DNA from: a virus
Length of the DNA: 64,000 nucleotides
Strand: one strand, 5' to 3'
Virus record (IMG/VR): IMGVR_UViG_3300045988_121635
Shown: positions 1-64,000 of the stretch, one piece after another
Layout of the letters: every line of letters starts with the position of its first letter
Position numbering within the stretch: the first letter of the stretch is position 1
Translations under genes and position numbers: made by a program
Notes under the pieces: model-generated
The model's database searches: none
What the model saw: only the letters and a program-made list of their open reading frames with translations
What the model was told of the DNA's origin: nothing

Positions 1-30
1 TTATAATCCCCGTATTTTCGGACATACTTA

Positions 31-216
31 TTGTATTTTTTTTATTCTATGTGGTGGTTTTTATTAGTCGCTGACTTGTATTTTCTGTCTGTTGGTATTC
101 GTTCTATGTTGGAGTACGGACCGGATCAGTATAATATTGTAATGGTCTTTTGCTTTTCTTTATTGGCTTTGATTATAGGTTTAAATATCTATCTTGATAG
201 GAGAAGTAGACGGTAG
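31..216 (+). CDS. hypothetical small membrane protein (hydrophobic); window may begin inside its upstream region
   Basis: ORF track 61 aa, hydrophobic; no homology recognised. Confidence 0.25.
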   Translation: MYFFYSMWWFLLVADLYFLSVGIRSMLEYGPDQYNIVMVFCFSLLALIIGLNIYLDRRSRR

Positions 217-352
217 GGCGTGGGCTGAAGGCTCTCTATTCTCTCTATGGAATGATATTATCTCCAAACACCCCACACTTCATGCCAGAGTATAAGCTTG
301 TAGCGCTCTCCGTATGCCGGTAGTGAGGCGGTAGGGCGTGGGTTCTATGCGG
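211..352. repeat. GC-rich direct repeat motif CGGTAGGGCGTGGG x2 (211-224, 329-342) inside a ~400-bp non-coding GC-rich region
   Basis: read directly; GC-rich island in AT-rich genome. Confidence 0.7.
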
Positions 353-418
353 AAAGTCGGAGGATCAGCCGGGGTTGGAGAGGGGGAGGGCACTGTCTTC
401 CCGCAAAATTCAACAGAT

Positions 419-564
419 CAGCGTTTTAAAACAGCATTCTGTAGGTTCTTCAAACAAAATTAAGGATTGCAGTGCTTTAAAACAGCATAATGTAGGATTT
501 TCCAACAAAATTAAGACTTACAGCGTTTTTAAAACAGTATTCTGTAGGTAAGAGTTAAGGACTG
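419..564. repeat. three tandem copies of a 51-bp repeat (419-469, 470-520, 521-564 partial), core TTAAAACAGCAT(T/A)(C/A)TGTAGG
   Basis: aligned by eye; ~85% identity between copies; non-coding. Confidence 0.85.
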
Positions 565-620
565 CATTATGTGAATATTTTTTTTCAATCGGAATGTATA
601 ACAATTAAAACATAAACAAC

Positions 621-881
621 ATGAACGTATATGACTTTGCGCCTGACTTAGATTTGAGTAAGGAGGGAGAAGGTTTTATTTTTGGGGTGAAAGGAATAGA
701 AGACGGTGATGGTATAGTATATGCTAAGGTAGTTAGCTGTGTAGAAGTTAAGGATTACAGTTGTGAGGGGTGTATTTTTAATGATTGTTATAAGAATAAA
801 TGTTTATTATCGCGTAGTGTTAGTTGTGTAGATGGAGACTGGCTTTGTAGGTACGAACAGGCTGCCATAGAGGGGGAGTAG
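621..881 (+). CDS. hypothetical Cys-rich small protein; paralog of 2707..2955
   Basis: ORF 86 aa; shares F.P..DLS.KE.G..F ... C..CIF.N ... DW pattern with 2707..2955 product. Confidence 0.5.
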   Translation: MNVYDFAPDLDLSKEGEGFIFGVKGIEDGDGIVYAKVVSCVEVKDYSCEGCIFNDCYKNKCLLSRSVSCVDGDWLCRYEQAAIEGE

Positions 882-886
882 GCGGC

Positions 887-901
887 GCCTTGGGCTAAGG
901 C
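887..901 (+). terminator. GC-rich hairpin GCCTT-GGGCT-AAGGC downstream of 621..881, within AGGCGGCGCC motif shared with 8354-8363
   Basis: 5-bp stem seen directly; no U-tract. Confidence 0.3.
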
Positions 902-1356
902 CTGCGGTTGTAGGTGGAACGGAGGTCGGAGCAGAGCCAGGACAGTTTATTGTGGAACGTAAAAAGAAAAAAGATGGAAAGAACAATACATTATATTTGG
1001 ATAAATTGGGTATCTTCTACAGGTTCGAAAAGTAGTAGACTAATAAGCAACAGGTCTATGCCGGTATCAGATGCCAAAGAGATGATATTAAGAACGAGTG
1101 CTAAAGAATTGCTTAAACACAGACCGAGTTGGTTAAAGGACTGTGTTCGTATTAGTGTAAGCGCACAGGATATTACGACCGGAGAGATCCTGTATAGAAG
1201 AACTATAAACATAAAGAAGAAGGAGGAAATAATATGAAAAAGGCATTTAAGATATTTTCTATTATGTTTGTCATAGAAATAGTGCTGATAGCTATTTTAG
1301 ATGCTATGGCGTAAGTGAGAAAAATTTCTTCATTAATTTTCTTATGCTTTAGACAG

Positions 1357-1386
1357 AATGCTCCCGTCTGCGAAGATCGGAGCATT
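1357..1386 (+). terminator. long hairpin with GNRA tetraloop (AATGCTCC-CG-TCT-GCGA-AGA-TC-GGAGCATT); loop motif GTCTGCGAAGAT shared with 7003-7030
   Basis: 8-bp outer stem + inner TCT/AGA stem + GCGA loop read directly. Confidence 0.5.
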
Positions 1387-1393
1387 TGCTTTA

Positions 1394-1438
1394 TGGGATT
1401 CATGGTGCGGTAGGCTGGTTCGATTCCGGCGATCTCAC
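1394..1438 (+). tRNA. tRNA-like element: canonical T-arm (GCTGG-TTCGATT-CCGGC) plus 7-bp acceptor-like stem (TGGGATT/GATCTCA); full cloverleaf not recoverable by eye; no encoded CCA
   Basis: GGTTCGATTCC T-loop motif; pairing checked manually; only 45 nt so could be a tRNA fragment/mini-helix or a longer tRNA I could not fold. Confidence 0.3.
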
Positions 1439-1461
1439 ACAACATTAAAATAGGGAAGAAC

Positions 1462-1866
1462 ATGTTAAAAGAAGAATTTGAAGAACTGATTAAAAGGGAG
1501 GTAAACGAAAATCAGTATAAAAACATAGAAACGGCATACGAGGCTTTGCCGGAGTATATGGATAAGATGTATTTAGCAAGTGCTATTTCAAATGATATTG
1601 GGAAAGCTATTAATGTCTTATCGTTTTTAGGATCGTATATAAGCGAGTTAATGGGTTCGATAATAATCGAAAGGCAAAAGGTGGAATCATGTGCCTATGA
1701 TTTAATAAATAAATCGCATGAGGAGGATGACTTGAAAGCAAGAGAGATTGCCGTGCGATTAATAGGAGAGAGGGAAACAGTGGCATACACAGTAAAAGAA
1801 GGGCTGCCATTGTGGGAACAAGATAAAAAGTTTATAATAGAATTAATGAAGGAGGAAAGAAAATGA
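1462..1866 (+). CDS. hypothetical protein
   Basis: ORF 134 aa; ATGA overlap with next gene. Confidence 0.55.
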   Translation: MLKEEFEELIKREVNENQYKNIETAYEALPEYMDKMYLASAISNDIGKAINVLSFLGSYISELMGSIIIERQKVESCAYDLINKSHEEDDLKAREIAVRLIGERETVAYTVKEGLPLWEQDKKFIIELMKEERK

Positions 1867-2204
1867 AAGATGGTATTACATTACATCCAGAACACGGATT
1901 GAATCCGTCTATAGAAGTCTGCATGATATGTGGCGAAGAGATGGGGATTGCTTTATTAGGGAATAACATCAAAGGGCAGGCGCCGCATCATATATGCACG
2001 GGAGAAATATGTGACAATTGCAAAAAGATAATAGATGACGGAGGTTGTTTTATTATCGAAGTCGAGGATGGATCAGATCAAAAGAATCCGTATCGTACAG
2101 GGAGATATTGCGCGATAAAGAAAGAAGCAGCAAAGAAAATACTTGGACAGGAACATAGTGTTGTGTACATGGAAAAGTCTGCATACAGTCAAATAATACC
2201 ATAA
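1863..2204 (+). CDS. hypothetical Cys-rich (Zn-binding?) protein
   Basis: ORF 113 aa; CxxC...CxxC pairs; ATGA overlap. Confidence 0.5.
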   Translation: MKDGITLHPEHGLNPSIEVCMICGEEMGIALLGNNIKGQAPHHICTGEICDNCKKIIDDGGCFIIEVEDGSDQKNPYRTGRYCAIKKEAAKKILGQEHSVVYMEKSAYSQIIP

Positions 2205-2218
2205 AAATAAAGAAGGAT

Positions 2219-2533
2219 ATGTTTACAAAAGAAGAGCGATTATTCATATGGAAAAAGGTATATGAGATGATTGATAGGTTAGAGGATGGGGAATACATAT
2301 GTGTTGCGTTAAGAAATGTAGTGTTTATGTATCTCAAAACACATAAAAATATATATGAGTTTCGTTCAGACGAAATGGTGAGAATATATTTCCCGGAATT
2401 GGAGGAGAAGATAAGTATGGCCACAGAACCAGAGGAAACAAGAACGTTTTATGGGTGGTTTGGTTGTCTTAGTCCAGAAACGAAGGAGGTGAGGCTGAAT
2501 ATTGTGAAAGATATTATAAAAGAATTAGAATAG
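2219..2533 (+). CDS. hypothetical protein
   Basis: ORF 104 aa. Confidence 0.45.
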   Translation: MFTKEERLFIWKKVYEMIDRLEDGEYICVALRNVVFMYLKTHKNIYEFRSDEMVRIYFPELEEKISMATEPEETRTFYGWFGCLSPETKEVRLNIVKDIIKELE

Positions 2534-2579
2534 TATTTTTGTTAATCTATTTTATTCATCAAATTAAGTTTTGGGTTTT

Positions 2580-2609
2580 GGCATGTCGGTTCGTGAGGAT
2601 AGACATGCC
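2580..2609 (+). terminator. hairpin GGCATGTC-(GGTTC-GTGA-GGATA)-GACATGCC with GNRA (GTGA) loop
   Basis: 8-bp stem read directly; followed by U-rich TATTTCTGTAT. Confidence 0.45.
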
Positions 2610-2625
2610 TATTTCTGTATCATAG

Positions 2626-2686
2626 AGGGATGACGCGGCGTGCCGGTGCGTATGTGCCGGTCCTGGTTCGATTCTGGGCATCTCAC
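2626..2686 (+). tRNA. tRNA-like element: T-arm (CCTGG-TTCGATT-CTGGG) + acceptor-like stem (AGGGATG/CATCTCA); D-arm not evident
   Basis: same T-loop and ATCTCACA 3' motif as 1394-1438; 6/7 acceptor pairs; internal CCGG...CCGG stem with 10-nt loop (non-canonical). Confidence 0.3.
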
Positions 2687-2706
2687 AAACAATAAAACAT
2701 AATTAT

Positions 2707-2955
2707 ATGGAAGTAATAACATTCGGTCCGAACATGGATTTGTCTTCTAAAGAAGCAGGGGATGTATTTAGATTAAAATTGTATGGCATAGAGTATGATG
2801 TCAAAGTAGTTGGTGACGACGAAGATCCTCTTATGTTCTGCAAAGATTGTATATTTTTTAACAACTCCGAACGGTGTTCACTCTCAGAATCGCAAGACTG
2901 GTGCTTAAAAAAGCAAGTTGTTTACTGTAAAATAAGACATGATGGGGGAATTTAA
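2707..2955 (+). CDS. hypothetical Cys-rich small protein; paralog of 621..881
   Basis: ORF 82 aa; shared motifs with 621..881. Confidence 0.5.
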   Translation: MEVITFGPNMDLSSKEAGDVFRLKLYGIEYDVKVVGDDEDPLMFCKDCIFFNNSERCSLSESQDWCLKKQVVYCKIRHDGGI

Positions 2956-3130
2956 TGCGAAAGACGCCAATTTCTTATGGCGTCAAATTGGTAGGATTGA
3001 TGGGGTGATAGAAACTCTGAACCGTACCGAAGGAGAGATGCCGGAAATTATAGCCGGAGTACTAAAAAGAATAAGAGACGATATAGATAAGTTTGTAGAT
3101 AATAAAACGAAAGATTATGAGAATATATAA
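2939..3130 (+). CDS. hypothetical protein
   Basis: ORF 63 aa. Confidence 0.35.
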   Translation: MMGEFNAKDANFLWRQIGRIDGVIETLNRTEGEMPEIIAGVLKRIRDDIDKFVDNKTKDYENI

Positions 3131-3347
3131 AAATGATATTATAAAGGCGTCAGCGATAAGCACCGGCGCAGACAGAGGTGTGTTACTGTGTTCAATAACA
3201 GATTCGGGATTCACGTCTATAGCGGGCGTAATATCGGCTGTTAAGGATAAGTTACCAGGCAAAGATCATAAGAAGATGATTTTTGAAATACGGAATGATG
3301 GAAGAAACGAATATGGCAGATATAATAATTGTGGAGGAAAAATATGA
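3117..3347 (+). CDS. hypothetical protein
   Basis: ORF 76 aa. Confidence 0.35.
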   Translation: MRIYKNDIIKASAISTGADRGVLLCSITDSGFTSIAGVISAVKDKLPGKDHKKMIFEIRNDGRNEYGRYNNCGGKI

Positions 3348-3556
3348 AATACAGAGGTCTGTTGCTCCCTATGATATTAGCTGCAATGTGCGGAGATGAT
3401 GCCTTTGTGCTAAATACTAAAAGGGGAAAAGGAATGCAATCTACATATAGAAGAGAAAAGATTGTCAGAACAGAAAAAGAATTTGATATTAATGGCACTA
3501 AAGTAATGGCATACTCAAGAAAGGATGCCATTAAAAGATTAAAACATAAGAAGTAG
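3329..3556 (+). CDS. hypothetical protein
   Basis: ORF 75 aa. Confidence 0.35.
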   Translation: MWRKNMKYRGLLLPMILAAMCGDDAFVLNTKRGKGMQSTYRREKIVRTEKEFDINGTKVMAYSRKDAIKRLKHKK

Positions 3557-3603
3557 AAAACGGATTTTTATGTTAATGTTAGTTTTTTCATTTTTATTGA
3601 AAG

Positions 3604-3641
3604 GAGCGCCGGCCTGTGAAGGTATGCGCTCTTTGTATTTA
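3604..3641 (+). terminator. intrinsic terminator: GAGCGC-(CGGCC-TGTGA-AGGTAT)-GCGCTC hairpin with GNRA-like GTGA loop + TTTGTATTTAT
   Basis: 6-bp GC stem + U-rich tail read directly. Confidence 0.55.
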
Positions 3642-3651
3642 TATAATGCTT

Positions 3652-3770
3652 GACATACTCCCATCGCTAAAGCAAACGGGATTCTTGGATACAAACGTAC
3701 GGAACCCCCGGTTTTACAATCGTTGGAATCACCCGCACTTTCCAACTCGGAAATGCCCTTCCGAGGTCGC
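3652..3770 (-). mobile_element. orphan copy of IS200/IS605-family right end / TnpB-omegaRNA scaffold (no tnpB); ~85-90% identical to 12182-12300 and retains a decayed TnpB C-terminal coding remnant (RKGISELES...)
   Basis: TTGACATACTCCCATCGCTAAAGCAAA(C/T)GGGATTCTTGGATACAAACG... aligned by eye with the 3' end of the tnpB element at 12182; translation of minus strand gives RKGISELESAGDSND vs TnpB RKGISELESKSNSSDSN. Confidence 0.75.
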
Positions 3771-3856
3771 AAGACAGGGCAAATATAATGTTTAATTATC
3801 ATCTGACACATAAATGGGATCAGTATTACCATTAAATAACATAAAACAATAATAAT

Positions 3857-4111
3857 ATGACAGATAATAACATAGACGTGAATATCGTACCTGTAAAGAA
3901 TGGCGCGAAACGTGTTGTGGTATCATATTACCATTATTCACGCAAGGACAAAAATCACATGAGTTCCCAAACGGATTACGTGTGGGAAACAAAGAATGAA
4001 GAAATGTTTAAATACTTTGAGGCCAGGAGGACAAAAGTATTTTATAGTCAGATTCGTGCCATGTGTAGATTCTATGGCAAGAAAAATGTACGTAAATACA
4101 AAAAGCTATGA
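3857..4111 (+). CDS. hypothetical protein
   Basis: ORF 84 aa; ATGA overlap with next. Confidence 0.45.
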   Translation: MTDNNIDVNIVPVKNGAKRVVVSYYHYSRKDKNHMSSQTDYVWETKNEEMFKYFEARRTKVFYSQIRAMCRFYGKKNVRKYKKL

Positions 4112-4917
4112 TATTAAAAACAACAACCAACGAATTTTGTTTCATTAACGTAAGTTTTTATGAAACAATAGCAGACCCGCGTCATTTCTTTTCACAGGAA
4201 TATGATGAGATGCCGGAATATGAAGAAGAATCGGATTTTGATTTTGATTCTTATTGCAATAAGTTTGTTCCTTTTGTACAGGAATGGGCGAATGAGGTGG
4301 GTGAACGCCTTTATGAATATGGCGTGAATAACATAAAGGTAATATCGGTAGGACATCCAAAAGAGTACAATTATGATACTGATTGGATGGATGTAAGGAT
4401 AGAGTTTTGTGATGAATGGAGGCAAAAGATGTTATCTAACATTGGTAAGATTGTTAATGATGATAAATGCAAGAAGTATGCGGAGGCTAATTATCGGTCG
4501 GTACCAGGATACATCTTTTTAGGGCCTGAAGATTTAAAGGAATTTGAAAAGAAAATAATAGAAAGAAAGTCGGATTCTGGATATGATGTAACAATATTAT
4601 TAAACATGTATCTAACTTTGGCTTTTGTAAAAGAATTTGGATTTAAAGCCGGAGAAGCATGGAGTGAAATAACAGAATATGCTTACGGATGTTTGTCGTA
4701 TTCTGATTTTGCAACAACAGAGATGCTTATACCAGAAGGTTCGGAGCATTTATTCAAAGACATTTACACGGCAAAGGCCGACGAATTATATCATCATGTC
4801 CTGGATAAATTCGGATGGGCGTGGCGTGATCCGAAATATAAGTCAGAAACAGAATTATGCGCAATGTTAAAATGGGCAAAAGAAAAAGGCTTGACCATTG
4901 AAGAGTTAAGTATTTAA
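4108..4917 (+). CDS. hypothetical protein (269 aa, acidic N-terminus)
   Basis: long ORF, coupled start. Confidence 0.6.
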   Translation: MILKTTTNEFCFINVSFYETIADPRHFFSQEYDEMPEYEEESDFDFDSYCNKFVPFVQEWANEVGERLYEYGVNNIKVISVGHPKEYNYDTDWMDVRIEFCDEWRQKMLSNIGKIVNDDKCKKYAEANYRSVPGYIFLGPEDLKEFEKKIIERKSDSGYDVTILLNMYLTLAFVKEFGFKAGEAWSEITEYAYGCLSYSDFATTEMLIPEGSEHLFKDIYTAKADELYHHVLDKFGWAWRDPKYKSETELCAMLKWAKEKGLTIEELSI

Positions 4918-4944
4918 TTGTTAAACATAAGGCAGTAGTGGTGC

Positions 4945-5229
4945 GTGAGTATAGGTGCTGCCGTTAAAATATTTTATAAGATGAAAAAAGAAGAGATTCA
5001 AACTATTTTATACACAATCAAAGAAGGAGACAGTATTAAGATCAAAGTACAAGACAAAAGTGAAGAGATAAGACTGCGGGATCATGTAAGAAGAGTACAG
5101 AAATACGGATACAGGTTTTGTTTGTCTCATTTACATGATGGAATTTTCTATCTGGAGAAGTTGAAAGAAGGGGACAAGGATAAATACTATAGAGTAATAA
5201 ACAGAGGAAATGGAAAGACCGGAGTATAA
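4945..5229 (+). CDS. hypothetical protein
   Basis: ORF 94 aa. Confidence 0.4.
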   Translation: MSIGAAVKIFYKMKKEEIQTILYTIKEGDSIKIKVQDKSEEIRLRDHVRRVQKYGYRFCLSHLHDGIFYLEKLKEGDKDKYYRVINRGNGKTGV

Positions 5230-5503
5230 TAAGCTACGCAAAATGGTTAAGACTACTCCAGGTCTGATAGTGGACGAGGTGCAAAACATGATGCGTGTAT
5301 CGCTATACGATAATGGGGAACTTAAGAAGGTGGTAGTAGTAATGAAATGCGATTCTTTTTTACAGTCAAAAAGTAACATAGAAAAGATAATGTTATTATC
5401 ATCTTCTATAGAAGATAGAAAAAACAAAGAAAAAAATAAAACAAAATCAGAAAATGAACAGAATAACAAAAATAAGAGAAGAAATAGGAGGAAAACAGGT
5501 TGA
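5210..5503 (+). CDS. hypothetical protein with K/N-rich C-terminus
   Basis: ORF 97 aa. Confidence 0.35.
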   Translation: MERPEYNKLRKMVKTTPGLIVDEVQNMMRVSLYDNGELKKVVVVMKCDSFLQSKSNIEKIMLLSSSIEDRKNKEKNKTKSENEQNNKNKRRNRRKTG

Positions 5504-5837
5504 TTTGACCTTTTACGGGCGCTTTTGCAGCCTTATCGAAGGTGATAGGAAGATAATACTAAGGGCGATAAAAAACGGTCGTAAAAAAGGCGTAATCGGA
5601 GCTATTCAGTCTGGGAGACATGATAGAATTTGGACCACATGGTCTATTGCTTTTGATGATCTGAAGGTAGGGGATACGGTAGAGTTCAGTACATCTGGAA
5701 AATACAATCCCGGATTTCATGCTACGGAAAAGTATGTAGGGTGTGTAGAATGGATAAAAGGATCGGAATGTGCGATAAAAACAGGTAAGGGGATGGCAGT
5801 AGTATTAATTAAACACATAGAAAGGGTAGTAAAATAA
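5454..5837 (+). CDS. hypothetical protein
   Basis: ORF 127 aa. Confidence 0.45.
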   Translation: MNRITKIREEIGGKQVDLTFYGRFCSLIEGDRKIILRAIKNGRKKGVIGAIQSGRHDRIWTTWSIAFDDLKVGDTVEFSTSGKYNPGFHATEKYVGCVEWIKGSECAIKTGKGMAVVLIKHIERVVK

Positions 5838-6118
5838 TGGATTTAAGGATGTTTATAGACCTATTTCAGGAGATTGAGGTAGAAAACTTGTTTAAAGCGT
5901 TAGATTTATGTATGGAATATGTAAGATTAGATTTACATGTGTTTAATGTAGGAGCTCATGTAACGTGTTCATACAGCAATGATCTTGAATCTCTTTCACA
6001 GGCAGAAGGTTGTAATGTGAATATGATAATAGAGGTACCCTACTTATTCGAAGCATTCATGGAATATGCTTCACCGGAAATGAAGTTGTATTATGAAAAA
6101 CTAACAGAGATAGTATAA
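5837..6118 (+). CDS. hypothetical protein
   Basis: ORF 93 aa. Confidence 0.45.
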   Translation: MDLRMFIDLFQEIEVENLFKALDLCMEYVRLDLHVFNVGAHVTCSYSNDLESLSQAEGCNVNMIIEVPYLFEAFMEYASPEMKLYYEKLTEIV

Positions 6119-6119
6119 T

Positions 6120-6593
6120 ATGAAAGAAGAAGTAGAACGGATAAAGAAGTTGGTAGGCATAGATCATAACAGATGGGAGCAACCTTGTACATGTGATAAA
6201 TGTAAAAACATGTGTAAAGTTCCTTGTATTGGTACGCCAAAAGACATAGAGGCTATCATAGATGCCGGATACGCTGACAGGTTAAAAGAAACAATGTGGA
6301 TGGTAGGGTATCTTGCAGTGAAAGAAAAACCAATAGCGATGATCCAGCCAACAGAGAAAGACGGGTGGTGCGCATTCCGCCAGCCGGGCGGTCTCTGCGA
6401 GCTGCATGACCTCGGACTAAAGCCGACTGAAGGAGTTCTGGCTTCTTGTAAGGTGGTTGAAGAAGACGATATTCCGACATACGAAACATCCGTACTTAGA
6501 GCAGTAGCTCACGAGTGGGTTAAGGTGGAGAACTTTGGAAATGTAATGAAGGTCGTTTTTAAATTTTTGCATGAAAATGAACGTAGAAAATAA
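6120..6593 (+). CDS. hypothetical Cys-rich protein (CTCDKCKNMCKVPC)
   Basis: ORF 157 aa. Confidence 0.5.
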   Translation: MKEEVERIKKLVGIDHNRWEQPCTCDKCKNMCKVPCIGTPKDIEAIIDAGYADRLKETMWMVGYLAVKEKPIAMIQPTEKDGWCAFRQPGGLCELHDLGLKPTEGVLASCKVVEEDDIPTYETSVLRAVAHEWVKVENFGNVMKVVFKFLHENERRK

Positions 6594-6981
6594 ATTAAAT
6601 AAAGTGGTTAAGATCCTAAAAGAAAAAGGATTCGTAGTATATAGAAAGGGCGGGAAGGAGCCAGGTGTATTTTATGCCAAAGAAGGTGACAGCCGGATAG
6701 GATTCGTTTATCCAAACAACGGATATATATACGACAGGATAAAAATGTGGTCTTTTTCAAGGGTGTATAAACCACATAAGAAAACCGGATCTTCGTGTTT
6801 AATGTGTGTCAGCGACGAATTTACTATAGAAAATGCGATTAAGAGCATAGAAGATAGACTGTGGGTAAATTATATAAAAGACGGTAACAGAAAACGACCA
6901 GAAGAATATAAAAATATAAGAGAATTTGTTGGTAGCTTCACTAAATTCTACAGCTCTGTAGAATTAGTTGAAGTAAAATAG
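6571..6981 (+). CDS. hypothetical protein
   Basis: ORF 136 aa. Confidence 0.5.
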   Translation: MKMNVENKLNKVVKILKEKGFVVYRKGGKEPGVFYAKEGDSRIGFVYPNNGYIYDRIKMWSFSRVYKPHKKTGSSCLMCVSDEFTIENAIKSIEDRLWVNYIKDGNRKRPEEYKNIREFVGSFTKFYSSVELVEVK

Positions 6982-7002
6982 TTTTCCATGTAAGTTAGTT
7001 AC

Positions 7003-7038
7003 CGGCACTGGTCTGCGAAGATAGGTGCCGTTTTTTTT
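7003..7038 (+). terminator. intrinsic terminator: CGGCAC-(TGGTCT-GCGA-AGATAG)-GTGCCG + T8
   Basis: GC stem, GNRA loop, 8-T run read directly; same loop motif as 1357-1386. Confidence 0.75.
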
Positions 7039-7059
7039 ATTCAAGAAAGGAGGACAAAG

Positions 7060-7311
7060 ATGGAGAAAAGAGGCAAGAAGATGCCTTACGAGGTAGTCAT
7101 ACAGGAAAGAAAAAGAGTGGATTTGTACGGTAACGTAGTGTATTATATCCATTGGTTTGATAAATATGGGTACAATATCACAAACGAATGGAAATTCTGG
7201 AGCAAGGGTCCGAAAAAGAAATACGATAGAGTTAATCGTTATCTAACGGATAGTTGGTTGAAGGAATACTGTGGGAATAACGATTTAAAGATAAGGAGAA
7301 TAAAGGAATGA
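7060..7311 (+). CDS. hypothetical basic protein
   Basis: ORF 83 aa; ATGA overlap. Confidence 0.45.
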   Translation: MEKRGKKMPYEVVIQERKRVDLYGNVVYYIHWFDKYGYNITNEWKFWSKGPKKKYDRVNRYLTDSWLKEYCGNNDLKIRRIKE

Positions 7312-7823
7312 AAAAGATAAAAGTAGACAAAGTGATATTATACTATATGGATCGGGTAGACCCTGACGGGAACCCATACCGGTTCTATGTGTATAAAGGA
7401 ATGGCATCTGAAATAGAATACTTTTGCACGGAAGAGGCAGGTAATATGACTATACCAATCGGAGAAGGAGAGTATGTCAAGATTGTACCAAAAGAAATAG
7501 AGAAAATACCGGTAAGGGGATATAGGAAGCTTACTGGAATATGGAATCGTGAAACATGTAACGGAAAGGGATGGTATAGGCTTTTTAATTATTTCAAATA
7601 CAAGCCGACCCTATGTTATTTTAAAAAAGCTGGACATGATGTAAATGGGAATACAAGATACGAAATATCATTATTTAACAACATTATAAATGTGACAAGG
7701 TATTTCAATCTGTGGAGAATGAAGCCAGGAAAGTATGCTATGGTAACAAACGAGTGTGGCGCCTTGGATGTTATAAAAGAAAAATTTGACAACATAAATA
7801 TAGTGGAATATGGATCTGAATGA
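7308..7823 (+). CDS. hypothetical protein
   Basis: ORF 171 aa. Confidence 0.5.
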   Translation: MKKIKVDKVILYYMDRVDPDGNPYRFYVYKGMASEIEYFCTEEAGNMTIPIGEGEYVKIVPKEIEKIPVRGYRKLTGIWNRETCNGKGWYRLFNYFKYKPTLCYFKKAGHDVNGNTRYEISLFNNIINVTRYFNLWRMKPGKYAMVTNECGALDVIKEKFDNINIVEYGSE

Positions 7824-8178
7824 ATTGTACAAAGAAATAGAAAAAGCGGAGGTTGATCTGAATGCAAAAAGATTAAAGTACATCAAAGAAGCATTAGCAG
7901 AAAACAATGGAATTATAAAGCTAAAATTTAAAGAGTTTAAAGAATTTAAAGAAACTAATGATGTATTTGACTTTGACGATCAGTTTCCGGTGATAATAGA
8001 AATTGATGGGATTCCTATGTATTTAACGGAAGTGTATGTCAAAAAAAACGATTTTCGTATAGTTCTGCTGGATTATGATGATATGACTTTAGGTGATTAT
8101 GATAATACAGGGGAAAATGAACAGGTTGCTTATTTTATTAACTATTGCTTAAATCAAGACAAAGATGGGAAAGAGTAG
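7810..8178 (+). CDS. hypothetical protein
   Basis: ORF 122 aa. Confidence 0.45.
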   Translation: MDLNELYKEIEKAEVDLNAKRLKYIKEALAENNGIIKLKFKEFKEFKETNDVFDFDDQFPVIIEIDGIPMYLTEVYVKKNDFRIVLLDYDDMTLGDYDNTGENEQVAYFINYCLNQDKDGKE

Positions 8179-8353
8179 AAAAGATTATGAGAAGTATCTT
8201 AACTCAATATCTCCAGATAGAGACGATGAGAGATGGATCATTGGAGGAAAGAACAGGTATTGCGGTAGAGAGAATTATGGCACTATGATCAAAAGGTATG
8301 ATCCTATTGGTTTTAATGTAGGATACAGGGAGTGGGTAGAACAGCCAGAGTAA
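8165..8353 (+). CDS. hypothetical protein
   Basis: ORF 62 aa. Confidence 0.35.
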   Translation: MGKSRKDYEKYLNSISPDRDDERWIIGGKNRYCGRENYGTMIKRYDPIGFNVGYREWVEQPE

Positions 8354-8375
8354 GGCGGCGCCTGCCCTGCCATGA

Positions 8376-8404
8376 GGTCGGCCTGGCTGTCTGTGGCCAG
8401 GACC
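8376..8404 (+). terminator. GC-rich hairpin GGT-(CGG)-CCTGGC-TGTCTGTG-GCCAGG-ACC after 8165..8353; preceded by AGGCGGCGCC motif also at 883-892
   Basis: palindrome read directly; no U-tract. Confidence 0.4.
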
Positions 8405-8446
8405 GTACATTAGTCAGATAGTGAACGACGAAAACAATACAAATGT

Positions 8447-8926
8447 TTGTTGATTATGAGAGTAGAAGATTTAACGAAGTTTGAAGGAGAATGTCCTAAC
8501 ATAGTCGTATTTGGTACATATATGGATATTAGGGTTCCATTAACGAAGAAATGGAAGAAAATTATTAACGAGAGAGGAGATAAGCCAAACACGTATCATA
8601 ACTGTTTGATTAGTTGTATCTCAGAGCAGATCGCGTTGTCCGGATTCAACATGAAAAGCATCGGGAACCTCTTAATAAAGGGAATCGTTTTTAATCAAAA
8701 CGATTACTATAAGTATAACGACGTAGGAGGATTCCCGGCAACTATCAACGATTTGGGGTATTGGGATAAAAACAGGGTAGAGCTAAATGAAGATTTTCAC
8801 ACTGTTAGGCTGTTTAATACAGTAAGTGTATATGGATTGATGTTTGGACCCATAAAACAAAATAATTTCATTACGCTGGAAAACGATATAATGCAGATTA
8901 ATGTTGGCAGCATAACTTACATCTAA
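8447..8926 (+). CDS. hypothetical protein
   Basis: ORF 159 aa. Confidence 0.5.
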   Translation: MLIMRVEDLTKFEGECPNIVVFGTYMDIRVPLTKKWKKIINERGDKPNTYHNCLISCISEQIALSGFNMKSIGNLLIKGIVFNQNDYYKYNDVGGFPATINDLGYWDKNRVELNEDFHTVRLFNTVSVYGLMFGPIKQNNFITLENDIMQINVGSITYI

Positions 8927-8937
8927 AGAGATAAATC

Positions 8938-9693
8938 ATGAAGCTATTATACTTAGTGGAGTCGGGAGAATCGAAGTTTCTTGTCTTCGACGAAATGCCT
9001 GATAAAATTAGCACAAAGTACGGAGATGATACCATTATTGGAAGGATAGGAGGTATATTCTATGATTTCTTTGCAAAGAGAAATGAGAGAAGAGAAGCTT
9101 TCGGAGGTAGAAAGTTCGATATCGTACTTGACAACGGAGAGATAGAGAAGTGTGAAGGGCAATGGTGGGATGCGGTGACAGACAGAGCAAGAGAAGAATT
9201 GGAAAAAGAGGGAAATCCATTTTCCAAAATGATGTTGATCGGTGTTTCTTCAGTAGATAGATTATCGGATTGTTATGTGTATTATGGGTTATGGGCATCC
9301 GAAAGTAAGATTGAAGAAATGATAGCTGACTACAAAGGTCATATATATGAGTATTACGAATTTAAGGAAGAGGTTATTAATAAGATAAATGAGACCCGTA
9401 GAAAATCATATATTCAATCTTGGAAAGAACAGATAATACGGTCTGGGATGAGGCAGAAAAGAAAAGACGTATTTGAATCACCGGATGGATTGTATATTGA
9501 GATGGTATATGAGAACAAAGCGTTTGTGCCATATAGACCTATAAAAGAAACCCAGGATTTACCTATAGATGCAAAGTACATACCGCTTCTTACAAGGATA
9601 TTTGGAAAGAACATACTTGCGGAGATAGGAGGGGATAAGATATTTATAACTACTGGGAAATATGCTGTGAATTTTTGGTGCTGGAAAAAGTAA
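8938..9693 (+). CDS. hypothetical protein
   Basis: ORF 251 aa. Confidence 0.55.
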   Translation: MKLLYLVESGESKFLVFDEMPDKISTKYGDDTIIGRIGGIFYDFFAKRNERREAFGGRKFDIVLDNGEIEKCEGQWWDAVTDRAREELEKEGNPFSKMMLIGVSSVDRLSDCYVYYGLWASESKIEEMIADYKGHIYEYYEFKEEVINKINETRRKSYIQSWKEQIIRSGMRQKRKDVFESPDGLYIEMVYENKAFVPYRPIKETQDLPIDAKYIPLLTRIFGKNILAEIGGDKIFITTGKYAVNFWCWKK

Positions 9694-9727
9694 GCATAAT
9701 GTAAAAAGAAGATTAAAATAATAGCTT

Positions 9728-10042
9728 ATGACATTTCGAGAATTTATGCAGGAGAACGGCTATGACCTGATAACTACCTTTTGGGAAGATTTCAGCATAG
9801 CCGACAAGTATGGTGTAGCAGGTGTCAAAGATACCTACAAACGTGCATTCAGTGAATGGGAAGATGATTATAAGTTTTTCACGGAATTAACGCTCGTATT
9901 GAATCATAAAATCTGGCAGCATTATGAAAGCAATCGTGAACTGGCCGCATTGTATGACCGGTTGTGGCGGGAAGCTGACGAGTATGCCATGAACAACTTT
10001 AAGGGAGAGGAACTTGATTATTATTATAAAATAACAGATTAA
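9728..10042 (+). CDS. hypothetical protein
   Basis: ORF 104 aa. Confidence 0.45.
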   Translation: MTFREFMQENGYDLITTFWEDFSIADKYGVAGVKDTYKRAFSEWEDDYKFFTELTLVLNHKIWQHYESNRELAALYDRLWREADEYAMNNFKGEELDYYYKITD

Positions 10043-10046
10043 TATT

Positions 10047-10331
10047 ATGACAGCAGCAGAAAAATTGCGTATGGAAATAGCGCAAGAAGCACCATTCAGT
10101 AAAGACGAATTTATTAGTAAAATCTCTCGTCTAATTAAGGCGTATGGATATGCAAGTTTTATTTGCGACAAGCATATTCGAGAAACTAATATATCATCTA
10201 ATGGTAACACAATTCGTATGGCACATGAACAGGTAGCAATTGATTTTGCTCGTTCTGAGGGTTTCTCGGTATCATATAAACATAACAGTTATGGTGTTAG
10301 ATATATATTATTCACTTTGTGTAAAATATAA
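10047..10331 (+). CDS. hypothetical protein
   Basis: ORF 94 aa. Confidence 0.45.
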   Translation: MTAAEKLRMEIAQEAPFSKDEFISKISRLIKAYGYASFICDKHIRETNISSNGNTIRMAHEQVAIDFARSEGFSVSYKHNSYGVRYILFTLCKI

Positions 10332-10335
10332 AGAC

Positions 10336-11136
10336 ATGGAAGACGGACTTATTACAACAAAAGAAGTAGGGAATTATCGTATAAAAATATACTATGATAC
10401 TGACAGTGCATGTCCTTGTGAAAGTTGGGATATGGCAGCATGTTTCTTATGGGAATGTATCTATTTACATCGACTGCAAGATGTGTGCGATTGGAGAGAA
10501 GTGTTTGGTAAATACGGAGATAGTCGGCACTCACTTATAGATGCACTACATAAACTTATTAGTGAATATGTTAAATGGAAAGACTTGCTGAATTATTTTA
10601 AGAAAGGCAAGATTGACGGTTATCGACTGAGATATGATAACCATGATAAAATGTGGTATTATAAAGAAATTTTTAGCATTTCTCCATCAGATCTTTACAC
10701 GTATGATTATACGTATGAATTTATAGAAGACTTAGGATGTGAAGAATTGATTCAGATTCTTTCAGACTTAGGCAAGGATATATTTGTCAAAGAATGGTCC
10801 ACAACAGGATACAGTCAAGAGGATTATGTTAAAGGTATAGCTTTCTGTACAAAGGAGAGGTACACAAAAATGGTTAGTAATAATACTTCCGATTGGAAAA
10901 CCCAAATTGACAAATTGATTGATGATGAAGTGAAATCCATAGGTATGTGGATGTGGGGAGATGTAAAGGGGTACGTGCTTGAAAAGAAAGTGAAATTTGT
11001 CAAGAAATACGAAGATGAATCCAGGGAGGATGAAGAGGGAGAAGAATGGGAAGAGGTTGATTCCTGTTGGGGTTATTATATGGAAACAGACGAATTGATA
11101 GAAGAAATAATGAAAGAACATAACCTGAAAGAATAA
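10336..11136 (+). CDS. hypothetical protein with acidic C-terminus (start taken at internal ATG 10336; ORF track extends to 10240)
   Basis: ORF; first ATG not overlapping upstream gene. Confidence 0.5.
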   Translation: MEDGLITTKEVGNYRIKIYYDTDSACPCESWDMAACFLWECIYLHRLQDVCDWREVFGKYGDSRHSLIDALHKLISEYVKWKDLLNYFKKGKIDGYRLRYDNHDKMWYYKEIFSISPSDLYTYDYTYEFIEDLGCEELIQILSDLGKDIFVKEWSTTGYSQEDYVKGIAFCTKERYTKMVSNNTSDWKTQIDKLIDDEVKSIGMWMWGDVKGYVLEKKVKFVKKYEDESREDEEGEEWEEVDSCWGYYMETDELIEEIMKEHNLKE

Positions 11137-11157
11137 GGAGATGGGGAGATCACGAGG

Positions 11158-11346
11158 GTGTATTATCAAAAAGAACACCAAAGAATTACAAATAATACTG
11201 ATTCAGGTCAATGGCTGATAGTGACGGACGCCATAGGAGACAGGTGGGTAAAGTGCGAAGAGCTCCGGTTCAGGGGAGACGCAAGCTGCATCACATGGCG
11301 TAAGGCTACAGTAGATGAAATTATTCAACATTTTAAAAGAAGATAA
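11158..11346 (+). CDS. hypothetical protein
   Basis: ORF 62 aa. Confidence 0.3.
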   Translation: MYYQKEHQRITNNTDSGQWLIVTDAIGDRWVKCEELRFRGDASCITWRKATVDEIIQHFKRR

Positions 11347-11348
11347 TT

Positions 11349-11762
11349 ATGGGATATATATGTACAAGATGTGGTGGAACAAAGGTTGCTTGTGAAGCCA
11401 TAGTAAATCCGAATACCAGAGAAATAATAGATTATTTTGATGAATCTTTCGCGCATGCTATTTGCGGGGATTGTGAAAACGAGGTAATAATATCTAACGT
11501 TGAAGAAGTCAAACATGAAATTGATTTAAGATTTCATGAATTTGTAGAAAGAACAGGTAAGGAGCCTGAATACGTAGAATGTCAGATTGTATGGAAGGAG
11601 ACAGGAGACGATAAAAGAGCGACAATCAAACTATCGCTGAGTATCAACGATGATGATAATGATGATGTTTTTTATTATTGTAATGGGATAGAATCATTTA
11701 AGCAACTTGCTGAATACGGGATGGGAGAATTTATCGTAACATTTTGTTGGAGTTTCTTTTAA
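11349..11762 (+). CDS. hypothetical Zn-ribbon protein (CxxC...CxxC)
   Basis: ORF 137 aa. Confidence 0.45.
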   Translation: MGYICTRCGGTKVACEAIVNPNTREIIDYFDESFAHAICGDCENEVIISNVEEVKHEIDLRFHEFVERTGKEPEYVECQIVWKETGDDKRATIKLSLSINDDDNDDVFYYCNGIESFKQLAEYGMGEFIVTFCWSFF

Positions 11763-12202
11763 GAAATACATTCAGTTATCATTTTTTAATAACATATCTT
11801 ATGAAAACACAAGAAGAATATGCCCATGAAATTGACGAAATCGTTCGCCGGGATGTAGAGAGCTGCCAGAGTGACTGGTTTATAATCGACAAGGAGATAT
11901 TTATGCAGCCAGAGAATAAGAACAAGGCATTTATTTTGGGAACAAGAAAGACCGGGTGCGATATGATCGTACTTGGAGGTACTAATTGCAGTGGATCCAA
12001 TATGGATTGGCTTTTCGGTTGCCTTGGCAATGAAAACTTCTATGTATGCCAGCCAGTATCTTTCTATAAATCACAACAAGAAATCCAGAAAGTAAATCCG
12101 CTTTATGCTTTCAAGGTGGCCACTGCTTATTTTAGAGAACAAGGGAAGGTTCCGGTATTTGAAGATAATAACTGTAGATTATTGACATACTCCCATCGCT
12201 AA
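11744..12202 (+). CDS. hypothetical protein whose last 7 codons (LLTYSHR*) are supplied by the IS right end, so its 3' end is altered by the tnpB insertion
   Basis: stop codon TAA lies inside TTGACATACTCCCATCGCTAA IS terminus. Confidence 0.45.
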   Translation: MLEFLLRNTFSYHFLITYLMKTQEEYAHEIDEIVRRDVESCQSDWFIIDKEIFMQPENKNKAFILGTRKTGCDMIVLGGTNCSGSNMDWLFGCLGNENFYVCQPVSFYKSQQEIQKVNPLYAFKVATAYFREQGKVPVFEDNNCRLLTYSHR

Positions 12203-12380
12203 AGCAAATGGGATTCTTGGATACAAACGCAAGAAACCCCGATGTTGCTATCGCTGGAATTACTCTTGCTCTCCAATTCGGAAATGCCCTTCCGAAGTAT
12301 ATTACGGGCTGCAAGAATATCACGGTCGTTAATTGCGCCGCACGCTGGGCACACCCACGTGCGGTCGCGTAACGACAGTC
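12182..12380 (-). ncRNA. predicted omegaRNA (reRNA) scaffold overlapping tnpB 3' end and IS right end; guide would continue into flank below 12182 (minus strand reads ...GGGAGUAUGUCAA|UAAUCUACAGUU...)
   Basis: established TnpB architecture; terminal hairpin TCCCAT-C-GC-TAAA-GC-AA-ATGGGA at 12190-12212 seen; extent inferred. Confidence 0.5.
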
Positions 12381-13374
12381 CTTTATTAATGCAGCCACAT
12401 TCACAAGTTTTGGAAGAAGGATACCATTTGTCAATCTTGTGTATCGTTACTCCATATTTTGAAGCAACATACGTAAGTTTATCAATAAAAGAAGAATGAC
12501 TGAGATCGGAAACTTTCTTTCCCCACAAACGTTTCATTCCTTCAATGCTTAGATCTTCAATGAAAATATAATCATATTGTTTGCATAACTGATGAGCTAA
12601 TTTCCATTGAAAATCTGATCGAAGATCGTTTATTTTACGATACGTTTGTTGAAGTTCAAACAGTTTCCTTCTTCTATTATTGGATCCTTTCTTTGCATTA
12701 GAAAGCCGTTTGTTTAGTTTTCTAATCTTGTTTTGATATTGTTTGAAGAATAGAGGAGAATCAATTTTGCTACCATCGCTTTTAGTTAAATAAGTTTTTA
12801 GTCCAAAATCCAATCCTATAGATGCACCATCATGTGTCTTTCTATAAGAGCTTATAGGATTATGATCTGTAACTACAATCAAACTAAAACGTGAACAGGT
12901 TTCTCTAACTATTCTAATTTGTTTAACATTACCTTCGTAGCCTCTACTGTATGAGAATCTAAATCGTTTGTTTCCTTTGTTAATTGTTAGACAATTCCCA
13001 TTTAGGGTAAACCCACCTTGTTTGAAAACAAAAGAGTTGAATTTCTCCGGTGATTTAAACTTAGGAGGTCGTTTAGCTAACTTCTTAAAGAAACGATTAT
13101 AAGATTCATCAAGACGTTCAAGTATTTCTTGTGTTGTTTGAGAATGAAGAAGATTTCTTTTAATTCTTTTGGCAAAATACTTCTTCATTTTGCCAACTGA
13201 GATATATTTCCCAAACAGTTTGTGATACCTACGTTGTAGAGCTAACGCATGATTCCATACAAAACAACATTCACGAAGCATCTTGTCAAGATACTTCGTT
13301 TTCCTGGAATGGTATATGTTGTATTTGTATGAAATCATTTTTTTTATCTGTAATTTTGATTCAAAATTAATCAA
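12199..13374 (-). CDS. tnpB: TnpB (OrfB) RNA-guided endonuclease of IS200/IS605 family: RuvC-like motifs (IGLDFG, IFIEDLS, NDRDILAARNI) and CxxC...CPACG zinc finger
   Basis: 391-aa ORF; motif order D...E...Zn-finger...D typical of TnpB/Cas12 ancestors. Confidence 0.9.
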   Translation of the reverse strand: MINFESKLQIKKMISYKYNIYHSRKTKYLDKMLRECCFVWNHALALQRRYHKLFGKYISVGKMKKYFAKRIKRNLLHSQTTQEILERLDESYNRFFKKLAKRPPKFKSPEKFNSFVFKQGGFTLNGNCLTINKGNKRFRFSYSRGYEGNVKQIRIVRETCSRFSLIVVTDHNPISSYRKTHDGASIGLDFGLKTYLTKSDGSKIDSPLFFKQYQNKIRKLNKRLSNAKKGSNNRRRKLFELQQTYRKINDLRSDFQWKLAHQLCKQYDYIFIEDLSIEGMKRLWGKKVSDLSHSSFIDKLTYVASKYGVTIHKIDKWYPSSKTCECGCINKGLSLRDRTWVCPACGAINDRDILAARNILRKGISELESKSNSSDSNIGVSCVCIQESHLL

Positions 13375-13432
13375 ACCAATTCATCTACCTACTAAAGTAT
13401 GGTGGTTTTGTTGGTTAAATAATCATAAAACT

Positions 13433-13840
13433 ATGAGCATAAAAGTAATAAGATACAGGTTGCCCTCTTATTGGGCTTGTCCGTTAATCAATGATGATTA
13501 CACTGGATTAACGGATGAAGAATGTGAGGAAATCCATAAAATACAAGATATGGAAAGATTGAATTTTGAAACATTGTTTCGTATCGTAAGATGGGATTAC
13601 AACCGTTGCTTTAAGGATGAATCATTGGACAAGGATTTGTTCGTAGAAAAATACGGACGGGTAATGGGTGAACATTATTATAACAAGTTTGTCCATGAAT
13701 TTGACGGAAATATTCTGAAGATGGTTGGTTACTTCAGAGGTTCCGAAAAAGAGGGGCAAGTCTTCTGCGATATGATAACCGAACGTATTGAAAAATACGA
13801 AAAGAGAATGTCATATGATAAAGGTAAGTTAAACAATTAA
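13433..13840 (+). CDS. hypothetical protein (start at ATG 13433; ORF track start 13283 lies inside tnpB)
   Basis: ORF; MSIKVIRYRL... Confidence 0.5.
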   Translation: MSIKVIRYRLPSYWACPLINDDYTGLTDEECEEIHKIQDMERLNFETLFRIVRWDYNRCFKDESLDKDLFVEKYGRVMGEHYYNKFVHEFDGNILKMVGYFRGSEKEGQVFCDMITERIEKYEKRMSYDKGKLNN

Positions 13841-13852
13841 AAAGATATTTAT

Positions 13853-14914
13853 ATGAACAATTCAATGGTCGCTCACTTGTGGGCTCATGAACAAGAAGAA
13901 TCAGCATCAGGGAGCAATTTCTTCTTTGAAGGTACAAGTATTTATTCTTATGGGCATCACTTTGAAGTCGGGAGAATAGTAAAAAACAAACAAGGGAAGA
14001 AAGCATACCTGATAAATGAAGATTATTATTCTGCTACCACGAGCAAACATCAATGCTATGTTCGTAATGCGATACCAACTTGGGCAATGGTTTTCAGTGT
14101 AGGGGATAATATATCGGATACTGGTAATATGAGGTTTGTTGCCAGCAAACTGGAATCAATTAAGAAGTCTATTGAAAAATACAAAAGAGCTAAAACAGAA
14201 TTATCTTATACAGATATTTGGGGCGCTTTTGGGAATATGATGGATTACATTCAGTTCTTTAACATGGGGACTGCTAAGAGTATCCTTAAAAAGAGTGCTA
14301 ATGATTGGCTTGGAACCAATCATGAATTATCCAAGAGCGGAGATAGTATCAAGCGTAAGCACGTACATGAATTAAAACGCATCTTTCAAATTTTATTAGA
14401 TCATCAAGGATTAAAAGTGTTAGGGACCGTAAATGTGATTGTTGATGAAGTTTGCGGGGAAGGTACATGGATTAAGTATTCAGAAAGATCTGAAAGATGG
14501 AGAAAGGGTGAGGAAGAAAGAGAAAGAATAAAATTAGAGAGATTAAGAAAGGAAGAAGAAGCCCGTTACAAGGATTTTGATGAAAAACTGGAAGAGTGGA
14601 AGTCAGGAGAAATCAATTTCTTGAATACACCTTTCTATATTCCTGGTGAAAAACCTAACGCCTGGATTCGTATAAAAGGAAATATTATTGAGACAAGTAA
14701 ACAGATAAAGATTGGAATAGCAGAAGCCAGAAAACTGTGGCGGGCTGTGTCGGCAATGCACCGGGGCGCCGAGTTTCGGCACGGTCTGGTGGAGGACATC
14801 ACCGGTCACCAGTGGAGTCTAAATCGGTACGAAAACGATTTGCTAACCGCTGGATGTCATAGGATAGCATATAACGAAATGGAGAGAATAGCAAAACAAC
14901 TGGGATGGGTGTAA
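13853..14914 (+). CDS. hypothetical protein with charged coiled-coil segment (EERERIKLERLRKEEEARYKD)
   Basis: ORF 353 aa. Confidence 0.6.
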   Translation: MNNSMVAHLWAHEQEESASGSNFFFEGTSIYSYGHHFEVGRIVKNKQGKKAYLINEDYYSATTSKHQCYVRNAIPTWAMVFSVGDNISDTGNMRFVASKLESIKKSIEKYKRAKTELSYTDIWGAFGNMMDYIQFFNMGTAKSILKKSANDWLGTNHELSKSGDSIKRKHVHELKRIFQILLDHQGLKVLGTVNVIVDEVCGEGTWIKYSERSERWRKGEEERERIKLERLRKEEEARYKDFDEKLEEWKSGEINFLNTPFYIPGEKPNAWIRIKGNIIETSKQIKIGIAEARKLWRAVSAMHRGAEFRHGLVEDITGHQWSLNRYENDLLTAGCHRIAYNEMERIAKQLGWV

Positions 14915-15699
14915 GTAGTCCATCTTATTTTATTAATCACATAATTAAAAACAAGAAAAATATGAAAAATCTAATTATTGTTCCGTTTGATTTAAATACG
15001 GCGAGAAAAATTAAAAGCGAAGAAATAGAAGGTTCGGTATTAATTGATAATATTGAGATAGAATTTGTATATGAGTCGAAAGACCGCGCCGGTCCTTATA
15101 ATTTACTTTTTGTAAGAAAAGATGGATATGGAATAAGTGCTATATATGCCAACACGGAAGGTTGTACTATTGGCGGCACCACTCTGGAATTGAAAGTAGA
15201 GGCTGGGGCGTATTTCAAGAAAGGAGATGTATTAACAAGCACTAATGGATATCAATTCATATATGATGGAATTATTACCAAAGGGATAATGGGATGTATA
15301 TGCGGAATGGCAACATTTGGAGATATTGGGTTTGATTACAAATTATGGACTCATGTGTATGACGAAGATAAAAAACGGCATGTAAGAAAGGCTATAGAAG
15401 AAGAGAAGAAATTTTTAGCAGAAAAGATTATAAAAGTCGAAGACAGTAGAAAAATAGATATAATAAAACGATATTTAAGTGAATATGAGTATCTATTAGA
15501 TGAGATGCCGAAACGTGACTTCAAACCATTTGAACGAGTGCTGGTAAGAAGAACTAACCAAGAGAGGTGGAAATTGCATCTATTTTCCAGAGAATCAGTA
15601 GGAGATAATAAATACGAATGCTTAGGAGGGGTAGGATTTAGTCAGTGTATCCCATACGAAGGGAACGAACATCTTTTAGGAACCAATAAAAACAAATAA
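14905..15699 (+). CDS. hypothetical protein; N-terminal domain paralogous to 15704..16054 N-terminus, C-terminal ~60 aa paralogous to 16150..16434 C-terminus (FKPFxxVLVR...EGNEHLLGTNKN)
   Basis: alignment by eye of translated ORFs. Confidence 0.6.
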   Translation: MGVSSPSYFINHIIKNKKNMKNLIIVPFDLNTARKIKSEEIEGSVLIDNIEIEFVYESKDRAGPYNLLFVRKDGYGISAIYANTEGCTIGGTTLELKVEAGAYFKKGDVLTSTNGYQFIYDGIITKGIMGCICGMATFGDIGFDYKLWTHVYDEDKKRHVRKAIEEEKKFLAEKIIKVEDSRKIDIIKRYLSEYEYLLDEMPKRDFKPFERVLVRRTNQERWKLHLFSRESVGDNKYECLGGVGFSQCIPYEGNEHLLGTNKNK

Positions 15700-15703
15700 G
15701 ATT

Positions 15704-16054
15704 ATGGAATATAAAATGGTAACAATCCCGTTTGATTTAGAAACGGCGAAAAAAATAAACATAGGGGAAATAGCAGGTCGTATTGTGACAGAGAAAGGAC
15801 AAAATAGAGCAGAAATCGTATATGAAGACAATTCGTCAAGTTGTCCGTTATTGGTTGTAATTCATTCGATTTCTGTATCGGCAGACTGGTTTTCTGCTAC
15901 AGGAAAAGCACTTAGCAGCGCAAATCGACTCCTTCTTGAAGTTCCAGAATATATTACATTTAAAGATGGAGAGGTGTTAAGTAATAAAGATGGTAGCTAT
16001 ATCTTTATTTTAAATACACATGGGAAATATTTAACGTCTTTTATGCCTCTTTAA
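15704..16054 (+). CDS. hypothetical protein, paralog of N-terminal domain of 14905..15699 (IVPFDLNTARKI / VTIPFDLETAKKI)
   Basis: by-eye alignment. Confidence 0.5.
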   Translation: MEYKMVTIPFDLETAKKINIGEIAGRIVTEKGQNRAEIVYEDNSSSCPLLVVIHSISVSADWFSATGKALSSANRLLLEVPEYITFKDGEVLSNKDGSYIFILNTHGKYLTSFMPL

Positions 16055-16149
16055 ATCAAAAAGGTATTCTTAAAATAGAAGATGGTTTATCTGCTTGGGA
16101 AAATCAGATAGAAAAATACAGATTTGCCACTGAGTCCGAAAGACAAAAG

Positions 16150-16434
16150 TTGGTTGACGCATTAAAGGCAAGCAAAGAACCTGAAGCTAAAGAGTATCTG
16201 AAACGCTTCTTCGGGATTGAAGAAAAACCGAAATATGAGTTTAAGCCGTTTGATAAAGTGCTGGTAAGAAAAGAAGGAAATAAAAAATGGAATATCAGTT
16301 TGTTTGCAAGGGAAATTGTGGACGATTATAATGGATTGCCTTATAAGTACGAATGTTCCAATGGAACATTATGGGATTATTGTATTCATTTTGAGGGTAA
16401 CGAACATCTTTTAGGAACTAATAAAAATGGATAA
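16150..16434 (+). CDS. hypothetical protein, paralog of C-terminal domain of 14905..15699
   Basis: shared FKPFDKVLVRK...HFEGNEHLLGTNKNG. Confidence 0.5.
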   Translation: MVDALKASKEPEAKEYLKRFFGIEEKPKYEFKPFDKVLVRKEGNKKWNISLFAREIVDDYNGLPYKYECSNGTLWDYCIHFEGNEHLLGTNKNG

Positions 16435-16439
16435 CAAAT

Positions 16440-16715
16440 ATGAAAACAATAACATACGAAGGGGTGCAGCATGGAGACTGGGTGAGATGTGTCTTATGTG
16501 GGGCGCAAATGCTTCTTCCATGTGGGGCAGATAAATGCCCGGAATGTGGAGAAAATGGCACTTTAAGATGGGTCGACGAAGAGAGGCAGGAAATAGACGC
16601 TAAGGGTCTGGATTGCTTAGGTTATGTAAGAGAGTTGAGGGTAGATGATTATTTATCTCCAACAACATTAGAAGAGATCGCGGAAGAAATAAAGAAAAAA
16701 GTAAATAGAGGATAA
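16440..16715 (+). CDS. hypothetical Zn-ribbon protein (CVLCG...CPECG)
   Basis: ORF 91 aa. Confidence 0.45.
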   Translation: MKTITYEGVQHGDWVRCVLCGAQMLLPCGADKCPECGENGTLRWVDEERQEIDAKGLDCLGYVRELRVDDYLSPTTLEEIAEEIKKKVNRG

Positions 16716-16768
16716 CTCTAATGAGAAAATTATTAAAAGTAAAATTTATTCAAAAATGTGCATGCGGG

Positions 16769-16798
16769 GCGGTCACTATCAGATTTGATAATGACCGC
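16769..16798 (+). terminator. hairpin GCGGTCA-CTATCA-GATTT-GATAAT-TGACCGC after 16440..16715
   Basis: 7-bp GC stem plus extension read directly; weak U tract. Confidence 0.4.
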
Positions 16799-16840
16799 TG
16801 AATTAAGTAACATAGCTAAGAATTGTAAAATATAGAAAAT

Positions 16841-17095
16841 ATGTATGAGAATATTTTAAGCAACATGTTAGGATGTCAGACATATTGTATATCAGACAGT
16901 CCTTCGAATAGATACTGTCTTATTGGACCTATTGAGTGCAATGAGAAGTTAATAGAAGTGTTTAAGAAGGGGATAATGGTAAAACTCAAATACGTGGAAA
17001 AACGAGTCCTGGATACATTTACGGACAACGGAACCAACCTGAGCAATTACACTCACTGTATTATTGTGAAGCGGAATTTTTATCTCGCTTGGTAA
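16841..17095 (+). CDS. hypothetical protein
   Basis: ORF 84 aa. Confidence 0.4.
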   Translation: MYENILSNMLGCQTYCISDSPSNRYCLIGPIECNEKLIEVFKKGIMVKLKYVEKRVLDTFTDNGTNLSNYTHCIIVKRNFYLAW

Positions 17096-17113
17096 CGGCA
17101 AAACATAAACAAT

Positions 17114-17776
17114 ATGAATAATTTTGTAATAGATACTCCAGATAATTTCTGGCAAATAAGATGGCTTGACAAGTATATGGAAGGCCACAAAGGATTCATA
17201 GCTGGTGGATGTTTTAAGAATATTCTTTCCGGAGAAAAAGTAAAAGACATTGATATTTTCTTTGAAAGCGAAAGCAATTTTCAGGAAGCTATTGATTTGT
17301 TCAATGATGAAAAACATCAGAAAGAAGGATGGAAATTTAAGTACAGAAATGAGAAGGTATGTGCGTTCCAGAAAGAGGGAGAAAAGGTATGGATAGAGTT
17401 CATAGAGTCAGAGTTTGGAAAGCCAGAAGAGATTCTTAGGAGCTTCGATTTTACTGTGGCAAAAATGGCCTACTACAAGGAGCCCAAATACGAAGAAAAA
17501 GAAGATGATTATTTTCCATTCTCATCTGCAAGTATAGTAGCATACGAATATAAGCTACTCTATCATGAGAAATTCTTCGAACATCTTCATATGAAGAGGC
17601 TGGTAATTGACGAAAATATTCCTTTTCCGGTAAGCACATGGGAGCGCTCATATCGGTATAAAGGATATGGTTACAATATGTGCCGGGAGACAAAGAAAAA
17701 ACTTCTACAGGCTCTTAAAGGTGTAAATGTAGAGGAGGAAGATGTATCTTTGTACACTACTGGAGGATGGGATTAA
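17114..17776 (+). CDS. putative nucleotidyltransferase of Pol-beta superfamily; motif GGCFKNILSGEKVKDIDIFF resembles the poly(A) polymerase/CCA-adding enzyme head motif GGxVRDxLLGxxxKDxDxxT
   Basis: motif recognised by eye; 220 aa is short for a full CCA enzyme. Confidence 0.45.
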   Translation: MNNFVIDTPDNFWQIRWLDKYMEGHKGFIAGGCFKNILSGEKVKDIDIFFESESNFQEAIDLFNDEKHQKEGWKFKYRNEKVCAFQKEGEKVWIEFIESEFGKPEEILRSFDFTVAKMAYYKEPKYEEKEDDYFPFSSASIVAYEYKLLYHEKFFEHLHMKRLVIDENIPFPVSTWERSYRYKGYGYNMCRETKKKLLQALKGVNVEEEDVSLYTTGGWD

Positions 17777-17794
17777 CTTATAAAACATAGATAT

Positions 17795-18457
17795 ATGAAT
17801 ACATCATTTGAGAAATCTAAAAACAGTACAGATGAATGGTACACACCTAAAGAAATTATAGACGCTTTAGGGGAATTTGATTTAGATCCATGTGCGCCTA
17901 TGCGTCCGTTATGGAGGACAGCCAGGGTTATGTATAACAAAGAGCAAGATGGATTAAAACAAAAATGGGAAGGAAGGGTATGGTTAAACCCACCTTATTC
18001 AAGACCGACTATAGAGCATTTTATTACTCGTATGGTAGAGCACAATAATGGAATAGCTCTTCTTTTTAATCGTCTTGACAATAAAATGTTTCAGAATGTT
18101 GTATTTCCGAAAGCAAAAGGTATATTGTTCATGAAAGGAAGGATAAAATTCCACAGAGAAGATGGAACAATAGGTGAAAGTCCAGGATGTGGGTCTATTC
18201 TGGTTGCATTCGGTGAAGAGAATGCGGAAACATTAAGATCTTCTAATATTGAAGGAAGATATATACAGGTCAATCAAGAACCGTGTAACACCCATGTAGA
18301 TTGGGAACAACGTAGATACGAGATGGCAAAAACCATGCTTCCGATCACATCCGTATCAGGACGTGGACCTCACGGTGAATTAATATTGGAAGCGTGTGAT
18401 AAGGCGGCTGAATTAGCTGTAATATATGCGGATGCTTTAATTAAAGAACTGAAATGA
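17795..18457 (+). CDS. phage Dam-family DNA N6-adenine methyltransferase (EWYTPKEIIDAL...DPCA...NPPYS)
   Basis: DPCA and NPPY motifs typical of phage T1/N15-type Dam MTases. Confidence 0.75.
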   Translation: MNTSFEKSKNSTDEWYTPKEIIDALGEFDLDPCAPMRPLWRTARVMYNKEQDGLKQKWEGRVWLNPPYSRPTIEHFITRMVEHNNGIALLFNRLDNKMFQNVVFPKAKGILFMKGRIKFHREDGTIGESPGCGSILVAFGEENAETLRSSNIEGRYIQVNQEPCNTHVDWEQRRYEMAKTMLPITSVSGRGPHGELILEACDKAAELAVIYADALIKELK

Positions 18458-18611
18458 AATCAACAGTATATGCTCATCTTGAGAATGATTATAGATTTTA
18501 TAGACTTCCTCTATTTAGAGCTACGGCTGTAAAATACGGATGGAATAATCCTATAGGGGAAGATAGCGGGAGAGAGAAAAAATATAATTCACAGTATTAA
18601 GTAGATATATT

Positions 18612-19451
18612 ATGAGCACAAGTAAAGAATACAAGGCAGTAAGAAATTGCATACTAAATGAACTTCACCTTACCAAAGAAGATATAATCAAAAACATAGA
18701 ACCATTATTGGAAAAGCTTGTAAAAAGGTGCATGCATAATACATACGGAGGAAACAATCAGATAGAAAATTGGATCAGATGTATGGTAAATGACGAACTT
18801 AAACAAAAAGAAGGCTATGGATTTGTAAGGAAAATATGTGGGGAGGTTATAAAAGATCATGTGTTGAATGAGTTGAACATAATTGTAAGACCCAAAAATG
18901 AAAAATGCGTATGTAAAAATAGAGTACCATCAAGAAAAGATGGTTTGTATCTAATCTACGGAAACGGACACGCTGAGCCGTTTACTGGAGAGAATTTCAA
19001 AAAGAATGTGCGTTATATCGGATTAAAACACAAAGACGTATCGTTTGCTATCTCACTGGCGGAGAATGATAGTGTACGGTTGCTTGACGATGATAGCCGT
19101 GAAAAATCCGGAAGTGAGACATATTACGAACGTAAATGTGATGCGCTGTTTGACATTGACGGACGCGGCAATACGGAACGCCTTGTGGCCAGAAATCCAA
19201 AGTTGAAAAATTTGCTGAAAGATGGCGAGTATATACCATCTCTTGGTCAATTAAATTTAATGGCCCATTATATGGACGAACTAAACGAAGCATTCGCTTA
19301 TGTTTCGGCATCTCCCCTCTCCTCGACGTGGTATAGGTCCAGTACCGAGAGCAGCCCGAGCGTCGCGTGGTACGTGGACTTCTCCATTGGTAGCGCGTAC
19401 TACAGTGACAAGTACAACAGTAGCAGGGTTCGGGCGGTAATTGATTTTTAA
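18612..19451 (+). CDS. hypothetical protein; 3' ~150 nt unusually GC-rich (Ser/Tyr/Trp-rich tail)
   Basis: ORF 279 aa. Confidence 0.5.
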   Translation: MSTSKEYKAVRNCILNELHLTKEDIIKNIEPLLEKLVKRCMHNTYGGNNQIENWIRCMVNDELKQKEGYGFVRKICGEVIKDHVLNELNIIVRPKNEKCVCKNRVPSRKDGLYLIYGNGHAEPFTGENFKKNVRYIGLKHKDVSFAISLAENDSVRLLDDDSREKSGSETYYERKCDALFDIDGRGNTERLVARNPKLKNLLKDGEYIPSLGQLNLMAHYMDELNEAFAYVSASPLSSTWYRSSTESSPSVAWYVDFSIGSAYYSDKYNSSRVRAVIDF

Positions 19452-19462
19452 AAAGGATTACA

Positions 19463-20260
19463 ATGATAACATCGGTAAAAATAAAAGACAACACAAAAAC
19501 TCCTTTTGAATATGCTTCTGACATAGAAGCATTTGAAAATGGCAGAGAATTTATTTTCAAGCCAGGAGTGAACGTAATTATAGGTAAAAACGGTAGTGGA
19601 AAATCAACCTTGCTTAACATCATATCAATGTATGCGTTATGTGAGAAATCCATGTGCTCTGAAATACCGATCGAGGCACTGGATTTTCCACCTATATTTG
19701 ATGATGATGACAAGGTTCTTGATGGGATTGACATATCATCCGATTATGCAGGGAAAGTATTCCGTTTATTGCCATCGGCGGAGATGAATCGAGATAGTGT
19801 ATTAAAAAACATCAGCAACTTAGATTTGTATGTGAATAATATTCGAAGATCTTATGGAGAGAAAGTGGTGTTATCATTGGAATCACTTTTCAATTTAATG
19901 TTCGGTCAAAAGGATTATACATTTCCAATACAAGATCTTGTAGAATACAAGAAAAAATCAAATGCGTTTTGGATTAAAAGAATTGATAACCTGTTGAAGT
20001 ATTATGAAAGAAACCGCATAACATTAACAAAAAGCAGTTTTGAATACACGGTTCTCATGGATGAGCCAGATAGGAATCTTGACATTGACAACATAATGCA
20101 AATTTATAATGTATTGTCATTCCATAAACCACAAACACAAATTATAGCCATAGTACACAATCCGGCATTGATTTACAAGTTAAGCAAATTAGATTGTGTG
20201 AATTTCATAGAGATGACAGAAGGATATCTTAGTAAAACTTGTATATTTATGTCCAATTAA
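19463..20260 (+). CDS. P-loop ATPase (Walker A GKNGSGKST, Walker B/D-loop LMDEPDRNLD), ABC/AAA_21-like
   Basis: motifs read directly; family assignment tentative. Confidence 0.6.
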   Translation: MITSVKIKDNTKTPFEYASDIEAFENGREFIFKPGVNVIIGKNGSGKSTLLNIISMYALCEKSMCSEIPIEALDFPPIFDDDDKVLDGIDISSDYAGKVFRLLPSAEMNRDSVLKNISNLDLYVNNIRRSYGEKVVLSLESLFNLMFGQKDYTFPIQDLVEYKKKSNAFWIKRIDNLLKYYERNRITLTKSSFEYTVLMDEPDRNLDIDNIMQIYNVLSFHKPQTQIIAIVHNPALIYKLSKLDCVNFIEMTEGYLSKTCIFMSN

Positions 20261-20289
20261 ATATTTTCAACAATGAGCTATTTGTATTA

Positions 20290-20655
20290 ATGGGGAGAAG
20301 AATCCCAAAGCAGGCCATAACAGGCTTCAAATTTCAAAATGAAACAGATAACATTCGCCCTTTTCTGTCAATCAGGATAAGGGGAAAGGACGAAATTATA
20401 CCTTTCAAAGATAAAAAGGAGATACAGTCTGTAAAAGCGCATCTATGTTCTGTCTTCTCCGGATTTGTAAAAATAGGCGACTGGTATCTCAAGATGTCGG
20501 AAGTTAAGGAATATAAGCCGGTGACTGCCGAAGACATGAACCCCTACATCTTGTTTAAGACATCTAAGTTCGGAAACATAAAAGTTCGTTTCCCGAAAGA
20601 TGAAGATATGGATGCCGAATTATTGGTGTTAGATCAACTTTTTGATGTAGAATGA
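20290..20655 (+). CDS. hypothetical protein (start at ATG 20290)
   Basis: ORF. Confidence 0.45.
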   Translation: MGRRIPKQAITGFKFQNETDNIRPFLSIRIRGKDEIIPFKDKKEIQSVKAHLCSVFSGFVKIGDWYLKMSEVKEYKPVTAEDMNPYILFKTSKFGNIKVRFPKDEDMDAELLVLDQLFDVE

Positions 20656-20679
20656 ATTATTGATCATATTTTAGAAATC

Positions 20680-20931
20680 ATGACCTGGAAAGAATTGAAA
20701 GACAAAATATCCCTTATGACAGAAGAAGAGCAACAGCAAGAAGTTGCAGTATGGGGAGAAAATATGAATCTAATGAAAGATTGTTCCTTGGAGAAAACAG
20801 ACGAGGATATGTACTACAACTCTGAATGGGATTATACTTGTGAAGAGAGTGAATTGGAACCGGAAGACAAGAATGACCCTGATGTACATAAGGTATATGA
20901 AGCAGGAATGCATTATATTTATTCAAATTGA
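20680..20931 (+). CDS. hypothetical acidic protein
   Basis: ORF 83 aa. Confidence 0.4.
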   Translation: MTWKELKDKISLMTEEEQQQEVAVWGENMNLMKDCSLEKTDEDMYYNSEWDYTCEESELEPEDKNDPDVHKVYEAGMHYIYSN

Positions 20932-20949
20932 TTTTAAAAAGATCTGATT

Positions 20950-21735
20950 ATGGCAGTATTAACAACACTAAATATAACGGAAAAGAATGATAACAACAGT
21001 TTATCTGTAACTGTTAAAGTGAATATCACCCAAAAAGGAGTGCTTACCACTACTTTATCAAAAGAAGATGTGGATAAGATTCGTTCTTATGGGATCAAAT
21101 TACCTACAAACAGATTAGGTAACGAAGGATATTTCAATAGCACATCATTTTCTGATCTAGTGAGTCAAATCAGGAAAGTTCTGAAGAGATGTTTGAGTTA
21201 TAAAATAGTAGAAGAAGTGCCTGTTATTAAGTATCAACTGGAAACGAATTGCCTGTTTTCATATGACAAAAACGGAAATATTGTCCCTAACCCCTCTAAG
21301 GAATGGACAGGAGGCGATGAAAATGGAGAATGGAGGGATGGAACTTCCCGTTTAGATGCCTTAAACGCCCAACCTTTCGGTTTTAGTGTTTATGCAAAAC
21401 CATTTCTAAAAAGAGTAATTGAATATGGAAATGGAGAGACAAAAGTAGAATACAGCAGGTTAAATACAGAAAAAGGAACCTATGCGCACTGGCTGAATTG
21501 TGTAACGAGCATATCATACAATAGACATAAACAGGTAATGGAAGTGGAGTGTAACGAATGTACCTCGAAATTATTCGTTGATATGATCAAGTCCATTTGT
21601 AATATAAGCGAACAAGTTAAGAGTTTTATCAATCCAGAACAAATAAAAGCAATTGCGGAGTCAAATGAAGAAACAGAGTCGTTTATCAGAAAAAAGTTTG
21701 ACATGCCTATACCGGACGAATCAAAAGAGCCGTAA
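20950..21735 (+). CDS. hypothetical protein
   Basis: ORF 261 aa. Confidence 0.55.
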   Translation: MAVLTTLNITEKNDNNSLSVTVKVNITQKGVLTTTLSKEDVDKIRSYGIKLPTNRLGNEGYFNSTSFSDLVSQIRKVLKRCLSYKIVEEVPVIKYQLETNCLFSYDKNGNIVPNPSKEWTGGDENGEWRDGTSRLDALNAQPFGFSVYAKPFLKRVIEYGNGETKVEYSRLNTEKGTYAHWLNCVTSISYNRHKQVMEVECNECTSKLFVDMIKSICNISEQVKSFINPEQIKAIAESNEETESFIRKKFDMPIPDESKEP

Positions 21736-21787
21736 TTAAGCTAAATTAAATCATTTTGAATCTTTTTTATTATCAAAAGACATATCT

Positions 21788-22063
21788 TTGTCCAAAAAAA
21801 CAAACAGAATGGAAGAAAAAGAGATAAAAGAAGCTATGATTGAAGCCCTGACGCACTTAGAGGGGTGTAAGTATTTCGTAGCCACGATAGTAAATGAAGA
21901 GGAAAGAAGATTTGATATGAGCCTAAGAATGTCACAGCATCAATTGGCGTTAATTATAAAAGGTATCTTATCCAACAATGAGATGATGATGATGGACGTT
22001 TTGCAGTGGTGTTCTGAAAGACTTAAAAATAGTATAAAGAAAGGAAAGAAATCAACTAATTAA
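21788..22063 (+). CDS. hypothetical protein
   Basis: ORF 91 aa. Confidence 0.4.
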   Translation: MSKKTNRMEEKEIKEAMIEALTHLEGCKYFVATIVNEEERRFDMSLRMSQHQLALIIKGILSNNEMMMMDVLQWCSERLKNSIKKGKKSTN

Positions 22064-22074
22064 ATATTAATACA

Positions 22075-22545
22075 ATGAATCGCTGGTTTGAAATTACGGT
22101 AAAAGCCGAGATTGATAATATCGAGAACGGCAAAAAAAAGAAAGTAACTGAAAAGTATTTGGTAGATGCCTTGTCTTACACAGAGGCAGAATCAAGATCG
22201 TTGGAGATCTTCAAGGATTTGTACAAATCTTTCGAGGTTGTAAAAATTAATCCTATTAAAGTGTCGGAAATCTTCTTCAACGGAGAAGCTGAGTACTGGT
22301 ATAAGTGTAAGGTGAATTACATTACACTGGATGAAAAGAAAGGTAAAGAAAAGAAAACTCCATGCTATATGTATATCCAGGCCGGCAATCCTAAGGATGC
22401 CGAAGCTGTGTTGACTAAAGGTATGCAGGGTACGTTAGGAGACTGGAATTGCGAGTCTATTGTGGAAACGAAAATCATTGAAGTGTTTAAATACGATCTG
22501 CAAAAAGGCGTAGAAAAATTGGGAGAAAAGAAAACTGATGAGTGA
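22075..22545 (+). CDS. hypothetical protein
   Basis: ORF 156 aa. Confidence 0.5.
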   Translation: MNRWFEITVKAEIDNIENGKKKKVTEKYLVDALSYTEAESRSLEIFKDLYKSFEVVKINPIKVSEIFFNGEAEYWYKCKVNYITLDEKKGKEKKTPCYMYIQAGNPKDAEAVLTKGMQGTLGDWNCESIVETKIIEVFKYDLQKGVEKLGEKKTDE

Positions 22546-22789
22546 TGTTGTTTCCCGTGTAGCACTTGCGACAGCAATTGTATTATTGGTAGTGGCAGGT
22601 GCTACTTTACTGATAGTGATTAAGACAGAAGAAGTGCCAAGATGGTTAATGAACTTACCATATACGCTGTCTTTAACGGCGTTATCTTTTTCAAGTATAT
22701 CGCTTATATCTAAATACATATCGCTTGTATCGAAATATAAAAAGTGGAAAAGAAATTGTACGTCTGCGAAAAATGCGGACGAAAAGTAA
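22538..22789 (+). CDS. hypothetical membrane protein (two hydrophobic helices)
   Basis: ORF 83 aa, hydrophobic. Confidence 0.4.
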   Translation: MSDVVSRVALATAIVLLVVAGATLLIVIKTEEVPRWLMNLPYTLSLTALSFSSISLISKYISLVSKYKKWKRNCTSAKNADEK

Positions 22790-23259
22790 TGATAAGAAGT
22801 CATGGCTTATGCCAGGCTTGCAGGAGCAAAGAGTTGACTCCGAAGAAAAAAGACAGAATTACATCCATTAAAAACAGCAGCAAGAAGAAAAAGTTAGAGA
22901 ACCCGGATTTATCCGGGTTTTTTCGTCTTATGTTGGAGGAGTTGAGTACTATTCGAATGTCTATGACCGGTAAGGCTATTCATTTTCCTACAGTATGTAA
23001 CGTATGTCACATACTTCCGAAAAGGATATATAAGTCGGTTGCTACTTGCAGGGATAATATAGTTTTCCTTCATGAATCGGAGCATACGGTATTCGACATG
23101 TATCTTGACCGGATGGAATTTGATAAACTTGAAACAGAATTTCCTTTTGTGTGGAAGTATGCGGTAAAGAAGGTACTGGATATGGAAAGCAGGGGAATGA
23201 TTAAAGAAAGAGGTAGATTAATTATTGAAATAATTGACAGATATGAGAAAACTTTATAA
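22744..23259 (+). CDS. hypothetical Zn-ribbon protein (CEKCG...CQAC)
   Basis: ORF 171 aa. Confidence 0.45.
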   Translation: MEKKLYVCEKCGRKVMIRSHGLCQACRSKELTPKKKDRITSIKNSSKKKKLENPDLSGFFRLMLEELSTIRMSMTGKAIHFPTVCNVCHILPKRIYKSVATCRDNIVFLHESEHTVFDMYLDRMEFDKLETEFPFVWKYAVKKVLDMESRGMIKERGRLIIEIIDRYEKTL

Positions 23260-23419
23260 AATAAGAATAGAAGCTGACGATGAAACTATCTTTTATGCTC
23301 ACATACGAAGAGAGAGTTATGGCAAGGATATAGCTATCGCAGTGAAAGATAGAGATAAAGATGAAGTGGAAACAGTGTTACATTGTATTAAAGAAGAATT
23401 GATTAGAGGAAGATCATGA
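23234..23419 (+). CDS. hypothetical protein
   Basis: ORF 61 aa; ATGA overlap. Confidence 0.35.
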   Translation: MTDMRKLYKIRIEADDETIFYAHIRRESYGKDIAIAVKDRDKDEVETVLHCIKEELIRGRS

Positions 23420-24732
23420 AAGAGAAAATAAAAATATTGACAGATTTAGGGTTTGCGCCTATGGTAGAAGGAGAAGGAAATACGTTGTTTAGAATGAACG
23501 ATGTTGTGATGTCGGTGTCAGATCCTAACCAAACACCAGAGCAGTTGAAGAAGGAGGTTATGTCTTTAATAAAGAACAGAGACATAGCGGAAAGAGGTGG
23601 ACAGGTTCCAGTAGTTGAAGAGCCGGCGCCTGAGCCAGAGCAGGCCCAGAAGGAGGAACCGGAAGCTCCGGCGGAGGAAGCCGCTCCTAACCCTGGAGAA
23701 GAGGATTCGAATCCGTTTACAGAAAATCAGGAAACGTTAGAGCCGTTTTATATCTGTGATGAGTTAAAGAAGATCGAGACTCCCAAATTCGTAAGATTGA
23801 CATTAGACGGTAATCGTTTTTATGTAAGAAAGATGGACGATGGGACAGCCAAGATATATGCTTCGGTAACAACCATGATCAGAGACGGATTCGTAGATGA
23901 CAAGACGGCTCTTCAAGAATGGAGACAGGAGATGAGGATGATTGGTCGCAATCCGGAAGAAGTATCAGAATATGATGCAGATAAAGGAACGATCATGCAC
24001 TACCTATACGGATTGTACTTGACGGGTAGAGATATGGTCTTAAATCGAAGTTTTATAGTTAAGACAGTGCAAGAAGGCAAGCTTAAAATATCAAAAAAGA
24101 ATCTTGACAAATTCTTTGGTAGCATAGATGATCTTGACGATATGATTGTCAGAGTTATGAAGTTTGCTAAATTTTGTTCAGAGTATAAGGTTAAGCCGAT
24201 GATGATTGAAAGAATATTGTCATTAGAAGATTATTTGGTAGCTACGCCGATAGATGCGATGGTTAAAATGACATTCAAATACAAAGAAGAAGGTTATTTT
24301 GGAGCCGTGTATCAAAGGGCTACGGGGCAGTTCAAAAAAGGAGATCCGAAGAAGGAAGTGAGAGAAGTGGAGAAAGAAGAGATTGTTATCTTAGATTTTA
24401 AATCAGGTGACATACGAAATGAACATGCTTTTCAATTGGAGGCTGAAAGGAGAATGGTTAAAAACTGGTACGGAATTGATGCACGTATTATGAATTTTTC
24501 TCCAAAAAGCACGAACAGTAAAGGTTATACGCTAAAGGAATGGTCTGATAAAAATGCTGCTATGGAGAAGGCAGACTGTGTATTCCAACAAGGGATGTTG
24601 AATCATATCAGAAAAGATAAGAGGTTTAAAGTGAGAAAAGGAGTGCTGAATATCAATAAGCCGTACAATGAAGAGGATCATATTGTCGTATATGATATTG
24701 CTGAGGAAATGTCTAAAAGATTCGTAATATGA
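23416..24732 (+). CDS. hypothetical protein with Pro/Glu/Ala-rich linker and a possible PD-(D/E)xK-like nuclease core (EIVILDFKSGD)
   Basis: ORF 438 aa; nuclease assignment weak. Confidence 0.5.
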   Translation: MKEKIKILTDLGFAPMVEGEGNTLFRMNDVVMSVSDPNQTPEQLKKEVMSLIKNRDIAERGGQVPVVEEPAPEPEQAQKEEPEAPAEEAAPNPGEEDSNPFTENQETLEPFYICDELKKIETPKFVRLTLDGNRFYVRKMDDGTAKIYASVTTMIRDGFVDDKTALQEWRQEMRMIGRNPEEVSEYDADKGTIMHYLYGLYLTGRDMVLNRSFIVKTVQEGKLKISKKNLDKFFGSIDDLDDMIVRVMKFAKFCSEYKVKPMMIERILSLEDYLVATPIDAMVKMTFKYKEEGYFGAVYQRATGQFKKGDPKKEVREVEKEEIVILDFKSGDIRNEHAFQLEAERRMVKNWYGIDARIMNFSPKSTNSKGYTLKEWSDKNAAMEKADCVFQQGMLNHIRKDKRFKVRKGVLNINKPYNEEDHIVVYDIAEEMSKRFVI

Positions 24733-24962
24733 GTGATATTGTTATTCCTAAAGGAGATTATGTGGAAATCGTAAAACCGATATGTATCAATCCTTTTGGT
24801 GATTATTTTATTAACATCAAAAGGGGTTCAAGATTAAGATTATCGAAAGATTTGAAAATAGGGGATAAGTATGCAATATGCATACTCACATCTTACGAGA
24901 AATATGGCAAGACTGTTAATGTGACAATGCCTATACTGGTTAGAAACACAAGAAGAGTATGA
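24729..24962 (+). CDS. hypothetical protein
   Basis: ORF 77 aa, ATGA overlaps both sides. Confidence 0.45.
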   Translation: MSDIVIPKGDYVEIVKPICINPFGDYFINIKRGSRLRLSKDLKIGDKYAICILTSYEKYGKTVNVTMPILVRNTRRV

Positions 24963-25309
24963 AAAGAAAAATTAGAAGAACCGGGGAGATAATAGACGTA
25001 ATCACCTTCAGTGGTTCAACTATAAGAAGCGACTATGACCAAATACAATTCTATGACAGCAACGGAAGTGTGATAAATGAGAGTTTAAATTATTATCTCG
25101 ATACCCTTCCTGTGGATGATAAAAACAAAGACGTAGATTGGGAACAACGTAGATTCGATCTTGTTAAGGCTTATTCTATTGAGTTCATTAAAATGCAAGA
25201 TAGAAAAGGAGAAATAGATTGCGGAGTATATATACCAGATGTGGTGTCATGGTCTATAACTATAGCAGATAGAATCATAGAGGCGATGAGAGGAGTTAAA
25301 AATGCTTGA
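24959..25309 (+). CDS. hypothetical protein
   Basis: ORF 116 aa. Confidence 0.45.
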   Translation: MKRKIRRTGEIIDVITFSGSTIRSDYDQIQFYDSNGSVINESLNYYLDTLPVDDKNKDVDWEQRRFDLVKAYSIEFIKMQDRKGEIDCGVYIPDVVSWSITIADRIIEAMRGVKNA

Positions 25310-26315
25310 TTTTAGAAAATACGAAAACGTACCTCGGTTTCAACTTGACCGCAGGCCGGGCAGGAGCCGACTGAAGCTAACCTGCCCAGCTTGCGGGAAA
25401 AGCCGGTGTCTCACCCCTTATATTGATGTGGCAACAGGCCAGGTTGTCGGCAACGAGTTCGGAAGATGCGATCATGAACGGACTTGCGGTTACGATAAAC
25501 GACCTACTGGTAAGGATGTAGGTGACAAAGATCTTTGGATCTCGGGAAACAAGTGCATAAGAGCTTATCGTCCTCCTGTAAATCCTGACGTTGTAAATTA
25601 CATACCTTTTAGCGAGTTTGAGAGGACTGTGGTTCCAGACGATAGAAACACCGTATTTAGATTTTTATCGTCTCTATGGGGAAAAGAAAGGGTATCTGAT
25701 GTGTTCAGAAGGTATCATGTCGGAACAATGGACTTATGGGGATGGAAAGGGTGTTGTATATTCTGGCAGATAGACAAAGATTTTGTATGTAGAACCGGCA
25801 AGATCATGGACTTTTATATAAAGACCGACAGCCAGGGGAATGAGATTGATGTAAAAAGAGTGAAAGAAAAAGACGGTGACAATGAGCGGCCTCATGTTAT
25901 GTTTTATCACTCGTTGCATGCAAGAGACTTCTTGTTTAGACAATGCCTGTTCGGAGAACATCTTCTAAGCCAATATCCGGATAAGGTGGTTAATTTGGTG
26001 GAATCAGAAAAGACGGCTATTATATGCGCTGTGAATAAACCGGATGAGTTATTTGTAGCTACCGGTGGGTTGCAGAATCTAAGACCGGAAGTGATAGATG
26101 TTTTAAAAGATAGAAAGACCGTAGCTTTTCCGGACAAAGGACAAGCATTTGAGACATGGAGTAAAAAGATAGATGGGATGATGATGAAGTCAAGGATAAA
26201 AGTATCGGACTATCTTCAAAATGTTGAAAATGTAGGAGACGGAGATGATGTGGCAGATTTGATAATCAATAACAAGGTAAAAGAAAAATATCATGAGCCT
26301 GGATGTTTATATTAA
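25302..26315 (+). CDS. putative DNA primase-like protein: N-terminal Zn finger (CPACG...CDHERTCGY) + TOPRIM-like region (VESEKTAII...FPDKG)
   Basis: motifs by eye; sits upstream of DnaB-like helicase. Confidence 0.45.
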   Translation: MLDFRKYENVPRFQLDRRPGRSRLKLTCPACGKSRCLTPYIDVATGQVVGNEFGRCDHERTCGYDKRPTGKDVGDKDLWISGNKCIRAYRPPVNPDVVNYIPFSEFERTVVPDDRNTVFRFLSSLWGKERVSDVFRRYHVGTMDLWGWKGCCIFWQIDKDFVCRTGKIMDFYIKTDSQGNEIDVKRVKEKDGDNERPHVMFYHSLHARDFLFRQCLFGEHLLSQYPDKVVNLVESEKTAIICAVNKPDELFVATGGLQNLRPEVIDVLKDRKTVAFPDKGQAFETWSKKIDGMMMKSRIKVSDYLQNVENVGDGDDVADLIINNKVKEKYHEPGCLY

Positions 26316-26643
26316 GAACAAGAAGAAAGAAGATCGTGAATGGGTTGCGAACATCACCCACAACATGAACAAGATGGCACAAAGAATATTCGTATCAGAA
26401 AATAAAGAAACGCTGTACGATTATGTTTGGAGACCAGAAGAATTGGGTAGGGAAATAGATACCGATGAGATGAAGAATGTACTTACAAAAGGCATATGTA
26501 TTATGATCTCTAAGAGAAAAAGTCTTTTGAGATACGAGCCGGAAAACGGATGGGGGTCTTATGATTCATTTCTTAAGTTTCTTATCGAATATAAAGAGGC
26601 GTGTGAAGATCATCCGGGTTATATAATTGAAGCAAGTAGATAA
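26293..26643 (+). CDS. hypothetical protein
   Basis: ORF 116 aa. Confidence 0.45.
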   Translation: MSLDVYIKNKKKEDREWVANITHNMNKMAQRIFVSENKETLYDYVWRPEELGREIDTDEMKNVLTKGICIMISKRKSLLRYEPENGWGSYDSFLKFLIEYKEACEDHPGYIIEASR

Positions 26644-26902
26644 TATGGAAAATTACAAAAACACTTTAAACGAGGTAGTGGTGATTGAATCGTCGCCAGA
26701 AACGTATTTTGTTTACGCTATTCGTAATGCTATTCGTATCTCTAAATGTGCGTATCCGACAGCCAAGAAAGTAATTTTCAAAAGAGAGGACGTAGAGGTA
26801 GAGATCTCAGAAATGGAAACTGAAAGCAGTTTGTATGAAAAGTTTAAAGAAAAACAAAAGAATAGGGTATGGAACTTAATGAGCGCCAACAACGGGTTTT
26901 AA
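26627..26902 (+). CDS. hypothetical protein
   Basis: ORF 91 aa. Confidence 0.4.
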   Translation: MKQVDNMENYKNTLNEVVVIESSPETYFVYAIRNAIRISKCAYPTAKKVIFKREDVEVEISEMETESSLYEKFKEKQKNRVWNLMSANNGF

Positions 26903-27435
26903 GAGGCGAAATTTGTCCTTATTGCGGAAGAGAAACTGAGCTGGTAAATGCCGATAAAATATATAGCAGAAAAGGCTTAGGGATGGTTATGATGTGCAAA
27001 CCATGCAACGCTTATGTCGGTGTTCATGAATCAGGGCCGAATAAGGGAAAAGCTAAAGGCCGGCTTGCGGGGCCATCACTGAGGTCTCTTAAGATAAGAG
27101 TCCATGCCGAACTTGACAGATTATGGTCTACGCCGGAGGAACGGGAAAGGATGTATAAAGATTTATCTGAATTTCTATCTATACCGGAAGAGTACACACA
27201 TATAGGTATGTTTGGCGAGAAGACGATGGGAAAAGTCTTTCAATTCTGTCATGTAAACAAAGAGCGATCAGGTTCGAGAATAGAATGGCATAAACCTGGA
27301 GATAAGTGCCCTAATAAAAACAATCAAATAGTGTCAGGAAGTAGCGCATGTAGAGGATGTCCTGAGTATCTCCATGATGAGAAAGATGGGTATGTCTGGT
27401 GTGATCCTGATATGAGCTACGGCAGGTTGAAATAG
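26869..27435 (+). CDS. hypothetical Zn-finger protein (CPYCG...CKPC...CRGC)
   Basis: ORF 188 aa. Confidence 0.5.
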   Translation: MELNERQQRVLRGEICPYCGRETELVNADKIYSRKGLGMVMMCKPCNAYVGVHESGPNKGKAKGRLAGPSLRSLKIRVHAELDRLWSTPEERERMYKDLSEFLSIPEEYTHIGMFGEKTMGKVFQFCHVNKERSGSRIEWHKPGDKCPNKNNQIVSGSSACRGCPEYLHDEKDGYVWCDPDMSYGRLK

Positions 27436-27487
27436 GGCGCGAATTGCCTATCTTTGTGCTATTATTAATCAAAAAAAATATAAGCAC

Positions 27488-27766
27488 ATGGGCAGATCAA
27501 CAGAGTACTACAGGACTCATCCAGAAGCCAGGAAGAAAAAGGCTAAAAAGGACAAGGAGATAAATGCCAGACCGGAACAGAAAGCCAAACGCCGGGAGCT
27601 TGGTCGTAAAAACTACGAAACGGACAAGAAGAAGGGCAAGGGCTGGAGGAAAGGCAAGGATTGTTCTCATACCAAGAACGGTCTTAGGTATAAATCAGTA
27701 AAAGCTAATAGGGGATCCAAGTCGGATACGAAAGGTGACAAAAATGCAAGAGGAGATAGCAAATAG
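27488..27766 (+). CDS. highly basic Lys/Arg-rich small protein (possible DNA-binding)
   Basis: ORF 92 aa; composition. Confidence 0.4.
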   Translation: MGRSTEYYRTHPEARKKKAKKDKEINARPEQKAKRRELGRKNYETDKKKGKGWRKGKDCSHTKNGLRYKSVKANRGSKSDTKGDKNARGDSK

Positions 27767-28862
27767 GATAGATATAAGAAGGATATTCAAGACCTCTAAA
27801 CAGGTTATGGAAGAGGCGTATGAGAATATCTTGAAATACAGGCGGGGAGAGCTTATCCCCGCTAAAACCGGATACGATTATATTGATGAGGCTTTGCTTG
27901 GAGGTATTTTTCCTCAGCACGCTATTGCCATAGGAGCCCGGCCATCTGTAGGTAAATCGTATGTGGCCCAAAAGATATTGGAAAATGTGATGAATCCGAT
28001 GATCAACCCGCAAGCAGAAGATTATTTTCTTGTTAATTGCGAGTTCGAAATGAATCCTCAAGATCTTCTTCTTCGTAGAATGAGCCAGGATATGAAAAAG
28101 CGAGCTCCTGAAATATTAAGAAGGCAAGATTCTAATACAGTAGAAGAGATGAGGATGTTTGAAATCCTTCAAGGTGAAATCAGGAATAATATAATATACA
28201 TCGATGCTCCGTGTACGGTAAAAGAGTTTGAGGCGGCTGTGTATCATATAGCTACCAAACACAAAGACAAACGTCTTATAATATTTAAAGTCGATCATAT
28301 TGCTTTGATAAAAAGAATGGGGTTAGATCCTAAGTCGGCTATAGATGATTTGGTGGCGGTTATGAACGAAGCTAAATTAGTATATAAAAACATATTTTTC
28401 CTCATCATATCCCAATTCAACAGAGAGATAGAAGGAAGGATAAAAAGCCCACAAGAGCAACCTCCGCGTCTTTCTGATTTTTACCAATCTGATACGCTGG
28501 GTCAGTTATGTACGTTAATGATAGGTTTGCACAATCCTCGTAGGTACGGGCTGGATAAGTATATGATATTTGGGAAAGATTGGTATCAGACTCTTGATAG
28601 GTTTAAAACTGAAAACAAAACATCATTCAGGACAGCCGGACTTGTGTTTCATCATATACTGAAGGTAAGGCAAGTTAGTATGGAAGAGCTTACTAATACA
28701 ATCCACCCAGAGATACTGCCGGGACATGGATGGATGTACGGGGAGGGCGGGACGAAGTTCGTGAACCCCAACCAGCCGCCGACGCCGCCTAAGCTCTATA
28801 CTGTGGAAGACGTTACGGACAATCAGGAACAAGAGACAAAAGAAGAACAGTCATTGTATTAA
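27735..28862 (+). CDS. DnaB-family replicative helicase-like protein (RecA-like C-terminal domain; GYDYIDEALLGG...GARPSVGKS Walker A)
   Basis: DnaB signature upstream of Walker A. Confidence 0.7.
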   Translation: MTKMQEEIANRIDIRRIFKTSKQVMEEAYENILKYRRGELIPAKTGYDYIDEALLGGIFPQHAIAIGARPSVGKSYVAQKILENVMNPMINPQAEDYFLVNCEFEMNPQDLLLRRMSQDMKKRAPEILRRQDSNTVEEMRMFEILQGEIRNNIIYIDAPCTVKEFEAAVYHIATKHKDKRLIIFKVDHIALIKRMGLDPKSAIDDLVAVMNEAKLVYKNIFFLIISQFNREIEGRIKSPQEQPPRLSDFYQSDTLGQLCTLMIGLHNPRRYGLDKYMIFGKDWYQTLDRFKTENKTSFRTAGLVFHHILKVRQVSMEELTNTIHPEILPGHGWMYGEGGTKFVNPNQPPTPPKLYTVEDVTDNQEQETKEEQSLY

Positions 28863-28876
28863 AAAAAATAAGAACC

Positions 28877-29479
28877 ATGAGACTAACAGTAGAAGAAAAC
28901 GAATACCTGATAAGTAAGTTCCTTTTGGTTCTTACTGAGTTTGCAGGGGATGAAAGAGAGATGTTTTTAATCAACTCCATACATGATAAGGCGGTGGCGG
29001 ATATGAATTATCGTCTTCCGTCTTTAATAAGCAGAGAACGTAAAAGACGAGTTATTGAGCTCCTTAAAGAAGGAACCAGAATAATCAAGGACTTTTCTGG
29101 CTATGCTGGTGATATGGGTATGATTAACGAATACGATCGTCTAAAGAAAGAAATAGGAACCGTCCAAGACCAGCTTGGTGACGTAGAAGGTCAACTTCGG
29201 GCAGCAGGAGAAGTTATTAAAAAAGAACTTGATATGATTGCTGACCGAATCAAAGAAGATCTTCTTGATCGAGAACTGGCTAAAAGTAATGCCGAGGCTG
29301 AAAGAAAAGCCAAAGTAGATCCGAGATACGAAGTAGCTTTAGGTGATTACAAGGAGATGCTGGAAGTGATTTTTACAACCAGAAACAAGTATTCTACGGT
29401 AGATTCTGTACATGACGATCTTCGACAGTCGGTATCTACCGGTAGAAATTCGATTATTAAAGAAGGGTACAACAGTTAA
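28877..29479 (+). CDS. hypothetical coiled-coil protein
   Basis: ORF 200 aa. Confidence 0.5.
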   Translation: MRLTVEENEYLISKFLLVLTEFAGDEREMFLINSIHDKAVADMNYRLPSLISRERKRRVIELLKEGTRIIKDFSGYAGDMGMINEYDRLKKEIGTVQDQLGDVEGQLRAAGEVIKKELDMIADRIKEDLLDRELAKSNAEAERKAKVDPRYEVALGDYKEMLEVIFTTRNKYSTVDSVHDDLRQSVSTGRNSIIKEGYNS

Positions 29480-29494
29480 AAACAAGGAGGGAAT

Positions 29495-29692
29495 ATGGAA
29501 AAGAAGGAATTTAAAGTAGGAGAAGTGTTTACTGCCGGACTTGTAAGATTAAAATGTGTGGAAGGTGATACATGCGATAGGTGTATATTTGAAAAATACA
29601 ATTATTGTTCATGTACAGACATGATTATTGGTCCATGTGAACATATTGATAGACAAGATAACAAGAATGTTATTTTCATTAAAGCTGATTAG
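29495..29692 (+). CDS. hypothetical Cys-rich small protein
   Basis: ORF 65 aa. Confidence 0.35.
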   Translation: MEKKEFKVGEVFTAGLVRLKCVEGDTCDRCIFEKYNYCSCTDMIIGPCEHIDRQDNKNVIFIKAD

Positions 29693-29694
29693 GT

Positions 29695-30408
29695 ATGTAC
29701 ATCAATTTCAGACAACTTGCAGCATCAGACATGACTCCTAATGATCTTGCTAATCTTCTTGCCATAAGACAGAAGGATACGGTTATGATCGAAGCCATGC
29801 CGGAAGAAGATGCTGGGAGGTATATAGAGCTTGGCCTGGTTGAGAAATTAAAATCAGGCGTGATGAGATTGACCAACAAAGGAACGTCTTTTGTGAATTA
29901 TATAGAGACACCGGAGATGACAGACGAGGTTCTGGAAACGTTGAAGATTATGATAGGAATGTACGAATCATATTCAAAAGACATAGGTGTCAGCAGAAAA
30001 GAAGCGGAATCCAGATTGTGTTGGTTTATGGGTAACACCTCATTCAAGAAAGAGGTCATACTTCAGGTAACGGAATCTTATATAGCAGAGTCAGGAGATT
30101 ATACAATGAGCTTATGCAACTTCATATGGAAACCGCCTTCTCAGGCTTTTTCAGTTCATATGAACCTTAAAAATTCAAAGCTCTTTGACTTAATAGCTGA
30201 AAAATTTAAGATCGCTACCGAGCCTTATTTGGAGTCTAAGAAGAATAAGGAAATGGATTGGTTGTTTGCCGTATCTAAATTGCCTACGCCGCCAGCTAAA
30301 GGCAATCCGGATTATTTGTTTACCGGAAGTTCTGAAACAGACAAAGAGCGATTGAAAAACATAAAAACGTATTTATTTAACAAAATTAGAAAGCAATGGA
30401 AAAAGTAA
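29695..30408 (+). CDS. hypothetical protein
   Basis: ORF 237 aa. Confidence 0.55.
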   Translation: MYINFRQLAASDMTPNDLANLLAIRQKDTVMIEAMPEEDAGRYIELGLVEKLKSGVMRLTNKGTSFVNYIETPEMTDEVLETLKIMIGMYESYSKDIGVSRKEAESRLCWFMGNTSFKKEVILQVTESYIAESGDYTMSLCNFIWKPPSQAFSVHMNLKNSKLFDLIAEKFKIATEPYLESKKNKEMDWLFAVSKLPTPPAKGNPDYLFTGSSETDKERLKNIKTYLFNKIRKQWKK

Positions 30409-30647
30409 GAATCAGAAAGATAATAGAGGATATAATTATTACTCAGTTTCTTAATTCGGAAATAGATATAGTTCATGAAGAAGATGTGACGTTTAAAGAA
30501 CTTGGATTAGATTCTGTTGATCAAATTGAACTGGAAGTGATGGTGGAACAAAAATTCAATATTGTTATTATTGATTATGATATGGAGACCATCAAAGATA
30601 TGACTGATCTTGTTTACAAAATAATAACAGAAGGGTATGGGAAGTGA
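30396..30647 (+). CDS. acyl carrier protein-like (PP-binding): LGLDSVDQIELEVMVEQKF matches ACP phosphopantetheine-attachment motif LGxDSLDxVEL
   Basis: aligns along full length with E. coli AcpP pattern incl. conserved Ser. Confidence 0.75.
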   Translation: MEKVRIRKIIEDIIITQFLNSEIDIVHEEDVTFKELGLDSVDQIELEVMVEQKFNIVIIDYDMETIKDMTDLVYKIITEGYGK

Positions 30648-31125
30648 TATAATTTTATGCATGGCTTTAATAGCATCATTTGCTTTTGTTATACAGTTTT
30701 TGTTGTCGATATTAGGATCTGATCTGGATACGGATATTGACAATGCTTCTGATTTAAGCATGTCTTTATCAGACATCATATCATTTAAGGGTATAACACA
30801 TTTTATTCTTGGATATAGCTGGACTACCTACTTTTCGGGTTCTCATTTAGTAGGGGTTGTGATAGGGTCGTTTTTCTTTATCGTTTTGTTTTACGTATAT
30901 AAGTTACTTCTTAAGTTAAAGCAAGAAATGGTGTACGAATGTCCGGAAGATTTAAACGGAAGAGAAGTGGAGATAGTATTTAGATCAGGGAAGAATCATT
31001 ATATGGTAAATATTTCGAAAAATGGAAGACAAGAGCAAATGAGAGTAAGATGCTTGTCTGGAAAAACCTACAAAAACGGCGACAAGGCGAATATAAAATA
31101 TGAAGAAGGAGAATTAAGTATCTAA
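30637..31125 (+). CDS. NfeD-like (YqiJ/YuaF-type) membrane protein: N-terminal TM helices + C-terminal OB-fold-like beta domain; start overlaps ACP stop
   Basis: architecture and position immediately upstream of flotillin gene. Confidence 0.65.
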   Translation: MGSDIILCMALIASFAFVIQFLLSILGSDLDTDIDNASDLSMSLSDIISFKGITHFILGYSWTTYFSGSHLVGVVIGSFFFIVLFYVYKLLLKLKQEMVYECPEDLNGREVEIVFRSGKNHYMVNISKNGRQEQMRVRCLSGKTYKNGDKANIKYEEGELSI

Positions 31126-31157
31126 TTTTTTTTATCAACAATTAAATTTTAAAAGTT

Positions 31158-32858
31158 ATGACAACAATCATGTACGTGTCAGCTATCTTAGCTGTAGTGA
31201 TTATTTTGACAATCATCGGAGTCTTATCAAGGTATCGTAGATGTAAGCCTAATCAGGTCTTGGTCGTTTATGGTAAGACAGGTGGGGAAAAGAAATCGGC
31301 GAAATTATATCATGGTGGAGCGGCATTTGTCTTGCCTATTATTCAAAGCTATGATGTTTTGTCAATGGAGCCTATGCAAATAGATTGCAAGCTTACCGGT
31401 GCTTTGTCATCTCAGAATATTAGAGTAGATGTACCTACGACCATTACAGTAGCTATCAGTACAAATCCCGAAATCATGCAAAATGCGGCAGAAAGACTTT
31501 TGGGGATGGATACCGAATCTACTGAAAATCTTATTACGGACATCGTTTACGGTCAGATGCGTTTGATTATTGCTGAAATGACAATCGAAAAACTTAATTC
31601 TGACAGGGATGAGTTTTTGGATAAGGCAAGAAAGAACATTGATAACGAGCTTAATAAGTTAGGTCTTTACCTCCTGAACATCAACATCAGTGACATCAGA
31701 GACGAAGCCGGTTATATTATGAACCTTGGTAAGGAGGCTGAAAGTAGGGCTCTGAACGAAGCACAGGCTAATATCGAAGAGCAGGAGAAGCTGGGTGCTA
31801 TTAAGATTGCTGTACAGCAGAAGGAGAAAGAAACGGCTGTGGCTAATACCAAAAAAGAACAAGAGATTCAAATTGCTTGTACTGAAAAAGAAAAGGAAAC
31901 GATAGTAGCTGAAACGAAGAAAGAAAAAGAAATAGCCTTGGCTTTAACCGATAAAGAGAAACAGATCGGTGTAGCTCAAGCAGATAGAGACAGGGCTGCG
32001 GTTATCGCAAAAACTTTAACCGACAAGGAATCGGCGATCGTAAGATCTAAGGCAGAACTTGAAGTAAATAAAGCCGAGGCTGAAAGGATGGAAGAAGTCG
32101 GAAAGAATAAGGCTGAAGCTGACAAGGAAGCGGCTATAGCAATACAAGACTCTGAAGCTCAGATTAAGAAGGCTGAGGCTGAGAAAAATGCGTCTATAGG
32201 ATACAACAATGCCCAGAAGGAGGTTGCTGTGTCAGTATCAGAACTACAGATCATCAAAGCTCAATCAGAAAAGAAGGCCGGAGAAGAAAAAGTTAAATCG
32301 GAAGCGGCTGTAAAAACAGCAAAAGAGCTTGCCGACAAAGAAGTGGAAGAAGCTAAGGCTAAGAAAGTTCAGGCTGCGCTTAAGGCTGAAAAGATTGTGC
32401 CGGCTGAAACCCAGAAGGAAGAGGCTATCTTGCAAGCTGATGCCGAGGCCGAGAAGATCAAACGCCGGGCTGAGGCTGAGGCATCAGCACATTTGGCAAA
32501 AGCTGAGGCAGAGGCAAAAGCTATTCAGATGAAACTGGAGGCAGAAGCCGAAGGTAAGAAAAAGTCGTTAATGGCAGAAGCCGACGGATTTAAGGCTATG
32601 GTGGAAGCAGCAGAATCCAATCCTCAGATCGCCATCCAGTACAAGATGGTTAATCAGTGGAAAGAAATTGCTGGAGAACAGGTTAAAGCATTTGAGCACA
32701 TTAACCTCGGAAATATCACGGTATTTGACGGCGGTCAGAACAGCACCGGTAATTTCCTTAATAATGTTGTCAAGACCGTCGCTCCGGCATTGGGAGTCAT
32801 TGATCAGCTTCCGATTGCAGATACTTTAAAGAAGTTAAAAGGAGATGACAAAAAATAA
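31158..32858 (+). CDS. flotillin-like SPFH/Band-7 protein (FloT/YqiK-type): N-terminal TM, SPFH domain, long Ala/Glu/Lys-rich coiled-coil
   Basis: 566 aa; SPFH-like region QVLVVYGKTGG...; EA-repeat coiled coil. Confidence 0.8.
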   Translation: MTTIMYVSAILAVVIILTIIGVLSRYRRCKPNQVLVVYGKTGGEKKSAKLYHGGAAFVLPIIQSYDVLSMEPMQIDCKLTGALSSQNIRVDVPTTITVAISTNPEIMQNAAERLLGMDTESTENLITDIVYGQMRLIIAEMTIEKLNSDRDEFLDKARKNIDNELNKLGLYLLNINISDIRDEAGYIMNLGKEAESRALNEAQANIEEQEKLGAIKIAVQQKEKETAVANTKKEQEIQIACTEKEKETIVAETKKEKEIALALTDKEKQIGVAQADRDRAAVIAKTLTDKESAIVRSKAELEVNKAEAERMEEVGKNKAEADKEAAIAIQDSEAQIKKAEAEKNASIGYNNAQKEVAVSVSELQIIKAQSEKKAGEEKVKSEAAVKTAKELADKEVEEAKAKKVQAALKAEKIVPAETQKEEAILQADAEAEKIKRRAEAEASAHLAKAEAEAKAIQMKLEAEAEGKKKSLMAEADGFKAMVEAAESNPQIAIQYKMVNQWKEIAGEQVKAFEHINLGNITVFDGGQNSTGNFLNNVVKTVAPALGVIDQLPIADTLKKLKGDDKK

Positions 32859-32865
32859 ATACAAT

Positions 32866-32887
32866 GGCCCAAGGTTACACTTGGGCC
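32866..32887 (+). terminator. hairpin GGCCCAAG-GTTACA-CTTGGGCC immediately after flotillin stop
   Basis: 8-bp perfect stem read directly. Confidence 0.5.
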
Positions 32888-33021
32888 TAATTGAAGAAGC
32901 AAAAGCAGCATTCATAGATTTCATGCCGGCAGGGACAGTGATTTTAAGTGCTTTACTAATTACGATATTTTTAACATGGATTTTGGACAAGATTTAGAAC
33001 CAGAAGAACTGACCAAGCATT

Positions 33022-33381
33022 ATGATCAGTGTTATGGAATTGATTTTGAAACAGAAGAAGAGGAGGATGAAGAGTATGACTGACGAGGAATTTGTATTGG
33101 ATAATAAGAAAAAGGTTGTTGTAAGAAAAAGAATATCTTATTTAAACAAAGGAGATAAAGTATGGATTGTGTCTTCCGACGGGTATCTGCTGCACACGGA
33201 CGTAGTTAGAGCCGAACGCGGACGGTCTTATGTGGATATAGACGGGATTCTGTATTGGAAGCGAGGATTAGATGGTAAGCATCGTAATCGTAATAACTAC
33301 ATGCAGTTTGCCATGACACCAGAAGACGGTAAGAAGTATGTCGTATATTACCCGGAAGGATTTAAAGACAATGACTTATGA
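33022..33381 (+). CDS. hypothetical protein
   Basis: ORF 119 aa; ATGA overlap. Confidence 0.45.
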   Translation: MISVMELILKQKKRRMKSMTDEEFVLDNKKKVVVRKRISYLNKGDKVWIVSSDGYLLHTDVVRAERGRSYVDIDGILYWKRGLDGKHRNRNNYMQFAMTPEDGKKYVVYYPEGFKDNDL

Positions 33382-34397
33382 TGGTCCCGGAAACACATTT
33401 GCTATATAAGGAGTTTAATGGTGTGAAACGTCTTGCCATATCTTATTCCCAGATAGATACGTTTCTTACTTGTCCAATGAAATGGTATAAGACTTACGTA
33501 GAGGGTAAAAGGTCTACAGAAAAACAAGAAGCTACATCTTATGGTACGGTTATCCATAAAACACTGGAATACTTCTTTAAGAACGGAAGACAGCCTTCTG
33601 GTAAAGACCTTGGAGAAGCGATAAGTTACTATTCCTATCAAGAAGACATACCTTGGCAATCACCAGAAAATATGATGATAGCCATGAAACAATCTGGGGA
33701 GCTTCTTGCTTGGATTGTGGATCTGTTCAAAAAAGACGGCAATAGGTTTATGATAGCTGATAGTGATCTTAATCCCTGTGAGAAACTTATCAGACACGGT
33801 GCTATAGTTGGAGTAGAAGAAGATTTTGTGCTGCCGTATCGTCTTCCTAAGCCTGTTGATATAAATGGTGACGTTCATACACATGTGTACATAGTAGGAT
33901 CAGTAGACCTTCATCTGGCTATAAAAAGCAAGAACGTAGTTCACCATTATGTCATAGATTGGAAATCAGGGAATAAGGTTTTTGATTCTAAGAAGTTGGA
34001 AACGAATTTACAGCATCCTATATATTCATTTTACATCTATAGAAAATATGGTGGGGTTCTGCCGGATATGAACATCTATTTCTTTACCAGGACCAGACAA
34101 TACCAAAAGGTTAAAGTTGATGAGGAACGTAAAACAAAATCTATAGAAATGCTAAATGACACTTTATCCAAAATGTATGATTTTGAAGATAATAGTGTAA
34201 AAACATTTCAAGCGTACATCCAGGGAGCAGAAGGAGCCAGGTATAGCAAGCGGCGCGCCACCCTAAGTCAGCCTGTTCCGCAAAACAAGCTGCCCTGCCC
34301 GTCAGCACTGTGTTATTATTGTGACTTTGGATTACATAACAAAAACGAATGCCCTTTCTCTTCGGATTGGGATCCGTCTAAAAAGATAAAACGATGA
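33378..34397 (+). CDS. Cas4/RecB-like PD-(D/E)xK exonuclease with C-terminal 4-Cys cluster (SYSQIDTFLTCPMKWYKTYV...VIDWKSG...CPSALCYYCDFGLHNKNECP)
   Basis: classic N-terminal motif, D-x-K core and Cys cluster. Confidence 0.8.
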   Translation: MMVPETHLLYKEFNGVKRLAISYSQIDTFLTCPMKWYKTYVEGKRSTEKQEATSYGTVIHKTLEYFFKNGRQPSGKDLGEAISYYSYQEDIPWQSPENMMIAMKQSGELLAWIVDLFKKDGNRFMIADSDLNPCEKLIRHGAIVGVEEDFVLPYRLPKPVDINGDVHTHVYIVGSVDLHLAIKSKNVVHHYVIDWKSGNKVFDSKKLETNLQHPIYSFYIYRKYGGVLPDMNIYFFTRTRQYQKVKVDEERKTKSIEMLNDTLSKMYDFEDNSVKTFQAYIQGAEGARYSKRRATLSQPVPQNKLPCPSALCYYCDFGLHNKNECPFSSDWDPSKKIKR

Positions 34398-34536
34398 AAT
34401 ATGAGGATGTTCAAAAGTTAAGAACAAAATACCGGCAAGATCCGGAAGTTATAAACTTGACATACATGAGAGACGTTGCTGTACGATGCGGGAATTTCAA
34501 GAAAGCGTTTGAGCTTCAGGAGAAGCTGGAGGATAT

Positions 34537-34893
34537 ATGGTTCAACTATTTAAAAGGAGTGTAATGAAAGAAGATCTAATATGTGGAGTAGCGATCCTTT
34601 TGTATTTAGTTTTATTATACTTACTCACGACAGCTTTCATAAAAACAGGTAGAGCAATAGATCGTTATAAGATGAAGAAGAAAACTGACAAAATAAAAGT
34701 CGGTCAAAGATACGAACATAAGAGCTACTTTGAGGATCCATTTGAAAGAGGCAAGCATGTGATTAAGATATTAGACATAAAAGAAGGGTACGCTCTATAT
34801 GAGTACGAAGAAAAACTATATATACGTTCTTCTGTGAGTCTTGAAGATATTGTTAAAAGATATGTTTTAATTACTGATGTTAAACACAAGTAA
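34537..34893 (+). CDS. hypothetical protein with N-terminal TM helix
   Basis: ORF 118 aa. Confidence 0.45.
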   Translation: MVQLFKRSVMKEDLICGVAILLYLVLLYLLTTAFIKTGRAIDRYKMKKKTDKIKVGQRYEHKSYFEDPFERGKHVIKILDIKEGYALYEYEEKLYIRSSVSLEDIVKRYVLITDVKHK

Positions 34894-34896
34894 GTC

Positions 34897-35274
34897 ATGA
34901 AAAAAGAAGTTACAATCAAGGAAGATATGGCTGCGTTTTATAAAAATGCAGGAAAGGAACTATGGATTTATAACGGACTTTTCAGAAACAAGGTATTGTC
35001 TATAAAAAAAGATAAAGCCATTATCATGTGTGAAACCAATGCTGAATATGCTGTACTGATAGAAGATAATCAGTTTATTACCGTAGCAAAAAACATGGAT
35101 TATGATTACTGCTGCGCATTCACATTAGGTAATGCCGAGGCTTATGGAGATCGTATGGGCATATCGTGCAGTGTATGCTTGCTTGAAGATAACGAAGATA
35201 AAGCAAGGGAGATGTTGAAAGAGGCGATAATAGAACTTTCAAAAAATAATATAATAGATTGTGATGGGCTTTGA
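34897..35274 (+). CDS. hypothetical protein
   Basis: ORF 125 aa. Confidence 0.45.
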   Translation: MKKEVTIKEDMAAFYKNAGKELWIYNGLFRNKVLSIKKDKAIIMCETNAEYAVLIEDNQFITVAKNMDYDYCCAFTLGNAEAYGDRMGISCSVCLLEDNEDKAREMLKEAIIELSKNNIIDCDGL

Positions 35275-36685
35275 ACTTAGACCTTACCAAAAAGAGGCAG
35301 TAGATGCCGGGCTTAAGTTTCTTACAGGAAGATCTAAGAAGCCTGGCATAATCGTAGCCCCATGCGGATGTGGAAAGAGCCTTCTGATATCCAAGATAGC
35401 ACATGAAATAAATAGACCGACATTAGTATTACAGCCCTCAAAAGAGATTCTGGAGCAGAATTATGCGAAGGCCGTATCATTCGGTTCTGAACCTACTATA
35501 TATTCTGCTTCATGTGGTATAAAGGAGCTGTCGGCTATGACTTATGCAACATTAAAGAGCATAAAGAAAGATGTAGCGAGGTTGAAGGATATAGGGATAG
35601 ATACCTTATTGATAGACGAATGTCATTCAGGATATTCTCCTGAAGAAGGTTCTGAATTTATGGAGTTTATGAACGGGTTTCCAGAGGCGAAGGTGCTGGG
35701 CTTCACCGCCACTCCCTGCCGCCTCCGAACCTACAGTTCCATGCTGGAAGGAAACTACAGCAAGCTCAATATGTTGACGAAAGACGAGCATAACTTCTTC
35801 AAGAAAATAGTTCATGTGACTCAAATACAAGAACTAACTTCTCAAGGGTTTTGGTGTCCACTTAAGTACGAACGATGGTCTTTTGATGAATCGGCTCTGA
35901 TGTTAAACAGTACCGGAGCTGAATACACCAACGAATCTATTAAAGAAAGTATTGTACGAAACGGCTTAAACAACTCTATCTACAAGCGCCTTCTTCAACT
36001 TATGAACGAGCGTAAAGCCATTTTGGTTTGCATGGATTCTATCGAATCATGTAATAGAATATCAGAGTTCATGAATGCCAGGATGGGAGCCATAACCGGT
36101 GTCGTAACATCGCTAACAACCAAAAAGAAAAGAGAACAAATTATATCCGATTTCAAAGAAGGTAAGTTGAAGGTGGTTTTTAATTATTCAACGCTTGCTA
36201 CCGGATTTGATTTTCCTGAACTTGATTGTGTGATATTTGGTCGCCCAACTTTCTCATATTCAACTTATTACCAAATATTAGGCCGCGCCGTACGCATCCA
36301 TCCTGACAAGAAAGAGGCGCTGATAGTTGATTGCTGCGACAACATGAGACGCTTTGGTCGGATAGAAGACCTGACAATCGAACAATTCCCTTCTAAGGGC
36401 TGGTGTATGTTTGCCGGCGATCAACTTCTGTCCAATATAAGGATGGGTGATATTATTACCAAAGACGAGATCCTTCGCCGGGCAGCCTCGCTTAAATCTG
36501 TGAATGGAGATGGTAGGAGAGAAGACGATCTTGACAGTATAATAATGTGGTTTGGAAAATATGAAGGAATTAGATTCAAGGACATACCGGTGTCTTATTT
36601 TAGGTTCTTGGCTGAGAATATGGCAGTAAAACCAGGAGATAGAAAAGAAAAGATTATCGAATATTATAATAGGATAAAGGCATGA
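35261..36685 (+). CDS. superfamily-2 DEAD/DEAH-box helicase (PYQ Q-motif, GCGKS Walker A, DECH Walker B, TATP motif III)
   Basis: helicase motifs I, II, III in order. Confidence 0.8.
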   Translation: MMGFELRPYQKEAVDAGLKFLTGRSKKPGIIVAPCGCGKSLLISKIAHEINRPTLVLQPSKEILEQNYAKAVSFGSEPTIYSASCGIKELSAMTYATLKSIKKDVARLKDIGIDTLLIDECHSGYSPEEGSEFMEFMNGFPEAKVLGFTATPCRLRTYSSMLEGNYSKLNMLTKDEHNFFKKIVHVTQIQELTSQGFWCPLKYERWSFDESALMLNSTGAEYTNESIKESIVRNGLNNSIYKRLLQLMNERKAILVCMDSIESCNRISEFMNARMGAITGVVTSLTTKKKREQIISDFKEGKLKVVFNYSTLATGFDFPELDCVIFGRPTFSYSTYYQILGRAVRIHPDKKEALIVDCCDNMRRFGRIEDLTIEQFPSKGWCMFAGDQLLSNIRMGDIITKDEILRRAASLKSVNGDGRREDDLDSIIMWFGKYEGIRFKDIPVSYFRFLAENMAVKPGDRKEKIIEYYNRIKA

Positions 36686-37038
36686 ACAACAAGAGAAGAA
36701 AAAAAATATTGGATGTTATTAACAACGTAAATAAGTATAAAACGGATTTTGAATACATCAAATCAAAGTTGTCGGAGTTGAAGTGCAACATAAATTCAGC
36801 CAAAGATGATGTTGATATGATTTTAGACGAAGAGACTGAGGCGAGAGATAATATACCGGAATCGTTACAAGACTCAGAAAGATATTGGGAGTCAGATCAG
36901 GCTGTAACTGATATGGAGGAGGTGGTTGATGACATGGAAAGTATTATAAATGATATAGATGATGTGATTTCGACCATAGATGGGAGCATTAAAACCATAA
37001 ATGGTTCTATTAAAGTAAATTTGGAAGGAATAATATAA
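36682..37038 (+). CDS. hypothetical acidic protein
   Basis: ORF 118 aa. Confidence 0.45.
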   Translation: MNNKRRKKILDVINNVNKYKTDFEYIKSKLSELKCNINSAKDDVDMILDEETEARDNIPESLQDSERYWESDQAVTDMEEVVDDMESIINDIDDVISTIDGSIKTINGSIKVNLEGII

Positions 37039-37326
37039 ATGGAAACAAATCAATTAAGGGAAATACTTAAATTGTATGGTCTTCAACATGATGTTGTTAT
37101 CAACAAAAGTTCAAGAAGGTATTCTATTATCTTAGACAATAACATAATAGGAACCAATCACGACAAAGAGAGGGTGGTTGTGTTCCGTCCTATACCGGAA
37201 GGAAAAAACACATTCTGCATGGAGCGAGATAGGTTCTACACGGAGTTTGAAGAAGCTTTTGATGATGATAAAGCCATAGAAGCCGTAAGACAATATTTTG
37301 AAAACAACAAAAACAGAAAGTCATGA
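37039..37326 (+). CDS. hypothetical protein
   Basis: ORF 95 aa. Confidence 0.45.
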   Translation: METNQLREILKLYGLQHDVVINKSSRRYSIILDNNIIGTNHDKERVVVFRPIPEGKNTFCMERDRFYTEFEEAFDDDKAIEAVRQYFENNKNRKS

Positions 37327-37661
37327 ACGAAAATGAAGTATTTAGATTAAAGGGCAGTATAGCCATATCCAACCTATCACGTGAGGACAAGGATATGATA
37401 AATAGCATCCTTGATGATATCAATAAAAAGGATGAAGATGAAAAAGGGTATGTCTATACCGTGAGAGTAAAACTAAACAATGGAAAGGTTGTATATGCTA
37501 CTTTATTTTTCAAAGACAAGAAAGGTCCCACATTTGAAGACTTAAAGAAGGAGCTTGATGATATGGGAGTTAAAAGTGATAATTATAGCAATAACGGCAT
37601 AATTATCATTAACCGCATTGTCATGAGCGGAGAAGAATTTGACCGCTTTACAGGAGAATGA
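37323..37661 (+). CDS. hypothetical protein
   Basis: ORF 112 aa. Confidence 0.45.
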   Translation: MNENEVFRLKGSIAISNLSREDKDMINSILDDINKKDEDEKGYVYTVRVKLNNGKVVYATLFFKDKKGPTFEDLKKELDDMGVKSDNYSNNGIIIINRIVMSGEEFDRFTGE

Positions 37662-37705
37662 TGGATTATATTATTATATCAAGCGATTAAAACAACGATA
37701 AAACA

Positions 37706-38263
37706 ATGGAAAAGATGGACAATAATACTAAAAACATCCTTTATCCAAAAGGATCTATTTTTCGCATGTTGGAAAGTGATGTAATCAGTTCCGAATTAGA
37801 AATAGCCAGAGGAGCTATAGTGGAGGCAGTATCAGACATAGAGGTAGATGATGAATATGCTGAGGTTTGTTGCAATGGAGAGACGTTTATCATAGGAACG
37901 GACATTATGGGTATTATTCCTGTCAAAGTATCCAGAGAAAACAAATCGGTGAAAAATGACATCATTGACGATAAACTACGATGGGATTTGCTTCCGATGG
38001 AAGAAATTGAGGACATTGTAAAAGTCTATCATGCTGGAGCCAAGAAATATGGGCCTAATAATTGGCAGAATCTTGACAACGGCTTTGAACGGTATCGCGC
38101 GGCAATGTTTAGACACCTGATAGAATACATGAAAGGAGAAAGAGTGGATTCTGATACAGGATGTTTTCATCTTGCACAATGTGCATGGAATTGTATAGCT
38201 ATGCTGTGGTATGATAAGCACGGGAAAGGATTAATACCATTAAATAAGGAGGAAAAGAAATGA
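37706..38263 (+). CDS. hypothetical protein
   Basis: ORF 185 aa. Confidence 0.5.
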   Translation: MEKMDNNTKNILYPKGSIFRMLESDVISSELEIARGAIVEAVSDIEVDDEYAEVCCNGETFIIGTDIMGIIPVKVSRENKSVKNDIIDDKLRWDLLPMEEIEDIVKVYHAGAKKYGPNNWQNLDNGFERYRAAMFRHLIEYMKGERVDSDTGCFHLAQCAWNCIAMLWYDKHGKGLIPLNKEEKK

Positions 38264-38568
38264 CAATAGAACAACTAAATTATTTATTAAGAAAAGAGCT
38301 TTATGCTATAAAAAAACATAAAGACAATATTGATAGAATCAAAAAAGAATACTTTGATTCCAATTATGGGTTAAAAGAAGGAGATAAGATCCGTATTTTA
38401 CACGAAACAGGAGATGAAATGATGGGCTTCTTGAAAAAAGTTGAAGTATGTGAAGACGGAGATCTGTACTTGACAATCCAAAAACAAAACGAAAAAGGTG
38501 ATAGAGGCAGAGGAAAATGGAATATGTATCTATCATCAAAATTAATTAAAATTGAAAAATGTGTATAA
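38260..38568 (+). CDS. hypothetical protein
   Basis: ORF 102 aa. Confidence 0.45.
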   Translation: MTIEQLNYLLRKELYAIKKHKDNIDRIKKEYFDSNYGLKEGDKIRILHETGDEMMGFLKKVEVCEDGDLYLTIQKQNEKGDRGRGKWNMYLSSKLIKIEKCV

Positions 38569-39751
38569 TGCCATGAGAGTGTTAAGTTTATTTGACGGAA
38601 TGTCATGTGGTCAAATAGCGTTAAAAGAAGTAGGGATCACACCTGAAGTATATTATGCATCAGAAATAGATAAGTTTGCTATTAAACAAACGCAATTAAA
38701 TTTCCCTAATACGATACAAGTAGGAGATGTAAGGGATTTGAATGTAGAAGATCTTGGACACATAGATCTTATTTTAGCCGGCAGCCCATGTACAGATATG
38801 TCCTTTTCTGGAAAAAGAAAAGGGTTGTCTACCGTAGAAGGAATAGAAATCAAATCACTTGATGAGTATCTTGAATTAAAAAAACAAGGATTTGAATTTG
38901 CCGGTCAGTCTTACTTATTCTGGGAGTTTATTCGTATTTTGAATGATGTAAGAAAAACTAATCCTGATGTGTTGTTTCTTCTTGAGAACGTTAAGATGGG
39001 AAAGAAATGGGAGCCGGTATTCGATGATGCTATAGGGTGTAAAGGCAATCATATTAATTCAGCACTTGTTTCCGCTCAAACCAGGAAACGTATTTATTGG
39101 ACTAATATTCAAGGCGGCATTATCCCTCAGCCTAAAGACGAGGGTTTGACCATAAGTGATATAGAGGAATATGAAGTAGATGAAAAATATTACTTATCTG
39201 AAAAAGTTTTAAACAATTTAGCTTTTCACTTGAAAAGAAATCACGACAAGGGGAATTATTATGGAGCTAATATTAAAACAAAAGATGAAAAATCCAATAC
39301 TGTTACCGTAAAGGGTAAATACACGTACGATCTTATTTGTGTAGCAATGAGAGGTAGGAATCCAGAAAAACCTACATGTAGAGAATCTGGTCTTAAAACA
39401 GTTCAGATGATTGAATTTAAAAACGATGGAAAATCCAATTGTCTCACAACAGTTCAGAAAGATAATCTTATTTTCCAAATACCAAGAGGATTTAACAAAG
39501 GTGGATTTCATGAAGATAAGACTCCAACATTATCTTGTAATTCATATGATAGAAACAATTTTATCATACAGAGAACATTACATGGCGATTTCAGAATAAG
39601 AAGATTAACCCCTACAGAGTGCTCCAGGTTACAGACTGTACCAGATTGGTATAAATGGGAATGCAGCGAAACCCAACAGTACAAGATGTTGGGAAACGGG
39701 TGGACTATTAAAGTTATTGAACATATACTTAAAAGAATAAAAGAATCATGA
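38552..39751 (+). CDS. DNA (cytosine-5)-methyltransferase (motif I LFDGMSCG, motif IV GSPCTDMS, motif VI ENV, C-terminal QTVPDWY...GNGWT)
   Basis: ordered C5-MTase motifs. Confidence 0.85.
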   Translation: MKNVYNAMRVLSLFDGMSCGQIALKEVGITPEVYYASEIDKFAIKQTQLNFPNTIQVGDVRDLNVEDLGHIDLILAGSPCTDMSFSGKRKGLSTVEGIEIKSLDEYLELKKQGFEFAGQSYLFWEFIRILNDVRKTNPDVLFLLENVKMGKKWEPVFDDAIGCKGNHINSALVSAQTRKRIYWTNIQGGIIPQPKDEGLTISDIEEYEVDEKYYLSEKVLNNLAFHLKRNHDKGNYYGANIKTKDEKSNTVTVKGKYTYDLICVAMRGRNPEKPTCRESGLKTVQMIEFKNDGKSNCLTTVQKDNLIFQIPRGFNKGGFHEDKTPTLSCNSYDRNNFIIQRTLHGDFRIRRLTPTECSRLQTVPDWYKWECSETQQYKMLGNGWTIKVIEHILKRIKES

Positions 39752-40290
39752 TTAGAGCAAGATTTTACATTAAAAAATCCGACTGCGACAACGACTACCG
39801 TCCAGTCAAATGGCCTATAAAATATCCATATTGGTGTAGTGCAGAATCCGATAATTCATTTGTATTGGTGGCGTATGCTGAAGATGAAGACAGCATAAAA
39901 GAACTGTGGCCGGAGGCGTATGATATTAATGTCTTAGAGAAAGATACCGAAATTAAATTCACATTAAGATTTCCTAAGCCTAAATGGTATGAATTGCAAG
40001 AAGAGAGATTAGAAGAGTATGATAAATTATATGGTAAATTCGTATGGGTTACGGACATGTGTCTAAAAGATGGGAAAATAAGAAAGGTAAAAGCCAGAAT
40101 AGAAGATTGTGGTGGTCTTTTATTAGCCGACACTCCTGGTCGTTACACCCCTTATCAGATAGGGGATTGTGCTTTTGAAAGCAAGGAAGAGGCTTTAAAA
40201 CATGCAGAGGAGCAGAGAACGGATTTAATTAAGTCTCTTAAGTTACAAATACACGAACTTGAAAATCTAAAATTTGAATGCGATGATTAA
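39748..40290 (+). CDS. hypothetical protein
   Basis: ORF 180 aa. Confidence 0.5.
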   Translation: MIRARFYIKKSDCDNDYRPVKWPIKYPYWCSAESDNSFVLVAYAEDEDSIKELWPEAYDINVLEKDTEIKFTLRFPKPKWYELQEERLEEYDKLYGKFVWVTDMCLKDGKIRKVKARIEDCGGLLLADTPGRYTPYQIGDCAFESKEEALKHAEEQRTDLIKSLKLQIHELENLKFECDD

Positions 40291-40996
40291 CTATGCAGCA
40301 AAAGCCAGAAAAGCTTATTTGATAAACAATTTCGATAAGATTCTTAACAGTCTCAACACGCTTCATTCTACGGTTGAGACCATGACGTTGTTCGTAAACG
40401 ACCAGGCTTATAATTACATTCTTAAGCTAAAGGAAGTAATTAAAACCAGTCCTATGTATAAGCACAATATCAAGCGTCTTTTAAATGATATGGACAAAGA
40501 GATAAAGAGGTACAATGCTTCTATCTACTACATAAATAAAGAGCGTAGTGAGGTTATAGCTGATATAACACAAGCGATGGAAGATTGCCTCATGCCATAC
40601 ATAGACAACCTGGCCGGCGCTATAAGGGCAGCCGTGTGGTCGAGGGGCGCGTCCGAGGAGCGGACGGAAGCGGCGGTACTGTCCCTAATCGTATCCTCCT
40701 TGGCCATGACATCAGGCAGACTTATTTCAGGTGGATATCAGATCATGAAAGAAATGGGTGGTGGCTGGGGTGGTAATCCATTTACGTTTATGAGCATTGA
40801 TAAGATAAGACACTTATCTACATCATTATCTGATGCTATTACCGGTGGAGAAATAGCTCTTGAAGAAAAAGAAGCCAATGACATAACTAAGGCAATGGAT
40901 GTTTTTATTGAGAAAATATCCGATTCAGATATTGTTGATAAGGTGATCAGCATACTCGAAGAGGCAGAATCTAAAAACAAGGAGGAGAGATCGTGA
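40274..40996 (+). CDS. hypothetical protein (Gly-rich internal segment)
   Basis: ORF 240 aa. Confidence 0.5.
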   Translation: MNAMINYAAKARKAYLINNFDKILNSLNTLHSTVETMTLFVNDQAYNYILKLKEVIKTSPMYKHNIKRLLNDMDKEIKRYNASIYYINKERSEVIADITQAMEDCLMPYIDNLAGAIRAAVWSRGASEERTEAAVLSLIVSSLAMTSGRLISGGYQIMKEMGGGWGGNPFTFMSIDKIRHLSTSLSDAITGGEIALEEKEANDITKAMDVFIEKISDSDIVDKVISILEEAESKNKEERS

Positions 40997-41184
40997 ATTA
41001 TTTAGATGGGTATGTAGAAGAGATTCTTTCCGAGCCGTACTATGATGATTACGGTTCTGGTATTTTTAGGTGGTGGGTGAAAGTGTCTTACATTTGCGAA
41101 GGCATAGGAGCTGTCACTACCTTAATGTTTGATACGAGAGAAGAAGCGGAAGCTGTAAAACCAGGTTACAAATTTTTATGTTGA
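40993..41184 (+). CDS. hypothetical protein
   Basis: ORF 63 aa. Confidence 0.35.
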   Translation: MNYLDGYVEEILSEPYYDDYGSGIFRWWVKVSYICEGIGAVTTLMFDTREEAEAVKPGYKFLC

Positions 41185-41191
41185 AAATAAT

Positions 41192-41425
41192 ATGAAGTAT
41201 TTTATTTTATTGATGACATTAGTATTATCATCATGTTCAAATAATCATCAGGTTAATGACGGATGGGTTATATATGATCTACGTCCTTTACAGGGTGGAC
41301 GTGTGATGTATTATGCTGAAGACGAAAGAATTTCAATATTTAAACATAATAGAATCATAAAATTCGTTGGATACCAAGGAGAATACAATATCGGAGATTC
41401 TATTAAAATCGTAAAAGTGAAATAA
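41192..41425 (+). CDS. putative small lipoprotein (signal peptide + lipobox LSSC)
   Basis: MKYFILLMTLVLSSCSNN. Confidence 0.45.
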   Translation: MKYFILLMTLVLSSCSNNHQVNDGWVIYDLRPLQGGRVMYYAEDERISIFKHNRIIKFVGYQGEYNIGDSIKIVKVK

Positions 41426-41426
41426 T

Positions 41427-41915
41427 ATGAAAAATAATTTAAAACTCGTATGTCCAAAATGTGGCACCCCTCACCAGCCTCATTCTCCGCACACGATGGA
41501 TGCAGATGGATTTGAAAGGAGTGAGATAAGAACTGTCATGGAAGACAGGGGATGGTGCTACGAATGCTCTTTTTGGCAAAACTTGTACGACAAGCACAAA
41601 GACGATCCTGGATGGGTTAGGATAGACGGTGTAAGCTGGGTGCTTAAGCCTATGGTGGAAAACGTACCGAGCGGATGGAACAGCCTTGGATGTGGTGGAA
41701 GAAAAATGTATATCAATATCGAAGGGAAAGGCGTTGTTACATCAAATAACTGCTGGTGTCAAGGTGATGTTTCGGACGCATTCAAGGATCTGATGCCTGA
41801 TAATGCTACTTGGGCTACGAAGGAGGAATTTGACAAAGCTCCTGTAGTAGGACATATCATAGAAGGTATTGGTTTAGTTTTCACAGATAGGGAAGGTCAT
41901 GAAGTTAATGCTTAG
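41427..41915 (+). CDS. hypothetical Cys/His-rich protein
   Basis: ORF 162 aa. Confidence 0.5.
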   Translation: MKNNLKLVCPKCGTPHQPHSPHTMDADGFERSEIRTVMEDRGWCYECSFWQNLYDKHKDDPGWVRIDGVSWVLKPMVENVPSGWNSLGCGGRKMYINIEGKGVVTSNNCWCQGDVSDAFKDLMPDNATWATKEEFDKAPVVGHIIEGIGLVFTDREGHEVNA

Positions 41916-41962
41916 AAACTTATTTCATGTTCTGCTTATATAAGAAAAGATGGTAACTACAA

Positions 41963-42001
41963 CAATCCCCAACCATACAATAGGCGTACGGTTGGGGATT
42001 G
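41963..42001. terminator. bidirectional terminator at convergence of + and - gene blocks: CAATCCCCAACC-(15 nt)-GGTTGGGGATTG, 12-bp stem
   Basis: perfect 12-bp inverted repeat between convergent genes. Confidence 0.7.
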
Positions 42002-42004
42002 TTG

Positions 42005-42685
42005 TCATATCGTAAAATTAAGTGTTTTTTCTAATATCAGATATTCAGTATGAACTTTACTTCCGCCATCATCTATCAAGTCCAAATTAATATAAGCTGT
42101 ATATGATACATGATGATCACCAGGAGCAAGACGTTTCATTTCTGATAAGAACATAGAATTTAAACCTTGGCCAGACCATGATTCTGGATATGGCAAAGGT
42201 GTAAAGTCGGCGTCTGTACATCTTACAACCCAAGTAAGATTAGGATCTGCCCTAACTATTCTATCATGAGGTCCATCAATTACAAGATCTGGCATCTCAT
42301 ATTGGTAACTATCATAATTAAGGACAATAGGATCACCAAAGTTTACACCGTATATAGCAGCAGGTGGAGTAAAGCTTGTTATTAAAAAGGTTCTATTAAT
42401 CCTATTGGTTGTTCTTAGCGTAAACTCATCAGGTGCTATCACACTTACTCTAAATCCATAATAAGGAGAGGTTGTTAAAGCAATAGCAAGAACCACCGAA
42501 TCCTGTTCAAGCAATTCCTCTGTCGTATCAACCTGACTATCGATCTCTCGCCTATCTTCCATTGGAACACCGCCTTGGACACTTATGGAATCCAGCCGTT
42601 CTTTTTTAGACAGAAAGATAAATTGCCCGCCCTGTGGAATGGTGCCTACTTTCTTTCCTTCTACGATTACCCCCCCCCTATACAA
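42005..42685 (-). CDS. hypothetical protein, possibly tail fiber/receptor-binding by position; as sequenced starts with TTG followed by G9 tract
   Basis: ORF 226 aa; in-frame ATG only at codon ~41; ATG at 42705 in +1 frame. Confidence 0.45.
   Translation of the reverse strand: MYRGGVIVEGKKVGTIPQGGQFIFLSKKERLDSISVQGGVPMEDRREIDSQVDTTEELLEQDSVVLAIALTTSPYYGFRVSVIAPDEFTLRTTNRINRTFLITSFTPPAAIYGVNFGDPIVLNYDSYQYEMPDLVIDGPHDRIVRADPNLTWVVRCTDADFTPLPYPESWSGQGLNSMFLSEMKRLAPGDHHVSYTAYINLDLIDDGGSKVHTEYLILEKTLNFTI
42670..42678. repeat. C9/G9 homopolymeric tract at 5' end of 42005..42685 gene
   Basis: nine consecutive C on + strand; unique in the window. Confidence 0.95.
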
Positions 42686-42745
42686 TCGCTAACTATCTTA
42701 TACTCATATAGTTTAGCATTATTTTCAAATCTTCTTCTCATAATT

Positions 42746-43363
42746 TCATAAAATTAATTCGGTAAAGGGGCGGACATAACGTGGATTACTCCTTGTACTT
42801 GTATCCAAATGATCTCCTTGGATGTTTATATCATAATACCACGAATAGGTAAATTGTGTAGATTGAGTGGATGTCCACATTTTATTACTCATTATCGTAC
42901 CTCCTACCATTAAAAGACATTCGTTTATTTCATTAGCATACAATGATATCAAAAAAAACTCTCCGGCGCCACCTACATATCCATTTTGACCATTTTTAAA
43001 TAAATAGCTATTAGCTTTATTAAAAGCGTAATCTGTATTACTGGTATCATATTCAAGATACGCATTCTGATTTTCACGCCCCCAATAATCCTTTTTAATA
43101 GTTCCAATATGAGAACTATCTTGTGCAAATATATTGTCTATTTCTCCATCCTTACCCCAACGAAATGTGCCAATATATTCGGTGGCTATAACAAAACACA
43201 CTTTATCTACAAGAGCTATTCCATTGCATAGATCATTGGAATATCCTTTATTAGACCAATTTTCTTTTGTATATAATCCTCCATCTACATGTTGGATGTA
43301 TATGCCTTTATTGATTATAAGCGAGGGATTTACCCCCATCCCTATTTGAAATCTTCGTCTCAT
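42746..43363 (-). CDS. hypothetical protein, possibly fiber/receptor-binding by position (start chosen at ATG 43363; ORF open to 43504)
   Basis: ORF. Confidence 0.45.
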   Translation of the reverse strand: MRRRFQIGMGVNPSLIINKGIYIQHVDGGLYTKENWSNKGYSNDLCNGIALVDKVCFVIATEYIGTFRWGKDGEIDNIFAQDSSHIGTIKKDYWGRENQNAYLEYDTSNTDYAFNKANSYLFKNGQNGYVGGAGEFFLISLYANEINECLLMVGGTIMSNKMWTSTQSTQFTYSWYYDINIQGDHLDTSTRSNPRYVRPFTELIL

Positions 43364-43575
43364 GATTTTTGTTTGCAAGATAGCAATAATTGACAACATA
43401 AAAGAAACCGGTTCCCTATCATCTCTGACTGAGAACCGGTAAGAAAACAATTTCAGAAAAAATAAACCTACATAACCTTTCAAGTAAGAACAAAAAACGT
43501 ACAATCTACTCTTTGACGATGCTAATATAGCATATTGGAATCATACAAAAACAATGCAAGTCTGATATTTTTCGT

Positions 43576-46500
43576 CTATTTGTAGCTTGTATCCTCATCA
43601 CCTTCCGAATCAGGAGTGGCGCCGATGAAGAACATCATTGACTTGTTGTTCGTCTGCTGCCACCAATTATAAGCGCGCGCTACGTCTTCCGGCGTCTTGA
43701 TATTATACCATTGTTTGATAAACGTCTGTTTGGCGAGTTGCCTAAATAACTTAAACTCTCCTTTGTATGTGCCGGATGTTACTTTATCAAGTGAATAATT
43801 CCTAAGATCGGTAAGATCCTTCAGTTTCCGCCCCATAACAAACGGATCGTTAATGATATCTACCACGTTAAGCTCCATAATAAACGGCATCTGTGAAGCT
43901 ATTTCGTTTATGGTTCTGAATCCGACATAGGATCCGAATTGAGTAAGCCAACTTTCTTCGTTTTCATCATCATCACGCCATCCGGCAAGAAGCATAGATA
44001 CGGCCTGCATGATAAGGAACGTGCCGGCATAGACACTGAGACGTTTGAGATTGGTTTTTTCTACCTCATTCATATTGTCTTTATTTTCATTCCAGGCATC
44101 TATGATGTTTTTCATACCAGACTCGGAAGCCAGGCTAAATGTTTTGGCTATCATATTCTTTAACGTAATTGACAACCCTTCCTCTTCTTGCATTGTCTGG
44201 AAATTGAAGCCACGTCTTTTCCACAGACGTTGAGCCGCCAGCACCAACCATCCTCGGTGGGCGGTCATGAACCTGGCTATCCAGTTGCGCGATGCAGCAG
44301 TTCGGTTTTCTTCATTCAAAGATCCGTTACATATCTGCGACAAGCTACGGACTTGATTCCTGGTTATAGCCATCTGGGTTTCAACTTCCTCAACAGTAAC
44401 ACCTGATCCGGGCTTTACAACCACCTTCCCATCCACGACGTCTACCATACTCCATAAAGTACGATCTTTTAATGCGTTCCATTCTCTTTTTATGGTACTC
44501 TGTTCTTTATTGCGTTCTTTTTCCATCTTGAAATCTTGGAGCGTGTAGAACCGGCCTTTGTAATAACGAACATTGTCCATAGTAGCAATCATAACCTGCG
44601 GATCAAGAGGGTAGTTCAGGATTTCCATAAAAGCATACATAGGCGAACGCATTAAGGTCCTGGCCGCTCTATTGTATCCGGCACCATACATACGATTTCG
44701 GATATTGAATATCCCCATTCTCTCACCTATGACATATAATTTACTTTTCCTATCTATGTCTCCGGTTTCTGCTATACAAGATGGAGCAAGGCGTGAAAAT
44801 TCAGCCGATGCGTATTTAAGGGAGTCTTTGCTTATATACTGTCCTACGGCAGATTCCATGATGAGGTTGATATGACCTGTTAAGGCGCCGGTAGCTGCCA
44901 CAAACGGAGACAGTGCCAAGTTCATGACCGACATAAATCTTTCAACAGCCATCATAATTCTTGTAAGGTCTACCGTATATCCTCCGATGTTCACCGTAAG
45001 TCTTTTGGTGTTCATCCTAATGCCATAATAATGATCGTTGAAGAAGTCTCTGAACATCTGATATGCTTGGGTTGCTTCAGCCTTCTTACCGCCTTCAAAT
45101 TGCTTGTTCAGTAACATCTGTTCCAGTCCTTGAGCGAGCTCTATAGACTTCTGCTTTTCGTTGTATAACGATGACTGCATCATAAGCATCGAATAAGAGT
45201 AGCCAAAATCGTGAGATACATCATCTTGGTTCTCCAACTCATATATGTAGTATTTAGGTATAGACCTAAGTCTGTCTTCCGGGTCATACACTTCTCCTTG
45301 CCTGGTCTTACCATATAGAGAATCGTCTACTCTGTCCAGGCACAGATCTGATACAAAATTACGAACCGTATTTTTGAAGTTAATACCCAATCCTTCTATA
45401 CGTTCTATGTCTTGTTTTGATATCTGTGGAATAGCATACAGGTTCGGGCTCTGCTCTTTGTATAGATCAAGGGATTGTCTTTTTATTTCCTTGAGTTTTT
45501 GAATCATATTCCACTGCTCTACATTTTTAGTAGCAACCTCATTACCGTCAACATCATACTTGATGCCAAAGTCATTGAAATACGATTCATCACGATACAG
45601 GCTTTTCTTAGGCATTCGATGACCATACCCATGATCTTTTACATAATCAGGATTACGGCCGCTATTTTCGGCTTCAGATTCAGCCACCCATGCCCTTGCA
45701 GGATCGAAAGAAAGGTACGATATATCCATGCCATAATCTTGGGTGGATGTACCGTTTTGTACGTCCTTAACCATCTGCGCCACATCTATCTCACCTCGAC
45801 CGATTTTGTCGATCATAGCCGCATATCCAGTAGGCGCCATGCGTTTATAGTACGAAAAGACCTGGCTCCTGGCAAATTCATTAACAATAGCATTGGCCTC
45901 TTCTATGCCCGCTTTTATGTCAGCTTCTATACCCTCTTCTCTTGTATTATTTAAAAACAAGCTGGCCATCTTAGCATTAACAGCATTCCTAAAATCTCTA
46001 CCGTCTAATTCTTTGCTTATACCAAGCTTTTCTGACAGGTAGTTGGTTTCAGATACGGTAAACAGATATCGGTTATCAGCAGCCTTAAACAGCTTATCCC
46101 TTAAAGCCTGAATCCTTTTTGCTTTCTTCGCCGTAGTATGACGTTGTACGAACTTCCATTCCACTTCCTTGGAGTCAGCAAGAGCATTTAAATAAGACTG
46201 ATTTACTTCGTTTTCAGCCTTATTGCTTTTAGTAAGGTACTTATCAATATCTTCAAGACCCACCATCTTAGCATAATCTATCAAAATAGCGTAATCGGCT
46301 TCAATAGCTTCAGATGCGGCCCTAAAAGCATCTCTTTCGGATGAGGTAAATGTTGCTTCGTTAATTTCTCCGATATCAGCCACATCGCGATTGTTTCCGA
46401 TTATTTCCTTGATAATAGCCTTATTTTTTTCTATATCTTTCACAATAGAATCCACGTCAGTCGCATCTCTATCGCTTGTCGTAGAACTAATGATATCATG

Positions 46501-49500
46501 CGCCATTTTGAGATACGAAGCCTTGTTATTTGATTCGGTGCGCGCTGACTGTTCCGATTCTATATCATTCCAAAACCGATCGTTGAATGACAGGTGACCA
46601 CCCAACATAAGCGTTCTCAATGCAGCTTCCCCTCCTGATTCGCTCTGAATCGCTCTCAATTTTTGCAAAAACGATTCTGATACGGCATTAGTAACATTAT
46701 TTGATTCCTTTCTCCAAACTTCATTTATAGCTTGTATTTCTTTGGCCATCTTAAGTTGGTCGCCGGTTTTTTCCACTCTCCTGGTTCCTACATATATGTA
46801 TTCTGAAGCTGCTTCTTTACGTTGTTTACGAAGCAGTCCTTCTTCTTCGTAATTGCTGCTTTTAAAATAGGCAACTTCATCAAAATTACCACCGCTATCA
46901 ATAAAAGGCTGCCTCAGTATCCGTTTTTGCCTGGATAGAGCATTAAGGTATTCTTTGGTTGTTTGAGAAACTGGATGCCCTAATTCTTCTTCAGCCTTTT
47001 TGTATATGGATTCCATTCTTGTGGCATAACTTTCACTAAATTCCAGTTCCGAATTTTCAGCATCCCACTTTTCCATCTGTTCCGTATAGATCTTTTCCTG
47101 CTCGATGGTAAAAATATCGGTATTAACCCTATCAGACGATGGTTTGAATTTAGCGTTTTCAGTAACCGTATTTCCATCCTTGTCAACTACTTCTCTTTTA
47201 AATACGTAATTACGGTTATTGTCAACCACATCACCAATTTCTTCTTCTGATATCTCTATGTTCATGGCAGTCGCAAACGCTCGCATCTGCGCCAGCTTCT
47301 TATTACGATCGTATTTAGCCATATCAAGAGCACTACGAAGGTAATTAGAAGTTTTGCCGTCTACTTTCTGAAGCAGTTTTTCAAATTCAGATTTGTTAAA
47401 ACCATGCTTTTTCGCATATGCCAGGAAATCGGATATGGCGGGCTGGGCATTCACCATCGCATTGTAATTGTCTTTGGCAATCATAGCTCCAAGAGCGTTA
47501 TTGAACGGACTGGAAGAATGCTCTAATATACCAAACCACCTACTTATCCAAGAAACATCGTGTTGAACCTTGTCGAAAAATTCTTTTACTCTCTTTACCT
47601 TATCTGCCGGCACATGAAGTTCGTTCATTAACTTATCAAGCAACGTACTTTCATCAAGGTCTTGTACTGATTTAATATCAGACTGAATACCATTGATGTC
47701 GGCAATGACGGTGTTGATCCTATTTGTATAATCCTGCTTTTCACGTTCATCAAATTCGGTACTTCTGTTACGGATATATCCTCGAAGATCGTTCATGATC
47801 GGAAGAACCTGATTGTTGATAATATCTACGTTCTTTCGATCATTGGTGTTGAAGTGAAGCTTGCCGTCTTTGGTATCACCATGAAGGATGGTGTTCACCA
47901 CATTGCTTAAGTATCTGACCTGAGCTTCGGCTGTGGAGATCATGCTGTTCATGGCAGCCGCCATCTCATTCTTGTCTATTTCGGTCTCTACCTTATTTAT
48001 CTTATCTTCTATGGTCTTAAGCTGCGCAAGGGTCATAGACGTAGTTACAGCCCTATCAGAGCTTATCTGACGTAAGTCTCTTAATGTTTTTCTTAGTGAT
48101 CTGATCTTAGACTCAAGAAACTTGTTCTTGTTCATAGAAGAAAGGGAGTATAATGTAAAGTCATTATCCTTTAACAGAGAGGTGTCAAATCCTTTATCTA
48201 TGTCAGTAATGGCAAGATCACGAATGTTTTTAATAACGTTATTCAAATCTTGTCTTTGGGTTGATAAAGCTGATTTAAGCCAGCTTACGATTCCAGAGAA
48301 AAGCTGCCGGACGCGCCCCAGGAAGGAGGTGGGCTCTACCGGCGCCTGTGCTGTGCCGGCCTGCATCTCCCTGGCGAGGATCTTTCCAAGAATTTCTCTC
48401 CTAACAGCATTATCAAGCTCAGCTCCTTCATACGCTTTACCGTATGTATTATAATACTGACCTGCATACTGGTTCCACTCTTCCGTACCTTCTACATCTT
48501 GCAGAACAGCCTCAACAGCATTCTGATCTCTGTATGCCTCTACAAGAAAGTGGGCTGTTTCTTCTACTAAATCAGATAAAGTAGCATCTTCACCAACTGC
48601 TATTACGTTATTAGCAATATCCGCCAATGCCTTAGCAGAAGGTTCGTGCCCGTATTTGGTTTGGTACTTCTCTATATAGTCGGTCATACCTATGACACTA
48701 ACGCCAAGCGTTTTCAGTATCTCGACAATAGAATTTCGTTGGTCACGTTCCTGCCTGCTATAATCTGATACGATCTTAGCTTTAGTATCAGCATAAAGAT
48801 CGTTATCTTCTAATATGAATGAAACTACAAGCGCATCAAAATGATCGTACTTGGCGTCCAATTCATTGTATCTTCCTGACTTAAGATCGTTCTTTATCTG
48901 TTCCCTACTAATCCTTTCCGTTCCTCCGGTGGCGAGTCTCATAGTTACCTTACTGTTATCCAACGAGCTTATGGTTATCATACCTTGGTCGTTCATGGAA
49001 ACATCGGAACCAAAATGATTACGGAGCTCGGTGTATGATAAGGCTGAATTGAAAAGTCTAATTTGTCCTGTATGACCTTCTCCTGTAAGATAATAGCTTC
49101 TTGTTTCAGGATCGAATATCTTAGATCCGGACAAAAGACCTTTCTTTATAAGGTAGTTAATTATACCACCTTTTGTTGATAAAGAAGTAGAAGCAGAAGC
49201 GGTCATGACCGGTATAAAAGATTTGGGATTATTAAGAACATACTTTCCAGCTTTGTAAGTAATGTCTGCCACGCCATCCACGGTAGATTCTTGAACGGTG
49301 CCTGATAAGAACCCTATTCTGATATCATTCCCGCCAGAGCGAAGAGCTTCTCCGTAATCTTCAAATAATTGACTACGATCGTTCATGAAAAACAAACGAG
49401 GCTCTCCAGTCTGATACGTTACACCCACAGGATTAGAATCTGTTTCTGGTAGCTCTTCTGGGCTAAATATCTTAAGACCGTCTTTTATAACCATATAATT

Positions 49501-50022
49501 AACACCCTTATCCTGTACCACAGATACGGGAGTGAAGTCCGAAAATATAGCATCTTGTAAATACTGCCCGGCGTCTATTCCTGGTTCTTCCGGTACGGAA
49601 ATACTTGATGGGATCATAGCATCCACCAACATAATATTATCACCCAGATCTTGGCTATAGAATCCGAAGCCTGATTCTTGAATCCCATAAGTTGCATCTG
49701 ATTTTGATACAAGAACAGGATTACTCATCTTAGAAGCCTTATCCAGCACCCTTTCTCTATAGGCTTCTGGGATAAGATCGATGTTGGATTTTACCTTATT
49801 ATAAGCCTGTTTGTTGATAGGCACTCTCTTTCTCCAGTCGCCAAAAGCCTTTAAGAACTTGTTGGAAAATACGGTTTTAAAAACAGTAGTAGCCCGCTCC
49901 CTGTTCTCCATAAGAGGAACAGATGCTATTTTATCAAACAACATAGACCTGTCCCCTGATCTGGTAGAGACAGAAACAACTTTCTTTTTATTATCTCTTT
50001 TAATAATACACGTTGATACCAT
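43576..50022 (-). CDS. giant 2148-aa protein of unknown function, largely alpha-helical/coiled-coil with hydrophobic segments near C-terminus; candidate virion/ejection-associated protein
   Basis: single uninterrupted 6.4-kb ORF; no enzymatic motif recognised by eye. Confidence 0.7.
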   Translation of the reverse strand: MVSTCIIKRDNKKKVVSVSTRSGDRSMLFDKIASVPLMENRERATTVFKTVFSNKFLKAFGDWRKRVPINKQAYNKVKSNIDLIPEAYRERVLDKASKMSNPVLVSKSDATYGIQESGFGFYSQDLGDNIMLVDAMIPSSISVPEEPGIDAGQYLQDAIFSDFTPVSVVQDKGVNYMVIKDGLKIFSPEELPETDSNPVGVTYQTGEPRLFFMNDRSQLFEDYGEALRSGGNDIRIGFLSGTVQESTVDGVADITYKAGKYVLNNPKSFIPVMTASASTSLSTKGGIINYLIKKGLLSGSKIFDPETRSYYLTGEGHTGQIRLFNSALSYTELRNHFGSDVSMNDQGMITISSLDNSKVTMRLATGGTERISREQIKNDLKSGRYNELDAKYDHFDALVVSFILEDNDLYADTKAKIVSDYSRQERDQRNSIVEILKTLGVSVIGMTDYIEKYQTKYGHEPSAKALADIANNVIAVGEDATLSDLVEETAHFLVEAYRDQNAVEAVLQDVEGTEEWNQYAGQYYNTYGKAYEGAELDNAVRREILGKILAREMQAGTAQAPVEPTSFLGRVRQLFSGIVSWLKSALSTQRQDLNNVIKNIRDLAITDIDKGFDTSLLKDNDFTLYSLSSMNKNKFLESKIRSLRKTLRDLRQISSDRAVTTSMTLAQLKTIEDKINKVETEIDKNEMAAAMNSMISTAEAQVRYLSNVVNTILHGDTKDGKLHFNTNDRKNVDIINNQVLPIMNDLRGYIRNRSTEFDEREKQDYTNRINTVIADINGIQSDIKSVQDLDESTLLDKLMNELHVPADKVKRVKEFFDKVQHDVSWISRWFGILEHSSSPFNNALGAMIAKDNYNAMVNAQPAISDFLAYAKKHGFNKSEFEKLLQKVDGKTSNYLRSALDMAKYDRNKKLAQMRAFATAMNIEISEEEIGDVVDNNRNYVFKREVVDKDGNTVTENAKFKPSSDRVNTDIFTIEQEKIYTEQMEKWDAENSELEFSESYATRMESIYKKAEEELGHPVSQTTKEYLNALSRQKRILRQPFIDSGGNFDEVAYFKSSNYEEEGLLRKQRKEAASEYIYVGTRRVEKTGDQLKMAKEIQAINEVWRKESNNVTNAVSESFLQKLRAIQSESGGEAALRTLMLGGHLSFNDRFWNDIESEQSARTESNNKASYLKMAHDIISSTTSDRDATDVDSIVKDIEKNKAIIKEIIGNNRDVADIGEINEATFTSSERDAFRAASEAIEADYAILIDYAKMVGLEDIDKYLTKSNKAENEVNQSYLNALADSKEVEWKFVQRHTTAKKAKRIQALRDKLFKAADNRYLFTVSETNYLSEKLGISKELDGRDFRNAVNAKMASLFLNNTREEGIEADIKAGIEEANAIVNEFARSQVFSYYKRMAPTGYAAMIDKIGRGEIDVAQMVKDVQNGTSTQDYGMDISYLSFDPARAWVAESEAENSGRNPDYVKDHGYGHRMPKKSLYRDESYFNDFGIKYDVDGNEVATKNVEQWNMIQKLKEIKRQSLDLYKEQSPNLYAIPQISKQDIERIEGLGINFKNTVRNFVSDLCLDRVDDSLYGKTRQGEVYDPEDRLRSIPKYYIYELENQDDVSHDFGYSYSMLMMQSSLYNEKQKSIELAQGLEQMLLNKQFEGGKKAEATQAYQMFRDFFNDHYYGIRMNTKRLTVNIGGYTVDLTRIMMAVERFMSVMNLALSPFVAATGALTGHINLIMESAVGQYISKDSLKYASAEFSRLAPSCIAETGDIDRKSKLYVIGERMGIFNIRNRMYGAGYNRAARTLMRSPMYAFMEILNYPLDPQVMIATMDNVRYYKGRFYTLQDFKMEKERNKEQSTIKREWNALKDRTLWSMVDVVDGKVVVKPGSGVTVEEVETQMAITRNQVRSLSQICNGSLNEENRTAASRNWIARFMTAHRGWLVLAAQRLWKRRGFNFQTMQEEEGLSITLKNMIAKTFSLASESGMKNIIDAWNENKDNMNEVEKTNLKRLSVYAGTFLIMQAVSMLLAGWRDDDENEESWLTQFGSYVGFRTINEIASQMPFIMELNVVDIINDPFVMGRKLKDLTDLRNYSLDKVTSGTYKGEFKLFRQLAKQTFIKQWYNIKTPEDVARAYNWWQQTNNKSMMFFIGATPDSEGDEDTSYK

Positions 50023-50164
50023 GATAAAACATTTTTGTTATGAGACAAAGGTAGTTAAAAATCAAGCATATCATAAAAAATAAAGCCATCTAACTTCTCA
50101 GTCTGATGGCTTAAAAATGATATGAAAAAAAATTATAATCTGACGAAAAATCGTCAAGTTCAGC

Positions 50165-50557
50165 TTATATGTAATGCATGTACCCATCTCGGTGTATAAA
50201 CCTTCCCGATTCAAAGCGCTCAATATCTTCAGGGCAAATAGGGCCCGAATCCTCTCTCCTGGCTTCAAACCAAAGCCCCGGCTTACGAAGTCGGCAAGTT
50301 ATGATATAATTGAAGCAATTGTGCGTAAAATGGAAAACAGATCCTACAGGGAAATACCTATCAGCTTGAAATACGATTCTTTTTCGTTTAGTATCAAACG
50401 TGATATCCCCTACTATCTTAGCCACGTAATAGCTTCTGCCATTTAACGTTTCATCTGTCTGCGGTATCCAATAATAACCTCTTGCCATGCCACAAATATA
50501 TAAAAAAAGTCGGACAAGACACATGCCCGACTTTATATTACTTTGATTCATTTTCAA
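50165..50557 (-). CDS. hypothetical protein
   Basis: ORF 130 aa. Confidence 0.45.
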   Translation of the reverse strand: MKMNQSNIKSGMCLVRLFLYICGMARGYYWIPQTDETLNGRSYYVAKIVGDITFDTKRKRIVFQADRYFPVGSVFHFTHNCFNYIITCRLRKPGLWFEARREDSGPICPEDIERFESGRFIHRDGYMHYI

Positions 50558-50697
50558 ACCGCTTTATAAGAGAAGCAATATCATCACCACAAATAAACAT
50601 CATTCGACGTTCTTCTTTTGGTTTATGAGACACTGGAATGGTTTTGTTTATCTTAATCTGATTCGCCAGACCTCTACCTAAACGAATATCAACTTTT

Positions 50698-51015
50698 TTA
50701 CCTTTCATGAATTATTTGTTTAAACAGATCAATTCCATCTATTATAATATGACCGCTTTGCATACGACCATTATTAGGATTGTAAAGAAAGTTGAAACCA
50801 CTTTCTTTTTCCTGTCTTTCAAAAAAACTGATATCCTTTCCTCTACGGGCTCTTTCAAAAGCTTTCTTGAACAACTTGCCTCTAAAGGTCTTGACGAGGT
50901 TCTTGGTAGCGTTATTGCCGGCTCTTACCATTGCTTTCCTTGCCTGGTCCTCCGAGACAAAACTGCTTCGGAAAATATACGATGTTGCTGCTTGTATATC
51001 TTGCTTGGTGATCAT
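50698..51015 (-). CDS. hypothetical protein
   Basis: ORF 105 aa. Confidence 0.4.
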   Translation of the reverse strand: MITKQDIQAATSYIFRSSFVSEDQARKAMVRAGNNATKNLVKTFRGKLFKKAFERARRGKDISFFERQEKESGFNFLYNPNNGRMQSGHIIIDGIDLFKQIIHER

Positions 51016-51362
51016 ATGACAAACATTTCTTTCAAGATACTGATATTTATTGCGTATATCATTTTCATTTCATCTTTATCATATACGTCAAAAAAGGATT
51101 TACTTAAGTCCTTTGAATCTTCGCTCAATTGAATTATGCAATTACCAGTATAAACCTTAAGCTTGTAATTATCGGAATATATATCATGCATGGTTTCAAA
51201 TGTCTCAATTAAATTTTCAACAAGTGCTCTGTTAAATGAAAAAGATTCTTTACCATCACCTTTAAATGTGATATGATCTAAATCCCTGTTGTCAAATTCA
51301 TACTTTAATTGATTGCCGTCCATCATATCATAAAATATTGACTTTCTGATTATAAATCCCAT
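51012..51362 (-). CDS. hypothetical protein
   Basis: ORF 116 aa. Confidence 0.45.
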   Translation of the reverse strand: MGFIIRKSIFYDMMDGNQLKYEFDNRDLDHITFKGDGKESFSFNRALVENLIETFETMHDIYSDNYKLKVYTGNCIIQLSEDSKDLSKSFFDVYDKDEMKMIYAINISILKEMFVI

Positions 51363-51379
51363 ATTGTTTTATTTTTTAG

Positions 51380-51685
51380 TTAATACAAATCTTCTGAATA
51401 CAACTGTTCTCTAATGGCATTTCTATCTACCACCATCTCCTGATTATTGTTTCTAACAAGTTCAGACGCTTCCTCTCTTGTTAAAAACCGATTCTTGCTT
51501 GTCAAAAATCCTTGAACACTGCGGTTTTTATGAGCTATTCCGTATGCCGCAAGTTGCGATATTATGGAACAGTGTCTCAATCCACAAAATACGGTTCCAG
51601 ATGGTATATTTACTGGACCGTGAGGCTTGTTCTTGTGATCTTGAACCCATATAGCTGCACATACAACAATTTCCTTATCACACAT
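51380..51685 (-). CDS. hypothetical Cys-containing protein
   Basis: ORF 101 aa. Confidence 0.45.
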   Translation of the reverse strand: MCDKEIVVCAAIWVQDHKNKPHGPVNIPSGTVFCGLRHCSIISQLAAYGIAHKNRSVQGFLTSKNRFLTREEASELVRNNNQEMVVDRNAIREQLYSEDLY

Positions 51686-51688
51686 AAA

Positions 51689-51964
51689 TCAATAATTTAA
51701 AATACCGTTTTTACCAATATGCTTCTTTTCTTCTTCAGTAGGCCATTCTTTCTTGAACTTACCGTGCCACGTTCCAGGAACTACCACCACTTCGCCTCCC
51801 TTACTATATTCAATAGCGGCACATTCAGAACAAAGAGGCTTGCCTTCATATCCCTTTAGCGACTTATCGTAAATACGATTCTTACAAGGTCTTATAAGAG
51901 CCCAGTAATATGATGTGGCTGTATTATCTATACAGCCACATTTTGAACATACAAACAAACTCAT
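51689..51964 (-). CDS. hypothetical Zn-ribbon protein (CSKCG...CSEC)
   Basis: ORF 91 aa. Confidence 0.45.
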   Translation of the reverse strand: MSLFVCSKCGCIDNTATSYYWALIRPCKNRIYDKSLKGYEGKPLCSECAAIEYSKGGEVVVVPGTWHGKFKKEWPTEEEKKHIGKNGILNY

Positions 51965-52824
51965 CCCGCAATCTCCCAGTCATTAGACATAATATCATGT
52001 TCGGTTGGATTCCAATTTGATGCTACTTTTTGACCTGTATCTACCATCAATATATTTACGTCAAATATACAGATATACTTTTTACCCCAATCGATTCTTT
52101 TTATCTTACTACCTAATTTAAGCCGTTCTAAAGCCTGTTCGAATGTCATGCCACGACGAGGCAGTTTGAGATACTTTTTAAGTCTGTCGGCAGCTTCATT
52201 TGGTGTATGGCCATCGTATTCGAAAGCGGTCTCTCTTTCAGGAACATCAAACAAATCCCAGTATTTGCTTTCATAGTGATTAGATACCTGACCGGTAGGT
52301 AGGATCGCCATCACAATAAACCAATCATCAGAACCGAAGCATTTTTCTCCGTCGCTGTGTCTCCTTGATTTGCAAACTTCAACCTGTCCGCTTCTGGCTA
52401 ATAGATTAAAGAAGGCAGCGTTATACAACATGCGATACCGATACAATTCATTGAAAGTGTGGTATCCGTCAGAGACTTCTCCCACGTCTACAGGCTTCTT
52501 GTTTTGAATACTACCCAAAATCTTCTCTACATAGAGCTGTATTTTATACAGACCCATTTCGGTGTGGCCGTATTTGTTCAAGATCTTATTGACATCGTAT
52601 TGTATATTAAAATCTTTTTCAAATTCTACTTCAGGATGATTAGGATAGAAGTAATCTACTGATGCTTCTAACACTGACTTTACGTGTTCTATTATCCTCG
52701 CAACATCATCATGTTTAAAAAAATGCTTAAATCTTTCAACGAATTTAATATCTTCGTTGATTGCTGATTCGAACTCTTCTTTTGTCATCACTCTAATTAC
52801 ATCTTTAAAATCCTTTAATTCCAT
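51961..52824 (-). CDS. hypothetical protein
   Basis: ORF 287 aa. Confidence 0.55.
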   Translation of the reverse strand: MELKDFKDVIRVMTKEEFESAINEDIKFVERFKHFFKHDDVARIIEHVKSVLEASVDYFYPNHPEVEFEKDFNIQYDVNKILNKYGHTEMGLYKIQLYVEKILGSIQNKKPVDVGEVSDGYHTFNELYRYRMLYNAAFFNLLARSGQVEVCKSRRHSDGEKCFGSDDWFIVMAILPTGQVSNHYESKYWDLFDVPERETAFEYDGHTPNEAADRLKKYLKLPRRGMTFEQALERLKLGSKIKRIDWGKKYICIFDVNILMVDTGQKVASNWNPTEHDIMSNDWEIAG

Positions 52825-52847
52825 GATTTATTTTAAATTAGTTGTTA

Positions 52848-53480
52848 TTATACTTTCTTTATCTTACAATACAAACCCCACAAAAACTCAGCGGAGAAAC
52901 TATCCCATACATTATTCTTCTGCCAAAGTTCTACTTTGTTAACAAACCAAGACCATATGGGACCCTCATATGAAGAATCAGATGATGATCCCAATCCGAT
53001 TTTCTCCATTTCATTCGCCACATCAGAATAAGGATCTAAATCGACTCCCCTAATCATGTTAATAATATCATCCTTGTCTAACGCAAATTGAAACTGTTCC
53101 TTATTAGGCGGATCTTGATTCAATTTACCAGTAGCAAACCATTCTCCATCATGATACAATTCGGCAAGTTTCTTTACATTATTTTTAAGAAAAGAATACT
53201 CTTGTATGACTTCCATAAAATCAGCTTCGTTAGCTTTACCCTCTATGAAGATAACGGTTTTGCTTCCAGGTCTATGATCGTCTAAGCTTGCCGGGATTCC
53301 CAATATCGTCCATCCTTTAAACTCAGCTATCTTAAAACGCATGACGTCAAACACCTTATAGAAATCATCACAATCTACAGATTCTATTACCTTAATATCC
53401 TCTTCTGTGAATCTACCTCGTATTGGAATAACGTGATGACCGGGGCAGCCATCGGTTCCGAAATATGCGATTCTAACCAT
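52848..53480 (-). CDS. hypothetical protein
   Basis: ORF 210 aa. Confidence 0.5.
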   Translation of the reverse strand: MVRIAYFGTDGCPGHHVIPIRGRFTEEDIKVIESVDCDDFYKVFDVMRFKIAEFKGWTILGIPASLDDHRPGSKTVIFIEGKANEADFMEVIQEYSFLKNNVKKLAELYHDGEWFATGKLNQDPPNKEQFQFALDKDDIINMIRGVDLDPYSDVANEMEKIGLGSSSDSSYEGPIWSWFVNKVELWQKNNVWDSFSAEFLWGLYCKIKKV

Positions 53481-53481
53481 A

Positions 53482-53685
53482 TTATATATAATATTTTAGT
53501 TGTTCTGAAATCCTATATTTACTTATATCATCGCACAGGTTACACCCTCCCGTACATCCACAAACCGAACAATACGAATCTCTTTCTGCCTTCGATCTGG
53601 ATTGAAAATATCTTACGGCCTTAATCCAGGTAGGAGAAACTATCTTACCAGAGAAAGAAGGTATGTTAAAAAGTAGTGTTTTCAT
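53482..53685 (-). CDS. hypothetical Cys-rich small protein
   Basis: ORF 67 aa. Confidence 0.35.
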   Translation of the reverse strand: MKTLLFNIPSFSGKIVSPTWIKAVRYFQSRSKAERDSYCSVCGCTGGCNLCDDISKYRISEQLKYYI

Positions 53686-53900
53686 GATTTCGTTGAAACA
53701 TTCATATAATACGGTACATCCACCACATCTCTTCTACGGATGCGCTTATCAAAATAGGAAGCCATATAAGTATTTTTACCTTCGTGATCAGGTCTGGGAT
53801 CGAAACATTCAAAAACGAATCTTGTTACACCTTCCAAATGACCAAGCATGAAAACAAATTCGCCACCGTATCTTTTATTAGCTAATTCTTCTACAGTCAT
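53682..53900 (-). CDS. hypothetical protein
   Basis: ORF 72 aa. Confidence 0.35.
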   Translation of the reverse strand: MTVEELANKRYGGEFVFMLGHLEGVTRFVFECFDPRPDHEGKNTYMASYFDKRIRRRDVVDVPYYMNVSTKS

Positions 53901-54160
53901 AACCTATCCCCTCCCAATCCTGAATTGATGCTAACGTACTTGACACGAACTTCATTTCCACGTCCAAGCTGACCCCAGCCGGGCGATGGCGTTCCCTTAG
54001 CCGGAGCAGGGGCAGCCCTAAGCCGAGACCAGTCCTGCTTTTGCCTCATGGCTTCAGCCTCTTTGTAATACCGGTTACACAGTTCTTGATCTTCGTAACC
54101 AACGTAATCTTCCTTATTTTCCATAAAAAAATACTTTTTCAACAAAAGTACGACATTCAT
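53897..54160 (-). CDS. hypothetical protein
   Basis: ORF 87 aa. Confidence 0.4.
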   Translation of the reverse strand: MNVVLLLKKYFFMENKEDYVGYEDQELCNRYYKEAEAMRQKQDWSRLRAAPAPAKGTPSPGWGQLGRGNEVRVKYVSINSGLGGDRL

Positions 54161-54187
54161 AAATTAATTAGATTTAAAATAAAACAA

Positions 54188-54230
54188 TATGAATTAAAAT
54201 AAAAACCCGATACGTTAAAATCGCATCGGG
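54188..54230 (-). terminator. minus-strand intrinsic terminator: hairpin CCCGAT-(13 nt)-ATCGGG at 54206-54230 followed on minus strand by U-run (A-run 54188-54205 on + strand)
   Basis: stem and A/T tract read directly. Confidence 0.55.
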
Positions 54231-54574
54231 CCTGGTATTGGGAAAAATAGGTTCAGATCTTGGGTAAAGATTCGAGCCAATTTTTAACATCTTTATATTT
54301 AGGGTCTTTGTCTATTCTATCTTTCAGTTCATGCAATGCTGAGTCCATAACCGTATTCGGTACGCCAATCAACTCTCCTATTAAATACAATGGGGTTTTA
54401 TTCGATTTAGATTCGTGTGCTATATTCATGTCAAAAAAAAGTTATGTGAAACAAACCGGCCACGGGTATTCTATTGCCCGCCGACCGGTATAATATTTTT
54501 ATTCCTTTTTTTTCCAAACGGGAAAAACGGGAATGCGGGAATCATATTTTTTTTACTATGGCTCCCGCACCACC

Positions 54575-54612
54575 GGAAGGACCTGGGTCTGGATCTCAGG
54601 TCAGATCCTTCC
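54575..54612. terminator. long hairpin GGAAGGACCTG...CAGATCCTTCC overlapping stop of 54596..54889; followed on + strand by TTTATTTTTT
   Basis: 10/11-bp stem read directly. Confidence 0.45.
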
Positions 54613-54889
54613 AGTTTATTTTTTCGCCGAGGTAATCTTGCACGGCAAGCCATCTTATAAAGGCTACTCCTTCGGGAGCATCCGGATCATCCAAATACAT
54701 TAACGTAGCTTTCACCAACTCGTTCTCACATTTGAAGACCTTCGGAAAACCATCCGAATAGTACATTGCAAAGACATATTGGACATCGCCCCATGTCGCT
54801 TTATCCGGCTTCTTCGCTCCGCACTTTTCAAAAATATCTTTTATTTCCGGCTGCTTCCAGATCCTCTTGGATCCATCGACGTTGACCAT
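54596..54889 (-). CDS. hypothetical protein
   Basis: ORF 97 aa. Confidence 0.45.
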   Translation of the reverse strand: MVNVDGSKRIWKQPEIKDIFEKCGAKKPDKATWGDVQYVFAMYYSDGFPKVFKCENELVKATLMYLDDPDAPEGVAFIRWLAVQDYLGEKINWKDLT

Positions 54890-54982
54890 CTTCTTTACCG
54901 CCTCATCAGCGAGAGCATTAGAAAAATGGTAGCCGTAAGTATCTACATATTTCTGATAAGCTGGATCCTCTGCGTCTGCTCC

Positions 54983-55351
54983 TCAATAAGAACGACCTCT
55001 GCCACGTCCGCGACCTCTACGCATCTGAGGTCCGTCACCGTAGTATCTGTCGTCTCCATAGTAATCGGTCGGGTAGGATTCGTAACCCATCCTCCGGTAT
55101 TCCCGGTCCTCCATTTCATGACGACGTTCGCGCTCTTCAAGCCTTCTTTCCCTTTCTTCCAGCTCGTTTTCGCGTTCTTCCATTTCCTTCATCTTCTCAT
55201 GCATACCGTAATGGTCGTAAATACCACCACCGTACCCCATGTACGTCCCATCAGAACGCCGGCTTCTGCCTCTGCCTCCACCTCGTCTGTCTTCTATCTC
55301 GTCATATCCAGGATATTCTCTGTGTCCTGAATTTAAATCATATACTATCAT
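54983..55351 (-). CDS. low-complexity Arg/Gly/Glu/Tyr-rich protein (RGRGRGRGR C-terminus, ER-repeat coiled segment); probably disordered nucleic-acid-binding
   Basis: composition; ORF 122 aa. Confidence 0.45.
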   Translation of the reverse strand: MIVYDLNSGHREYPGYDEIEDRRGGGRGRSRRSDGTYMGYGGGIYDHYGMHEKMKEMEERENELEERERRLEERERRHEMEDREYRRMGYESYPTDYYGDDRYYGDGPQMRRGRGRGRGRSY

Positions 55352-55358
55352 ATTATAC

Positions 55359-55853
55359 TTATTTCAAACGTTCTACAATTAACTTCTTTAAATCTTCGAA
55401 TGAATCAGTAAGGTCATTCACCTTATTTTCTATACCAGCTATTTTACGATCCTGCTCTCTCGTTTGTTTGAATGCCGGATTGATGTCTTCTAATATAGAT
55501 TCACAAGCCTCTATCTTGGCACGATGGGCATCTACGCTGTTTATTATGTCTTGACTGGTGTTTTTTATAGCATTCAGTTCGTTCATAATCGGATCTATGC
55601 TGGTAGATAATGTTATGCCCATAGCCTTAGCCACATTCTGGGATTCCGGGACCGTATAGGTCTTGGTTTCGCCAGTGAGCTCTACCGTCAGATCCACCAC
55701 GCGGGTCTGCATCGCCTGATACTGACCTGGCTGAGGAGGAAGATACCTGGGTTCGGATACGGCTACTACCTTTCCCAATTCGTATTTAGGTACTGTATTA
55801 GTATCAAGGGTATGTACCTGAAACCCTTTCTTCAAATCTGAAAACATGATCAA
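55359..55853 (-). CDS. hypothetical protein
   Basis: ORF 164 aa. Confidence 0.5.
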   Translation of the reverse strand: MIMFSDLKKGFQVHTLDTNTVPKYELGKVVAVSEPRYLPPQPGQYQAMQTRVVDLTVELTGETKTYTVPESQNVAKAMGITLSTSIDPIMNELNAIKNTSQDIINSVDAHRAKIEACESILEDINPAFKQTREQDRKIAGIENKVNDLTDSFEDLKKLIVERLK

Positions 55854-55903
55854 AATATTAGTTAGGTGAAAATAGGGTGATGATCTTCATCACCCTACTG
55901 AAA

Positions 55904-56317
55904 TCATTTACCTGCTTTAACTTCAGACGCCTGGGCTGTTGTTGTCGGAACACAACAATCCATTAATCTTAACACGCCACGAACTTTATTGAAGTACAGA
56001 AGGCGTTCTGTGCCATTTACCATAGCAGCACCCGTGACAGCTACGTTAATAGGGTTCACGACATTCACTCCCGTAACCGGGCAACAGGTGTCGGCTCCTA
56101 CTGTTGAAACTGTGCTGTTTGCCGGGACCGCAATCTGTACCGGTAGAGCACTTCCGGCTGTGGGGACTACTTGCCTTATCTTAAGAAGGATAAGACCCTC
56201 ACACGGAAGGGCGATCCAAGCCCGTGGGTTAATACCGAAGACTGTATTTGTCGTACTGACAATAACATTCTTCGTAACCATCTCATACAACGATCCTATT
56301 TTAGAAACACAAGCCAT
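55904..56317 (-). CDS. hypothetical Val/Thr-rich protein
   Basis: ORF 137 aa. Confidence 0.45.
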   Translation of the reverse strand: MACVSKIGSLYEMVTKNVIVSTTNTVFGINPRAWIALPCEGLILLKIRQVVPTAGSALPVQIAVPANSTVSTVGADTCCPVTGVNVVNPINVAVTGAAMVNGTERLLYFNKVRGVLRLMDCCVPTTTAQASEVKAGK

Positions 56318-56340
56318 ATTAGCCTCCTCTCTTAATAAAA

Positions 56341-57348
56341 TCAGACAGCAGCGTTGTTATTGTAACATCCGTTGTTACATCCACATCCGTTATTGCAGCA
56401 ACCTCCTCCGAATACCTGTCCCCAAGTATAAGCCTGGTAAGGAGAACAAGAGGGGTAGGCCGGGACGGCCGTCGGGCGTAATTGACCAACGATATTCTGG
56501 GTTTGTTGCTGAGATAATGCCGAAGCTGTCAAAGCCGCTTTTTCTTCACGAAGTTGAGCAATAGTGTTCTGCATCTCCCTCATTTCCAACTGACAGAATT
56601 TGTCGTTGATCATAACGGTTTGGGCGTCAAGTTTCGCAGACAAGATATTGAATTGGCTTGTAGCTTGCTCACGATTGTTAGCCAGACCTTGGTTGAGACC
56701 GTTCTGCAAGATATTGGTTTGTTCCAACGTGCGAAGCTGGTTATCAAAACCTTGCTGAGTAATCATTCCCTGAGTCTGGCAAGTGCTTTGATTGATCAAC
56801 GAACTCAGATTGCAGCAGCAAGAGCTGATTTGATTTCCTATTTCACAACCTTGTTGTTGAACTGCGTTGATAACAGCCTGAGAAGTCATACCTACCTGAC
56901 CAGCTACTTTATCAATAGCACCCTGTACGTTGCAGATAGCGTTCTGAAGTTGAGTAGTAGAACAGTTCAAAGCAGAAGCAATCTGATCTATGGCGCTACG
57001 ATTACCTTGAATTGCCTGCATCAAAAGTTCACGACCGTAATCGTTATTCAACTGAGCCGGCAAACCATTGGCACAACAATCACCGCCATTTCCAAAACCG
57101 TTACCGAAGCCGCGTCCACCCCACAGCCAGAACAAAACAATTATCCAGAGCCACCAACCGTTAGCCCCACCGAAACCGTCCTGGTTGTTACGACCGTTCA
57201 TCAAAGCCGCCACCAGATTCGGATCCATTTTATTACCACCTATCAAATTAGCAAACATGCCGGGAATCATTGAAAGAAGACCGTTAGTGGCTGCACCACC
57301 ACCGTTAGCCCCGGCTCCATCTAAAAGGACGATTTTATCACCACCCAT
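56341..57348 (-). CDS. unusual Gly/Asn/Gln/Cys-rich protein with one TM helix (GWWLWIIVLFWLWGG), Q/N-rich coiled-coil and C-terminal Cys/Gly/Asn repeats (GGGCCNNGCGCNNGC); start at ATG 57348
   Basis: composition read from translation. Confidence 0.5.
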   Translation of the reverse strand: MGGDKIVLLDGAGANGGGAATNGLLSMIPGMFANLIGGNKMDPNLVAALMNGRNNQDGFGGANGWWLWIIVLFWLWGGRGFGNGFGNGGDCCANGLPAQLNNDYGRELLMQAIQGNRSAIDQIASALNCSTTQLQNAICNVQGAIDKVAGQVGMTSQAVINAVQQQGCEIGNQISSCCCNLSSLINQSTCQTQGMITQQGFDNQLRTLEQTNILQNGLNQGLANNREQATSQFNILSAKLDAQTVMINDKFCQLEMREMQNTIAQLREEKAALTASALSQQQTQNIVGQLRPTAVPAYPSCSPYQAYTWGQVFGGGCCNNGCGCNNGCYNNNAAV

Positions 57349-57525
57349 AATTTTATAGTATTTAATTGTTAAACATACGTGCATGAAGCACGTAACAAAG
57401 TTCATGATTGTAAGGTGGAATATAGGTGTGTTTATTTCTTATAGAAGAGAAATATTTTCAGCAAAAACAGAAACAAAAAAAAGGTAGTGTTTTTTATTCT
57501 TTCAAAACACCACCTGTAAATAAAC

Positions 57526-58410
57526 TTAAGCAAACTTGCCATATTTTAGAAACACATTTTTGAGTTTTCCTTTTATACCATTTAAGGTCACTTCATATCC
57601 GGAGCCTGTCATGTATATGGTTTGTTGATTGATTCTATCACCAGAATACTTGTCTATGAAATAAGACCTATACACTCCATACCCTTTAACTACAACATTA
57701 CTATATAGCTCCCATTTGCCAAGACCGTTCCTAAACATGAATTTAGCTTCTTCAAGGAATGAGCGAAGATTCTTTTCAGCAATAATAACACCATTTTGCT
57801 CTAACTTCTTTGCAATATCACGAATCAGCCACATATTGTTATGGTCTACTTTCCTAAAAGACTCGGCAAATTCTACATCGGGCTTGTGTTCTTCTATTGT
57901 TTTCAAAGCTTGTTGCTTCTCTGCCTCTGCCTGCGACTTTTCGGCTATAGCTCTCTGAGCAGCTTCATACTGATCAGCCCAGGCTCTTGCTGCATCTGCC
58001 GGATTAGAAAAGTCAGGGACCAAAATTCCCTTTCCACCGGAACTTGTTTTATATTCTCCTGTTTTACGAATAGAAGGAAGAACCTCAGATGTTACCCATT
58101 TCTTAAATCTCTTAGCAGACTCTAATTTTGAAGATAATATAAGAGAATATAAACCAGATTCATTAATTATTCTTATACTATCTATATATCTGGTTTTCAA
58201 TATAGATCGTTTTACGCCCCATTGATTATCAGATACTTGCAAAAGCATAGAATCATCATCATCTACATGTCTTTTTACCGCATCTTTAGCATTTATATAT
58301 CCAAGAGATTTAGCCACATCTGACGCCACAAACCAAACATCTCCTTTTGGATCTACAATAATTCTAAGCTCTCCAAAATCCGAACTTTCAAAAACAGAAA
58401 CTTTATCCAT
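57526..58410 (-). CDS. Bro-N domain antirepressor-like protein (FESSDFGELRIIVDPKGDVWFVASDVAKSLGY)
   Basis: Bro-N N-terminal signature. Confidence 0.7.
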   Translation of the reverse strand: MDKVSVFESSDFGELRIIVDPKGDVWFVASDVAKSLGYINAKDAVKRHVDDDDSMLLQVSDNQWGVKRSILKTRYIDSIRIINESGLYSLILSSKLESAKRFKKWVTSEVLPSIRKTGEYKTSSGGKGILVPDFSNPADAARAWADQYEAAQRAIAEKSQAEAEKQQALKTIEEHKPDVEFAESFRKVDHNNMWLIRDIAKKLEQNGVIIAEKNLRSFLEEAKFMFRNGLGKWELYSNVVVKGYGVYRSYFIDKYSGDRINQQTIYMTGSGYEVTLNGIKGKLKNVFLKYGKFA

Positions 58411-59119
58411 GATAAAAAAAATAGGCCCAAAAGAGAATGTCAGATCCCACTATGACAAACCCTAATGAGCCAAAAATATCTTTCAACATCAAACAACCAG
58501 AGGTGGGATCTCGTTGTTCATTGTTTCTGGAGCAAAGATAGGAACAGGATTTTAAATAGCAAATATTTTAATACTTTTTAAATCAAACCAGGGCCCGCAT
58601 CACTGCGAACCCTGATCTACACTAATCTAAACTAATACCATGAAAAACTTAAATCTAAAAACTAAAGAACACACAAATATATGAAAATGTATGCCTTTCA
58701 CAAAGAATCTGTATCCTGTTCTTTTGTATGATTCAAGACATGGGATATAGTTCTGATACTTAATCCGGTTTGATTTTGTATCAGATTATAAATATAGGAT
58801 TTTGAAACTACAGTTCTTAATTGACCTAAATCATTCATAATGTTTTTTATACATAAGATGAATGCTGTTATTACGTTTGATGGTACTGATTCTCATTTCC
58901 TACTGTTATTAGTTACGTCCGGTTCTTACTTTTTCCTATTTCTATAATCCCTTCCTGAAACTAATATTGCAAACTTAATAAAAATAATTCATAAACAATG
59001 AAAATCTAACTTTTCTTGTATGTTATTGATATACGTGCATATATGAGAAAAGTGAGACTTTCACAAGCCTCACTTCCCAAATTATAACTATGAAAAAACT
59101 ATATATATGTACACAAAAA

Positions 59120-61378
59120 TTACCTACATTCCAATTTATTAAGATCATCCAATTCAGGCTTGCTTACGGTCATGTCTTGCGTCAAGCCAGATCTGTTTTG
59201 GTATGGAGCGTAATCGGTTTCTACCGTCTTAGCCTTCTGAGTAGAATCGTATTTCACCTCTGATTCGGTTCCTGTCAGATTTTGGTAGATAGAGCCGGAA
59301 CTACTCTCGCTTACTTTAGACCATATCTTATTACCTACTCTTATAAAATTATCATAAATACCTTCGGCTGTTATAACACCATCTTGCTCTACGATATTAG
59401 GGCCCGATTTTTCTTTTAACAAATACGGGTGCCTGGTGTAAAAATAGTGTTCAAAATCATTCCCGGCATACGAAGGGTCATACTTCTCCAAATAAAACAA
59501 TTCTGATAAAGAAGGGTCGGTACTGGTCATGCTATAATCAAACAACATCAACCTGTCTTTTCCAGATAAAGATAATTCTATTGATTTCAAAATATCAGGA
59601 TCATCAGAAATAAGGCCCAAAGATGGACCAGGTTTGAAGTCAAGATACTTATAGGCATTATCATATAATTTTGTTTTATGGAGTTTGTTGTCAAGGTAAG
59701 ATTGGTATAAATCGAATAAGGATAATGGGTTTTCGCTATCTTGTTTTTTGTTCATGTATCGACTATACTCCCGATCCACATCCACGTAAGGAACGTCAAG
59801 TACCGCCGGGTGACCAAACGCCATCCTGGTCATTATCATGTCCTCCGTGTTCTGAGAATCCATGAACGATCTGACGTATTTTTTAATGGAATCCATGAGC
59901 GTATTATTATCTACGTTCCGTACTTTCTCTTTATCCAAAACGCCGTTCTTAAAACAAGATTCAGGATATATTTTAGTAGAAAAATGAGTTAGGTTGTGCT
60001 TGGCTAACACTGTTGATATTTGATACATCTCGTTAATATCATCTTTGCTGATCCTTTGATATAGATTATCTCCTACCTTAAGCAATGAATGTTTCTCAAA
60101 TGCCTCTACTGGGTCTATATCGGATTCAGAATAAACGATATTCAAATTATCCATATACTCCGGCAATAATTCAGAATAATAATCTGTGCTATCACCAAGA
60201 ACATCATCTATAGAAGATACCAGCGTTGGAGCATAATTTACATCATTATGCCTGGCCACATAAATATCAAGATCCAGCATCAAATTATCTATCTTATTCA
60301 AAGATTCTTCTGTGCCATCATAAGTTTCCGATGTCCCTATTATATCTATGCCAAACCACGTACAAGCCTCTTCTATATCCCATATCATGCTTCTTAAATC
60401 GGATTCGGTGTCGGCATTAGCCCTATGTAAATAAGCCGATATACGAGCTCTTAGGAACTCTATTTTGCCAGGATTGTAATAAGACAGATCTTGTAGCTTA
60501 GACAAGGATCTTCTCTTGCCTTCTACCACATCATCCCCTTCTATGTTTATTACCGGAATCTTATTCGTAGATGAGAACTCATCAAACATAGATTCGGCAA
60601 ATTCTTTATCAGAAACGAATTTCTCAACCAGTTCAGGATATGAATTTCTCAACGATTCAAAAGCAGATGAAAATTCAGAAAAGTTTTTTATGCCGGCTAC
60701 TGTTTTGCCCATAGCCCAATAAAGCTCAGAAGGATTATATGGTACTTTTTTACCAAATTGGTTAAACACTCCCTCCTTGTAAACAATAGGACCATACTGA
60801 TAGTCAACAGACATAAAATAATTATCCTTTTCCCTATCATGTTCGTTAATAGAAGAATCTATTAACTTTCTCATGGAAGTCGAAACCTCGTTTAAAACAG
60901 AAGGATCGGATAAAATACGACTTATTTCTGTTTCATCATACAAACCGGATCTCCTTAATTTCTGCTCATTCAGTATCAAACTGCCATCTACATAAAAATC
61001 GAAGAGAATAGCATTAGACAATGAAGACGCATTGAAAAAATAATGAGTAGACAAAAGGAAATCCCTTACATCCTTAACATCCTGAGCCGTTAAAGGATCA
61101 GCAAAATAAGTCTGACGCTTCATATACGACAGCACATCTTCTAAAAGAGGTTCGTCATTGGGATCGGTGTTAAACATCTCCCCTGGAGCCGGGTTATTCC
61201 AATGACCGTAATACGACAAAAAACCAGGAGTGTAAGCCTTAGCCCATACCTGAAGAGCCCGCTCGCTGTTTCCTAATACTTTTAAAGCACTTTCGTAAAG
61301 GACGGAAGGCTCCCCGTTAGGAGCCTTAACCCGTTTTATTTCATTTTCCTTTTTTTCTATCTGACATTTGACACCCAT
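59120..61378 (-). CDS. large hypothetical protein (752 aa from ATG 61378; ORF track starts at TTG 61399)
   Basis: long ORF; start region duplicated at 62033-62060. Confidence 0.65.
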   Translation of the reverse strand: MGVKCQIEKKENEIKRVKAPNGEPSVLYESALKVLGNSERALQVWAKAYTPGFLSYYGHWNNPAPGEMFNTDPNDEPLLEDVLSYMKRQTYFADPLTAQDVKDVRDFLLSTHYFFNASSLSNAILFDFYVDGSLILNEQKLRRSGLYDETEISRILSDPSVLNEVSTSMRKLIDSSINEHDREKDNYFMSVDYQYGPIVYKEGVFNQFGKKVPYNPSELYWAMGKTVAGIKNFSEFSSAFESLRNSYPELVEKFVSDKEFAESMFDEFSSTNKIPVINIEGDDVVEGKRRSLSKLQDLSYYNPGKIEFLRARISAYLHRANADTESDLRSMIWDIEEACTWFGIDIIGTSETYDGTEESLNKIDNLMLDLDIYVARHNDVNYAPTLVSSIDDVLGDSTDYYSELLPEYMDNLNIVYSESDIDPVEAFEKHSLLKVGDNLYQRISKDDINEMYQISTVLAKHNLTHFSTKIYPESCFKNGVLDKEKVRNVDNNTLMDSIKKYVRSFMDSQNTEDMIMTRMAFGHPAVLDVPYVDVDREYSRYMNKKQDSENPLSLFDLYQSYLDNKLHKTKLYDNAYKYLDFKPGPSLGLISDDPDILKSIELSLSGKDRLMLFDYSMTSTDPSLSELFYLEKYDPSYAGNDFEHYFYTRHPYLLKEKSGPNIVEQDGVITAEGIYDNFIRVGNKIWSKVSESSSGSIYQNLTGTESEVKYDSTQKAKTVETDYAPYQNRSGLTQDMTVSKPELDDLNKLECR

Positions 61379-61379
61379 A
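61352..61379. repeat. 28-bp exact direct repeat TTTTTCTATCTGACATTTGACACCCATA (second copy 62033-62060); on minus strand encodes ATG-GGT-GTC-AAA-TGT-CAG-ATA-GAA-AAA
   Basis: read directly. Confidence 0.9.
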
Positions 61380-61419
61380 GTGATAAATATTTTAGACAAA
61401 GATAGTATAAAAATAGAAA

Positions 61420-61999
61420 TTATGAAACTTCTATTTCATAATGCGAAGCCTCTGTCTCAACTATCAATCTTCCCTCTCCTTCGAACTCAACGCTATCATT
61501 TCCTGGACCAGTAACAAAAGGGAAATCAGATACGGATGTTACATAATCTCCAGAACCACCGGAGAAAGACTGACTTTTACTTTGTTTGTAATTGATAGTC
61601 AATTGTGTTTTACCTATCTGAAGAGTTCCAGATAAATTTTTAGTATAAGTAGTGGTAGTTGTAATATCCCCATTTTTATAACAATACATTATAAAGGTGG
61701 TAACCGGACTCTTTTTTATATTACTATCCGGACCTGCATGATAAGATTCATTCCCTCCAAATATGCTATAAATGTGACAATAAGGACCGACTCTTTTACT
61801 TGAAGTTTTAGCCTTATCCTCGACTCCTTTCAAAGATATAGTAACCTTACTCTTGTATTCAATATCCTTCCAATTACAGACTCCTTCACTTACGTTTCCA
61901 ACAAACCTGTCATCAACATAAACCTCTATATTCCCCCTGCTGATTGGTCTTCAACTGATACTGAACAAGACTTGAAACATCTTCGTATCTCCTTCTCAT
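61420..61999 (-). pseudogene. frameshifted paralog of 62085..62615 gene: ATG 61999 (MRRRYEDV...) runs 28 codons to a stop; downstream frame (opens 61950, TTG 61833, through 61420) joins if one G is removed from the G5 run (C5 at 61933-61937)
   Basis: manual translation of both frames; paralogy KR-PY-C...I-I-GP...D with 62085 gene. Confidence 0.45.
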
Positions 62000-62033
62000 A
62001 CTTAACACTCCTTATTTAACTCATTTATCGAAT
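61987..62033. repeat. 47-bp direct repeat (2 mismatches) of 62603-62649: C-terminal codons + RBS (AAGGAG) + ATG AGA AGG AGA start of downstream gene
   Basis: aligned by eye. Confidence 0.85.
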
Positions 62034-62084
62034 TTTTCTATCTGACATTTGACACCCATAATAATTAACTTTTTTCAAAATTAA

Positions 62085-62615
62085 CTATAAAATCGACTTA
62101 TACAATGACGGATCCCAAACTCCTTCTATATAAATCTCTGGAAAACTCAAACTGCCATCACGAAGAGTGGTAACCTTCAAACTGGGAATGTTAAAAACAG
62201 TGCTAACATCACTAAACTCACCATTCAACTTAATAGCATTTCCACTATTATCAGCTTCATAATAATAATAACAATAATTTTCATTAATGTTTGGATCATA
62301 TTCGTACCAATATGTTAGATCCTGTATATGATTTTCTATATTACCAATTTTATTTTCGCCTAATATAAAAATACCATTATTGCTATGATTATAAACCATA
62401 GAATCATAACCACCATAATTCCAATTACTATTAAACATTATGTAACTAACATCAGAATCATGATCTTTTAATACAGGTCCTATATGTATATGAATTTTAT
62501 TAAACTGACATACATAAGGTCTTTTCCTTCCAAGCCTTTTTATATCTTCATTGGATAACTTATTATAACATCCTCCCACGAAATTATCCGCAGCATTAAA
62601 AAATCTCCTTCTCAT
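62085..62615 (-). CDS. hypothetical protein (MRRRFFNAADN..., Tyr/Asn-rich), start at ATG 62615
   Basis: ORF; AAGGAG upstream. Confidence 0.55.
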   Translation of the reverse strand: MRRRFFNAADNFVGGCYNKLSNEDIKRLGRKRPYVCQFNKIHIHIGPVLKDHDSDVSYIMFNSNWNYGGYDSMVYNHSNNGIFILGENKIGNIENHIQDLTYWYEYDPNINENYCYYYYEADNSGNAIKLNGEFSDVSTVFNIPSLKVTTLRDGSLSFPEIYIEGVWDPSLYKSIL

Positions 62616-62617
62616 AC

Positions 62618-63988
62618 TCAACACTCCTTGTTTAACTCATTTATCGAATCCGAATTATCAGAACCTTCTACAAGATTCTTATTCCTATCTATCTCTTCCT
62701 GGCTCATGTTACTCATCATATTTTGTATTTTTCTACCAGATTGAGATAAAGAACGGATGAATGCACTGGAACTTATCTTAACTCCAAGATCCGGTTTTGC
62801 CCTAAACGCTTCACCGGTACTGATATTATACAAATCATACACACCTGAGTTCATATAGAATTTATATATCCAGTTTCCACCAGCTTTTTTGTACCCTAAT
62901 TTGGTTAGCTCGACTACACTCATACCAAATTTAATACCATTACGACCCATTATCTTCTCCGGTATAGGTTCTACCTTAGCCGGAACAGATGTATATGCTT
63001 CGTCACCACCATACAGGAAATAAGGGGTTGTCACCCTTGATATGTGAGTAAGCGGTTCTTCGGATATACGAGGCTCGTCTTTTGCGGCCTTAGATTCTTT
63101 CCTTGGATTGGATATTCTAATAAAAGGATCGTATGTCAAAAAGGTTAAGCCGTATTCTACTTTATAACCTGACACGCCGTCAAGATCCCTTATAGCCTTA
63201 GTCGTATGTGAGTGGTTGATGGTGTCTATCCCGTACCTTGATTCCATATCGGTCATAATACTATTAACCTCATCTCCCTCTACATAAACCTCTTCTCCTT
63301 CCGGGATAGAAGTTGTGCCGGCAGCCCTTCTAAGTAGCCATAAAGTAACTTCGGAAATATCAGAGAACTTATCTCCGTTCTTTCTATAGTTATCTACTTT
63401 TCCTTCTTGAGATCCAGGTAATTCGACATTTCCTTCAACTTCGACATTTGTTCTGGATTGTCCTTTGCCTTCTCCATCTCCCTTTTTATCGCCATCTTCC
63501 TCAGCGCGTACTGCACCGCCTTCTTCATTAGCCTGTGCTGTACCACCTCCTGTGCTTCCTTCTTTCTCATTATTTAAAATATTATCTGATTCTGACTCTA
63601 TAGATTCCACAACAACATCATACTCTGGAATGCCGCTAAGGAAATCTGCTACATTATTCAAAAACTCTATTTTTTCCTCGTTTGTCATATCAAGGCTTTC
63701 CACTGGCTCCCATATGGCAGGCAAGTTGTTTGTTTCTATTGCAGTAGAAACATCTTCTACAGTTTGGTTGTCCACCGTAGGCAAAACTTTAGAAACCAAA
63801 CTATTGATATCAGATTCCATTTTTTCTACTTCCTCTTTTGTGCCATATTCTTTTAGGGTATCCATGCCATTGACTCTAAGAGAATAATTCAAAGCCTTGC
63901 TCGGAACAAAATTAATATATTTCAAAAAGTTTTTCAACTCTGATATAATTTGTTCATCAGATCTTGGCCCAACATAATCAACCACCAC
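62618..63988 (-). CDS. hypothetical protein with acidic/Gly-rich middle region; start falls 12 bp before the window end, so the N-terminus may be incomplete
   Basis: ORF 456 aa. Confidence 0.55.
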   Translation of the reverse strand: MVVDYVGPRSDEQIISELKNFLKYINFVPSKALNYSLRVNGMDTLKEYGTKEEVEKMESDINSLVSKVLPTVDNQTVEDVSTAIETNNLPAIWEPVESLDMTNEEKIEFLNNVADFLSGIPEYDVVVESIESESDNILNNEKEGSTGGGTAQANEEGGAVRAEEDGDKKGDGEGKGQSRTNVEVEGNVELPGSQEGKVDNYRKNGDKFSDISEVTLWLLRRAAGTTSIPEGEEVYVEGDEVNSIMTDMESRYGIDTINHSHTTKAIRDLDGVSGYKVEYGLTFLTYDPFIRISNPRKESKAAKDEPRISEEPLTHISRVTTPYFLYGGDEAYTSVPAKVEPIPEKIMGRNGIKFGMSVVELTKLGYKKAGGNWIYKFYMNSGVYDLYNISTGEAFRAKPDLGVKISSSAFIRSLSQSGRKIQNMMSNMSQEEIDRNKNLVEGSDNSDSINELNKEC

Positions 63989-64000
63989 CTGATCTGTTTG

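Follow-up and report, generated by a model that had tools for sequence, protein, structure and literature searches.

A probable exchange slot for two apparently unrelated genes in an epsilon crAss-like gut phage

Genes and repeats at the locus

The window analysed here is a stretch of 64,000 nucleotides of viral DNA that belongs to a gut phage of the epsilon crAss-like group (proposed genus Epsilonunovirus). These uncultured phages are abundant in the human gut, and for most of their genes no function is known. A relative, crAssE-Sib, is 95% identical to the window phage, and the crAssE-Sib annotation lists structural, repressor and antirepressor proteins among the other neighbours of the locus.

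The features of interest (Table 1) are encoded on the minus strand. They begin with a giant "structural protein" gene, abbreviated STR, which is recognized from the crAssE-Sib annotation (WOZ57301) and from genes of 2110-2248 aa called on contigs of relatives; the 456-aa gene of the initial annotation is only its 3′ end. At the other side of the locus lies a gene that had been read as 759 aa; relatives instead take the ATG at 61378 as its start, which gives 752 aa. Some contigs carry this gene as a 73%-identity allele, and its dN/dS is unusable because the ungapped comparison mixed two divergent alleles. Between these flanks the window carries two genes, A and A′. Gene A, which ends in TAG, is intact, and A′ is interrupted. 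Among intact copies A has a dN/dS of 0.21 and A′ of 0.30, and both are under purifying selection.

Sequence and profile comparisons of A, A′ and the 752-aa protein with Pfam, PHROGs, NCBIfam, PADLOC and the PDB gave nothing above noise. In a word-indexed search of 5.8 billion proteins, relatives of A and A′ were found only within their own lineage. An exhaustive HMMER profile search recovered distant A′ homologues at 25-36% identity, and the A family was absent from these distant matches; no genomic context was found in IMG/VR for two of the distant homologues (P0064 and P0076). Across 60800-63200 there was no Rfam match at E<=1, and a promoter and terminator scan returned a number of sites not above chance.

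Table 1. Features of the locus, with positions in the 64-kb window.
Feature	Position	Strand	Remarks
STR, giant "structural protein" gene, 3′ end	62618..64000	-	leaves window; ~2,100-2,250 aa in relatives
47-nt unit, copy 1 (native)	62603..62649	-	last 20 nt of STR with stop, AAGGAG RBS, ATG AGA AGG AGA (MRRR) starting A
Cassette gene A, 176 aa, intact	62085..62615	-	absent from crAssE-Sib
A-type intergenic spacer	62061..62084	-	moves together with cassette A
28-nt unit, copy 2 (orphan)	62033..62060	-	first 27 nt of 752-aa gene plus 1 upstream nt; ends in A-run
Leader mini-ORF, MGVKCQIEKFDK then stop, 12 codons	62021..62059	-	created by fusion of the 28-nt and 47-nt units
47-nt unit, copy 2 (ectopic)	61987..62033	-	STR tail, RBS, MRRR start; heads A′
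Cassette gene A′, 192 aa when intact	61420..61999	-	here 28-codon stub plus 137-aa ORF (61420-61833)
G5 run (C5 on + strand)	61933..61937	-	+1 G inserted in G4; inactivates A′
A′-type intergenic spacer	61380..61419	-	between A′ and 752-aa gene
28-nt unit, copy 1	61352..61379	-	true start of 752-aa gene
752-aa gene, conserved right flank of slot	59120..61378	-	intact in 146/147 relatives

The two repeats described in the initial annotation were recovered. The copies of the 47-nt direct repeat differ by 2 mismatches (96%), the exact 28-nt repeat extends to 42 nt at 88%, and the two units are directly fused, with a one-base overlap at 62033. None of 100 dinucleotide-preserving shuffles reproduced either repeat, and the 64-kb window holds no further copies of either. 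All are direct repeats; no significant inverted repeats flank the cassettes. At the fusion point between 62033 and 62032 (GAAAAA/TTCGAT on the coding strand), hereafter J1, nt 27 of the 752-aa gene directly abuts the final 20 nt of the STR gene, so that the locus has the architecture of a tandem, a head-to-tail unit with a new junction that repeats parts of both flanks.

Genes A and A′ appear to be unrelated

A′ had been proposed to be a paralog, a reading that sequence comparison does not sustain. BLASTP and two hhalign comparisons found nothing in common between A and A′ beyond MRRR, which lies within the 47-nt repeat: the best BLASTP match (E=0.057) covers 33 aa out of register, and the family profiles align in hhalign at residues 1-7 only, with a probability of 1-4%. 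A MAFFT DNA alignment of A and A′ copies likewise confines similarity to the flanks. Because MRRR alone aligns, we do not regard the two as paralogs, and they appear to be two unrelated genes. The AlphaFold2 models built from shallow alignments are unusable (pLDDT 33.4 for A′ and 34.3 for A), and the two proteins may yet share a fold, which would imply a very old paralogy.

One slot, two alternative genes

In crAssE-Sib, the same position is occupied by an intact 192-aa A′ only (WOZ57302), and gene A is absent. The A′ orthologue is intact at 192 aa in the majority of relatives as well. The window is collinear with crAssE-Sib at 96% from 58000 to 62033, after which the alignment jumps to 62603; what crAssE-Sib lacks is exactly 616 bp, corresponding to gene A and the orphan 28-mer. 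Identity to crAssE-Sib differs on either side of the junction (96% vs 81%).

Public contigs were sampled with the start of the 752-aa gene as anchor, which yielded 85 informative ones; their slot contains A alone in 52, A′ alone in 22, A′ followed by A in 6 and A followed by A′ in 4, with A interrupted by an IS element in one more; no third cassette type was found among these 85. When loci were instead fetched with A or A′ as the query, at least 78 carried A only, ~50 A′ only, 8 A-A′ and 10 (on 9 contigs) A′-A, proportions that are not representative because the best 80 A matches were kept. A alone and A′ alone both occupy the slot in hundreds of genomes, and all arrangements sit between the same two neighbours, STR and the 752-aa gene.

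The flanks do not follow the cassettes. The 47-nt unit heads either A or A′ in all relatives, its SNP variants are unlinked to cassette type, and identical variants of the 28-nt unit adjoin either cassette. The A gene of the window is 98.8% identical to that of one A-only contig vs ~95% to A of the other tandems with J1, and its A′ is 99.5-99.8% identical to A′ of those same tandems. The locus therefore presents non-homologous alternatives at the same position in otherwise collinear close relatives, between short conserved flanks, with discordant identities of cassette and flank, and the flanks appear to recombine freely.

The tandem junctions are shared across studies

J1 is identical in every A-A′ contig; it occurs in 8 IMG/VR contigs and 5 metagenome contigs, and thus in at least 13 from different studies. 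The A′-A contigs carry, in all but one case, a different junction (J2) that retains 52 nt of the STR tail and is identical across the contigs bearing it. The exception is a metagenome contig (L292, coverage 4.9) with J1 yet the order A′-A, reflecting either further homologous shuffling or mis-assembly across the 28-nt and 47-nt repeats. Since these new adjacencies are common to many assemblies from different studies, they are not assembly artefacts; and since J1 is found in all A-A′ contigs and J2 in nearly all A′-A contigs, the tandem of the window is an inherited, two-allele arrangement. It appears to be the product of illegitimate recombination at a cassette-exchange slot.

J1 and J2 both break the start of the 752-aa gene within one A-run. 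They are likely two independent events, although the common breakpoint keeps this from being proven; the A-run could be a hot spot, or the two could descend from a common ancestor junction that was remodelled later.

A′ is inactivated by one of many independent lesions

The initial annotation correctly placed a run of five G on the coding strand of A′, where the reading frame ends after 28 codons (MRRRYEDV...QQGEYRGLC, then stop); read-through would need a +1 shift (one G skipped) rather than the -1 shift that had been suggested. At this site, crAssE-Sib and 48 distinct IMG/VR sequences have G4, and 11 further distinct relatives have an in-frame G5 that arose by an A>G substitution and likewise encode a continuous 192-aa ORF, so that 60 other distinct A′ sequences read through. 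The frame-breaking G5 of the window recurs in runs ERR1137003 and ERR1137267, whose Logan assemblies are 100% identical to the window across 4.5-4.9 kb, G5 included. Because two separate runs assemble it identically, it is probably not a sequencing error. The two runs may share one study or person; a systematic homopolymer error is unlikely.

Disruption of both cassettes is frequent. A′ is disrupted in 11/69 IMG/VR contigs (16%) and A in 9/96 (9%), the corresponding figures being 1/147 in the 752-aa gene and 0/147 in the final 900 aa of STR, which are stop-free throughout (Fisher p=2e-5 for A′ and 1e-3 for A); per kb, the knock-out rate of A and A′ is ~60-90x that of the neighbours. The lesions include frameshifts, TAG nonsense mutations, deletions and TnpB insertions, the TnpB element being found at three different positions in A′. 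The 137-aa remnant is present in identical form on 71 contigs, from which we take the knock-out alleles to be young, and ten contigs with this identical remnant carry at least 8 different lesions. The G5 is a genuine allele, one of many independent loss-of-function lesions. The number of such lesions in both cassettes argues that A and A′ are conditionally dispensable accessory genes and not essential virion components.

Two other processes were considered. Recoding of TAG was raised as every nonsense lesion is TAG, and was rejected: the codons hit (CAG, GAG and TTG) allow TAG alone by one substitution, the window has no tRNA genes, gene A itself terminates at this codon, and the neighbouring late genes have no in-frame stops in 147 contigs. 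A diversity-generating retroelement (DGR) has been reported in crAssE-Sib (PMC11054128). A and A′ were rejected as DGR targets: the 64-kb window contains no second copy of any segment of either gene, and the lesions (indels, C>T, T>A, G>T and IS insertions) are not adenine-specific.

Origin of the tandem and alternative explanations

We consider it probable that the window records an exchange slot for A and A′, an inherited tandem that arose by illegitimate recombination, and a later loss of A′ through the G5. The slot between STR and the 752-aa gene would hold one of two unrelated genes, with the STR tail, RBS and first four codons as the left boundary common to both cassettes and the start of the 752-aa gene as the common right boundary. 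Homologous recombination in these flanks would swap cassettes between genomes, as suggested by the lack of linkage between flank SNPs and cassette type. An A-type and an A′-type genome would then have recombined once, illegitimately and through 1 nt of microhomology in the A-run, so that nt 27 of the 752-aa gene from the former was fused to a site 20 nt short of the STR stop in the latter, leaving the orphan 28-nt and 47-nt copies joined at 62033. The resulting order, A then A′, is inherited and widespread, with J2 giving the opposite order in another lineage; A′ would subsequently have been lost by a +1 G slip in the G4 run. The direct repeats could in principle delete either cassette again. 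The proposal in the initial annotation of a footprint of recombination between gene starts is, in its general form, right.

It is improbable that the locus is instead a dedicated cassette-shuffling or phase-variation system, in which A/A′ switching through the repeats, together with homopolymer slippage, would serve as programmed bet-hedging. Four arrangements exist, in one contig gene order and junction type are uncoupled, the knock-out alleles are of recent origin, and the 5′ ends show frame-changing homopolymer polymorphism (G4, inserted G5, G6, G9 and A6/A7 in A′; T5/T6/T7/T9 in A), all of which such a system would share. The repeats of the locus, however, are direct and not inverted, and there are two fixed junction types only; a scan of A, A′ and the 752-aa gene yielded no match to an invertase or integrase; the basal tracts (G4 and T6) are shorter than typical contingency tracts; and most lesions (nonsense mutations, deletions and IS insertions) are irreversible. 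The suggestion of a cassette system holds only insofar as two genes alternate at one slot in the population.

That one gene was duplicated in tandem, its copies then diverging and one of them decaying as redundant, is very improbable and largely refuted. Such a history would account for the unit-junction-unit layout that repeats pieces of both flanking genes, for one copy being broken in the window, and for two proteins of similar size that both begin MRRR. Yet the flanks are 96-100% identical while the gene bodies have no detectable DNA or protein similarity, and divergence after a duplication would not spare the flanks alone. Both genes are, moreover, found singly at the slot, and knock-outs are no more frequent in tandems (3/34) than in single-copy genomes (17/131; p=0.77), so redundancy is not their cause. 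Of the earlier idea of a decaying duplicate, the inactivation stands and the duplication does not: the inactivated gene shares MRRR alone with its neighbour.

We give little credence to the view that the G5 is an error of sequencing or assembly and that co-occurring A-type and A′-type strains were mis-assembled into a tandem. Homopolymers are error-prone, the window resembles an assembly from a metagenome, both repeats (28 nt and 47 nt) fall below the length of typical assembly k-mers and could confuse the graph, and L292 is possibly such a chimera. The J1 adjacency, however, is absent from either single-cassette genome and so cannot come from mis-traversal of a graph, and it recurs unchanged between studies as the G5 does between runs; background errors cannot explain 9-16% disruption when only 1 of 147 contigs has a disruption in the adjoining 5 kb of coding sequence. 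The initial annotation envisaged relatives with a single intact copy, together with reads showing G4, as pointing to a simple error in an ordinary tandem duplication; relatives with one intact copy and G4 do exist, but the G5 is repeated between independent runs, and the additional gene is no duplicate.

Least credible of all is a programmed (+1) ribosomal frameshift or transcriptional slippage at the G5 giving full-length A′, for although the homopolymer lies exactly where the frames meet and the 137-aa frame beyond it is uninterrupted and matches functional alleles exactly, the 60 other A′ sequences are one continuous ORF there, the frame-breaking G6 or G9 of three more show that this is no conserved slippery site, and the same 5′ region elsewhere bears TAG nonsense mutations, deletions and IS insertions beyond rescue by a frameshift. 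For a downstream stimulatory structure or known frameshift element, Rfam gave no match in 60800-63200.

Significance and comparison with known systems

The locus offers a clean natural example of how mosaicism originates, in that two alleles, both heteroallelic tandems and the exact illegitimate junctions are preserved. For annotation, the A′ frameshift should be treated as a real pseudogene allele, neither corrected nor labelled a programmed frameshift. Frequent knock-out of A and A′, combined with the purifying selection on intact copies, makes both good candidates for host-interaction or counter-defence genes, and sensible first targets given a host. More speculatively, and we think this rather unlikely, the slot could be a conflict locus whose accessory factors bring an advantage in certain Bacteroidales hosts and a penalty in others. 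A and A′ would then be, for example, counter-defence or host-surface factors, perhaps sensed by host defence; knock-outs would be repeatedly selected rather than merely tolerated, and the tandem would act as a reservoir that resolves to either single-cassette state through the 47-nt and 28-nt repeats.

In the lytic phage ICP1, CRISPR-Cas or the nuclease Odn is encoded at one locus (PMC8263062). A and A′ resemble this pair in being unrelated and mutually substituting between conserved neighbours, and "guilt by location" hints that they may have analogous, conditionally useful roles; unlike the ICP1 genes, they have no matches in the databases searched, PADLOC included, and an anti-defence role is a guess.

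Among switching systems, the Mu G segment with Gin and the Rci shufflon differ from the A/A′ slot, which has neither flanking inverted repeats nor a recombinase among A, A′ and the 752-aa gene. Homopolymer-tract contingency loci of bacteria are phase-variable, and A and A′ share with them frame-changing length polymorphism of G- and T-runs near the 5′ ends, whereas their basal tracts are short and many of their lesions irreversible. Programmed translational frameshifting is known in phage structural genes, as in lambda G/GT and in Ig-like domain extensions. As in these genes, a homopolymer in A′ lies between two open frames of a late-region gene; a difference is that relatives keep a single continuous ORF and the frameshift site is unconserved.

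The closest parallel is the modular mosaicism of tailed phages, in which, as described by the Susskind-Botstein module theory and in lambdoid phages, non-homologous genes are swapped via conserved flanking "boundary" or linker sequences. The A/A′ slot likewise has unrelated genes with sharp homology boundaries at the gene ends, flank variants shuffled relative to the cassette, and neighbouring segments with different histories. It differs in that stretches of 27 nt and of 20-52 nt from the flanking genes are repeated at the illegitimate junctions, and in that the population also keeps both heteroallelic tandems, so that the intermediate is directly visible. The A/A′ slot is, in this respect, ordinary phage mosaicism caught unusually clearly.

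Repeats and gene order beside the giant structural-protein gene

All genes between 59 and 64 kb lie on the minus strand. Here the giant structural-protein gene and a 752-aa gene flank a slot that holds two cassette genes, A and A′. The 47-nt direct repeat (giant-gene tail, ribosome-binding site and MRRR start; two mismatches) and the exact 28-nt repeat (752-aa gene start; extendable to 42 nt at 88%) lie where the initial annotation had placed them. Neither has a further copy elsewhere in the window, and they are absent from 100 shuffles. The two units meet at 62033 with an overlap of one base, and the coding strand of this fused copy reads ATG GGT GTC AAA TGT CAG ATA GAA AAA/TTC GAT AAA TGA, a 12-codon mini-ORF, with AAGGAG and then ATG AGA AGG AGA downstream. 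The ORF beginning at this last start does stop after 28 codons, and removing one G from the GGGGG run leaves it uninterrupted for 192 aa. Because the run has one surplus base, reading through it would require a +1 shift, not the −1 shift proposed earlier.

The sole megablast match among phage records was crAssE-Sib (OR575929, 151 kb, human gut; 95% identity), an epsilon crAss-like phage of the proposed genus Epsilonunovirus (PMC11054128). It is collinear with the window over 58000-62033 at 96% and resumes at 62603 at 81%; given this jump, what is missing from it is precisely the 616-bp unit with A and the orphan 28-mer. The single gene in its slot encodes an A′ orthologue (WOZ57302) that is intact at 192 aa, with five residue differences and GGGG. 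Its annotation also revises two gene models: what had been called a 456-aa gene is the 3′ end of a "structural protein" gene of 2,208 aa, and the supposed 759-aa gene is annotated at 752 aa, starting at the ATG within the 28-mer. About 300 nt of the giant gene, a Gly/Glu/Asp-rich stretch and the sequence after it, are missing in two relatives (L002 and L138) as an in-frame indel polymorphism; the region around it has only 81% identity to crAssE-Sib, compared with 96% downstream of the junction.

Features of the window, with positions in relatives given as window equivalents
Feature	Coordinates	Strand	Remarks
Solo end copy of TnpB element	3650-3767		118-125 nt of the element's end, 79-93% identity
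IS200/IS605-type TnpB element	12182-13432		NF040570, 243 bits
TnpB ORF	12199-13374	minus	
Pair of similar ORF ends	15499-15699; 16219-16434		
752-aa gene	59120-61378	minus	
28-nt repeat	61352-61379; 62033-62060		
A′ cassette gene	61420-61999	minus	192 aa when intact; frameshifted
A′ remnant ORF	61420-61833		137 aa
Element insertions in A′ of relatives	61917; 61740; 61720		L139; L144; L150
A′ nonsense alleles of relatives	about 61925-61957		
GGGGG run	61933-61937		
47-nt repeat	61987-62033; 62603-62649		
A cassette gene	62085-62615	minus	176 aa, intact
Giant-gene indel	63083-63390		

A and A′ are unrelated in sequence

A and A′ had been described as paralogs, yet their DNA alignment is identical in the flanks only. 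BLASTP of A against A′ gave no in-register match past MRRR, and profile-profile comparison aligned 6-7 residues at a probability of 1-4%, with shallow alignments and also with a diverse A′ alignment. An exhaustive HMMER search of 1.84 billion representatives with the A′ profile recovered a protein family (170-225 aa, 25-36% identity) whose members have an N-terminal beta-rich domain in common and mostly an MRRR start; the A family was not among these matches. The relatives of A are all close ones, and neither protein matched a function in any library searched. AlphaFold models of both were of too low quality for use, and the two may yet have a fold in common. At the level of sequence, A and A′ are not paralogs. 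One 115-aa protein (P0022, on a 21.9-kb contig) fuses residues 1-63 of A in frame to residues about 140-192 of A′, presumably through a deletion within an A-A′ tandem, and several other variants of A and A′ have internal deletions (P0014, P0018, P0036 and P0047).

The two cassettes alternate in the population

Among IMG/VR contigs, 153 encode A and 73 encode A′. Loci were sorted by which cassettes separate the giant gene from the 752-aa gene. Those retrieved with A and A′ as queries comprised 78 with A alone, about 50 with A′ alone, 8 with A-A′ and 10 (on 9 contigs) with A′-A, counts that are not proportional since only the best 80 A matches were included. In a sample anchored on the 752-aa gene start, the 85 informative loci divide into A (52), A′ (22), A′-A (6), A-A′ (4) and one in which A is destroyed by an insertion element; none of them has a third cassette or an empty slot.

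Identical variants of the 47-nt and 28-nt sequences adjoin either A or A′, and cassette and flank identities disagree. A′ of the window shows 99.5-99.8% identity to A′ of other A-A′ contigs and of some A′-only contigs; for A, the figure is about 95% against other tandems but 98.8% against one A-only contig. Such a pattern is typical of a phage population that recombines freely and swaps two unrelated genes via short conserved flanks. The 752-aa gene is another mosaic module beside the slot: a second, strongly divergent allele (73-74% nucleotide identity, first 27 nt conserved) is found in the same population, in L115, L116 and five "Ap*" loci, including L140 and L149.

Two junctions join the cassettes

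The window's junction, J1, is inherited, reading GAAAAA/TTCGATAAATGAG in all A-A′ contigs, with single-base variants in two. The A′-A contigs carry a different one, J2 (GAAAAA/TAAGAATCTCGTAGAAGGTTCTGATAATTCGGATTCGATAAAT), which retains 52 nt of the giant-gene tail versus 20 nt in J1 and whose orphan ORF ends after 9 codons. Junction-specific 22-mers found J1 six times and J2 nine times in IMG/VR, and five and four times in JGI metagenome contigs; no third junction type appeared in either. Assembly of mixed strains cannot have produced these adjacencies, as they are absent from both single-cassette genomes.

The joints have 1-2 nt of microhomology, which points to illegitimate recombination. 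Both junctions cut the 752-aa gene within the same A7 run, which may be a hot spot, or one junction may derive from the other. In a single low-coverage contig (L292; ERZ1027087 NODE-659), A comes after J1, giving the order A′-A; if real, it may reflect cassette exchange across the junction too, and otherwise mis-assembly over short repeats.

The G5 allele and recurrent knock-outs

The initial annotation allowed for a sequencing error in the G run. A relative with a single intact copy and G4 does exist in crAssE-Sib, but G5 itself is reproduced in two runs. The window's A protein is matched residue for residue on four contigs, and the two that we retrieved (Logan assemblies of ERR1137003 and ERR1137267) match the window at 100% along 4.9 and 4.5 kb, G5 included; the allele is therefore reproducible and very probably real. 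Of the distinct A′ sequences, 48 read G4-AAT and 11 read G5-AT, which arises in frame by an A>G substitution (N23D); G5-AAT is confined to the window strain. A programmed frameshift does not fit, G5 not being a conserved recoding site.

The exact A′ remnant ORF is recorded on 71 contigs. Ten of these, from different studies, were retrieved, and every one has a disrupted 5′ part of A′. At least eight distinct lesions are represented: the G run has grown to G6 or G9, 47 nt or 1 nt has been lost, or a TAG nonsense codon stands at position 16 (two contigs), 20, 21 (two contigs) or 25. IMG/VR added further A′ lesions (G9, an A6>A7 slip, a T insertion and two nonsense alleles), and A is disrupted by T5 and T7 slips in a T6 run, nonsense alleles and an insertion element. 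All five distinct A′ nonsense alleles (codons 15, 16, 20, 21 and 25) are TAG. TAG reassignment is known in other crAss-like groups (PMC7886860); here the codons available (CAG, TTG and GAG) account for TAG, and recoding was rejected.

Disruption affects A′ on 11 of 69 contigs and A on 9 of 96, against 1 of 147 for the 752-aa gene and 0 of 147 for the giant gene's last 900 codons (Fisher p=2e-5 and 1e-3 for A′ and A; roughly 0.28 and 0.18 versus 0.003 lesions per kb). Together with dN/dS among intact copies (0.30 for A′, 0.21 for A), this excess shows that both genes encode working, often dispensable proteins. The earlier reading of A′ as a decaying duplicate is right in that A′ is broken, but not in making redundancy the cause, as knock-outs were not enriched in tandems.

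TnpB elements and other repeats

Some Epsilonunoviruses carry TnpB genes (PMC11054128), and in relatives the slot is a recurrent TnpB landing site, with three independent insertions in A′ of an element homologous to the window's. L002 has a different TnpB element (358 aa; 4560-5947 of that locus) between A and the 752-aa gene, and four other loci share upstream sequence with it. In L266, most of A is replaced by another element, and one protein (P0021) reads through from A′ into an element. Elsewhere in the window, two ORFs whose ends lie 720-735 nt apart have stretches of 52-54 nt in common (75-80% identity) and look like diverged tandem paralogs of the early or middle region.

Comparison with known systems

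The slot is not an inversion or shufflon system, a DGR target, a programmed frameshift or a paralogous duplication; it is a case of classical phage mosaicism in which modules are exchanged at conserved gene boundaries. J1 probably arose when an A-type genome and an A′-type genome underwent an illegitimate crossover, either as co-infecting genomes or as concatemer units. Homologous recombination within the flanks would carry cassettes between backgrounds, and the 47-nt and 28-nt repeats would be able to resolve a tandem to either single form. Phage genome variation of this kind is already known and its mechanism ordinary; what is new is a well-resolved example. Given how the cassettes are distributed in the population and how often they are knocked out, A and A′ are good candidates for host-interaction factors in an abundant uncultured gut phage. 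The slot has some features in common with a contingency locus, reversibility not being among those seen, and is similar in layout to lytic-phage loci with alternative accessory genes, such as that of ICP1, which carries CRISPR-Cas or Odn (PMC8263062).
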